NCBI GenBank assembly: GCA_951406725.2
Contig: OX597817.1
Location: 90,148,001-90,212,000 of the forward strand
Direction: 5' to 3'
Length of the DNA: 64,000 bases
DNA from: Octopus vulgaris
Lineage: Eukaryota
Of this stretch, positions 1 to 64,000 are shown in pieces. The notes beneath the pieces are model-generated. The model was given only the letters and a program-made list of their open reading frames with translations, made no database searches and had not been told where the DNA came from. The position numbers and the translations under genes are program-made. The first letter of the stretch is position 1; each line of letters starts with the position of its first letter.

Positions 1-29
1 ATTAAAATAAGTATCAGTTGAGCACTGGT

Positions 30-1163
30 GCTGAAAAGTTCATAAGCTGACCAAGATACTCTTAGCAAATGAGCTTTAATTTTCAACATAATCCCCCTTG
101 TGGTCCACAGACTTCTTCCATCAGTGTTGCAATACCTGGATCCCATTGGTGAAGAAGCTTTCATCCTATTGGTCAAAAAATTCATCAATAGCAGAAAGGA
201 TGTCATCATCAAGTGTTTTTGTATGTTGGGGAACAAACGATAGTCAGATGGGGCCAAATCAGGAGAATAGGGAGGGTGATCGACCAGCTCAAAGCCACAG
301 TCATGCACAGCAGTCATTGAAAACAAGGATTTGCATACTGGAGCATTGTCCTGATGAAACAAGGTCCCTTTCATCAGTTTTTCGGGGCATTTGGTCTTGA
401 TAGCCTTTCATAGCTACCACAGTAAGTTGGCATAATCTCTATTGATGGTGCGGCTCTTATGAAGAGAGTCAATAAAAAAAATAACATTTGCATCATCCCT
501 TAATGTAGCAACCATGTCAACATGAATGTCCTTAGGGGTTAAACCCGTTTTCTGCAGGTACTTGATAACATCACAATACCAAATTTTGTTGATTTTCAAG
601 AGAAGTAGCTGCTAGTTACTTTTGAAGACTTCTTTAAACAGTCAATTTACCTAGATTACCTGGAAATAAACAACACTATTATTAATAAGAAGGTCATCAT
701 TTTCCCTGTAGATGAAACAGCCTCTGCTTTGTTTGAAGCAGGTGAGGAGGGGTGTTTCTACTGAAGAAACCTTCATCATGCCAAGTTCATTGTGCAGAAT
801 ATTCTCAACTCTCTCATCAAATATGCTAGCAACATTGGCTATTTGATTTATAGTCAATCGCCTGCAGTTGAAGGACATCCAGATGTTGGGTCATCTTCAA
901 GACTCTCCCTTCCTCTACTAAATTCAGCTATCCACTTTTGCATTGTTGATAAAGCTGGAGCATCATCCCTTAATGTAGCAACCATGTCAACATGAATGTC
1001 CTTGAGGGTTAAACCCTTTTTCTGCAGGTACTTGATAACACCACAATACCAAATTTTGTTGATTTTCAAAATAAGAAGAGTTGAAAAGAATGCCTGAAAG
1101 AATTTACAATTCTAACATCAACTCCTTCATAGTCAGCTTATGAACTTTTCAGCTAACCCTCAT
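30..1163 (-). mobile_element. Decayed, internally rearranged mariner element
   Basis: 22-bp inverted repeat gctgaaaagttcataagctgac (30-51) / gtcagcttatgaacttttcagc (1132-1153). Mariner HTH fragment VIKYLQKKGLT.KDIH.DMVATL.DDAPALST.QKW.AEF.RGRESLEDD. Positions 490-599 duplicate 960-1069. Confidence 0.85.
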
Positions 1164-1331
1164 AATTCTGCTGGCTTAAGTTACTTTATCCAAGGCCATT
1201 TTAGCAGCATTATAGGACTCCAGGCAAATCACTGCACCATACTCTATAATATTTATTTATTGATAGCAAGCCAGAGCACAGATAGATCAGAACTGGATCC
1301 TGAGGCTCCTGAGCCCAGTGTTGTATGCCTT

Positions 1332-1690
1332 TAGTGGAATGACCTCTATTGTTATATACTGTGTCAAGTCTAATTCACTCTAGTGGAGTCCATGTATGTT
1401 CATATAGTGTGTTGAGGCTTATTTAGTTTGATGAAGTCCACATGTAGTGTGTTGAAAGCTATTTAGCTTGGTGGAGTGGGGCCAAACAATATTCTTGTAA
1501 TGAATTTAGAGTACTTCAACTAGATTGAGTTCAACCCTCTTTATGTGGTGAGTTTTGTCCAATTGAAATTGGTTGAGACCAGTAAACTAGGTTGAATCAA
1601 TCCATCTTAATGAAGTGTGTTGAATCCAATTCAGTTAGTTGGAGACCAAACCATCTTTATGGAGTGTATTCAGTCCAATTCTACTAGCAT
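1332..1690. repeat. Degenerate minisatellite, unit about 45-50 bp
   Basis: Recurring ccatcttwatgrrgtgtrttsartccaattc-like units, e.g. at 1601 and 1651. Confidence 0.5.
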
Positions 1691-2711
1691 TACTTACTTG
1701 TTGCTTTACAGAAACACCACGTATGTTATAAGCCCATAAAGGAGCTTCTATATCATTGCTCAACCCTCCAGAAAAAACAACTAAATCTCTTTCAAATTAC
1801 ACCCTGTCTATTTTAAAAAGAAATGAAAGGGAAGTTTAGACAATATAATCCTAGACATTCCTCAAACTATATAGCAGTTATACTAGAATGCCCTATCTCT
1901 TGGGAGAAGTCATTCAGGGCTTAACAACTTATTTCTTCATGTTCTAAAGCAGGCTGTTTGTGTAAATATAGGAAATGTCTGTGAAAGTGAATAACATGTG
2001 AGTAACCACTCTGTTTTGATGAACAAAATTAAAACAGTCTCCACATTTAATTTCTCAATGAAATTTAATTAAATCAAAGAAGAATTTACATTTTAATAAT
2101 TCAGTTTACCGAAAATATCTCAAAATGAAATTTATATTTGTATTTTTCTATAATATATTATTTATCACAAAATCTGAAAACAATATTTTCTTGAAAATGA
2201 AATTTATCAGAGATTTTTTATAAGCTCTAATACAGAAAAATACGTATACATACACAGAAGCAAAAACACATATACTTACACACACATATATATACACAAA
2301 TGCATATATTCATACTTGATAATATACTTTGATATACACAAACACACAGATACAATACCAACATACATCTGTACATTTACACATACACATACAACTAGCA
2401 GAAACACACATCAAGCACACAAATATATATATATATAAAACATATATCATACATACACACAGATATAAGCACACATACACATATACATATTCACAAACAT
2501 TCAAATACAAATACTCACACATGCAAATACACAAACATACAAAAATATGGACTCATACTCACTCAAACATATATACATGCACACAAACATACAAATGCAC
2601 GCAAACACATAAATATATACATAGATATAAATACACAAATGTAAATGCACACATATATACATATCCAGAGATTAACCAACAGAAGTAAGAAGTGAAGTTG
2701 TACAATCTTAC

Positions 2712-2788
2712 CTTACCATATATGGAAACATTGACAGAACCTTTCAGTATAATGTACCATGATTTACCTTCATCCCCCTGCCGGAATA
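2712..2788 (-). CDS. RAPGEF4: Epac/RAPGEF4-like coding exon (beta strands of the cAMP-binding domain)
   Basis: ttttgcag|TA...AAG|gtaaga, 77 nt (2+75). Encodes (L)[25 protein letters not shown]; compare Epac2 [26 protein letters not shown]. The gene continues beyond the window start. Confidence 0.97.
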
Positions 2789-3224
2789 CTGCAAAAGAAG
2801 ACAAAGATGACACTGGTGATTCTTGTGGTTGTTTAACCCAAGGTCAGCCCTGATCCAGCATTTTAGGAATTACAATGATATATAATGAAAAGTGTTTCAA
2901 GATGAGAACATTCTGATTACATTCAGATTTTATACAGTATTTAAGACTTCTTTTTTTAATGAACCCTTCAATGTTGCTATGTTTAGCCCCAGGTTAGCCC
3001 TGATCTAACAGACCTATGTTCAAAGGTTTTCCAATCATGACCAGCCTATTTTTTTATCTGGAAGCAGTGTATCTTAAACTACATTAACCTATATGTTATT
3101 CCTTTAGTTGTTTGTTTGTTAGCTACAGATCAAATGCAGTCATGTAAACCCATGATTAAGAGTTCTTGAAACAAACAGCAAAACTAATGATAATAATGAT
3201 GATGATGATGATGATGATAATGAT

Positions 3225-3440
3225 GGAGTCTCCCATTGAAGACAACATATGAGTGTACAATGTTTGATGAACAACCTGCACAGCTGATTTGTTTATAATG
3301 ATCAAATGTATGTGCTGCACATTAGCTCACTGCCTCCATCAAATTGACATTGCCTGTATAGGTGCACAAGTGTGTCAGATATCGAAATGATCGCAGAGGA
3401 ACATGAAATGGAGTGTTTTGCTCAAGAACACAACATTCTG
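3225..3440 (-). mobile_element. SINE-like dispersed repeat (further copies at about 31645-31850 and 46255-46500)
   Basis: Three diverged copies share aacaacctgcac...gatcaaatgt...ccatcaaat...gtgttttgctcaagaacacaa and are flanked by microsatellites. Confidence 0.6.
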
Positions 3441-3442
3441 CT

Positions 3443-4920
3443 CTTGTTTATCATAGTCCTCCAGGCAATAACAGAGGAATTTAAGTAGGCTGCCCCTGAT
3501 GACCTTGTTCTTATAGCTGAATCCTTACCAGAACTGGAGAAGAAATTTCAGGTGTGGAAGCAAGTTCTAGAATTGAAGGGCTTTGTAGTTAACCTAGCAA
3601 AAACCTTATAGTTAACCTAGCAAAACCCAAAGTCTTAGTAAGTAGGAAGGCAGACAAATCATAAATCCCTTCAGGTTGATGGCCCTGCTCGATCTGTAGA
3701 AAAGGCGTAGATAGAAACTTCATAGGATGTACCCAATGCATGCTATGGACACATAAGAAGTGCAGTAATATCAGAGGAAGATTAACTGAGAAAATAGTTT
3801 TTGTGTGTGGAAGGTACACAGGTACAATAAACACTATAAATTATTTACATCATTTACATTTGACGGATACTTGTCCTCATCTTGGCTGATATACCCTCCA
3901 GCCTTCATCAGGCATCTTGGGGAAATTTCGAACTTGGGTTCTCATTCCTAAGGTATTTTTCGATGAAATTTTCCCAAGACACATGATGAAGGCTGGAGGG
4001 TATATCAGCTGAAACGTGTTAACAACAAACAAGATGAGAACAAATATCCATCAAATGTAAATAATGTAAATAATGTATATAATTCCTCATCTCTTAAATA
4101 TAGAACTGAAACACTAGAAATTTACAGAAAATAGACTCTATCGACTGCCAATGGAGTAAGCTAGAGGTAGTTGATAGCTTCCGTTATTTATGTGACCAAG
4201 TCAGTAGCAGAGGTTGATGCTCTGAGAGCATAGCTGTGAGAATAAGAATAGGCAGGGCAAAGTTCACAGAGCTCCTACCTCTGTTGGCAACAAAGGGCCT
4301 CTCTCTCAGAGTCAAAGGCAGAGTGTAAGATGCCTGTACATGAACAGCTATGCTACACAGCAGTGAAACATGGGCTGTGACCACTGAAGACATGCGTAGG
4401 CTTCACTGGATATGTAATGTCAGTGTGCATGTATGGCAAAGTGTAAACATCTTGAAAGAAAAGTTGGATATAAGGGGCATCAGGTGTGGTGTGCAAGAGA
4501 GACAACTGCACTGGTATGGTCATGTGATATATATGGATGAAGACAGCCGTGTAAAGAAGTGCCGATCCCTAACTGTGGAAGGAACCTGTGGTAAAGGTAG
4601 ACCCAGGAAGACATGGGATGAGTTCATGAAGCATAATCTTCAAATGTTGGGCCTCACAGAGGCAATAACTATTGAACGAGACCTTTGGCGGAATGCCATG
4701 CTTGAGAAGACCCATCATACTGAATGAAATTATAGTTGTGGCTGATGCTGGTGTCATGTAACAAGCACTTGTTCTGGTGGCACATAAAAAGCACCATTTG
4801 AGCGTTGGGTCTCATGGAAGTGATGAGAAATGGCTGAGACCCTTGGTGATATGCTGTGCTTGAGAAGACCTGTCAAGCCAAGATAAATTGTAGTTGTGGC
4901 CGATACCAATGTCATGCAGG
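3443..4920 (+). mobile_element. 5'-truncated decayed RTE-type LINE, interrupted at 3837-4108
   Basis: Collinear with the 52800-57140 element (DDL motif, LHSSETWAV, LHWYGHV, GRPRKTW), with stops and indels. Confidence 0.88.
3837..4108 (+). mobile_element. Palindromic insertion with degenerate hammerhead motif (Penelope-like pLTR fragment)
   Basis: Arms 3840-3929 and 3965-4074, unique tail 4075-4108, 8-bp target duplication aaacacta (3829-3836 / 4109-4116). Hammerhead-like gacac-aTGATGA-a-ggctg..cagct-GAAA-c-gtgtt at 3978-4020. Confidence 0.75.
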
Positions 4921-4924
4921 TCTA

Positions 4925-5800
4925 AACATAGAGAGTGCCATCCACTCTTGTCATTTTCACCATTTCCCCACTCCTTTCATTAAATTCAATTGAGGACAGC
5001 ACCGCCTCCAACACACTCACCCCGCCATTCCAAGTGTAACTTGAAAAAGCTAATGAGGGCTCTATCAAAGAGGAAAGTCTCATCCACTGCAAATCTGCTT
5101 TTGCTATAGCTACCAGACAATGGAAAACTGCCTTTCCTGTCTGGTTAAAGGAGAGCAATGGATTAACCATCACTAGCAAGAGCTCTATTCATTTCACATG
5201 TGACATCAGCTGTTCAACATAATTCCACAAGTCAGCACTACCCAGACACTGAACAAGTGGTGCATCTCAGACAAGCCAGTGTGACAGCATTTCTATGTCT
5301 GTAGGGTTTATTTCAAACTGGTAGCACCCATCACCAGAACTGTCAGGCCAAGGACTTCTGGAAATTATTCATTGTAAAAAATCCTTCTGAACAGACAATC
5401 CAATTAAATGTCTCTCTGAGAATGTTGTCATTCTTGCTTAGGACTAATCCTCTATAGATTACTTGAGTTGAACAACCACTGATTCCATTGCCCAATTAGT
5501 TGAGGACACTGTGAGCAGTTAACCAGTCTCTCAGTCCAATATCTTACAATGCCACCCAACTATATAGAGTTGCCTCTCCATGTGCCCAGCTACAAGCCCA
5601 CTGACTTGTCCATGCTGATCTTGGCTGCTGCCACTGCCTTGTATTCCTTTAGAATACTTCCAATTGTCTCCATATTGGTGGCATCTAACGCTGTGATGGT
5701 GACATCATCCATGTTTGCTGACATAGTACTCTTGGGTCCTAATTCAAAAGGGATGCTCCTCAACTGCAGTTTCTGTAGTGGTGCCTCAAGAGCCAGTATG
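4925..5800 (-). mobile_element. Decayed Tx1/L1-clade LINE RT fragment
   Basis: SANMDDVTI...LKEYKAVAAAKISMDKSVGL*LGTW resembles the Tx1/L1 pattern AYADDVT...Y..ASGAKIN.DKS.GL.LG.W. Confidence 0.65.
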
Positions 5801-6322
5801 TAACAGAAATGAAAGCAGGTAAACATTTGATGGAGAGGATTAGTAAATTGATTTGACCTGACTTCTGGAATGGTACTATATTTTATCAACCCAGAAAGGA
5901 TGAAAGCAAAGTTAACCTTGGTGCAATTTGAACTCAAGGGTACTGAGAGCCAGAATGAATACTGCAAAGCATTATTTTTTATACTCTATTGGCTCTCAAC
6001 TAACTACTTTTAACAACAACAGCAGCAACAGTAATGCCAATGCTGTCGCCACCAACACTGCCACCGCCAACGCTGCCACCGCCGACAATATGAAGAAGAA
6101 GAAAAGAATGAGGTGGAAGAATGAGAAGCAAAAATAAAGAATTATGAAAATTTATTTCCTGGCTTTCTTCAAGACTCTTGGCTCTCTTCCTCATATTCAC
6201 TGAATTGTTTCACAATCAGACAATGACATTTTACTATGTAACTACCCATGCATGCATGAATGTGCATGTGTGTGTGTGTGTGTTCACACACTCAAGCGCA
6301 CATACATACACTCACACACGCA

Positions 6323-6375
<53 letters not shown>

Positions 6376-7811
6376 GAACTTTTTAATGCCCATAACATCA
6401 AGGCTAGCAGCTCATGCTTAGATAATATCTCTTCCATCATTTCAAGCTACAACAGAAATAGACATGTACATGCAGTCACCATCTTACATCTGAACTTAAA
6501 AGTGCTGACATCCCACCTACTGCCTTTCAAATGCTGTTGTTTATAGAGCCACTATCACACCATTCAGAGGCATAACATCCATTGAGTTGAAGGGAAAATT
6601 TATGCAACATAAGCATTTTTTTAGTTATAGGAAAAGGGAAACCTCCATATTTCACCTGGAGATTCTAGGTAATTACTCCCCCATCATCATATGGAACATC
6701 ACTCACAGATCCCCTTTTATTCACCTGGAGTCTATAAATGCTAACACTACTTCTCTGAGAAACTGAATATACTGCAACAGGGAGCAGTTTCTGTCAACAG
6801 AAAACTGATGTAGGCTGTTGCCAAAGACACTCCTAATTGGACTTCAAACTGCTGGCTGCTTATAACTTGGAAAGATCACTCTAGACCTAGTTGGGCCATG
6901 CTCAGTTGCAGAATATACAATCTGTTTCGCACTTAGTGGAATTATTTCCCTTCTACATATAGGCACAGGCATGGCAGTGTGGTAAGAAGTTTGCTTCCCA
7001 ACAATATGGTTTTGGGTTCAGTTTTGCTGTGTGACATCTTCAGCTTGTGTCTTCTACTGAAGCCTCAAACTGACCAAAAGCCTTGTGAGTGAATTTTGTA
7101 TCAATATGTCTGGCCATGAGGAAATATTACCTTGCTTGGAAACAGCTGAAGGTCTGTGAGAGTTGAAGGTTTGCTTGGAAATAGCTGAAAGGCATCTGGC
7201 TGTAGAAAATAAACTCCATCTGAACCATGCAAGCATGGAAATGTGGATGTTAAAATGGTGAAGATGATGATGATACTATTAACAAAACCTGCCATCACCT
7301 ATAATTAGACTGCACAACTGTGCTTGGCATACAAATTTATATTTCACCTGATATCTTCAAACTAGTTACTTGGCAAATGTGGCATGGAAGTAATTGATGT
7401 CACAGAACATAAGATCACCAGCTATCTGACACCAATAGACTGTCTTCTCTATCACATGGAGTATATGCAGAGTTAGCTGGCATTGCTGCTTTACCAAGGT
7501 GGTCACATGACTTGAACCAACCAGTGGAGGCCCAAATATTATCACCTAGAAGCTACATAAAATTCACCTTACTCACCACATACTTAGAGATGTAAACGCA
7601 CAACTGTGTCTACAAACCTAAGTTATGTGGAGCTGAATCAACTTTTTGTTAAATTATTTACAACTACAATTAAATGCCTTGAGTGCTACTTCTTTTTGTT
7701 TATTCACCTACACACATATGCATATGACTGATAGCGAATTTAGTGTATTGTACTGCATCAATATACAGATAATGAAGACGGTGAAGATGTTGCTGATCAT
7801 CATGATAGCAT

Positions 7812-7866
<55 letters not shown>
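7812..7866. repeat. (GAT)n microsatellite
   Basis: Direct reading. Confidence 0.97.
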
Positions 7867-7867
<1 letters not shown>

Positions 7868-8113
7868 GTGATGTTGATGGTGGTGGGGATGATGATGATG
7901 TGGTGGTGGTAGTGGTGATGATGATAATAGTGAAATCTTTGTAAGTAGAAAAAGATAAAATAGTTTTTATATTTCATTTCTTATCTATTTGTTTTGTTAT
8001 TGCTGCGTTTAGTTTACTAAATATTTGAGGATATTAGATGTAAACCAGATTAGTTGGAGAATTGAAAGATGAGTCTAGGAAACCATCTCTCTCTCTCTCA
8101 CACACAGGAAACA

Positions 8114-8150
<37 letters not shown>

Positions 8151-8981
8151 AAAGATAAAACTGAATAATGTTGAGTAACAAAAGAAACTATTTAAATAAG
8201 AATGCATATTATTATTGCTGCTGTCGTTATTGTTATTATTACTAGCAGAATCAGTAGTGTATCAAAATACCTTGTGATATTTAGTTACAACTTTTCATAT
8301 CCTGAGTTCAAATCCAGCTGAGGTCAGACTCCCTTTCATCCTTACAAGATTGATAAAATGAACTTAGTCTAGTACTTGGGTTGATTTCATTGAATAACTC
8401 TTGCCCCAAATTTTAGCTCCTATCCTCCTCCTTTTCCTCCTCCTCCTCCTCCTCCTCCTCCTTTTCCTCCTCCTCCTCTTCTTCCTCCTCCTCCTCCTCC
8501 TCATGATGATGATGACGACGATGATGATGAACAGCAATAGAAACAGCAGACATTGTCCTTTAGATAACTGATAAGGAACTGCCAGAAGATTTAGGAAAAG
8601 ATGAAATGCAGATTTTCAAAAATATTAGCTTTAATTGTGTGGACCACACAAAAAATAGACAACTTATGGAAAGTAGTTTACAGACATATGTTCTGTTATA
8701 GTTAATTACCAAAAGGTCATCACATACTGGAGGTGGGGGTGTTAAGGTGGGGGGAGGGGGAGTGTTGAGGTAGGGAACAAGTGCTTCCTTATCAACCCCA
8801 ACATGTGATTTACTTGTAATTTCAGAAGCGAGTTTAGGGAAATGAAAAGTGGTCTAGGTTATTGGGTATCTTGATCAAATCCAGGTGGCAACTCTTTAGC
8901 TGTGTGTGGGTAGGTTATCCTTAGTTGTTTTGTGTTTGTTTTTTTTTTATTTTTCATTTAATAGACCCACATGCAATGAAA

Positions 8982-9420
8982 GTGGCAAGTTTGCAGAATT
9001 GTTACTGTGCTGGACAAAATGCTTAGTGGCTTTTCTTCTGTCTTAATGTTCTGAGTTCAAATTCTGCTTAAGTCAATTTTGCCTTTTCTCCTCTTGGGGC
9101 CAATAAAGTAAGTACCAGTTGAACACTAGAGTCAATATAATTGACTATCCCAGCTCACACAAAATTTCAGGCCTTCTGCCAATAGTAGAAAGGATTATTA
9201 AGGCAGTGAACTGATGGAATTGTTAACATGCCAGACAAAATGTCTAGAGGTATTTCATCCATCTTTATACTCTTAGTTCAAATTCTGCTGTGGCTGATTT
9301 TGCCATACATTTATTCATTCAGGGTTACTGAAATAAGTACCAGCTGTGCATTTGGGTTGATGTAATCAACTAGCCCCATCCTACAAAATTTCAGATCATC
9401 TGCCTATAGCAGAATCATTA
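8982..9420 (+). mobile_element. Two tandem copies of a tRNA-derived SINE (family A)
   Basis: ggcagaattgtta...aaatgcttag...ttctgagttcaaattc (B box)...tttgcctttcatcc...aataagtaccag. Further copies at about 8240-8420, 9606-9821(-), 17213-17395(-), 29698-29894(-), 34740-34860, 43125-43255 and 48270-48410(-). Confidence 0.8.
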
Positions 9421-9542
9421 TTATTATCATTTGGACTGACAGAACACTTGTTGGTTTTGCATTTGTTCTTCAGATGTACCTGCCTAGCAAGTAAATCTCC
9501 AAAAATCAGAATTTAATTGGGACTGAACTACTACCACTACCA

Positions 9543-9584
<42 letters not shown>

Positions 9585-10521
9585 GAAAGAACACATTAAA
9601 TAATATAATCCTGTCTACTAAAAGCACAAGGCCTGAAATTTTTGGGGAGGGGACTAGTTGGTTACATCGATCCCAGTGTTTCACTGGTACTTAATTTATC
9701 GACCCCAAAAGGATAAAAGGCAAAGTCAATCTTGGTAGGATTTGAACTAAGGATGTAGTGATGGGTGAAATACCGCTAAGCATTTTGTCTGGGGACTAAT
9801 AATTCTGCCAGGTTGCTGCCTTATGTCAAATAATATAATCTGAAATAAATATGAAATGGGATGGCCACAACTGGAACACCTTTGACCACATGTCTACTTG
9901 ATCTCAGAATTGACCTGGGTTTAAACAACAACAGCAACAACAATGAATGCCAAAATATACTGAACCAATCGATAAATGTGGTCGTTGCAGTTACTGTTGT
10001 ATCTATAGAATACATCAAGGAATTATTACCCAGACATTTTGAAGTTTCCAAAGTTGCTAAGGAATTTCAATTAACCAAGCCATTTATCAGAGAAAGAAGA
10101 AGAAAAAATAAGAAAAGAAAAGAATATGATATATATATAAAAAATCACATTTTAGGCAGACAAAAAAAAGATGGATATGAAAGATATTAATGTTCCAATT
10201 CTTGTGGTTTCTAATTGGAGAAGTTCTCTATTTATTATTTTAATTTTTTTTTATCTTAGTCCGTCAAAAAAAAAAAAGAAAGAAAAAAGAAAAGAAAATA
10301 AAGTACACCAGAATTCATTTTATTTTCTCTTCTGCTTATTTTATTCTCTATCTTACCATTTCTCTAATGATGTTTGCTGCTAAAATAAAACATGCCAAAC
10401 TTTGATATAAATAAATAATACATATGCATGAGTGGGTATGTAAGCATGTAGGTATGTATTTATGTAAGCCATACATGTGCACGTATATGCATGTATGTAT
10501 GTATGTATATATGTATGTATG

Positions 10522-10553
<32 letters not shown>

Positions 10554-11073
10554 CATGTATGTATGTATGTATGTATGTTTGATGTATGTATATATGTATG
10601 TGTGTGTGTGTGATGTATGTACATATCTATGTGTGTGTGTGCATGCATAAATGCATATACAGGCATTCTGTGCTTTATGGAAGTAATGCATTTCTGAAAA
10701 GCTGGTCGTAGTGCAAAATTCTGTAATGTGAAATTAATTTTCCTATTGATTTATATTTTTTGGCAACTGAGATTGCATTCCTACGGACATTTTCAGGAAA
10801 AAAAGGATAAGAAAACAACAGAGAACAAGCAACACATTCCCCTTTATGCTTGAAAATAATTATTTCTAACCATACATAATACAATATAAATACAGGAAAA
10901 CAAAAACATTCCAAAAGGAATAAGTTAGGGAATTGATAAGAATCCTAATATCATAAGAGTACTTTCTTAACACAAAAGAATTTGACTATTGCTTGAGAAG
11001 TGGTGGTGGAATGAGCATGGTGGATGAGAGACAATATTTTACTATCTTATAGTTCATTATCCTGAACATCAGC

Positions 11074-12728
11074 TTAAATGGTGAAGAACTTATCCAAAGT
11101 CATTTGTTGTTTCTGATGTATCATCTCTTAGTTCAGTTCAGTATAGGAACTGAGCTTGTTGTAAAAGCCTCTTGTAATTTTTGCTACATTTACGATTAGG
11201 ATCATTGTCAGTAAAAACTTGCAGACCTTTCTCTATAAGTGCTAATTCTTTGGCAATAATTTTTGTAATCAGTTTAAGTGGCTTGGGTGGAACTTCCATT
11301 GTCTTAACTGTATTCTCAGCTTTCTCTTTTTCTAACAGCATCAGCTTATCATTTGATAAACTTTCTCTCAGGGACACTAGCAAGTCACTCACACCATTCT
11401 CTATGATTCTTCAAGTCCTACATACTTTGTAAGTGTCACAATATCTTTCTGAAATCAATGTGTACTTTTTGCACGAAGAAAACTTGTAATATATGGATAC
11501 AGTCTGGCCATATACTCTTCTGAGCAATATTCAATATTGAAGGTCTCACCTCATCCCATGACTCAGCTATATTATTCACTACATTCATTATCTTGAATTT
11601 CTTCTAGAAATCTCTAACTGTAGGTTTATCCTCCCTATCAATTGCTTTCATAAGTTGTTTGAAAGTTCTTCTCATATGATATGTCTTAAAGTTAGCTATC
11701 ACACCTTGATCTATTGACTGGAGCAAAGTTGTATTCTAGGGGATATAATCTATTCTCACTATATCAGAATGGTCATCTAAGTTCACTAAGTGACTTGGTG
11801 CATTGTCTAAAGGAATCAATGCTTCGTTAGAAATTTTATGTCTGGCACTGTACCTTTCTAACCATAGGACAAAAAAGGTTTGTAAACCACTCTATGAAAA
11901 GGCTATGCCTTCTTATCTGAATGCCAAACCAGAGTTAGATTAAACTTTGTGTAAGCCTTGAAAGCCCTTAGATTTTTCAGTGTGATACATGTGTAGGGGC
12001 TTTAATTTTATATTACCAACAGCACTTCCAACCAAAAGAAGTGTCAGTCAATTTTTGGAAGCTTTAAATCCTGGTATTGGTTTTTGTTCTTGAGATATAA
12101 AAATTCTTACAGGCATGTGCTTCCAGAAAAGTGCAGTTTCATTAATATTGTATACTTGCTCTAGTGTGTAGCCCCCTTCAGCAATCATTTCCTTCAACTG
12201 CTCAGGATAATTGGTTGCAGCCTTTGTATCAGTGCTCGCAGTTTCACCAGTCATTTTTTATGTTGTGCAAATTCATGTGTTCCTTAAACCTTTCAAACTA
12301 GCCTTTGCTAGCAAAAAAGGGATTTTCATTTCAAGTTTTACCTTCCTTTATTGGCAAATCATCATATAAAACTTGTGGCTCTTTTTTGAATTATCATCGT
12401 ATTTATGAGCACACATGCCAATTCTGGTCTTTGGTCCATATTCTCAAGAGTTGTTTCATTTTAAACATTACATAAGATCTATGGAAAAATAAGGTCTGGA
12501 CAGTTAATGGATTAGCTTCTTGAGCACTTGACATAATTTTTTTTCTGTTTTCATGTAGTGAGTATTCCTTCTGTAGATGTTTCAAGGTTTAATGTTTTGA
12601 CAAACTTAGTTTTATGTCCACATCAAGCCATTTTTAAACATCAAATTTTAATATCCAGTGTATTCCTTTAATGGTTCCTTTTTAGCACTACTGCCTTCAG
12701 ATCTACTTGGTAGCTCTTTCCCAGGCAT
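11074..12728 (-). mobile_element. Tigger/pogo-family transposase pseudogene
   Basis: TGETASTDTKAATNYPEQLKEMIAEGGYTLEQVYNINETALFWK.MP.R.FISQE.K..PGFKASK (TIGD1-like DDE region). ATG near 12728, C-terminal KQMTLDKFFTI* near 11074, many stops. Confidence 0.88.
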
Positions 12729-12981
12729 CTTAAATTAAAGGTAAATCCAACAGTAGTGGTGATTAATTATTCACAAAAAATATGAAGTAAAAAAAGAAAT
12801 TAATCCAGAGAAGGTTTGCTTTGCGAGAGCATAAAATTGTCTTTTTCCTATGGATGCAAAATGAAAATGAGGTAAAAAATATGAAGGACTGAGGAAGAGA
12901 AAGTACTATATGATCACTGTTAGCTGAAGGGTCACTAAATTTTATAGGCAATTTGCTTCTTGCACTTCTGACTTAAGACAT

Positions 12982-12983
<2 letters not shown>

Positions 12984-13056
<73 letters not shown>
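12984..13056. repeat. (CA)n microsatellite
   Basis: Direct reading. Confidence 0.97.
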
Positions 13057-13060
<4 letters not shown>

Positions 13061-13789
13061 CACTCATGCACTCATGCACACACTGTCACACACACTTACG
13101 TGTTGGTATACATGCTGCTATCTGTTGTAGTCAGTTGGATTCAAAAGTTGGTGGGTTGATAGTGGTTGATGTAGGTTGCATTAGTTTAAATGTTTGTGGT
13201 GGTGGACAGGTATTGTTGGTGGTGTAGTGGTTGTATTGTTTTTGCTAACTGTATTTTTGTGGCTGTTTAGTCTGAAGTCAATCTTCATAGACTTAAGATC
13301 AAAAGACATTTCCTTGACTTTAAATATAGACCAGGATACCACATCATATGTTTTTATTTTAAATGGATTTGCTTATTTTGCTTATCTACTTCATGCCATA
13401 TATTACTGTTGCTACAAGTGGTCACATTCCGGTTGATGATAGATAGATGGATACATAGATAGATACATACATATACTCACATTATGTACATTATATATAC
13501 ATGTGTTTATGTGTGTGCATGTATGTGAGTAACGTGATGATAGGTTTTCAAATTGTTAATTATACACTTTGATCTTAACTAAAACACAAGTCACCAATGA
13601 GCTAAGAAGTTTAGTTAACAATTTCAAGCTGCACAATACGTGTTTCTGTAAGAGTGAAATTATAGACTTTATCCCAAAATGAATGGTCATACAATACAAT
13701 TTCAGTAAGCAAGAAATACCATAATCTGAGATAGCTACTTTGTGAGTGCAAAGCCAGATTTCACAGGAGGGCTGCAATCAATAAACCAC

Positions 13790-14510
13790 TACTTTCAAAA
13801 ATAAACGTTGCAAAGCATTTAGAGTGGAGTAAAAACCTACAGAGTTGGTCCCTAGAGCAGTGGAAGAATGTTATTTTCCCAGGTGAGTCATCCTTTACCT
13901 TATTTCCAACCACCGGCTGAGTATACGTGTGGATATAGCCAAAAGAAGCATTTGACCCAGACTGCCTTCTTCCAACTGTTAAACTTGGAGGAGTATCTGT
14001 AATGATCTAGGGGCTATATGTTGGAAATTCACTGGCCCAATGATTTCCCTTCAGAGCAGAATTAATAGTCAAGACTATTTAAGCATTTTATCTGATCAAA
14101 TTCATCCTATGGTTGTGGAACTGTTTCCAGAGGGATAAGCAATCTTTCAGGATGATAATGCACAATTTACACAGCTAAAGTTGTTACTGAATGGCATGAG
14201 GAATATTCTAGTATAATTGAACATATTATCTGGCCACCACAGTCCCTAGATCTCAATATTACTGAACATTTATGGGGCATTTTAGAAAAACAAATAAAGA
14301 GTCGATATCCTCCACCATCATCACTACAAGAACTAGAGACTGTTTTAGATGAAGAACGGATAAAAATTCCTTTGGAAACAATTCAAACTTTGTGCAAGTC
14401 CATACCTCATAGAATTCAATCTGTAATTACTGCTAAAGGTGGTACTACCCTTTACTAAAATAAATTTGTTTGAAATTTTAAGGTATTTCCATTGTTTGGT
14501 CCAACCCCTG
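13790..14510 (+). mobile_element. Tc1-family transposon, 3' portion
   Basis: Decayed WKNVIFPGESSF, FQDDNA and WPPQSLDLNITEHLW motifs; right end ...gtccaacccctg followed by TA. Confidence 0.82.
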
Positions 14511-14700
14511 TATATATATGATAGCCTTCCACAGTTTCCATCAACTAAATTTACTCTCAAGGCATTGGTTGATATAGTAGTAGACACTTGCCCAAGGCAC
14601 CAAGCAGTGGAACTGAACCCAAAACCATGTGGTTGCAAAGCAAGCTTCTTAACAATACAGCCTTGCATGTACCTAAAAATATAAGTGAACTAGGTCTTAC

Positions 14701-14740
<40 letters not shown>

Positions 14741-14743
<3 letters not shown>

Positions 14744-15395
14744 CATCCTTTTTTTGTCTCGGGAGACAATGGAGTTGTGCATAAAATAATCTAGTCCAGC
14801 TCTTACATTTCATGTCCTAATACATCTCCTGCTGTGGCTGTGTGGTCCTATCCTGGACAAACTCTCCCTCTGGCAGGTGCCGCAAATGTAGCGAAGACCT
14901 TGTCTGGCTGGTTGTAATGTCATAGTTTCTTGTTGACGTCTTTTCTTGTCTTTCCATTTCTCCTCTCTCCCTCCGTCACTCCTTTGTGTTCCGTCTTTTA
15001 CGGTACGTTGCCAATCTCCACGGTTGCTGGCAACTGCTTCCCAGTTGCTAATATTGATGTTGCAGGCCTTCATGTCCCTTTTGCAAACATTCTTGTATCG
15101 TAAGAACGATCTTCCCACAGACCCAGTGCCCCTAGCAAGCTCTCTGTAGAGTATGTTCTTGGGGATTCTGCCATCTTCCATATGGCTAACATGTCCAAGC
15201 CATCTCATACGTCTTTGTGTGAAGAGTGCAAACATGCTTATTATTCCAGCTTGCTTGAAGACATCTTTGTTGGGGACATGATTCTGCCATTTGATGCAAA
15301 GGATTTTCCGGAGGCAGCGCAGGTGAAAGATATTTAGGCGACGCTCTTGGCATGTGTATGACATCCAAGTCTCACTTCCATACAGCAGAGTGCTA
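14741..15395 (-). mobile_element. RTE-clade LINE 3' fragment (second RTE family)
   Basis: STLLYGSETW...FHLRCLRKIL.IKWQ..VPN...RRMRWLGHV..M...RIPK.ILY..L...RYK.VCKRDMK, with a C-terminal CxxC..HxxxC-like finger. Confidence 0.88.
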
Positions 15396-16181
15396 TATAT
15401 ATATATACACATACACTGATGTTTTTTTTTTTTGCATATGCACACATCTAATATTCAGAAAACATTTTATTATAACTAATCTTTTTAAGAAGCATTCAAT
15501 ACTGAAACATTTCTTTTAGAATTATATGGAGGACAGACAGGATAAAAATTACCATGCTTTTATATAACAAATCTGATTGCTTTTATAAAATAGAGCAATG
15601 CCTTGAGAATCATGTCTGCCATATTTGTAAAAAAACTTGAGATTACTCTTTGAAATCAATAAGTTGAATGTTCTAAGTATCATGTTTCTATCTATCTGTA
15701 ACATGCTACAAACTTCTCAATGATTCCAGACCAAAATGAGGTACACTGTGATTCTATGCTGGATGGGTTCCAGGAAGTGGTCCCACTATCAAACTGGTCC
15801 TTTCAATGCCTGACCTGTTTGTCTTCTCCCACCTTTATTGTCAAACATAAACCAATCCTCCATAGGGAGGTTTCAGAGAGTCTGTAATTGATCTCTGATT
15901 TGAGTATAGAAGTTACAGATATTAAAGTGTAGCAGATAAGTTGCCAGACAAATAGAACAAGCGAGATGTAATGCAGGCATAGCCTACACCTGCCTGGAAA
16001 GGGAAAGAATGATGATGATGACGATGATGACTGTGATGACAATGATGATAAAGATGTTGATCAGGAGAAATAATAACTAATTGAAGAGTTGTGAGAATGT
16101 TCATATCTGTGCAAAGGAACAATTGATATAGTACAAAGAAGTAATAAGCAATATAAAAAATATTTAACTAAAAGTACTTAC

Positions 16182-16327
16182 AAACAGTCCCCTTCTTGCT
16201 GTGAGATTCAAACACTAAAACACTGGCCAGTTCACGTTTGACCATTGTGGAGAGGTGAGACAGTGCTTTTATATGCAGTAATTCCTCGTAGATAATTTCC
16301 AAGTCCTCAGCTGTTCGTTCCCGGGAC
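16182..16327 (-). CDS. RAPGEF4: Epac/RAPGEF4-like coding exon (N-terminal helices of the cAMP-binding domain)
   Basis: ttgtag|G...T|gtaagt, 146 nt (1+144+1). Encodes [48 protein letters not shown], near-identical to Epac2 [28 protein letters not shown]. Phases fit both neighbouring exons. Too short for the ORF track. Confidence 0.97.
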
Positions 16328-18043
16328 CTACAAGCAAACAGATACTTATTATTTAGTATGTTCTTTAAAAAGTAGTTAATATAATATTTTAAAATAATTT
16401 GTTACATTATAGAGAAAACAGTGGGGATGGTTGTTAACTATAGAGTCAGAATACTGGTTTTGGGTATGGCTGTGTGGTAATGAAGTTTGATTTATGACCA
16501 CATGATTCCAGGCTCAATTCTACTGCATTGGACCTTACACTAAGTATCTTCTACCATATCCTCAAGTTAACCAATACTTAATGTGTGCAATTTGGTAGAT
16601 GAAAACTGTGTGGAAGCCCACTGTATATATCATATATATCATCATCATCATCAAATTATCATTATGTTAACGTTCACTTTTCTATGCTTGCATAGGTGAG
16701 ATGAAATTTGTTGGAGCAGGTTTTATACAGCCATAAACCCTTCTGGTCATTAACCATCACCCGTTTCTGAGTGAGGTAATATTTCCCCTGGTCAAAACAA
16801 GGACACATGAACATACACAAAAATACATGAATAGACAAAGAGACAGATTGCAAGGGTCTTTCAGTTTCCATCTATCAAATTCACTCACAAGGCTTTCATC
16901 AGCCTGGGCCACAGTAAAAGACACTTGCCCATGGTGTCATGCTGTTGGACTGAACCTAAAACCATTTGGTTATGAAATGAATTTCTTAATCACGCAACCA
17001 TGCATGCATGTATGTATAGTATACATGAATGCAAGCATATATGGAATACTCATCATCACTTTACATGTATTAAAAAAAACTGCAATTGTTGATTTTTTTT
17101 CCTCACATGCTGGGATTCTGTATGCATTGTTCTTTAATTCCACATTTATACCTAAAGATGGAATGGTGTTGTGGTTTGAATTCATGATAGATGAATGTCA
17201 GATTCTTTTCTATTCTTTTCTACTCTAGGTACAAGGCCCAAAATTTTGGGGGAGGGGGCCAGTCAATTAGATCGACCCCAGTATGCAAGTGGCACTTAAT
17301 TTATCAACCCTGTAAAGATGAAAGGCAAAGTCGACCTTGGTGGAATTTGAACTCAGAATGTAAAGACAGACGAAATACTGTCAGCGTGCCACCTTCAGAT
17401 GAATGTCAGATTGTAAAATCAAGGATGGAATTAAGTTCGAAATTTTTTAAAGGATATCTACTGGTTTTTCCATATCTATCACAATAAAAATGTTATGAAT
17501 GTGCCTGGCAGTGATTTGCTGTACTTGATAACACATGTCAAGTTAAATAAAATTGCTGTCTTCCACACATACGGGCTTGTCCTTTCAGGTGCTGGTGCCA
17601 CTTAAAAAGCAGCCATGCTGGTGCTGTATTAATGCACCTGTACCAGTGCTGCTTAAATGCACTCATGCAGGTGGCATGTGAAAAGGAGCCAATACACTCT
17701 GTAAAGTGGTTGCTGTTAGGAAGGGCACCAAGCTGTAGAAAGCAGTTAGGGTCTGGACAGCTCCCTGCTAGCCAGCTCCATGTCAAACCATTCAACCCAT
17801 GCCAGCATAGAGAGTGGATGTTGAACAATGATGATGATGATTGGTTTCAATGTTTACCATAAAGACTGCCGCAAATGTTGGCCTGAGTAGAGAACCCACA
17901 GCTGCTCTGTCTCTCTGAGCACAAACACTGTCAACCAGATAGTGAAAGGAGACTTTGGCCAAGCATTTTAAGGCATCTTATGTTGCTTGATTGTAAGATG
18001 TATATACTGTTTGCCTAAGAACAGTACAAAAGATGAATCGCAT

Positions 18044-18136
18044 TCTAACTAAAGAATATATAGTAAAAATACTCTAACCATAGTTAGAATACATAGTAAA
18101 AATATTCTAATCCTAGTTAGAATATATAATAAAAAC
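18044..18136. repeat. About three copies of a ~33-bp tandem unit
   Basis: tagtaaaaatactctaaccatagttagaataca repeated with variation. Confidence 0.75.
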
Positions 18137-18809
18137 ACCAAGATGTTTTTAATATAAGACCTCAAACTTGCAAGCCACTGAATATATTATACTTTAGAAA
18201 ACCTATGTCATATACAGATTTCAATGCTAACATGAAAGTTGTAAACTTCATGACCCAAACTGTCACACTGAACATAAAAATATAACACTATCTCACTGGT
18301 CTGTTATGCATTTACAAGAAGAAATCATTGCAGCACTTTATATATTGCAGTACATGAAACAGTGAAGCTGTGTAACCAAGTGGTTAGTGTTGGGCTCACA
18401 CTCATAAGGCTGCAGGTCCAGTTTTATTATAAAAATTCTGGTCCTTGCTGTATAGTCATAACCAGGACAGGACAGATGCACATTGTAAAGCTGTCATAGG
18501 GTGTTGAATACTTGGCTCTGTCTCTGGTGTAGCTTATAATGCTGTGAAATAAGATGCTTATTACTGAAGGATTAGGCTACAGTGGGTTAGTTTGTTGTGA
18601 ACAGATTAGGGCTTATGACAGGTCCGTGATTTCTTCCATAAGTATGAAGCCTCAAATTTGGTGAGCAGTGTGGGGGGGATATAGTTGATTACAATGACCT
18701 ATGCTATATGTCTAGAACTTTATTTCATCAATCTCAGAAGTATGTAATACATTGTTTGTAATACACTATTATTTTTGTTTTCTGTTGGTGAAGGGTGGTA
18801 GATGATAGC

Positions 18810-19340
<531 letters not shown>

Positions 19341-20179
19341 ACAAAAGATATTTGTGAGCACTCAGATATGTTTCTGCAGAGCTTTGCCTTCTTGACTATG
19401 TTTCCTATATATGATATGAATATTGAAACAGTGTCGCATGGACTTCCTAGTATGCTTGTTCCCTCTGTATGCATGTGCTGGTGCTTTGTTGAAATGAAGG
19501 GACATTTGGTGGTTGATGCAGCATAACCATCAACTCTACAATACAGTCTCTCTCTGCCTATGCAGTACAGTCACCACCAACACTGTACAGTCTTCGTGTA
19601 TATGGTACATTCTCTACTCTTTCCCTTGTGTATATCTCACAGTTTGAATATTGTGTTCATGCTATTTCTGCATTGCATGTAGTTTTTATAGATCATAAAT
19701 AACAATTGAAATAATGATGGTGATGATGACAATGATGGTATACATGATGTTTATGGTAATGATATATACGATGGTGGTAGTAATGATGGAGATGCTACTA
19801 CTACTGCTGATAAATCTGATGAAAATCATGACAATGGTAATTTGTGATTATGATGATGATGTTGATTATGGTTATAACAGCTTCCTGTTGGTGTTAATAG
19901 TAAGACAAATTAAAACATGCTTCTCCTACTCCTACTCCTCAGCATCGTGATAGCCTTTATGAATCTTCCCCCTTCTCCTCCTTCCTTTCCTCCTCATATT
20001 ATTTCCATCCCAATAACAATAATGATGAATATAGCACTGACAATGGTGACTATAAATAACAGTGATAACAACAAAAACAACAACAAACAACAGTGAACAA
20101 AGAAAATTAAAGGAACATTATGAAAGAGGGTTCAAATTACAGTGAGAGCAACAGCAAGTGCTATTGTATGGCTTCTGTA

Positions 20180-20357
20180 TGGAGAGAGAGAGAGAGAGAG
20201 AAGAGTGAGAGAGAGAGAAGAGAGAGAGAGAGAGGGAAGAGTGGGAGAAGAGAGGAAAGAGAGTGAGAGAAAAAGATAAAAGAGTGGAAGTAGAGAGAGT
20301 GAGAGAGAAAGAGAGGAAAGAGTGAGAGGAGAGAGAAAGAGAAAAAAGTAGGAGGAT

Positions 20358-20388
<31 letters not shown>

Positions 20389-20480
20389 GGATGGGAGAAG
20401 AAAGAGAGAGAGAAGAGGGAGCAGAAGAGAATAGCAAGAGAGTGGGAGAGAAAGAGAGGGAGAAACAGAAAGAGAGAGAG
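20180..20480. repeat. GA-rich polypurine low-complexity tract
   Basis: Direct reading. Confidence 0.9.
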
Positions 20481-21180
20481 AGCAACAAAACAATAAAGAA
20501 AAAAACAAAAGCAAAGGTGGAACAGAACGGAAGAACTTTCTAGAACAGAACGGAAATGGTAGAAATAGAAGAGAATTGGATTCTTGATTCTCCAGCAAGA
20601 TGGCTTCAGGGATGTTAAATAGAATTAGTGTCAAAGTCTGTGAATATTGATGTTTATAAATCAGCTACATGGTATCATGTATCATATGCACAGGGAGTAT
20701 ATGTCATCATCATCATCATCATCATCAATGCATCCACATTTCCCATGCTGGTATGGATTGGATGAGATGTATTTGAGATAGTGTTGTATGGTTGGATACC
20801 CTCTCTGTTACTAACAATTATTTTTCAAGTAAGGTACTTATTCATCAGATATCTCACACAAGGAATCTCTCAATGGCTGGACATGGTTTTATGGTAGGCA
20901 TGGACAATGTAGCTGCTTGTAAAAATGTCTTTATTTGTGGATTAACAAGGCAACCAGTTATTTTATGGGGAAAAGATCTCCACAATCTTTAAGCAAACCA
21001 CTAAGGAATGCTGGTAACTGTCCCTCTTTTGGGTGAGAAAACATGAAGTTACATGAAAATATGCAGGACTCCATAAAAAACACATAGATCAAGGGAAGGA
21101 AACTTATAAGAATTTCTTGTTGTCTTCCTTGCACCAACCATGGATTTTTTGCAAGAATTTGTGAACTCCATACTCTCTGA

Positions 21181-21387
21181 TTCTTTTACTTGTTTCAGTC
21201 ATTTGACTGTGGCCATGCTGGAGCACCGCTTTTAGTCAAGCTAATCGACCCCAGGACTTATTCTTTGTAAGCCTAGTACTTATTCTATTGGTCTCTTATG
21301 CTGAACCACTAAGTTACGAGGACATAAACACACCAGCATCGGTTGTCATGTGATGTATGGAGGACAAACATAGACACACAAACATAT

Positions 21388-21423
<36 letters not shown>

Positions 21424-21597
21424 GCATATATACGACAGGCTTCTTTCAGTTTCCGTCTACCAAATCCACTCACAAGGCTTTGGTCGGCCTGGGGCTATAG
21501 TAGAAGACACTTGCCCAAGGTGCCATGCAGTGGGACTGAACCCGGAACCATGTGGTTGGTAAGCAAGCTACTTACCACACAGCCACTCCTACGCCTA
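21181..21597 (-). mobile_element. Well-preserved full-length SINE family B copy
   Basis: Minus strand ggcgtaggagtggctgtgtggtaag...ccgggttcagtccc (A/B-box-like), central (TA)(TG) tract, 3' end gactgaaacaagtaaaagaa. Other copies at about 6961-7098, 14521-14668, 16462-16624, 16853-17005, 41879-42150, 43803-44230, 48598-48760, 50718-51150, 60180-60435 and 60913-61083. Confidence 0.85.
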
Positions 21598-21935
21598 TAT
21601 GAATAGTTTAATTAATTCCTTAATTATCTTATACAAGAACATTCATACACTCCCACATTTTTATATATATACATCATGCAATTTGTTGATGTTTGAGTAT
21701 GTACATATCTTTTATTAAGATTTCACAAGCTTTTGCTGCAAAATTAGTCTATGTTCACAAAAAATCTTTAAGTTCATATACATGTATTTTTGTGAATCAT
21801 ATGATGTCATGAATATATGTTATGCATATGTGATACTAATACATCTGCTTGTTGTTCATACACCTGCCTTCATCTTTTGTTTTTCTATAAATCTCAACTA
21901 TATATATATACATACATAAGTATGTTTGTGTGTGT

Positions 21936-22837
21936 GTGTGGTCTGATTAATAAGCATCTGGACTGTTGCCATAGTAATGAAGCTAAAGTGAAGCTGCTTG
22001 GCACAAATTGACCTTGAATTCTGCTGTACATGTGCACTAAGTTTTAATATTCTAGCTCACTTCCGCTGTTTACAGCAGTGCTTGGAAGGAAGGTGTGTAG
22101 CATGTGATCCTTGCATTGACCACGACAGAGAAAGTTGAGCAGAGAATCTACATCAAATTTTGCCAAAAGCTTGGTCATATCTGCTTAGAGGCCTACACAA
22201 ATTTTCAAAAAGTTTTCATCATTCTTAATACAATCAAGGAGATTTTGTGCAACTGACATCTGAGTGTCTTTTCAGTCAGCTGAAAGCAGTTTTGGCACAA
22301 ACTTGGCAGACACATGTCTCATACTCAAACCTTCAGTGATAATAGACTGACTGAAGCATAACTAATCTGCACATCCTCTGATAACCCTCCGCTGATAACT
22401 CACGGATGGTGATTCGATGATTTCCCCTCACAGCTGCATGCACATCAGTGATGTTTTTCTCAGTTTCTGCTGGTTGCAGGTCTCCCAGAATGTTTGTCAA
22501 TACTGACATTTTTTCAGCCATCTTGGAAACATCTGAACCACATGTATACTTGTGTGCAGTTCATACACTCCTCTCCATACACTTTCTGCAACTTTGTGTA
22601 GGCCTCTAAGAAAGTATCGCCATGACAACTTTCTCTGTCATATTCAATGTGACAATCATACGCTACACATTTTTCTTCCAAGCACTGCTGTCAACAACAG
22701 AAGTGAGCTAGAATATTAAAACTTAGTGCACATGCACAGCAGAGTTCAAGGTCAATCTGTGCCAAGCAGCTTCACTCTGCATGCTTTATCTTCATTACTA
22801 TGGCAACGGCCCGGATACTTATTGATCAGACCTCATA
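21936..22837 (-). mobile_element. Non-autonomous mariner with long inverted ends (5' end present at both termini)
   Basis: 21940-22140 is a diverged inverted copy of 22625-22835. The interior encodes a mariner N-terminus on the minus strand (KNITDVHAAVRGNHRITIRELS). Confidence 0.85.
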
Positions 22838-23201
22838 TATATAAGTCACGACATATGGATTCAAGTAACCTGGTAGTATTCATAAAACAGCTCCTTAGTT
22901 TGTCAAAGCATAAACCCTATAGAGTATATGGTGATATACACGAGAAAAGAATAAGGAGAATATAAAGATATAAATGATGGAGAAAAATGATGAATTTTAT
23001 ATAAGAAATAACATTGAAAAATCATTACAAATTTGCTTCAGTTGTCCCAAACATAAATATCTTATATTATCATATTTAACAATAAACAAGCTACTCACAT
23101 CTGCATTAATTGAAACTACATGAAGTTCACTGAAGATGATGCAGAATTTGGGTTACCTCATCAGATGAGATTGTTTAATTGTTAAATACACCTTGATTTT
23201 C

Positions 23202-23243
<42 letters not shown>

Positions 23244-23312
23244 TATTTAGAGATAGTAGTTCCCTTCATCCCACCATATAAAAGAATTTTAATTTAATTT
23301 AATACTTACTAC

Positions 23313-23426
23313 TCATTTCTCAGCTACATGTGTGTTTCTTGAGGTTCTTTTACGGTTCCTTAAGCACGCAGTGTTTTACAGGAACCTTTCTTAAAATGTA
23401 ATCCCAATCATCAGGCCTCTAAATAA
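23313..23426 (-). ncRNA. Mirror copy of the hammerhead ribozyme, on the Epac-sense strand
   Basis: Reverse complement of the above; tcatcag at 23408-23414. The only difference seen is a 1-nt indel in the stem II extension. Confidence 0.7.
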
Positions 23427-23597
23427 CTTTATCATAGTTCGATACCAAATACTATATTTTAATTTTAACAGATAAGTATGTGTATGTGTAAATAGGTTTG
23501 CCAGCTTGCACAGTAAGGTCCAGCGAACCTATTTACACATTCACATACTTATCTGTTAAAATTAAAATATAGTATTTGGTATCGAACTATGATAAAG

Positions 23598-23710
23598 TTA
23601 TTTAGAGGCCTGATGATTGGGATTACATTTTAAGAAAGGTTCCTGTAAACACTGCGTGCTTAAGGAACCGTAAAAGAACCTCAAGAAACACACATGTAGC
23701 TGAGAAATGA
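23598..23710 (+). ncRNA. Type I hammerhead ribozyme with extended stem II
   Basis: CTGATGA 23610-23616; stem II TTGGG/CTCAA; GAAA 23685-23688; stem III ACA-caca-TGT with GUA triplet 23696-23698; stem I GGC/GCT plus TTATTT/AAATGA across an internal loop. Confidence 0.72.
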
Positions 23711-23849
23711 GTAGTAAGTATTAAATTAAATTAAAATTCTTTTATATGGTGGGATGAAGGGAACTACTATCTCTAAATAAAATATATATTTCCTCATTGA
23801 GAATAATTTGAACCCCTGTGATGCGGGAATTTTTTTCCCTAATAAATAA

Positions 23850-23920
<71 letters not shown>

Positions 23921-23924
<4 letters not shown>

Positions 23925-24049
23925 GAGGTGCAATGGCCTAGTGGTTAGGGCAGCGGACTCGCGGTTTCGATTCCCAGACTGGGCGTTGTGAGTGTTTATT
24001 GAGCGAAAACACCTAAAAGCTCCACGACTCTCCGGCAGGGGGTGGTGAT

Positions 24050-24050
<1 letters not shown>
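23921..24050 (+). mobile_element. tRNA-derived SINE head (family C) inside (TA)n
   Basis: A box tggcctagtgg and B-box-like ggtttcgattcc; CpG-rich; no full cloverleaf. Confidence 0.7.
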
Positions 24051-24117
<67 letters not shown>

Positions 24118-24369
24118 CCTTATCTTTGTTTGAACTGATGACTTACTTCATTACTACTTGAAATGGGTTTCTGACTCTTCTGCACTCTATTAGACAGTGT
24201 CTACATAAATGTACAAAACCTAAAAAAGCAGTGGTGTGTAACATATTTTATGCATACCCAGTTCTGTAAGAAGTACACGTGCTGGTCTACCACCCACCCA
24301 CATATATGTATGTACAGAAACTCTAAGCTTCATAAATTGTATAACAAGTATAAATTATTATATATGTGA

Positions 24370-26050
24370 AATGGAGTGCAACAACATTGTTAGTGAGTAT
24401 CTGGTACGTAATTGTTTGTGTGTTACATTGTTGTAGTTTGTAATAAAACGTTTGTTTGCAATGTAACAGATAAGAAGTTTATTATAGATAATAATTTGTT
24501 GTTAGGCTGTAATTCAAATAAAGTGATATATTTAATTAGTTTTGATGAATGGGGTGTGCAGTATGTGGGAAAGATGACTCAGACATTACATGAAAGTCTT
24601 AATAGGCATAAGCATGTACACAAGGCAAAGAAGGATCAGTATATTTATGAACATTTTAGGGAAGGTGACTCCAGGTTTAATAACTGTAAACCATATATGA
24701 CCATATCCTTAGGCAACTGCTTCTAGATAGAGAAAACTTTTGGATTAGAGAACAGTGTAGTGTATATGAGCTAGGTTTAAATGATAAAATTTTAGGTTTA
24801 TAAAGTGTTTTGAGTGGAAAGGATGCAATTGATGTGCATCTTTCAAAGGCCATATGAAGGAGAAAGCATAACAAAGGCCATAGAGGCAACAGGTCTGAAA
24901 GAGACATTTCTGGTACTTGGGACAAACATAATAAATTGTATGATGGTATTGAGTATTATAAGCGTTATGTCTTGTTGAGAGCTTGTTCTCTTTCCATTAT
25001 TAGGAAACTTTTAGATAATTGTGATAGGGATTTAACATAGGTTAGGTTTTTAGTTGATAGTTTATATAATAGATTGATTAAAGTGGTGAAGAAGAAAACA
25101 AAGTCAAAATGGAATAGCTGATAATATCTTCCATTGGTAGCTCCATTGATGATATTTGTTGAAATACTATAATTTAGAATAAGAGGACACAGAACCTTTA
25201 ATCAGTTGATGTTAAGTATGTAAATATATGTATTGGCTATAGACTAGGTCAGAAAAAAGTGATAAATTAATTAACTATAGTAAGTCTTGTTGGAGGTTAA
25301 TTCAAAAAATTTCAGGAGCATTTATTTTGGAACATGTGATTCCAGTAAGTCTGAATTCTGCTTCAATGAAGTTGAGCATGTTTATACAGGAAATTTAAGA
25401 TATTACAAATGAGGATCTGAGAAAGATTAGGATGAAAGGTATGAAATAGAAATACAGGGAACCTTGTAAGATTAGTAAGCATAGATTAGTGGAGGTTATT
25501 TTAAGATCAATTTGCGATTTTATAGTCTAGATAAGTCCTAAGTATAGAGTTAAACTAGAGGAATTCCAAAAATGGTGGAATAAAATAAGTGTGTCTCTGA
25601 GATATATTAGAAGGATTCACAGCTTGACAGGAAGCAAATCTGTTTTAAGTAAGCCTGAAGTTAGAGAGTTGCATGATACATTATAGTACCTACAGATAAA
25701 GAGTCAGAGAATTTTGTTATTATTTGTAAAAAATATTATGTGAAGGTATTTGGTTATGAGTTATGAGTTGAAAGTGACTTTGGCTTTAAAAGTAATAGTA
25801 AATATTGCACATTATCAGATAAGGCTACTGTGGGAATAAGGAAATTAGTTCCTAGGGTAGAAAAGTTGAGTGATTCCAAAATTTTGTTGATTCCTAAATT
25901 ACACAAGGTACCATATAAAAGTAGGTTTATTGCAGGTATTAGGAAATGTACAAACAAACAACTATCTTTAAAGCTTAGTGAAGCTTTAGATGTGGTTAGG
26001 CCATATTTTATGAGGTGTTGTGAATGAATTTTTAGCAATTCTGGAATAAA
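24370..26050 (+). mobile_element. Decayed Penelope-like retroelement with N-terminal GIY-YIG endonuclease (Naiad-like)
   Basis: In order: CNSNKVIYLIS...GVQYVG...HK...IYEHF; RENFWIR...Y.LGLND; TCD..KSEFC...EHVYTGNL; VPTDK...FVIICKKYY; IPKLHKVPYKSRFIA. The endonuclease precedes the RT. Truncated near 26050. Confidence 0.82.
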
Positions 26051-27076
26051 TCTCCCTTTCCTTAGGGTTTCACTGCAGGTAGCATTATTTCGATAGTAAT
26101 TTTGTTCTAGAAATATTCAGTGTTTATAATCTGCAAATATATATAGTTGAATATTTAAAATTTATATGTATTTATTTATTCTATAATTAAGTGTAATTTG
26201 ATTTGTTCACAAGTAACTAACTCATTGGTTGTTTATTTATAATGGGTTATTTTGTCTCTTTGTAGTAAAGAAATGTTTAATTATTGTTTTAATCATAGGT
26301 GCATATGTTTGTATGTGTGCCTCTGTGTGTGTGTGGGGTGTATGTGCGTGTGTGTATATGTGTGCATATATATTTGTATATGTGTGTGTGTGTGAGTGTG
26401 TATCCTTTATTTTATTTTATTTTTGGTAAGCAGCTTATTTGGTTAATATATTTTGTATCATTGAACTTGTTTCATTGATATTGATCTAATCTTGTCCTTT
26501 TCCTTGTATGTGGTTCGAGGACATTGTTTACAAAATGTAATGTTCTACTAATTGTTATTAGGCTTGTTTATGAGTGTGATATCATGTTTGTGAAGTCATT
26601 ATGATTGAGAAACAAAGTATCTAGTTGTCTATGTTTGTTGCATTGTCTGTACATTCTTTGTGGAATTAGTTCTTTGTTGTAAACACTAATATCTAGCTAT
26701 AAGTTATCACTATTTGTTTAATCTCTTGTTATTACTTGTAGTAATGAGCTAGAGGATTCCTGAGAAGTGTTTATATTTTTAACACTGCAGACACTGCTGG
26801 ATTGAATGGTACAGGTGTTGAAGTCATAACGATGTCCATTTGGGCAGCTGATGACAGGAATGCATTGTGAATTTCTTATATCTTAGTCTCATTATTCTGG
26901 TTTATTTTTTATTCTTGTAAAGTGGAAAGTGTTTGTAGATTCATAGTCTGTGGAGATCGCTTACTTTGGTATTGTTTAGTTTTCTTCATAGATAATCTAA
27001 TTAGGCTTGACAAAGCTTAAATACTGGTGTCTAGTTTGGAGAGGTCCTGTGGCATATATATATGTATATACATACA

Positions 27077-27112
<36 letters not shown>

Positions 27113-27120
27113 TATACATA

Positions 27121-27994
27121 CAGGGAGCAGTGAATATATTGTCTAAATTATGCAAAGATGAAAATAACACTGACATCTCATTTTAACAGATATATTTACC
27201 AAAATTATATAAAAATATCTTAAAATACTAAAGAGTAAATTTATTCAATAAAATTGCAATTAGCTTCAACCATGGTCTCCAGACGACTTTGGAATCTCCT
27301 GCAACTCTGCTGGACAGTCTCCTTGTTTAAGTTGGTGAATGCTGCCATAATCTTTGCTTTCAGTTCATCTTTGGTGTTACAAGGAGTTTTGTAGATCTCT
27401 CACTCAACTGTGCCCCACACATAATAATCAAAGGGGATGCAGTCTAGGGAGTTAGGTGACCAGATGCTAGGGGTGATGTGGTTGCAGAAATTCTCTGACA
27501 GCCATGACTGGGTTCTCCTGCTTGTGTAGCATGGTGCAGAGTCCTGTTGCCAGTCATAGGGTCTTCCAGCAGCCATCCTCTTGACCCAGAACAGCACTAC
27601 CACCTCCAGGTACTTGATGTAGGCTTATGTGTTGAGTCTGAGGCTGTGTGGGAAGATAAATGATTAGAGGCATAATGTCACTATCACTAGTGATCATTCC
27701 AAACACCATGATGTTTGATTTTTATCACCCTCAGTACATGTTTTTGGGACATGGAAAGGCAACGGATGTTTTGTGTGTTCACATCTGTTCGTATTGGAGC
27801 TTCCAATGTGAATGCCAAGCAGTACAGCATGTTGTTTACAAATTTCTAGTGGAGTGAATTGTATCATTGTGCTGTTTTTCTCACAGATGCTGCCCAAATG
27901 ACCCTACTACACTGTATAGTCCATAAAATCAAAAACAAACATGTGCATACATGAAATTAAAAATATAAAATGGTGACAATTTACCCATCGCACC

Positions 27995-27997
<3 letters not shown>
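27121..27997 (-). mobile_element. Internally deleted Tc1/mariner-superfamily element (maT/DD37D-like)
   Basis: Diverged TIRs cagggagcagtgaatatattgtc / gacaatttacccatcgcaccctg with TA-like flanks. WQQDSAPC.TSRRTQSWL.ENF...WSPNS.DC.P.DYYVW. Confidence 0.85.
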
Positions 27998-28046
<49 letters not shown>

Positions 28047-28079
28047 TCACATATGAAAACACACATACCTATATCTACA

Positions 28080-28155
<76 letters not shown>

Positions 28156-29400
28156 TATATAACTATAAAAAGGAGTTTGTATGTGTGTGTGTGCATGTGT
28201 GTGTATGTGCATGCATGCGTATGTTCCTTATGTATTCCAAAACTGAGTTGCTGATTTGACATAAAGAGTATCAAAAGATTTAGTAAGCTTTTGGCTACTA
28301 ACTAAACTGCATTTTCATTCACATATTTGCATTACAAAAATTCAAGATTATCATTTTTCTTTTAGTACATGACATTTTATCTCACAACCACAAAGAAAAT
28401 GACGTCACATTTTCTATATGAGTGTGTTCGCACGTTTGTTACTTATGTTAGGCCAATGACTGACAAGTATATGTGTGTGACGGTGTATGTATCTGTCAGT
28501 ATACATACATTTTTGTGATGACTGACACACACACACACATCTAAAGACAGAGACAGACACATTCAGGGACAGAGATAGGCTTCAGGTGTACATTAATGTA
28601 TGTGTGTGTGTCTTAGTTTAAGTATGTAACTACCCCCACTAACAGTGAAACGCACCACTATTGAAAGTTTACTTGTGGCCTGGACTTCAAACAAACAGCA
28701 ATGTTCACTCCCAAGTACTACCAACACGAAGATTTGGCTGATTTAATGCTACGCACAATACTCACAAATATATCTGAAAAAAATATTATTCTGGTTATTA
28801 TAACAAATTCAGAAATTTGGAAATGTAGAAAGTCTCAGCGGCTCTTTCAATATAATTACAGAAACGTTATCCCACTCCTTTTAATCAGTTTCAAGGTAAT
28901 GTTTTTTTTAACAGTCCTTGTATTCTTCATCACTTTGAGTATCAACATCGTACAACCATTTTACTGCATTACTCAGTATTTATTCTACAGCATCTTCTTT
29001 TTTATTCACTTTGTTCAGCATTCATTTCAAAATTGTAAAATAAATTATTTTTGTATAATAATTGAATTATGCCTTCTGAATTTTCTTGGACTCACACTTT
29101 CTTTCTCATGACATTCATTCAATTGCAAATTTTATAACATTTAGTACATGTTCCAAATAAATGTAGACTTTCTGTACTTTCTTACATTGGTGACGCAAAC
29201 TAACTTTTGCTAAATTGGTGACTTTCCATTTTTTTGTAGCATAACTATGCTACAGAAAGTATGTTTTGCACCTATATTGACTACATTTCATTTCGCTTGA
29301 ACTTTGTATGTGTACATTTTGCTGTTTTCAATATCATCAATTCTATGAGTGTGTGTTTCTGCATTCCTTACATCTATAGTAAACTATAGTAAAGAACATT

Positions 29401-29935
29401 TTACACTGTTTTAATGAGTCCACATCTAATGATGTAGCCATCCTTATGGTTGGTGATCCCCATGAAAATCATAATATTCTCATTCATGTTCAAGATAACA
29501 ACCTTAAACATGTTTCACAGACTCGTATCTCTTATGATGCTCTCCAATATACTCTTATTCTGTGGAATGGACAAGATGGGTGTTATTTCAATATTCTTCA
29601 GATTGAATCAGCAACAGGATAGCCAATTACAAACAAAAGGGTGTCGTCAAATGTCTTCTATTCTTACCAACTGATGTTAAGACCAGAACAATCAAATTAT
29701 TTCTACTATAAGCACAAAGAGACCAGTCGATTACATCAACATCAGTGTCTCACGGGTACTTAATTTACCAATCCCCAAAAGGATGAAAGGCAAAGTTGAC
29801 CCCAGTGGCATTTGAACTCAGAACGTAAAGACAAGTGAAATACAGCTCAAGCATTTTGCCTAGCATGCTAACGATTCTGCCAGCTTGCTGCCTTCCAGAA
29901 CAATCAAATCAATTACACATGTCAAATAAACTTTA
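29401..29935 (+). mobile_element. Helitron Rep/helicase N-terminal fragment, interrupted by a SINE
   Basis: Frame from 29401 reads FNESTSNDVAILMVGDPHENHNILIH...SYDALQYTLILWNGQDG...VSSNVFYSYQLMLR, the Helitron pattern FN.PT..EVA...YD.LQYPL....G..G...FY.YRLM.R. One in-frame stop. Confidence 0.8.
29698..29894 (-). mobile_element. SINE family A with 15-bp target-site duplication
   Basis: TSD ccagaacaatcaaat at 29683-29697 and 29895-29909. Confidence 0.9.
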
Positions 29936-30611
29936 TTTTCATTCACATAATTTCTATGTTATCTCAACAATCAGCTATAGTTATTTCAAATAAACTTCTC
30001 TATAAGACCAGGTTTCATTACAAAATGAAAATAGTTTCACACTTTCAATTTGAACCAAAATTACAAAGTGTTGCATTGTGAGAGTGACGGTGTGTGAAAT
30101 ATAAAAGAAAGCTGCTTATTATCTATATACCAAATAAACTATATTTTTGACTCAACAACTCTTTTTTTACAATTAAAATAACCTTGGCAACTAGGTTGGG
30201 TCACACAATTCTGAAGTTCTTCTTGGACAATCTTTTGAATTGCTTCTAATGTATCACTTTCATCCAATGTTTCACACATGCATAGAATTCTACTCAGACA
30301 AACATTTATGAAAATGTATATGTATATAACAAAAGCTACCATGTATGTATGCCCCAGTTAGGCTTGTTCTCATCCATTTAGATATATGTTCCACCATCAC
30401 CATTACTAAAAACACAATGATCATCAAACCCACCATTACCACCACAGTTATTCTATCTTGTTAACAGTGAACAAAGCTACTACTTTTGAGAAAAGTAACA
30501 AGACGAGAATGATGAAGTGATAAATTAATGTGGTTTGTCAAGTGCAATAAGTTGAAACTTTGTGCATATATATATATATCTTTTAGCATAGCAAGGCAGT
30601 GTTTGAGACTG

Positions 30612-30648
<37 letters not shown>

Positions 30649-31561
30649 TTAGTCATTCTGAGTATGTTTTATCAGCAGCTTCTTCACTGTGAGACTGCAT
30701 ATCTTTTAAAATTCATATAATATTAGATTTGAGAGCAACTGATCAGGCAGATAAATGTATCAATGTAAGTATTTATATCTCTATATGTAAGCATGTTTGT
30801 GTATATCGATATGTGTACACAAATATATGTGTAAGAGTGAGAAAGTGTCAGAGAAAATGAATGCAAAATAAAAAGACTGTGCATACAATATTGACAATTG
30901 TTATTATTAGAGAACAAATGAAGCAATGTCACCAATAAACTGCTTCATGTAAAAGGGTGGGGAGAGGGAGTGAAAGAGATAAGAGGTGGGTCTATTGATG
31001 ACAATATAACACCATCAACAAAAACTTGGAATTAACTAAGATACTCAAACAATTGAACACCTAAGGCATTTCAGGACAAATAAAGAACTGATAATGGACA
31101 AAAAGGCTTTATACACACATACAATGTCAACCTGTCTGGAAAATGTAAGATAGGTGGAATCAAGAGCATCCTTATGCAGTCACAATTGTGCTGGCTATGT
31201 CATCAGAGTGAGTAATAAAAAAATATCCAAAGTCTTTATGTACAGCCAGTTTGATAGTGGGCACATGAATGTTGGTTGATCATGGCTCAGATATAAGGAC
31301 AAGCTGAAGAGTAACCTCTCAACAGTCAATATAACTCACAACACCTTTGAGCAAACAAAATGGAGATATTCATGTTAAAATAGTATAAAAGACTTTGTTT
31401 CAACCAGAATTAACAGGCTTAGGGGTACAAGGCAAAGGTGCCAAATGGCTGCAAATATACAGCCTGCACTGACCTGTAATCCTCATACTTGCAACATCTG
31501 TGAGCTTCTATGCAAATTGTTGGCTGAACTCGACAAAAAAAGTGCAGATTGTTGGGTCCAT

Positions 31562-31603
<42 letters not shown>

Positions 31604-32196
31604 AATAAATATATATATATATGCATGTATCTATTATGTATCATGGACCCTTGTAGATGACAGATAAGGGTCCAAAAATGTCTTGCTGAACAACCTGCAC
31701 AGATGGTTGGTTTATAGCGATCCAATGTATCAGCTGTATAACAGCTTAGTCAGTCCATCAAATCAGCATTGCCTGTGTAGGTGCATGGTGTATAACAGCT
31801 AGATAGAGAAGTGATGCAGAGCATGAAGTGTTTTGTTCAAGAGTGCAATGCACAGCTCCCCCCCCCACACACACACAGAATACGACTCATCCACAGAGAC
31901 AGTTGCCTCTGTGATGATGATTTATCAGAACATTCAAGCACTGATGTACCCATTGGATGAGGATTCTTAAGTTTTTAATATTCTTCAAAGAGACTCTCTT
32001 GCTCCACACATTTTAAAAAATCTGTTTGCAGATGGGTTATTCAGTGACATCAGCAAAGATTATGGATTTACACCTGAGAAAGCTAGATGTACAAGACATC
32101 CTACAATAAAGAAACTGGATGCAGTCAAAGAAGATGATCTTGCCATCTTTGCAGACAATATAGAATTAAGAGAGAAAATGTAACATGCACTCAAGA

Positions 32197-32426
32197 TGAT
32201 TACAGGTAAGTGCACTGCCATCAATTGATGAATCACAATCAATTCATCATGAAGAAAGTTCACCTTGAAGAAAGTTCACCATGGGGAAAGTTTACCAAGA
32301 AAATATAGCCATAGTATTGCACCATTAACAGTTCAAAACTATTTTATTAAAAAAACAAAAAAACAGTGAATTGATGACGATGAACTTTCCCTGTGGTGAA
32401 TTGATGAGGGTGAACTTACCATACAT
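32197..32426. mobile_element. MITE-like insertion with 8-bp target duplication
   Basis: actcaaga at 32189-32196 and 32427-32434; inverted ggtaagt.cac / gtgaacttacc; internal aaagttcacc and caattca subrepeats. Confidence 0.6.
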
Positions 32427-32683
32427 ACTCAAGACTGCTGTTGCACATATAGGACTCTATGCCAATGCTGGTAAGACTGAATACATGGGCTGTAATGTAA
32501 CTGGTGATATCTGTACTCTGAATGACACAAATCTGAAGATGGTTGATGACTCGGCCTACTTAGGAAGTAACATTACTTTCACAGAAAAGGCTGTCCAGTA
32601 AGAATTGCAAAATCATAGAATATCCTGCACAGACTCAGGATCATATGGAAGCCCTCCCTTCGTGACAACATAAAGAAAGAATT

Positions 32684-32900
32684 CTAACCCTTTTGTTACC
32701 ATACTTCTGCCTTTGTTTCAATTAATTTTTTTAAATAATGAAAAGTATAGTAAAATAACTTTCTTCGAATTAAGCTAGGGCCTGGAACAAATTAGCATAA
32801 CATTTTAATGGAAGATAATATATTAGACCATTTTAGAACATATAAGTTTATGTTAGAGAACCGAGGGTGGTCCTAGGCAGGATGGTATCAAAAGGTTTAA
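32684..32900. mobile_element. piggyBac-type MITE
   Basis: (c)taa-cccttttgttacc ... ggtatcaaaaggt-ttaa; the LINE reading resumes afterwards. Confidence 0.65.
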
Positions 32901-35647
32901 TGTAGTTATTGAATTAATAATTCTCTATGGTTCTTCAGCATGGACTCTGAACAAAAGACTTGACAGTACATATACTATCATCTTCTCTCTCTCTCTCTTT
33001 CTCCTTTTCCTTCTCTCTCTCTTTCTCTTCCCCTCCTCTGACTGAGGTAGCCATGCGCCTCTTCTACAGCAAGGCCTCTGTTTCTATCTCTGACATATTT
33101 AACCTCTCATCACATTGCACAAACCACCTCCCTCATTACTACTTCCCTTCTCAGCTGAGAGCTCTATGTCATGTAAAGTTACTTGGTGACCTTACTGGTG
33201 CTGGTACCACACGAAAAGCATCCTGTACACTCCATAAAGTGGTTGGTGATAGGAAGAGCATCCAGCTGTAGAAACCATGCCAAGGCAGACAGTAGAGTTT
33301 GGCACAGTCCTTTGGCTTGTTAGCTTCTGTTAAACCATCCAACCCATTGCCAGCTTGGAAAACTGATGACAATGATGATGATCTCACACATACACACAAA
33401 CACACAAAAACATTTTTGATATATTTCATTAGGGACTGAAATGCTCGAGGAACCAATAAATGGTAGTGATGTGAGAATATTAGAATTTCTGAATTTTATG
33501 ATTAGATAATGATAATAACGATGATGATAAAATCCAGAGAGATGTAGACATTTTGAGATATCAGTTGTTAGAGTTACCAAGGCAACCAGCTGATAAGTCA
33601 CAAGTTCATATACTGATAAATATGTTACTTGATCAAGGGACCTAACATTCAAACTGTTTAATCTCCAGGAAATGAGAAAGACCCTCTGCTGGTTTAATTA
33701 GGTTAAGCAGTCTTAGATATACAATGGTTTGACAAAAACAAAAAAGAAAAAAACAAAAGAGATCGCATCATCTTATCTGGTCATAGATCTACTAGATCAA
33801 AATTGACTTAGGGATAAATAACAGCTATGGTAACCAGCTATCCAAGGGTTAGACTCTCTATGTGAGTGCTAGAAATAGAAATGAAATGTTTCCCTATAAG
33901 ATTTTACTGTATTCGAAAAAATTAAAAACATTGGATAATATGTGAGAAAAAAAATGTGATAGCTGGAATATCTTTGTTTACAGGTCTGTTGGATCAGGAA
34001 TGATTTTGGGTTAAATAATAAAATCTCAAAACCTCGAGAAAAAACCAGCAATTTCCTTCAGAAAGGGACAGGCACATTTGAAAAGGTAGTCCTAGATACA
34101 CCATGCATGAAGGAAAAAGATTAGTAAAGTTGGAATATCTTTTATTATAGCCTTGGTGGATCAGCATTAACTTGGGTCTCGGTCTTTCTCTTTCTCTCTC
34201 TCCCTTTATGTACCACACCTACAGGTATCAGCAATCATGAAGGTCCATGACTAAAACCTGAAGATTCAAGACTTTTCTGGGGAAAGATACAGTAGTTACT
34301 TCCTGTCACCAGATACTGGTTTATTTACAGGATGCACTGCTAGTGTTCTGCTCTCTCAAACTTATCCTTGAGGCAAAGGCCCGCTTAACCATTACACAGT
34401 GGTTCATGTGGCATCAAGTCATGTCTACATTCTCCAAAACTCCTGAAATTCCAAGTTGGAACTTCACCACTGTATGCAGGTTAATGTCTTGTCCAAGGCT
34501 GAACAGTAATAACAATAACAATGGCAAGAAGCTTCTCTATGGTTTCTTGACTTGCTATAAACAATTGCCAAATTCACCTCAAATTATTCTACTGGAAGAA
34601 TACTTTTGATAGCATGTTCCTTCACAGAGTGACTGAAGGTGGAAATGTCTTTCATCATAGGTCTGCTTTATTGTGGATTTCCATGTGCTAAAGAGCAACA
34701 ATATAAGATTGATAGTGAAAAAGAGGTAATATTAAAAAATTGAATTGGCAGAATTGATAAAACATTGAATGAAATCGTTTGTGATATTTATTCCAGACTT
34801 GCACTTTCTGAGTTCAAATCCTGCAGAGGTCTTTCATCCTTCTGGGACCAATAAATAAAATATTAATCTTGAGCATTGGTTCAGCAGAATCACTAGACAG
34901 TTGGATTGGATGCCTTACAATACTTGTAAACAGCACTTTATATTCTGAGTTCAAATCTCACTGTAGTCAACTTGAGTGGTCAATTTGATTTACCCTTCAT
35001 TTAACATTACAACCAAGGTGGTCTCTGGGTGCCTTCAGTGGAATTCACTTTGTTGCAAATATTTAGGCTATATCTCTGGTTTATGAATACCTCTCTTCCT
35101 TCCTCTCACTGGTTTTGGAAACCCTGCTAAGGGTTATGAGTATTATCCTTCCCGCCCAACTATACCTTTCCACTGTTTTAAAAGATGTAATAATTATGGT
35201 ACTAAAACAGCCATTTACACAATATTCTTAATTCTAAACTGCTCCCACTAACCACTAATCATCAGCTCCTCACAACTCAAATTACTTGGATAATTAATTG
35301 TTGCACATGGAAGAAACGGTTGGGATTTTCAGTGGCATTTAGCACATTTTTCATCGACTTGATATGTTGGCTGTTGTTGAAGGTTTATAGCAATGGCAGA
35401 GAAATTCATTATTAAATGAAGTTAAGTCCAGATTAGTTACTATGTAATCAAATATAATGAGTCAGTTTCTATAGGCTGATGCCAGACACAGTTCTTGGTT
35501 GATAAATAGAGGAAAGGTTCATGTGGCAATGTTTAGATTAGGCTTTCATTCAATTCCCATTTCATCACGAGTGCCATAAAGACAGTGTAAAATGAAACTG
35601 AACTGACACAACATAAGTGTGTTTGTGTGTGTGCGTGTGCATGCAAG

Positions 35648-35650
<3 letters not shown>

Positions 35651-35716
<66 letters not shown>

Positions 35717-35733
35717 GAGAGAGAGAGAGAGAG
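35651..35733. repeat. (GA)n microsatellite
   Basis: Direct reading. Confidence 0.97.
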
Positions 35734-35929
35734 ATGGAGTATGTCTGTGTGTGCAAGGGTGTGTATGAGTGTGCAAGAAACAGGAGCCTTATTTACTTAA
35801 TTTATGACCCAACAAGTATAATTAGGATATTTTATGACGCAAATTCTCCACTTATAGAACAATTTTTTTCATGATCACTCCATATCAATTCTTACTATTA
35901 TCTTAACATTAGTTATGACAATGTCAGAA

Positions 35930-36505
35930 TCATCATCATCATCATTATCATCGTTTAACATCCATTTTCCATGCTGGCATGGGTGGGACGGTTTGACTGA
36001 GGTCTGGAAAGCCAGGAGGCCACACCAGGCTCCAATCTGATATGGCAATGTTTCTACAGCTGAATGCCCTTTCTAACACCAACCACTCTGAGAGTGTAGC
36101 AGGTGCTTTTTATATGCCACCAGAACATGCACTGGCATTGGCCACGTTTGGATGGTGCTTTTTACGTGTCACAAACACAGGAGCCAGTCAGGGGGTACTG
36201 GCATTGACCACGTTCAGATGGTGTATTTTATGTGCCACAGGCATGGGGCACTGGCCACAGCTACTTTTTGGCTTTACTTGACTCAACAGGTCTTCTCAAG
36301 CATATCATATTGCCCGATGCATCAAGAGTACTCTGAAATGGGCTAGACATGCAATACTGACATCGGCCATGGCTGCAATCTCACTTTAGTTGGCAGGTCT
36401 CTTCAATCACAGTATATCTCCAAATGTCTCGGTCTCCTTTTATAGCCTCTGTGAGGCCCTATGTTCGAAGTTCATGCTTCACCACCTCATCCATGTCTAC
36501 CTGTC
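35930..36505 (-). mobile_element. RTE LINE 3' fragment
   Basis: (CAT)n tail, cgtttaac.tcc.ttttccatgct 3' motif and ORF end (DEVVKHELRT). Shorter 3' tails at about 17540-17838, 33160-33380, 37630-38070 and 60450-60830. Confidence 0.8.
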
Positions 36506-36799
36506 ATCCATGTCTTGTGTGCAACATATTTCATGATATGGCTATGATTGATTAAATTGGCACCTTCACCAAGATAGCCTTCTAGTGGGGGTTGTTAGAA
36601 AAAAACAATAAAAACAATAGCCTTGAAAAGGATGGATGAAAACGACATAGGATCAGTGACTATCTAGCACTGGTGCAAGTACAACACTGGTGTGGGTAAT
36701 AGCAATATCTAAAAAATATCAACATAAACAACATACAAGCAGACATACACATGTATTGATATATTACATATAGTATATTATGCATGTCTGTGTGTATAT

Positions 36800-36845
<46 letters not shown>

Positions 36846-37719
36846 ACACACACACACACGCACACATACATGTATATATATTGCTTAAGATTTTAGGTGC
36901 CTATGTAGTCACGAGCAGGCATAGGTACCCCCTCGGCTCTCTCTCTCTCTCTCTCTCTCTTGACCATCAAGGATGTGGCAGCTGGAGGGAGATAGAAAGC
37001 TGCACTAGCAGTTGGCTGGTACTTATTTTCAGCTGAATAGACTGTAGTAACATGGAATGATGTACTTTGCTCATTGACACAATGTGCTGGCCTGGTCTAG
37101 GAAGTAAACCCATGACCTTATAGCTGTGAGACCAAGATCCTAATCACAAGGCTATGCACCTTTATGAAACAATTAGTGAAAGTGTGGTGCAAGTCTCTAG
37201 GTCATAATCACTTGCAAGAGGTGGCTAAGCATATATATATATATATACACATAAAATGTAGTCGCCTAAAAATCCATAAGTCAGAAAAAATATGCACTTG
37301 TATATTTGTCTACAGCATTATAGATCCATCTTAGCTGATCTCACCAATCAGTTTTGCACTGGGTATATCACTGGATATTAGATAAAAGTCAGTTAAGTAA
37401 CACAATGTACTTTTCAGATATGGCAGATATGGAAAAAAAATGGTGTCTCTCTTTTGCCTTATTTTTTCCACACCTGCCACCTCTGAAGAGCACATGATGT
37501 TGCTTAACTGACCCATTAGCTAATATCTGGTGATCTAACACCAAGTGCAAAACTGATTAGTAAGATCATCTGAAATGAATCTATAATACTGTATACTTTG
37601 ATAAACACACACACACACACACACATCAATCATTATTATCATCATTATCCATTTTATGCTCTCTTTCCATGCTCTCATGGTTTGGGTCAGTTGGATTGAC
37701 AAGATCCAGTGGGTTGGAG

Positions 37720-37938
37720 CAGTGGTTTTCAACCAGGGTTCCGTGGAACCTTAGGGTTCCGCCAGTACAGTCCAGAGGTTCCGCAAGAAGTTACAAAACT
37801 GCTAAAATCGGCTGTAATTTTTAATTCTCCTGTGCAGATATGTGTGCATAAGACTATTAAATTATTGCACAGGGGTTCCTCGAGCCAGTGGAATGTTTCC
37901 TTGGGGTTCCGCTCCAGCAAAAATGTTGAAAAGCACTG
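37720..37938. mobile_element. hAT-family MITE
   Basis: TIR cagtggttttcaac / gttgaaaagcactg and a perfect 8-bp TSD ggttggag (37712-37719, 37939-37946). Inserted in an RTE 3' tail. Confidence 0.93.
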
Positions 37939-38165
37939 GGTTGGAGAATTGCATTCTGTTCCAATGTCTCAGTTCAGACATGGTTTCTACAGCTAGATAC
38001 TCTTCCTAATGCCAACTTCTTTATCAAGTGTACTGCACACTTTTTTCATGGCACCAGCCTTGTAACTTGCATGAGTGAAGAGGTCCCGAGAGAGAGAGAG
38101 GGAGAGAGAGAGTGGTGACTTTTGGTAAGGTGGTGTAAGAGGGTAAACTATTGTTGTAAGAGGGC

Positions 38166-38199
<34 letters not shown>

Positions 38200-39283
38200 T
38201 GGGGACATGTGCTGTAATAGTGCATTGCTGCATCCACCATTTGTTGCTAAATCCCTATTCCCGAAGGAAGGCACCTTTGACCCACTCAGGTGACAACCCT
38301 CCGACCCATGGGTCTCTTTTGGATAGTCGTTGCTGGTGAGGTTTTTATGAGGTCAGAGTGCAAATCCTACCTCAACTTCTTTTAGTTGCCTTTTACGACA
38401 TGCAGAGGGAATGCTGGGTAAATTTTTTGGCATGTTGGTTCCCACACAGCATGGTGACAGGAACAGTGTAGACATTGTTGATGGGGAGTATGGAATGGAT
38501 ATGCCAAATGGCAAGGAATTAATGTCATGCATTTGTGAAAAAGTGAGGGACAGAATAGTAAGTGTGAATAGGGTAAGCTGTATAACGGTGCTATCTCCTG
38601 TTATGATGGTGAAAGTGGGCAAAATGAGTGAGTGGAAGGGAACGTAAACAGAGGAAGAGATGAGGGTGGAAAAGGTCATTCCAAAGAGGGCCATAGAAGG
38701 AAAGTGTTGTGAGGTTGGGCTGGAGAGGAAGAGATGAAAGGGTGTTGAGTGACACAGGAACTGTGGAGAGAAGACAGTGAGAGAGAGAAGCAGAAGGATA
38801 TCCAGCTATAGAATTTATTCCGAAATTCAAACATGCAAATGAGATATGGCTCTCCCATCTCAAAGGGCAGAAACTCCAAATAGGAAACAACTGTGAGGGT
38901 CTGTCCAACCCATGCTAGTGTAGAGAGCAAACAGAAAATACTGCTACTACTGTTGTTGATGATGCTGACAATAGTGATATTTAGTCCACAAATATTGCTA
39001 CTATAGAATTCATCACATAAACAAATTGAATTATTTAAGAAAGGACAACAACAATGACTAAAAATCTGCCCACTAACACCCAGCTGTAGCAATAATGTGT
39101 GTAATAGTATGTATATATGTTTGTTAATGTGTGGGAATGACAGTGTGTTTATTAGTATGTGTATACGAATGCAGGATTATATACGCAAGTGAAAAAGTAC
39201 TGATCACTCTGTATGTAATGAGTTGAGTGCTTGAATGAATGCATTTATGTATATGTACCTCTGTGAATTTGTGTGTGCATGCA

Positions 39284-39354
<71 letters not shown>

Positions 39355-40432
39355 AGTGAGTGAGTGAAGGTGTATGTGTGAATGTATTTACGCAAATGTG
39401 TGTGAGTATATGAGTATGAGAATATGAGTGCACAAGTGAATGCATGCGTGTAAGTGTTGAATAGTGGGTGTATATTCAATTACAAAGAAGAAAAGCCATC
39501 GTAAGAGAGGCATTGTGGAGGATTTGATTGACAAGAACAGTTGGTGAGGGGTTGAGAGTGATTAAAAAGAAAGGGAGAGGCTCTGGACAAATATGGGACA
39601 CACACACACACACACACACATGTATATATATTGCTATACACATATACGTAAAGACATACATACATGTATGTATGTAGATATGTAGACACATGCATATATA
39701 CATATATAAATAGACATGTCTTTATACATACACACACGTAAGTGTGTGTATAGATCATTCCTAAAGCTGTTAGCTGAGATTAGATTACAGGGGATAAATC
39801 TTTCATTTATAATTAACGATGAAAACCTCATAGGAGAATTTAGCAAAGAAACCTTCCCCCACCACTGTGAAAGAAAAGTGTTAAGACAGTTAAAAAAAAA
39901 GGACAAAAACAAATTGAAACAACACAGAAAACAAAACAACAAATACAAAAAACATAAAAATAGACCAAAGGAAATGAAGTAAAAAGAAATCAATAATATT
40001 CAAAAGCACAAAAGAATAAAGAAAAAATAATAGAAAATGTTCAGAGCAATATTGCTTCAATATAAGGATTCTTCAGTAATAGCCAAAGGATTTCTAAGAA
40101 AGTTGATTTTTCTTTGGTAATTGGGTTGTGAAGAACTGGAAAGGTGATGCTAAATAAATACCACTGACTGAAGCTTAGAAATCTATCGAACTGGCCCCTC
40201 CTTTCTGGAGAAAGTCTAGGTTTGTTCTTTTGAATATTATTCAGATTTATTGGGGCTGCTACATGCAGTGGAGATGGATGAGTGTATCCTGCAACTATAT
40301 AAGTTTCAAACAGTCTTTTGTTCCATCTCATAATTCTTGGGTTTTTGGTTCAAATCCCATCAGCAATGTTTTCAATTTGCTTTTTTGTACCCTGATTGCA
40401 TATGGGAGTGTGGGGAGAGGAAGCAATAAATA

Positions 40433-40903
40433 ACACTGTGTAACACGATTTTTGTCCTTGCATAGAAACTGTTATTTCCTATTTGCTTGCTCTCAGAAAG
40501 TGTGAAAAATGGCTAATATTTGCTTCAAACTTTGCTTTTGTTACATTTATTCAAACTATAAAAAATCCCTCTCAGCACATGGCTATGATGCTCTCCCACA
40601 CTCCTGCTCATGAACAGAGATGCACATATTGTTAGTCAAGCAACTGACAAGCAAATCTGTGGTGCTGAGCCTGAATATTTGCAATAATGCTATTTCTGCT
40701 TCAGCAACTCAGTGCTGAATCTGCCTGAAATGTATTGGAAAATAAGTCAGTTTCAAAACATTGATGTCCAGGTCACAAAAGCAAAGTTTGAAGGTAATAA
40801 TAGTCATTTCCTTTGTTTTCTAGATAGAATCAAATAGTATAGGAAATAATACTTACTGACCAAAGACAAAAAATAAATAAATAAAAATTTTGTTACACCA
40901 TGT
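40433..40903. mobile_element. MITE with long diverged inverted termini
   Basis: tgtaaca...tatttcctat...cttcaaactttgcttttgt pairs with acaaaagcaaagtttgaag...ataggaaata...tgttaca. Confidence 0.7.
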
Positions 40904-43900
40904 AATGAACTAAATACCAGTTAGGGTTGGTTTAATCAACTATGCTCTTTGTCCACAATAAAACGGCATTGTTTTTCCTCAAAAGAAATTCTTATTGGAG
41001 TAGCAAAATTGGTAAGAGAAACTGTGTTGGTACTGGAGTGGCAGAATAGATAGTATTAGAGAAAATGTCTTCATGTTTATGACTGTTTCTGTATTTTCCA
41101 ACTTCAAATCTCACCTAACTCAAATTTGCTGTTCACTCTTCTAGGCTCAATATAATAAAGTAACACTAATTTAATGGGATTTATCAAATTATACCACTTC
41201 CCATGAAATTTCTGGTCTAGTACCTATGTTACAAACTATCATTATAGGATGCATTTTTAGTGATATTTTTGCGGTTTCATTAGTTTTTTTGAGTTTTTCC
41301 ACATCAAACCCCACCATTATCTAGTGGACCAAGCCAGGATTGATCAAGCTCCAGCTTGCATCCCAGTAGCAGCAAACCACTAGTTTATCTTCTTTATCCA
41401 AAACCATCTTCTGATCTTCTCTCCAGTTTTACTATTGAAATTTATATTCCTCCTCTTTGCTGCACCAGTAATCCAAGTCCAGTGATGTATTGGCAGATAG
41501 AGAGAGGTCATATATGACCCTTGACACTGGTCAAAAGAGGGAAGGCAGCTACTCTCAGAACAGAGGGTTGGCCCAAATGCTTGCAACAGAATGAACCCTA
41601 CTCAAAGTAGCCAAGGGCCAGATGATGGTAGATTTAACATGACTGATTCAACAAACAATCTATATTAAGTCTATGATCCACACACCCAGCAAATGAAATT
41701 CTACTTAGAGGGCTTTGCCTAATCCAAGGATTTTAGTGTAAGATACTCAGTGTGCATAACAACAGCAACAACAAAAACAATATTTACAAGAACCACCACC
41801 GCTGTCGCCACCATCACTACCACTGCTGCCCCCACCACCGATGCCACCACTGCCACCACCACCAACAACAACAACATTGTGAGTGGATTCGGTAAAGAGA
41901 AACTGGAGGAAGCACATCATATATATGTATGTGTGTATGTCTTTTGTCTGTACTTGTCCCCCAACTACTGCTTGACAACTGGTGTTGGTGTGTTTACATC
42001 CCCCTGTAACTTAGTAGTTCAGCGAAAGAATAAATACCAGGCCTAAAAACAAAATAAGTACTGGGGCTGATAAGTTTGGCTAAAAATCCCTCAAATTGGT
42101 GCCCTAGTATGGCCGCAGTCTAATGACTGAAACAAGCAAAACAATAAAAGACAATGTTATAATTTCAATTGGCTGCCAAATGATGCAACTGCATCTTTAA
42201 GTGTGCATTTGAAGCAGACAACTTCATCTTATATCTGTATTTTCAGTACACATTCACATAACTGTTGCACTTTATCTTCGGCACAGATCTGCATTTTTAG
42301 CAACATGTGTTGCAGTAGTGCATGTCAACTTCTAAAGCTGATACACACATCTGTATCTTCAATGTATTCACATCTACATGTTCAACTGTTGCACATATCT
42401 GCAGCTATCATCATGTAATCAAAGAGGTTCCATATTAAACCACAGCAGAAATAATAATCATCCATCTAATTTTTCTCTTTCAGACTAGGAATAATTGACC
42501 AAGTTCCAACCCAATTCTCAAATCACCAATTACTTTTCTCATGGGCCTATCTTGTTACAGTCAGATTGACAATTTCTCATTATGGAAGTGGTATTAATAT
42601 AAAATCCAATTTACCTGATGGAGTCTTGGAGATTCTGTTTCCTTTATTTTTCTGTGGAATATTGAATGTATTTATTCTTTAACTGCTAGTGATCTTTGAA
42701 CTATGGCCATGCTGAAGCACTGCCTTCATGGATTTTAGTTGATCGTATTCACACCAGTACTTTTTTCACACTGGTACTTATTTCATTGCTCTATATATGT
42801 CTAAGTGCTAAGTTACAAAATTTATTTATTTATTATATATTTTTATATTGTAATTGGTGAACAAGAAATTTGTTAGCTACAGTGCTCATTGGAACAAACA
42901 CTGGTTCACTATACTTCTGATGGCAAGAGTATTATGGGAGTGTCTGTCACTCAGTGTTGAACTAACATCACAAAGGATTTCATTAGGCAAAAAAACTACC
43001 TATTTTCTTTTTGCTTTCTTGTTGATGTTCATATCCTCTGCTGATGAATATCAATGAGAGATAAACATATCCATTTATACATCTACCTACATGCATGCAT
43101 GCACACTCACATCAACAGGTGGGAAATTGGCAGAGATGTTAGAGAGTAGGACTGAATGCCATACCCCCACCATTTGTGCTGACACTCTACACTGTGAGTT
43201 CAAATCCTGCCAAAGTCAACTTTGTCTTCTATTCTTTCTGGGTCAATAAAAATTACCATAGCAAGGCAGTGATTTGGTAGAATTGTTAGCCTATCATATG
43301 GTATTCTTTACATTAACTGTTCTGACTCTGTGAATTCAGTAAGTCCATGCATTCTGTGCACTCTGTGCATTCTGTGTAATTTTATAGGGGTTCAGTGAAT
43401 TGACTGTATCTGTACTACAAAGGCCCAGTCTTGTCATATTTTTGTCACACCAAGTCTATATCTGAGAATTATGTTAAGTATACATGCACCACTGGAATGC
43501 TCAGCTCCATTGTAAACTAATTCAATGAACAGGTAGTACAGTTGATTCCATAACTGTATTTTCATACGTTCAAATCAAAAGAAGAGTCTATCATACATGA
43601 CAGTTACCATCATCTAACATCCCCTTTTTCCATACTGGCATGGGTTGGATAGTTTGACATGAACTAATAAGCACTCATCTGGATGCTCTTCTGAATGCTA
43701 CCCACAACATAGAGTGTACTGGGTGATCTTTTCATGACACCAGCAGAGATGGGGTCGCTAGGTACCCACAAAACAAGATCCTTCAACTGAGTAGGATATA
43801 TTATTCTTTTATTCTTTTACTTGTTTCAGTCATTTTGACTGCAGCCATGCAGGAGCACTGCCTTAAAGTGTTTTTTAGTTAAAGAACTCAACCCCAGAAC

Positions 43901-44027
43901 TTTAAGCCTAGTGCTTGTTCTATAAGTCTCTTTTGCTGAATTACTAAGTTACAGAGACATAAGCACACCAACATCAGTTGTCAAGCAATGGTGCAGGGAC
44001 ACAGACACAAAGACAGAGATATGTACA

Positions 44028-44083
<56 letters not shown>

Positions 44084-44335
44084 GGGCTTCTTTCAGTTTC
44101 TGTCTACCAAATCCACTCAGAAGGCTTTGGTTGGCCTGAGACTATAGTACAAGACACTTGCCCAAAGTGCCACAAAATGGGACTGAACCCAGAACAATGT
44201 GGTTAGGAAGCAAACTTCTTACCACACAGAGGAATACAAAAGTCCCTCAATCTGGAGAGCGAGAGAGAGAGAGAGAGATGAGATGTGTTTGTGTGTACAT
44301 ACATACATACATACATACATACATACATACATACA

Positions 44336-44367
<32 letters not shown>

Positions 44368-44638
44368 CATTTAGATCCTAATGTAAAACAACTCAGTCCA
44401 TGATGATCTGTCCAACCCATGCCAACATAGGAAGTAAAAGTAAAATGCTGATGAGGAAATATATATATATAATTTGAAATGTAATGTAGAGACTAGTTTC
44501 CTCTCCAGGAGAGAGATTAATTTCTCTTTCTTCTACTTAATAAGTAAATTATGTTTAGTAGAGAGAAGCACTGGCTCTGTAAAAATTTTGGGGTTCAGTA
44601 TAAAGGATTATCAAGTAATGACTAAAGTATACACTCAC

Positions 44639-45084
44639 GGTTTCCGAAGAATCATTCTCATTATGGCATCAGGACCGATCTGAGACAACATTTTCAAGAC
44701 ATCTGCTAATTCTTCCTCGTAGTGTTTAAGTTCCATTGTTGGAGGAGTCGGAGTGGAGTGAGGATTGATGGTACTGATAGTAGAACTAACACCACCACTT
44801 ATACCACCACCACTGCTACTACCACCACCACCACCACCACCACCACCTCCAATGCCAGCACTGACACTGCTGCCACCACCACCACTACCACCACCACCAC
44901 CACCACTACCACCACCACCACCTACCACCACCACCACCACCACCACCACCACCACCACCTCCTCCTCCTCCTCCTCCTCCGCTGCCACCACCACTACCAC
45001 CACCACCACTTCCACCACAATCAGAACGAGAATCAATGAAGCGATAGAAGAGATACTTGTCTTTAAATGGGTGTTCCTGACAAA
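44639..45084 (-). CDS. RAPGEF4: Epac/RAPGEF4-like coding exon: end of DEP domain, poly-Gly insert, helix before the cAMP-binding domain; apparent +1 frameshift near 44923
   Basis: Acceptor ctgcag|TT at 45084 and donor CC|gtgagt at 44639. Translates (V)CQEHPFKDKYLFYRF...poly-G...EEELADVLKMLSQIGPDAIMRMILRKP, matching Epac2 VDQEHHFQDKYLFYRF and SQMGPDAHMRMILRKP as recalled. Length 446 nt is one base off the 2+3n+2 phase. Confidence 0.93.
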
Positions 45085-45582
45085 CTGCAGAGAATTTAAA
45101 AAGAAAAAAATACAAAAATAAATACAAATAAATCAATAAATAAAAGTAAAATTTAATAAAAAACTTTGAAATAATGATAGTTTAATAACTTAATTAAATT
45201 ATATTTTCATAATGGATTAAATTTGCCAAACATACATTCTTACACAAATTTTGTTTTAAAGAAATAAGTTTGGAGACATATTAATGAGAAATAAAAGAGC
45301 CAATAGCTGGGGATTAAATACATATATTGATTTCTAACACAGGGTCACAAATGTAAGGCGTAGGGTTAGTTGATTAAATGAACCCTAGTACTGTTTCCAC
45401 TGAGCTTTGAAGGATCGAAGACAAAATTAACCTTGAATTTGGTAAGATTTGAAATCAGAGCATAAAGAGCCATAATCAAATATATACTAATTTGCTTGAT
45501 GCTCCAATGATTCAGCCAATCCCCTGCTGTATTTGTATGCGTACATACATACATACATACATACATACATGCATACATACAT

Positions 45583-45619
<37 letters not shown>

Positions 45620-45635
45620 TACATACATACATACA

Positions 45636-46190
45636 TGGTGGCTGCCCCCTCGTTATCGAGTATGGCCATTGCACGAAGCTTAATCAATGTTGTTATCATG
45701 CAATGCCTGTGCAAGAAGATTTTTTTTAAAGTGAGGAAAGGCTGTGCACTGAGTCAATCCCACTCACTAAGCAACAGCAGCTATAATCCAAAAAGAAGAA
45801 CAAGTCAACATCATCGGTAACCACTGAACCGCAGGTTTTATGTTGGAGTTATCCCAGTTACCTGAGTTACCTTCTCCTAGAAGGATGCCCTAACAAAGGC
45901 TAGGAGTCCTTCACTCCCAATGGTTTAACCGTGCGATCGGGTATTCAGTCCGATTATTTCTTTGTCCCCGCGCATGATACAACCATAAGGCATTTATTGG
46001 ATGGCCGTTGATTCTCAAGAGTTCCTCCGCCCTTTGACGGGTTTTGTTTTTCATCCTGCAGGGTGTCCAATAAACACCCTCCTCACCAAGCAAGCTTGGC
46101 AGGGTTGCTGGTTTAGTTGCCGACAACCTGACCATGCAACAGGTTGTACTGGGTTACATGTTACCAGTAGTACTCGAAAGTGACCTGACA
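45636..46190 (-). mobile_element. Non-coding, CpG-retaining element within (ATGT)n, probably a non-autonomous RTE derivative
   Basis: Minus strand contains agcctt..tagggca.cc..ctaggagaaggtaactc, resembling RTE 5'UTR motifs as recalled. Several local hairpins; (ATGT)n on both sides. Confidence 0.5.
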
Positions 46191-46594
46191 TACATACATA
46201 CACACATACACACACACACACACATACATACATACATACATACATACATGCATGGTGGACTCTCCCGTTGAAAATGACAAATGAGCGTTCAACTTTTGTC
46301 AAACAATCTGCACAAACAAATTGCTTATAGTGATCAAATGTCCATGCTGCACATAAGCTCACTCTCTCCATCAGATCAACATTGTCTGAACAGATGCATT
46401 ATGTACCATGCGTCAGGTGTCGAAGTGATCATAGAGCAATGTGAGATGAAGTGTTTTTGCCAAAGAACACAATGCACCACCCAGTCTGGGAATTGATACC
46501 ACTTACTTATTTCTCATCTTCATTCATTCATTCATTCATTCATTCATTCATTCATTCATTCATTCATTCATTCATACATACATACATACATACA

Positions 46595-46625
<31 letters not shown>

Positions 46626-46631
46626 GGATAT

Positions 46632-47150
46632 TAACACAAGGTTAAAGATCAGCAAAAAAGAAAACACCTACACTAAACTATTGAGAAATCTACAATTACT
46701 CTACCTAGATTAGAAGTTCAGGCTTATATCTGTAATTATTGGAGCACTGGGGTATATAACACACTACCTAAATACCAATCTTGAGAAATTAGGCTTCTCA
46801 AAACCAGAAAGGAAAAAGCTGGTTTAAAGACTATGGGTCCAAGCCATCATGAGAACTGTAAAAATTAGTAAAACTTTTCAGAAGTTTATCATTTAAGTAT
46901 ATATATGAGCATGTCTAGATACACATATATACTTAATAAATGCATAAATAAATGCATAAAACAAAACACACAAATGAGAATATATACAAAAAAACAAAAC
47001 ATACAAATCTGCAGATGTACTGACTCCAAATGTTGCACATATACACACATACATGCAAAAATACTCTATTGATGTTGAAATTCCAATGAAAGAGCTTAGG
47101 GTCTAGATTAGAAACCAGCTCTTTCTCTCTTAGCAAAAAATCTTGAAATT
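46632..47150 (+). mobile_element. R4/Dong-like restriction-endonuclease LINE 3' fragment
   Basis: KENTYTKLLRNLQLLY...ISVIIGALGYIT...LEKLGFS...QAIMRTVKISKTF, followed by a 3'UTR. Begins next to a microsatellite. Confidence 0.7.
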
Positions 47151-47156
47151 AAACTC

Positions 47157-47370
47157 AACAAGAGCACTCAGAGAGCACAAACCTCCACCAAGGCAATACC
47201 AACATTTTCTCAATGATTAGCTAAAGATGATTTTTAAAATGAGAATATCTGAAATAAACTTGACTGCTCTCACAAACGTGAATGCTAAAAGTGAACCCGA
47301 CTGCCCTCAAAAATTAAGTAAAAAATAAGAAAAATAATCTAGGATCCTTATCCAGTACCAGATCGATCTC
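47157..47370 (-). mobile_element. Probable Helentron-associated non-autonomous element end
   Basis: aacaagagcactcagagagcacaaacctccaccaagg matches a Helentron-type terminal stem-loop plus subterminal repeat as recalled. Confidence 0.45.
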
Positions 47371-47399
47371 ATAAGACTGTAAGCTTATCAGAATAATTT

Positions 47400-47965
47400 C
47401 ATTACTTTGGATGCATCTTTGATAAGTTCAGTTGATGGTACTAACTATGCCTGTGAAATCTATCCTACACTGGCAATGCACCCCTTGTAGTTCTGCTAGT
47501 GCCTGAGTATTCTGTAGGTTGTCTATAATCCCTTAGCAGAAAGTCTTTTAGAATAAACTGGTCAGTTAATCTTCAACACCTAGAATCTCTCCAAGAATAT
47601 CATCAGTGTTGCTTACTAATAATCCTCTACAAAATGCAAGGATTGATTTACTTCTGACTGCATTATCAACTTGATACATCTTTTCAGAGTTGATAAATGG
47701 AGGCTTATCCTTTGCAGTGAACTGCCAGAACTATAGGTATGTCAGATAAGATGCCTCACATGTATTTGTTATTTGCATTCTGAGTTAAAATGACTCTATA
47801 TGGCCTACTTAGTTGGCAGACTTAAGCCATTGCTCAGTTAAACATCAACTGGCACCTTGTGTAACTTTAATAAAGTCCACTTGGTTGTAAGCAATCTGTC
47901 CTGGTGTCTAGTTTGTGAATATTTTCCTTTCTGCTTTTCTTCAACAATTTTGAACACCTTGTAAA
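47400..47965 (-). mobile_element. Very old LINE endonuclease remnant
   Basis: Minus strand T.*TPGQIAYNQVDFI resembles the APE motif TW.SP.G...NQIDFI. Confidence 0.4.
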
Positions 47966-50932
47966 GGATCATGAGCACTGCTTCTCTTTTAACAAAAAGA
48001 CTGAGAAAAAACAAAAAAAAAACAAAAAAACAACTGGGGACTCATGACAATATTTCCCAAAATTGGCCTTTACTGGATGGAGAATATTGGTTGATTAAAG
48101 AGACACTTTGTGTAAAGTTGTGTCTCTCAAATGGGGAACAATCTTGCTCACCACCTAGGAATTTCTACAAATACTGCAGCAATGGCATACTGAGTCCTTT
48201 GTGCAAAAGATGGACCTTTTGAACATTAGAATATGAAAGAACAGACTATCCAGTCTAGTCACATGAGAATCCAGTACATGATTGGTAAATTATTGACCCT
48301 GGAAGGAGGGAAGGCAAAGTTGGCAGGATTTGAACTCAGTATGTAATGTGCCAGAAGATGCAAAGCAAAGCAGTTTGTCCAACACGTTAATGATTCCTCC
48401 AATCCACTATTCTATTTAATTTATTGGAATTTATTTAATGCCCACTTTTCCATGCTTGTTTGGGTCAGACAGAATTTCTTGAGGCAGATATTCTCCAGTT
48501 GGATTCCCTTCATGTCTGCAACCCTCACTTGTTCCTAAGCACAGTAATGTTCCCCTATGACCAGGCAGATACACACACATACACACACACATATACAATG
48601 GGTTTCTTTCAGTTTCCATCAACCAAATCTATTCACAAAGCTTTGGTTGGCCCAGGGCTACAGTTGAAGACACTTGCTCAGGGTACCATGCAGTGGGATT
48701 GAACCTGAGACCACATGGTTAGGAAGCAAGCTTCTTAACCATGCAACCATGCCTGTGCCTATACCAACAACAATAGAGATGATGATGATGATGATGATGA
48801 TGAAGGCAAAATACCAAAAGAATTATGTTGTGTATATAAACATAAATCACGAAATTCAAACAAGAGACAACAACAATAAGTAATAATAATAATTCATTTT
48901 CAGTTATAGCATGAAAAAACAAAAAAAACAAAAAAAACAAAAAAAAAAACAACAACAACAAATAGCAGCAGACACAACAACAACGAAATATATTTTCGAA
49001 GTTTTCCACCTCCCGTCTCCTACCCTTCCACAGTAGCTGCAGACTGATTTATTGATTGGTGTCCATTAATTACAATAATCAACAAGGCTTTATGTTAATC
49101 TAGACACTCTTGCTTCCTACAGAGAGATTTCTCCATGGTGAACCAACAAGAGAGCCTTCTAGATTGTTGCTAACGATTTTAGATATAAAAGCTAAAATTT
49201 TTGCTAATGTCAACATGCTATCATAAATGAAAGAAGGATACGCAAGATAATGTAGTTCTGTTGTATATATTATGGTTCATGTGATTCTCATAGTTGGAAC
49301 AGCAAACCCATGACTGAAACGATTCATTCCTTGACCATTCTGTCTCTGTTTCAGACATAGTGTGTCTTGGACTAGCCAATAAATCCTTCCTTTTTTTTGT
49401 TTTAAGAAAGTAGACTTTGAAAGTAATTTAGATGTTACTTATAGCAGTATGAGCTATCACACAGAGGCCTTTTATTAAGCTTGGTTGTTGATAGCTGTTA
49501 GTGTTAGGAGAAGATGGAAGAAATTTAGGAATCAGCTGTGTTTAGGGACCTGTTTAGTGCAGTATCAACAAAGGATGTTTGTCTTTGAACAAAAGGTAGG
49601 CTGAATGAAATGTGAAGTGTGAAGCTTCTTTGTAGTAAAGGGAGGGGAGCACTGAATGTGGAGGATAAGTGGAAGATAAGAAGAGACTGGGACAGAGATG
49701 AGATGAACATGATGATGGTAATGGTGTAATGTTGATGGTAATGATGGTGGCAATGGTGATGGCGATGATGATGATGATACTGGTGATGGTGATGATGGTG
49801 GTGGCAGTGATAATGACAGTAGTGGGAGAGGGTAATGATGGTATTGGTTGTGGTAAGAATATGATGATGAAAATTTGATGTTGATAATGGTAATGGTGGT
49901 TATTATGGTGGCAGCAGTGACAGTTTGATGAAAGTGCTGATGATAGCCAACAACATGATTTACCTTCCTCTTAACAAAAGGTCTCTTTGAGCTTAGCTGG
50001 CCAATCAGAGCATGTCAGCAACACAATATTTATTATATGTTCACTATTGACGAATCCCATAACCTGTAGGGGTGGTAGAAGTTCCATTTTCATGTTGCAT
50101 ATGTATAGGACAAAAAATGCAAGAGTATGGATGTATGATACCTTGTTTACCCAGTTATCATCTAGAGAGTTATTTGAGGGAAATTTGGCTGCTATTTCTG
50201 CCATTTTTATGCTTTGGTACTGACCTCTGCTTCTTGGAGCTGGTTGGTCTAGAGCTTCCTTCACTCAAGAAGTCCAGACACATTTATCCCTCCTCCTCTT
50301 GTCACCCATGTTGTCTCTACCCACTGGCACTATACTAATTGCTACACCCACTCATCTTTTCCTCTCCATAATATCATCTCACTGGAATTCTTATCACCTA
50401 TTCATGTTTTCTCAGAAACTATCATTTTGCAACTGTTCCAAGGGGTATCAAACATGTTGGCCTCACTGATCTTGAAGGGCCATTGAAGGACTTGGGTACA
50501 ACCCTTTCCTCCACACCATACCAATATCATTTCACATTCTGATAATACGAGTGTAAAAGTTTTGAAACATTGATGGTGATGGTAATTATAATGGATTTTA
50601 TTGATGCAAACAATTACAAGGGACCCATATAGAATAAAGGGCCAGTATGAGACTGTATTTAAGGATCTATAAGAGGCTATATATAAATTATTATATATAA
50701 GAAATATGTATAACAGCTATCTTTTTATCTTTTGTTTCAGTCATTAAACTGTGGCCATGCTGGGGCACTATCTTGAAGAATTTTTAGTCATATGAATCAC
50801 CCCCAGTACTTATTTTTTTTATAAGTCTGCTACTTATTCTATTGGTCTCTTTTGCTGAACCGTTAATGTTATGAGGACATAAACACATCAACACCAGTTG
50901 ACAAGCTGTGGTGGGGGACAAATATAGACAAG

Positions 50933-50987
<55 letters not shown>

Positions 50988-52319
50988 GATAGGCTTCTTT
51001 CAGTTTCCATCTACTAGGTCCACTCACAAGGTTTTGGTTGGGCTGATGCAATAGTAGAAGACACTTGCTCAAGGTACCACACAGTGTGACTGAATCTAGA
51101 ACCATATGGTTAGGAAGCAAGCTTCTTACTACATTGCCATGCCTGCACCTATATATGTGTGTGTGTGCGTGTGTGTGTGCAAGAAAATATAGAAAAAATA
51201 AGTGACTCATACAAAAATAGGGAAAAGATCATAATAGAAAAGTTTGAAACTACAACATGCTAGCATTTTGACTGTTTTCTAATTGACTCAACTGAACATC
51301 TTCACTATACAGTCACATTTTGCTCTCAATGTATGAATCCATGGCAACAAAGGCATGGTTTGTAATTACAGAATCTTTGACAGTTGTTGTGTCATGGTTA
51401 TTGTCATCATAGGCTGTGGTGGTAGCATTATTTTATGTCCACTTTCCATGCTGCCATGAGTTACCTGATTCAACAGGGTCTGACAAGTCAGAGAACCATG
51501 TTTTGCTTCATTGTTGCATTTTTGGCATAGTTCCTATAGCTAGATACCCTTCCTTACGTCAACCATTTTACAGAGCATTGAGTACATTTTATTCGAGGAA
51601 CCAGCATTACAAAGTTTGTCTTGCCCTTGACAAAACTTGAGTCCTCTCAAAATATGCATTGTCTCAACTTGATTTACCTTGTAAAAGTACCCACTACAAT
51701 TTGTAGAGTATACTGGTTACTTTTTCATGCCAACAGTACTAATGAAGTTGCTTTGTAACTCACAAGGTGAAAGAGAGGCTAAAAGAAAGTGTGTCAGTTT
51801 TAGGTGAGGTGTTGGGAAAAGTTAGAGCATACTGACAGGAATGGATTTATTATTATGAGAGGATGGTAGTGGAGAAAGTAATTGAGTAATTGAGTACTGA
51901 CAAAGACAATTAGGAGGTACCTGAACATATTCTTAAAGTAACATTCTTAAGAAGGTGAAAAGAAGAGAATGTGGCGATAGGACTCAGGATCAGTGAATGA
52001 AGGTTGTAAGGGTGTAGTTGATACCCTTCCGATTCAAGCATCATAATTCAAAAAGAATGGTAGGAGGAGACTTAGGAGATAGGGTAGTTTCAGAATGCAC
52101 AGGGCGGATGACATGGTGCAGTGCATAGAAGAGATGGTGAGAAAATGGGAGGGTGTAAGATAGTTACTGAGAGAGTGGGGTATCAGTATCTACAAAATGA
52201 TTGCTTTCATCCCAATTGCAGGTGGTTTACTATAATGAGTAGAAGAGATAATGAATAGAAGCATGAATGTAAGAAATAAGACAGAGTTTCTCCCTCTCTT
52301 ATATATATATGTATGTATG

Positions 52320-52352
<33 letters not shown>

Positions 52353-52799
52353 GTATGTATATAAAAAATACACACACACCCATATATATAAGTGTGTTGA
52401 TGGCTGAGACTTCTTGATGTCTGAGACAACAATCACACAATCACTTGTCTCAAATTTTGTCTTTCTCCAAATCCCTGGAACCATTCCTCCCGCATGTCAT
52501 GAACCCCCCCACCACTGGCTCACTATGTAGCCATCCATCTATCTATCTATCTATCTATCTACCTATCGGCATTCACCCTGTATGTCTGACTGTCTCCCTA
52601 TCTCCCGCTTACAACTCCTAGCAGATGTTTGCTAGTTAGCAGTTCTATAGCCCCCCCCCACTCTTCCACCTCTACCGGAAGTCCCTATTTCATCATCCTT
52701 GGTTGCCTCCCATGAACACTTCTAAAGTCCTTATGCCAACCCCACTCCTACTATATAAGGTAGTGATCATACAGTGCAAAATATGATAGTGTAGTGTAC

Positions 52800-55061
52800 G
52801 CAGGTTGAACATAAGACTATTGTTTGATTGTCTATGAATTCTGCCAAATGCGAGCTCCCTTTCCAGGTACATGACGCCACTGCCCGCCATCCCAGGGTCT
52901 CTAGGGCCCATACCTCCCACACCCTCGGGGTTGGCACTCTCAACGTCGGCACACTGAAAGGTAGGTCTGGTGAGATTCTTGAGATGCTTGAACGGAGATG
53001 TGTCGATATGTGCTGTATCCAAGAAGTAAGGTGGAGATGAAGTTCCGCTAGGCAAAGAACACTGGTCCATGATTTTCTGGGCAGGGAACACTGACGGGGT
53101 TGGGGGTGTGGGTATACTTCTTGCGGAGAAATGGGTAGATAAGGTAATTGAGGTAGTCAGAGTATGCGACAGAATACTTAAGATTAGATTAGTGCTCCAT
53201 CATGGGTTAGAAACCATTATCTAGACCAATTCTATGACTCCCTCTTGCAGACTACTGTGTTGACGAATGACAGGGACCTTCTCTTTGTGGCTGGTGACTT
53301 CAATGGATATGTTGGACAACATGTCGGGGGCTTCCATGGCATACATGGAGGCTACGGTTTTGGCTCTCGCAATGAGGAGGGAACCAGGCTGCTGGAGTTC
53401 TGTGATGTAAATGATCTTATGGTTTGCAATACTAACTTCAGAAAACCTGCCAGCCATCTAGTCACCTACCGATCTAGCAGACGCACTAGTCAGATCGACT
53501 ACATCCTCACCAGAAAAAGGGAAAGATGGCTGCTTATAAATGCCAAAACCTTCCCTGGCGAAGAATATACCCCACAACACATAGACTGGTAGTTTGTGTC
53601 TTCAGGATCAGGGCTAAATGGATGCCCAGAAGACGACCCGCAAGGAGAAGAAGGGTCTGGAGACTTAAAGATCCTGCAAATGGACAGAAATTTAGAGACA
53701 TATTACTCGAAGCCTTTGACGAAATAGAAGGGGGTATAGAAGACAACTGGAGGTTCCTACGAGACAACCTGCTTAGGGCCACCGACCAGATCTGTGGATG
53801 GTGCAAAGTCCCCTCTCGACCCAAAATAACGTGGTGGTGGAACAATGTTGTTGACAAGGCTATCAGACAAAAGAAACAGGCTTGGAAGGACTGGAAGAAC
53901 GGTGGTAGCAGGGAAGTGTATCAGACTGCCAGAAGGAAAATAAGGAGGTAGGTTTATTTAGCCAGAGGAGAAGCAGATAAGAAAAAATTTGCCAATGTTC
54001 TACGCCGAGAGGACCAAAGACTTGAGGTATTTTGTGTTGGAAGACAGTGTGTGAGAGAGAATCGTGATGTGGTAGGAGAGAAATGTGTTTGCATGGATGA
54101 TGGTTCACTTGCACTAAATGAGGATGCAAAGAGAGAGGTTTGGAGACGCCACTATGAAAGGTTGCTGAATAAAGAAAATGAATGGGATAAAGAGAGTCTG
54201 CCAAATGTCGACCCAACAAGGGGACCAGCTATCCGAGTTGACAGTTCCTTGGTAGTTAAGGCAATTAGAAGCATGAAGACAGGGAAAGCCCCAGGCCCAT
54301 CAGGAATTACTGCAGAGATGCTCAAAATATCTGGCAGTGTCAGCTATAGCCTAGTCACCCTTATAGTTAACCAGGTGATACACGAAGGAGTCATACCCAA
54401 TGACTGGTGTAGCAGCATAATAGTCAACTGCTATAAAGGTAAAGGTGACGCCCTAGATACAAATAATTACAGAGGTATCAAGCTGTTGGATCCAATAATG
54501 AAGGTTACAGAGAGGGTCATAGCACAACTGATTAGGGAGAGAGTCAGCTTGGATGAGATGCAGTTTGGTTTCGTGCCAGGGAAAAGCACCATTGATGCCA
54601 TATTTCTGGTAAGACAGCTGCAGGAGAAATATGTAGCCAAAGATAAGCCCCTGTACCTGGCTTTGGTTGACATGGAGAAAGCCTTTCATAGGGTCCCCCG
54701 ATCCCTTATCTGGTGGTCAATGAGGAAACTAGGGATAGATGAATAGTTAGTGAGAGCTGTGCAAGCCATGTACAGGGACCCTGTAAGTAAGGTTAGTGTG
54801 GGGTAACAAGTACACTGAAGAATTCAAGGTAGAGGTTGGGGTCCACCAGGGTTCAGTCCTCAGCTCCCTCCTATTTATCATAGTCCTCCATGCAATAATG
54901 GAGGAATTCAAGACAGGATGCCCCTGGGAGCTCCTCTCTGCTGACGACCTTGCTCTAATTGCTGAGTCACTATCAGAACTAGAGGAGAAGTTTCAAGTGT
55001 AGAAACAAGGATTAGAATCGAAGGGCCTTAGAATCAACCTATCATCATTTAATCATCATCA

Positions 55062-55099
<38 letters not shown>

Positions 55100-55561
55100 C
55101 ATAAATATACATATAATATTTACACGTTTCTAAGTTCTCTCACTACTTTTCATTCAAGTCAAATGTCTTTTACAATAGCCTCAAGTGGTTGGTGCCTTGC
55201 AAATATAATTGGTAGACTGTACAAAGGCTTGTTATATATGTATATTTGTTTGTGTGGTTTGTGTGTGTGTGCATGAGAGTTGACATTCAAAATTTTGGTT
55301 TGTCACTGCCTGAGTGGAATAGTGATGTGATGTTTACATGCCATATTGACATTATGACCAGTCATGCTATGGCTTTAAAGTGAAGTGGAATAAAAAATCC
55401 ATTACTTGAAAAACAGGTAAACATTAGTGGTAGGAAGGGCATCTAGTTGTAAAAACATTGATTAAGTGTTTGCTAGCAGAAAGAAACAGGTGTAAAAAGC
55501 ACACACACATACATGCAACATATGCATGCACACACATGTACAGATACACCTATACATGTAT

Positions 55562-55612
<51 letters not shown>

Positions 55613-57140
55613 CATACATACATACATACATACATATGTACACACACACACCAAAGTCCTAATATGTAGGAAGGCAGGCAAACCACAAATCCCTTCAAGT
55701 AGATGACCCTGCTCAATCTGTAGTAGAGGAGTAGGTAGAAACTCTATAAGATGTACCCGGTGTAAGCTATGGACACATAAGAGGTGCAATAATATCAAAG
55801 GAAGGCTAACTGGGAAGATAGTTTTTATATGTGGCAGATGCTCAGGAGCGATAAACACCGAAAATGCACAGAGATCAACTTCCACCACATTCCAGGGAGA
55901 AAAACTAGAAGTAGTTGATAGCTTCTGTTACCTAGGTAACCAAGTCAGTAGCGGAGGAGGGTGTGCTGAAAGTGTAGCTGCTAGAATAAGAATAGCTTGG
56001 GCAAAGTTCAGAGAGCTATTACCTCTGCTGGTGACAAAGGGCCTCTCGCTCAGAGTAAAAGGTAGACTGTATGATGCATGTGTACGAACAGCCATGCTAC
56101 ATGACAGTGAAACATGGGCTGTGACTGCTGAGGACATGTGTAAGCTCGCAAGGAATGAAGCCAGTATGATTCGATGGATGTGTAATGTCAGTGTGCATAC
56201 TCAACAGAGTGTAAGTACCCTGAGAGAAAAGTTGGACCTAAGAAGCATTAGATGAGGTGTACATGAGAGACGACTGCGCTGGTATGGTCATGTGGCAAGA
56301 ATGGATGAGGATAGCTGTGTGAAAAAGTGCCACACCCTAGCGGTTGAGGGAACCTGTGGAAAATGTAGACCCAGGAAGACCTGGGATGAAGTGGTGAAGC
56401 ACAACCTTCGAACACTGGGCCTCACCAAGGAAATGACTAACGATCGAGACTTTTGGAAATATGGTGTGCTTGAGAAGACCCGGCAAGCCAAATGAGATCA
56501 TAACCTGTGGCCTATGCCAGGAGCATAACCAGTCCGCATATGCATAACTTTTCCTTCTTTGGTCACTAAACTCTGCTTGCAAAGACCTGTTGAGGCAAGT
56601 GAAATCAAAACCAAAATCAATTCGATGACTGGCATTCGTGCTAGTGGAGTGCAAAGAGCACCATAGAAGTGTGATCATTGACAGAGCGGAGAACTGGCTC
56701 CGTGCCAGTGGCACATAAAAGGGCACCATTCGAGTATGATCGTTACCAGTGTCGCCTTACTGGCACTTGTACATGTGCTAGTAGGGTGCTAATCTGAGCG
56801 TGATCGTTGCCAGAGCAGCCAACTGGTTTCTGTACCTGTGGCATGTAAAAAGGCACCATTCAAGCGTGATCGTTACCAACTCCGCTTCAGTGGCACCTGT
56901 GTCGGTGACACGTGTAAAAATATTCAAGTGAGGTCGCTGCTAGTACCTCCTGACTGGCACCTATGCCGGTGGCACGTAAAAAGTACCCACTACACTCTCA
57001 GAGTGGTTGGCATTAGGAAGGGCATCCAGCTGTAGAAACTGCCAGATCAAGATTGGAGCCTGGTGTAGCCATCTGGTTCGCTAGCCCTCAGTCCATCCCA
57101 TGCTAGCATGGAAAGTGGACGTTAAACGATGATGATGATG
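52800..57140 (+). mobile_element. Near-full-length RTE-clade LINE (APE endonuclease + RT), disabled and interrupted
   Basis: GTLNVGTL, CIQEVRW, AGDFNG.VG, SQIDYIL, KAPGPSGI, YRGIKLL, QFGFVPGKST.DAI, DMEKAF.RVP, GVHQGSVLS, ADDL, GR.RKTW; 3'UTR and (GAT)n tail at about 57128-57140. Several stops and frameshifts; insertion at 55042-55649. Confidence 0.95.
55042..55649 (+). repeat. Local duplication of about 57605-58198 inserted in the LINE
   Basis: 55091-55650 aligns to 57612-58198 with a few substitutions, a 4-bp indel and different microsatellite lengths. Confidence 0.93.
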
Positions 57141-57249
57141 TGTGTGTCTCTATTCCTTTGATGAGTGCCAATCTTTTTTATTAATTCCCCAAACTCTCTT
57201 GCTAGAAACAGATTGTTAAAATCAGCTCAAATGGAACTATAATACTGAA

Positions 57250-57620
<371 letters not shown>

Positions 57621-58088
57621 CATAAATATACATATAATATTTACACGTTTCTAAGTTCTCTCACTACTTTTCATTCAAGTCAAATGTCTTTTACAATAGC
57701 CTCAAGTGGTTGGTGCCTTGCAAATATAATTGGTAGACTGTACAAAGGCTTGTTATATATGTATATTTGTTTGTGTGGTTTGTGTGTGTGTGCATGAGAG
57801 TTGACATTCAAAATTTTGGTTTGTCACTGCCTGAGTGGAATAGTGATGTGATGTTTACATGCCATATTGACATTATGACCAGTCGTGCTATGGCTTTAAA
57901 GAGAAGTGGAATAAAAAATCCATTACTTGAAAAACAGGTAAACATTAGTGGTAGGAAGGGCATCTAGTTGTAAAAACATTGATTGAGTAAGTGTTTGCTA
58001 GCAGAAAGAAACAGGTGTAAAAAGCACACACACACATACATGCAACATATGCATGCACACACATGTACAGATACACCTATACATGTAT

Positions 58089-58182
<94 letters not shown>

Positions 58183-58711
58183 GTGCACACACACACACAT
58201 ATATATATATACTCATATATATATGTACACACTCATACATGTGCACACACACACATACATGCATATATACACACACACGTATATGTACACACAGACACAT
58301 AAATATATGTATATATATGCATAATATATGCACATACACACATTTGAGCAATTAGTGGAGAGAAACTACTAAAGAGTGTATAAGTTAAACTAAGCTGCTG
58401 TATGTATAATTTTTGCTTTATATCAGTTGAATTCACATGAAACCAATATCAAGTGAGTTCCAATGTTCCTTTCACTCCTGATTCTTTGAATTCTGCCAAT
58501 AATAATGACTGATAGGCTTTCTTTGATGTCTTTAGAATTAACTATTTGACTTGTTCGTCTACGTAAAGAACCCCCGCGGAAATTCTTCAATGCATCTATT
58601 TGTGTCACTGCTACAGTCTTTGCAATTCATATTGTTATATTCTATATATTCCAATGTTCCACTGTATTGACTCCAGTGGTGATAGTGGTGGTGGTGGCGA
58701 TGGGTTTGATG

Positions 58712-58769
58712 GGGATGTTGAAGGAATAACAATGACGATGGGATGTTGAAGGAATAACAATGACGATGG
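58712..58769. repeat. Perfect 29-bp tandem duplication
   Basis: gggatgttgaaggaataacaatgacgatg twice. Confidence 0.9.
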
Positions 58770-59245
58770 TGATGATGATGATGAGGATGTTAATAAAAAC
58801 AGTGATGGTAATTTCTTTGCCACTTAACCGGCAACAACACACACATTGGTATATAATACAATATAGTGGAATGTAATATAATTTAATGTAATATAATATA
58901 AATCAAATATGTGATTATAAAATGTGCCTGAGCCAAATATATACCAAGGTATATAGTTATATGTATATATGTATGCTTTCCTGGTTTATTTTTTGAATGT
59001 TTCACCAAAGAAGAAAGCCAGTTTCTAGTTTAGAAGTAGTGCTCTATCATAGCAATTTAGACAACATCAGTGAAATACTTTAACCAAACTGTTAGTTATA
59101 TTTTGGAGCACAAGTTGTTTATATATTTTCACTATTCCTGCATGTCCGTAAATGTGTTTTGTTTTTCACTTCTAAACTGATTTGCTATTAATACTCTCTC
59201 ACATGTCTATCTCTCTCTCTATTACAAAAGGCAATACATGTATTA

Positions 59246-59417
<172 letters not shown>

Positions 59418-61689
59418 TATGAATAACTGAGTTTCAGATTGGCTTTGAGCCAAGAAGAGTATGACTGATACCCTCTTCCCAATGAAACAACTGCAAGAGA
59501 ATATAAAGTAAGTCATCATAGCTATATATAAAAGTATATATATATATATAAGTAAACCATATATAAAAGTAAGCTTAATATAAAAGTAAGCCACCATACC
59601 TAGCATTAATTAACCTTGATAAAGCCTTTTCTAGCATACACACACACACATACACACTCTCTCTCTCTCTCCCTCTCTCTCTCTATCTTGCTCTCTCTCC
59701 CTTCTCTCTCTTCTCTCACATTATTATCTCTCTCATAATCTTGTTCTACTTTCTCTTCTTTCACATCCTGACTTTCCTCCTGCCATCACTTTGTTCTGTG
59801 TTCATCCATTTGGACACAACTTTGAATGAATGGAAACAAAGAGGAATAGAGAGGACCCTTCAGTCTTGCAGAAGACAAAGCAACCACACTAGTGCTGATG
59901 CCACAACAAAATACACCTCATGCAATAAAGAGATGCAGATAATAAGGGTTCAGAGGAACCTTTACTCTTGATGAGGACATGACAAACTCTTTAGTGCTGG
60001 TACCAAGATTAAATGCACCTAGTAGATATTGCAAAGTGATTGGCATTTGGAAGGGCATTCAACCCCAGGAAGCATGCTAAAAGGGAATTTAGAATGTGAT
60101 GTGGTTTCCATCTCAAATAAGAAGCTTTGGTAATCAATCCAACCTTTGCCAGCATACAAAGGAACATGGTTATATGTCTTTTATCTTTTACTTGTTTCAC
60201 TCATTCTATCAGTTTCTTTTGCCAAACTGTTAAGTTACAGGGCATAAATACACCAACACTGGTGGGAGACAAACACAGACACAAAGACACACATACATAG
60301 ATGTACATACTTATTATATATATATATATATATATATATAAATGGGCTTCTTTCAATTTCTGTCTACCAAATCCACCCACAAAGCTTTGGTTGACCTGAA
60401 GCTATAGTAGAAGACATTTGCCCAAGGTGCTATGCATGAATCCTCCTCCTCATCATCATCGTTTAACGTCCGTTTTCCATGCTAGCATGGGTTGGATGGT
60501 TCAACCGGAATCTGGGAAACCAGAAGGCTACACCAGGCCCCAACTGATCTGGCAGTGTTTCTACAACTGGATGCCCTTCCTAACACCGACCATTCCATGA
60601 GTGTAGTGGGTGGTTTTTACGTGCCAGAGGAGGCTGGCAGCAGCCATGATCAATTGGTTCTCTTAACGTGCCACCGGCACAGATGCCAGTCAAGGTGGCA
60701 CTGGCATCAGCCACATTTGGATGGTGCTTTTTACGTGTCACCGGCACAGGTATCACACTATAGTTTCCATTTGATTTTTTTTTTGATGTTGATGTACTTG
60801 ACTCAATAGGTGTCCTTAAGCACAGCAGGTCGTCCTACAATCCAAGGTAAGCACAGCAGGCCATCCTGCGATCCAAGGTACTATATATATATACATATAT
60901 ATATTTATATTACAGGCATAGCTGTATGATTAAAAAGTTTGTTTCTCAACCACATTTTTTTTCTGGATCAATCCCACAAGGTTCTACCTTGGGCAAGTGT
61001 TTTCTCTTATAACTTCAAAGCTCCAAGCTAACCAAAACCTAGTGAATGGATATGGTAGGAAGAAATTAAGAGAAGCCCACCATATATGTGCATGTGTGTG
61101 TATGTGCGAGTGTGTGTTTATGTCACCTAGTTGTGACATCCCATGATAATTGCAAACGACTGTCATTGTCATATAAGCAAAGTCATTCATTTCCAATATT
61201 TTGTGAAACATGTTTGGCCTTGAGGAAATATTACCTTGCCTGGAAACAGGTGAGGGTTTGCAACAGGAAACACATTCTGGCATAGAAAATTTGCTCCAAT
61301 AAACTTCATCTAGCATACGCAAGCATTGAGAAAGTGGATATTAAAGCAATAATAATGCTGATGATGCTGATGATGTGCCTGCACACATTTGTGTGTATGC
61401 ATGTGCACGCATGTGTGCGTGTGTGTGTATGAGTGTGTGCTTTTATCTCCTTGTTTTGATACCATGTTCTAATTGTAAACAACTGTTATCGTTTATTTGC
61501 CATCTTTCATGAAAACTGTTCAGTGATTATGCTATTTTATGTTTGAAGGACAAGTTAAAATATTACTTTGCTTCAGAATAGATGAGGTTTAGCAACAGGA
61601 AGAGCATCCAGCAATAGTAAATCTGTCTCAATGAATTTTGTTCAACCCATGCATGAATGGAAAAATAGATGATGTTATTATTATTATTG

Positions 61690-61919
61690 GCAAAAATAGA
61701 AGAGTGCCATTGTTATCAAGTGAATGATATTTCGACATCTTGTGTGTCTTCCACAGGTTCAAAAATTAAACTTGGTTAATATATATAGGACTGAGGTAAC
61801 TCCCCCAGAAGATATAGAAGCAAAAATAGAAGAGTGCCATTGTTATCATTCACTTGATAACAATGGCACTCTTCTATTTTTGCTTCTATATCTTCTTGAG
61901 GAGTTACCTCAGTCTTATA

Positions 61920-61922
<3 letters not shown>
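61690..61922. mobile_element. Compound inverted-repeat insertion with degenerate minimal hammerhead motif (Penelope-like pLTR fragments)
   Basis: Hairpin 61781-61848 / 61855-61922. 61690-61728 is the reverse complement of 61844-61883. Minus strand tgaac-CTGtgGA-a-gaca..tgtc-GAAA-ta-TC-attca at 61721-61761. Flanked by (TTA)n. Confidence 0.65.
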
Positions 61923-61955
<33 letters not shown>

Positions 61956-62544
61956 ATTTATTATTATTATTACTTTTATTATTATGATGATGATACTAAA
62001 TAATGGTTTAATTAATCCTGATGGCTAAAACAAATGAAAGAACTGAAGAACTAGTAAGAGGAAAGAGAAGGGAGAGCAAAGTGCATAGTCATTTTTAAGG
62101 CCGCCAAGACTAATGGAAAGCTATGTGAAGGTCATTTTCAAACTAGGGACTTGGTCCAAGTGGTTACAACAGAGTAGATTCTGCCAGAGATAACCAGAAC
62201 CAAGTGGTTTTAAAGTAGGTAACAAGTTGGGCCTACCATCCAAGAACAGGAATGGTTCCTCCACTTGGCTTCCACACACCCAAATTTAAGTTACAGGCTT
62301 TGATCAGTTAGACACCATTGTAGAAGTCACTTGCTCAAGGTTATGTATAATGAGACTGACTCCCAAACCAAGCAGACACAAAGCAAACCAACCACACCTG
62401 CACACAGATATTGACATATTTTGCAATGTACCCCTTCCAATTCAAATAATTATAACAAATATTCTAATATTAATACATTCATATATTAACATAGAATTTG
62501 TAATGTGATCTTTTATCATAAAAGATTTGCAAGGTAATAACTAA

Positions 62545-63767
62545 ATCATCATCATCATCATCATCATCGTTTAGCGTCCATTTTCCATGCTAGCATGGGT
62601 TGGACGGTTCTATTGGGGTCCGTGAAGCCAGAAGGCTTCATCAGGCCCAGTCAAATCTGGCAGTGTTTCTACGGCTGGATGCCCTTCCTAACGCCAACCA
62701 CTCAGTGAGTGTAGTGGGTGCTTTTTACGTGCCACCCGCACAGGTGCCAGACAGAGCTGGCAAACGGCCACGAACGGATGGTGCTTTTTATGTGCCACCA
62801 GCACGAGGGCCAGGCGAGGCTGGCAACGGACACGAATGGATGGTGCTTTTTACGTGCTATCGGCACGAGGCCAGTCGGGGCGGTGCTGGCAACGGTCGCG
62901 AAACGGAAGGTTCTCTTACATGCCACCGGCACTGGTAACACATCTGCAATTTCCATTGATCGATTTCGATTCTGATCCTCACTTGCCTCAACAGGTCTTC
63001 ACAAGTAGAGTTTTGTGTCCCAAGAAGGGAAGGTATGCATACGTAGGCTGGCTCCATCCCATGTAGAAGGCCATGGGTTATGGACTCACTTGTCCTGCCG
63101 GGTCTTCTCGCGCACAGCACACTTCCAGAGGTCTCGGTCTCTAGTCATTTCCTCAGTGAGACCTAAAGTTCGAAGGTCGTGCTTCACCACCTCGTCCCAG
63201 GTTTTCCTGGGTCTGCCTCTTCCGCAGGTTCCCTCAACAGCTAGGGTGTGGCACTTTTTCACACAACTATCTTCATCCATTCTCGCCACATGACCATACC
63301 AGCGCAAACGTCTCTCTTGCACACCACAACTGATGCTTCTTAGGTCCAGCTTTTCTCTCAAGGTACTTACACTCTGCCGAGTATGAGTACTGACATTACA
63401 CATCCATCGGAGCATACTGGCTTCATTTCTTGCGAGCTTACGCATATCCTCAGCAGTCACGGCCCATGTTTCACTGCTTGTAGCATGGCTGTTCGTACAC
63501 ACGCATCATACAGTCTGCCTTTCACTCTGTGCGAGAGGCCTTTTGTCACCAGCAGAGGTAAGAGCTCTCTGAACTTTGCCCAAGCTATTCTTATTCTAGC
63601 AGTTACACTTTCAGCACACCCGCCCCCGCTGCTGACTTGGTCACCTAAGTAACGGAAACTATCAACTATTTCTAGTTTTTCTCCCTGGAAAGTGACGGAA
63701 GTTGGTCTCAGAGCATTTTCAGTGTTTATTGTTCCTGAGCATCTGCCACATACAAAAACCATCTTCC
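62545..63767 (-). mobile_element. Young 5'-truncated RTE LINE (same family as 52800-57140)
   Basis: VDSFRYLGD, AWAKFREL, SETWAV, RLRWYGHV, GRGRPRKTW; one frameshift near 63480; tandem 3'UTR units; (GAT)n tail. Confidence 0.93.
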
Positions 63768-64000
63768 TAGAAAACAATAAACCTTCAAACATTTTATTAT
63801 AACATATTGACACATAAATGTAACACGGAAACAATGTGCTTGCACGACCAGCTAGAAGTATCAGCTAAATCATATCCTATCATCTTGAGAAATAAGGATA
63901 CAATGGATAATGTAGTCTTTGATACACAAAATGACAGGATGACCATACTAGAACATTTTAATCACAAGACAATATTTAACCCTTTAGCATTTAAACTGGT

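Follow-up and report, generated by a model that had tools for sequence, protein, structure and literature searches.

A large hammerhead-bearing palindrome in an intron of an octopus Epac-like gene is an inverted Penelope-like insertion

An intron of an Epac-like gene of Octopus vulgaris contains a large palindrome with a hammerhead ribozyme motif in each arm, which raises the question of whether the gene carries a regulated self-cleaving intron or the remains of a mobile element. The preliminary description of this locus leaned towards the former, suggesting that the pre-mRNA locks its own ribozyme in a long duplex from which A-to-I editing or unwinding could release it. Within the window, as we call the whole 64-kb stretch of DNA analyzed, the left arm, which reads on the minus strand, spans positions 23241-23501, and the right arm spans 23523-23782. 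At 261 and 260 bp, the arms are 98.9% identical, and the two substitutions and one indel that separate them agree with the roughly three differences noted before.

Comparison of the arms and of other loci of the same repeat family identified the left arm as an inverted, 5´-truncated copy of the 3´ end (pLTR) of an element, lacking the tail. The right arm belongs to the main copy (plus strand, 23504-23789), likewise 5´-truncated, which comprises ~285 nt from the very end of the 3´ UTR/pLTR of a Penelope-like element (PLE) of the Hydra type. The 21-nt spacer (23502-23522) contains the inversion junction and mostly belongs to the main copy, whose 5´ start is at ~23504. An optional tail extension follows the right arm only (plus strand, 23790-23855); this assignment draws on the family loci, the available text of PMC11167929, and the Fig. 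2 legend of PMC8557442, in which tails are 30-40 bp as opposed to ~66 nt here. The sequence itself reveals (TA)n microsatellites at the left (23201-23233) and right (23855-23921) flanks of the insertion target. The main and inverted copies likely were made together, in one integration into this (TA)n tract.

Several other repeats lie close by. A short repeat of very high copy number (23922-24055), flanked by two TA tracts and tRNA-like at its start by eye, is probably a SINE. Two 151-nt inverted repeats (21987-22137 and 22626-22776), 88% complementary and 488 nt apart, are MITE-like, and the right one has very high read depth. A decayed plus-strand frame (24412-24726; VIYLIS...QYVGKM...HKH) resembles the GIY-YIG endonuclease of another Penelope-like type; it had no match in Pfam and no tblastn match among the fetched loci.

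The host gene was identified through its exons. Two exons in the window match solved structures of RAPGEF4/Epac2 (E = 8e-13 and 2e-7), three minus-strand Epac exons join in frame (one junction joining GTV to LFRQG), and the Epac cNMP domain was the sole Pfam match among the window ORFs. The exon matches and in-frame joins confirm that Epac lies on the minus strand, with the palindrome inside one of its introns. This Epac/RAPGEF4-like intron runs for 28.3 kb from 44638 to 16328, after an upstream exon ending in ...MILRKP, and its donor and acceptor lie ~21 kb and ~7 kb, respectively, from the palindrome. The next Epac intron contains a second inverted pair (3884-4040), from another hammerhead-like repeat family (3265 candidates) whose copies read CUGAUGA-AGGCUG...CAGCC/U-GAAAC-GUGUU; the plus copy of this pair has C3>A, and the minus copy ends before GAAAC. 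A hairpin with ~70-bp arms in TA/TTA tracts (61781-61922) belongs to a repeat family of 490 candidates that often occurs in inverted form at other places, and no hammerhead was seen by eye in this hairpin. Translations inspected by eye also revealed decayed LINE-type RT/endonuclease fragments in Epac introns, at 4344-4727, 14810-15454, 53188-56255 and 63086-63864.

Counting copies genome-wide, as the preliminary description had suggested, we found 776 candidates for the right arm in the 2.8-Gb genome, the best other places being 91-95% identical among the 40 scored. A sample of 30 loci, from which 3 duplicates were removed, left 27 distinct loci of the palindrome family for examination. An inverted piece is present on the 5´ side in 12 of the 27, the window included; at one locus (L026) it derives from an internal part of the element. 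A microsatellite (TA or CA/AC) follows the 3´ end at nearly every locus (26/27), and the tail is present at 17/27. Among the 12 inverted loci, the tail is on the main arm in five, on the inverted arm in five, on neither in two and on both in none. Five longer copies (L091-L094 and L096) contain the remains of an ORF followed by an arm 80-92% identical to that of the window. RT motifs were found in four of these five, and the distance from the end of the ORF to the hammerhead is ~700-770 nt in L091, L093 and L094; given this distance and sister ORFs of 2.5-2.9 kb before UTRs, the element of the palindrome family probably is longer than 3 kb. No full tandem copy of the palindrome family was recovered. 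Direct pLTR repeats around a full ORF were seen in sister families only, three loci of which (L120, L121 and L128) have a hammerhead both before and after the ORF. On the reverse strand of L093, Helitron-like Rep/helicase frames recognized by eye (~2150-4830) adjoin the truncated element copy.

Long inverted arms, the lack of an ORF at the locus and a TA-rich target are also features of a MITE or a fold-back DNA transposon with long terminal inverted repeats. We nevertheless accord such an origin next to no probability, given that family copies share one 3´ end but differ in where they start on the 5´ side, that 15 of the 27 loci have no inverted piece, and that the inversion points differ between loci; continuation of the sequence into an ORF with RT and GIY-YIG motifs refutes it. 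The linkage to this ORF and the recurrence of the layout at 12/27 loci bear out the earlier suggestion of a Penelope-like origin with an inverted partial pLTR. We therefore regard it as highly probable that the palindrome is a truncated Penelope-like insertion with Hydra-clade motifs, made up of the 3´ end of the element and an inverted partial copy, which sits in a (TA)n tract of the Epac intron and likely has no regulatory role.

Neither Pfam nor NCBIfam recognized an RT or an endonuclease in the element ORFs, and a PDB sequence search with these ORFs returned nothing relevant. The ORF pieces of the palindrome family do contain FIQIDID.YY.SI, FDVPMGAPDSA and GGLYRDD, followed by CNCxxxxxC, VVYKC...YIGST, CLLCTHE and N...CKH. 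A protein search of the genome uncovered sister families at ~71% and ~55% identity, in some of which the ORF is unbroken and 838-962 aa long. We modelled a sister-family ORF that is 70% identical to the RT piece of the palindrome family (101-row alignment, pLDDT 86), and the top six Foldseek matches in the PDB all were telomerase RTs (E = 1e-9 to 2e-8, TMq ~0.29), which points to a Penelope-like RT. Judged by this predicted fold of the sister ORF, and not by profiles, the RT of the palindrome family is Penelope-like. A GIY-YIG pattern (VVY...YIG.T...R..QH...E...N) was seen by eye in the same ORF in L093, L096 and the sister ORFs.

The available text of PMC8557442 (Craig et al., 2021) lists as motifs of the Hydra clade, whose members are PLEs with a C-terminal endonuclease (EN+), DKT, a CxCX5C linker, CxxC and CxH around the E and N residues, no CCHH, and (TA)n targets. 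As in that clade, DKT rather than DKG is present in L124, L119 and L121, YRDD is found in the RT, and CNCMDKNHC, CLLCTHE and NAQEERKIKCKH in L092, L093 and L096 correspond to the CxCX5C linker and to the CxxC and CxH that flank E and N. The paired cysteines of CCHH are absent inside the GIY-YIG domain (by eye), and the RWK motif occurs as the variants RLKWK (L095), RIKWK (L119) and RIRWR (L121). The (TA)n target and a 3´ hammerhead of the form CUGAUGA-U...N-GAAAC also are shared with the clade. These motifs, compared by eye with reference proteins, suggest that the palindrome element belongs with the Hydra clade; the Neptune clade had been considered and was dropped in favor of Hydra after comparison with the published Hydra description (PMC8557442, in part). 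The sister ORFs, at 2.5-2.9 kb before UTRs, compare with a length generally below 3 kb for the clade, from which they differ by Asn-rich inserts (ORFs of 838-962 aa). Two young sister families with Asn-rich inserts and hammerheads of their own were noted, one with unbroken ORFs of 838-862 aa (L119, L120, L127 and L130) and one with unbroken ORFs of 955-962 aa (L121, L122 and L128), and in both the flanking repeats are 98-99.7% alike.

The layout of the locus also has published counterparts. An inverted 5´-truncated copy with a one-sided tail is described as typical in the available text of PMC8557442, and Penelope-13_HM of Hydra is given there, as we find here, with an inverted 5´-truncated copy and a hammerhead listed on both strands. 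The one octopus family named in that text, Hydra-1_Obim, has a different hammerhead sequence, so the palindrome family is another family. The parts of PMC11167929 available to us connect the tail with two start sites of the RT and report that insertion in vitro does not require the hammerhead.

Is the hammerhead a property of the family or a chance feature of this copy? The 11 letters of the core are fully kept in 28 of 33 other palindrome-family copies, in line with conservation across the family. The core positions changed at a rate of 5/359 versus 144/3758 elsewhere; this difference is no proof of selection, as the copies had been chosen for their similarity and the comparison set is inflated by differences between subfamilies. 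In a natural copy, L004, helix II is formed by UUGGGGUU paired with AACCUCAA, and helix III by the palindrome ACACGUGU; the 19-nt family-type helix III motif has 115 exact matches in the genome. A descriptor of the core, three helices and palindromic loop matched 9 of 12 sister-family loci (L119, L124 and L129 gave no match) and had 0 matches in 10 Mb of Markov-simulated sequence, as counted with a relaxed descriptor written after the motif had been seen. The sister-family hammerheads have four different stem sequences and the palindromic loops AAUU, AGCU and ACGU. At L123 and L127, the motif is present on both strands of inverted arms that are 99.7-100% alike. Collectively, these sequence comparisons make it very likely that the hammerhead is a genuine family feature, predicted to be self-cutting. 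The covariance-model check proposed earlier came out negative, as no hammerhead was among the 113 Rfam matches obtained at E≤1 for the window, a likely reason for the miss being the long insert in helix II. The span from CUGANGA to GAAA is 16, 36, 68-69, 85 and 100 nt across five families.

Minimal hammerheads are known from PLE pLTRs, some of them as pairs on opposite strands at a distance of 100-700 bp, and a minimal PLE hammerhead had no monomer cleavage and low dimer cleavage (PMC4209133, available text). The palindrome family resembles those hammerheads in several ways: helix I is short, helix II is long at 7-8 bp, position 9 is followed by an extra nucleotide, helix III is palindromic, and opposite-strand pairs are spaced at 100-700 bp. 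It differs in lacking a G10.1-C11.1 pair directly after the core and in having a large structured helix II insert, and the window copy further differs in having lost the helix III palindrome. On this architecture and the published precedent, the hammerhead of an active element probably cut a tandem precursor RNA as a dimer, through the palindromic helix III. The non-LTR retrozymes (bioRxiv 10.64898/2026.07.22.740005, available text) likewise are non-coding, PLE-related and provided with a type I hammerhead, but they are head-to-tail tandem units whereas the palindrome is a single head-to-head pair. No head-to-tail hammerhead units were found in the 64-kb window, which has one copy per strand. 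Ribozyme motifs in introns of signalling genes also include domesticated ones such as the CPEB3 HDV-like ribozyme and the HH9/HH10 hammerheads of amniotes, which are single-copy and conserved across species; the window hammerhead, in contrast, is one of hundreds of repeat copies, is mutated and is paired with its own antisense.

A relaxed hammerhead descriptor run over the whole window matched at the two arm sites only. The arm hammerheads are the pLTR ribozyme of the family. In the left arm, a type I motif (minus strand, 23312-23426; CUGAUGA at 23414-23408 and GUA at 23327-23325) is sense in the Epac pre-mRNA, with the cut predicted between 23325 and 23324. The type I motif of the right arm (plus strand, 23598-23710; CUGAUGA at 23610-23616, GAAA at 23685-23688 and GUA at 23696-23698), with a helix II region of ~68 nt, is antisense to Epac. 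The stretch proposed earlier for a cleavage assay, 23590-23720 on the plus strand, thus lies on the antisense copy and not on the one that the Epac transcript contains. Both motifs were located by descriptor and constrained fold. The full core (CUGAUGA, GAAA and GUA) is present in each arm as described before, and the constrained fold reproduced the stem I with an internal loop, the long stem II enclosing the ggttcct/aggaacc hairpin and the 3-bp stem III. Stem II had been called unusually long; it is common to the copies and not unusual within the family, with a CUGANGA-GAAA span of 68-69 nt, although it exceeds the Hydra rows of File S2 as available from PMC8557442, where loop 2 is 3-10 nt. 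A hammerhead with the nearer GAAA (23634) was rejected by eye, there being no usable helix III or cleavage triplet.

The description of these hammerheads as intact-looking was too generous, as helices II and III are changed relative to the family. Both arms have a G>A at 23622, which creates a mismatch in helix II, and an AC insertion plus a G>A at 23694, both in helix III. The AC insertion was found in exactly two places genome-wide, the two window arms. The 3-bp stem III, which had been described for each arm, is present but is a local accident that results from this private insertion, and the insertion breaks the dimer palindrome of helix III: the modelled helix III self-duplex is at -5.2 kcal/mol for the window copy versus -10.3 for the family. 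The insertion allows a marginal 3-bp monomer helix III with no added stability in the model. The hammerhead folds of the window arms are at -17.3 and -16.4 kcal/mol, compared with -21.8 to -24.2 in L004 and L005, and the hammerhead is not the minimum-energy structure of an isolated window arm, lying ~3 kcal/mol above its best fold. These energies come from secondary-structure models, in which the hammerhead population is low for family and sister copies too; the models rank copies and do not prove inactivity. Given the intact core letters and the 3-bp helix III, the isolated arm may have weak monomer activity.

On the Epac strand, the antisense arm precedes the sense arm, as stated in the preliminary description. 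This order holds for either strand of any tail-out pair and, being generic, is uninformative about Epac. In the pre-mRNA, the antisense arm would be made first and pair with the sense arm in a hairpin of ~263 bp; the modelled fold of the two arms has 263 bp at -433 kcal/mol, which supports, as a prediction, the idea that the ribozyme is buried in a duplex of about 260 bp. Within this hairpin the ribozyme, already mutated, is predicted to stay unfolded and presumably inactive, and the hairpin may be ADAR-edited like other inverted repeats. Release by such editing fares poorly in the model. The hairpin is still at -150 kcal/mol with 50% of the A's barred from pairing and at -65 with 80% barred, and at -388 with inosine read as G, so that the duplex far outweighs the ribozyme fold of about -17 kcal/mol after heavy editing. 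The core adenines would be edited as well, all five remaining unedited in ~3% of molecules at 50% editing.

These values bear on whether the locus has been co-opted, with a hammerhead that is able to act as a monomer and cuts the Epac intron under certain conditions, and a hairpin that locks it until editing or a helicase intervenes. The intact core letters in both arms, the helix III made possible by the private AC insertion, the unusual homogeneity of the arms and the presence of a sense hammerhead copy on the Epac strand all would fit such a switch. We consider it extremely improbable, however, as the surviving duplex and the editable core argue against release, helix II is weakened by the shared G>A, and the 64-kb window has no second same-strand family copy with which a dimer could fold. 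The published behavior of the minimal PLE hammerhead (PMC4209133, in part) argues in the same direction, as does the splicing of hammerhead-cut introns in mammalian cells, where a fast HDV ribozyme did block splicing (PMC2995048, a review, in part). A literature search, largely confined to work outside subscription journals, showed none on an editing-gated intronic hammerhead among the papers listed. With a layout that is routine for insertions of this family and helices that are mutated, the conditional self-cleaving switch is unsupported. An elaborated form, in which arm conversion keeps the hairpin near-perfect, the AC insertion made a dimer-only hammerhead monomer-competent and unwinding frees a self-cleaving site in Epac, has in our estimate only a very slim chance. 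If true, a switch of this kind, in which the scar of a transposon became a gated ribozyme within an intron, would be regulation of a striking new kind.

An ordinary Penelope-like insertion still has to account for the likeness of its arms. Among 21 inverted pairs compared, the window arms are 0.8% apart; one other pair, at L092, is 0.6% apart and looks like a local duplicate, and the remaining 19 are 2.6-23% apart, four of them with spacers of 14 nt or less. The window arms share four non-majority letters as well as the private AC insertion, and arm-specific CpG changes cluster beside the loop, at 3 of 4 CpG sites there versus none of the 8 more distant ones, as counted post hoc. A simple old insertion with independently decaying arms does not predict this near-identity and the shared insertion, which fit arm conversion, a late copy from a lost template, or assembly polishing.

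The last of these touches the palindrome itself, as the locus, or the near-identity of its arms, could be an assembly product, arising from a fold-back or from polishing in which one arm was overwritten with the other. Ambiguous read mapping could yield private changes that are shared except beside the loop, as observed. In contigs from four of 24 public runs at 95%, arm depth was repeat-like and far above that of the unique flanks (thousands versus ~50 in X1), and no contig spanned the locus. At 99% (X1, X2, X12 and X19), the junction at 23500-23535 was uncovered, but these contigs drop sequence, so neither absence nor artefact is proved; the X1 and X2 contigs differ from the window in the flank. 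We judge an assembly product to be very unlikely, given that arms differ at several sites and that the same layout is found at 11 other family loci and in sister families. Three features make unlikely the fold-back artefact raised in the preliminary description, in which the whole palindrome would be artificial: the flanking sequences are unique and have no mirror image, Epac exons on either side keep their collinear order, and the tail follows one arm only. A real palindrome may have been artificially homogenized.

The anatomy, the family, its linkage to an ORF and the conservation of the motif are matters of observation, and the palindrome is a real, ordinary inverted Penelope-like insertion of published layout, with a mutated hammerhead of the dimer type. 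Two minor points stand out, the long helix II inserts, of which the one scanned was missed by Rfam, and the unusual near-identity of the arms. In the several Hydra-type families of this genome, some of which have unbroken ORFs of 838-962 aa, structured helix II inserts separate the core boxes by up to 100 nt, so that descriptors written for short loops may undercount hammerheads. The octopus lineage is known for heavy RNA editing, and inverted PLE insertions, by placing long perfect hairpins in introns, are a likely source of ADAR substrates.
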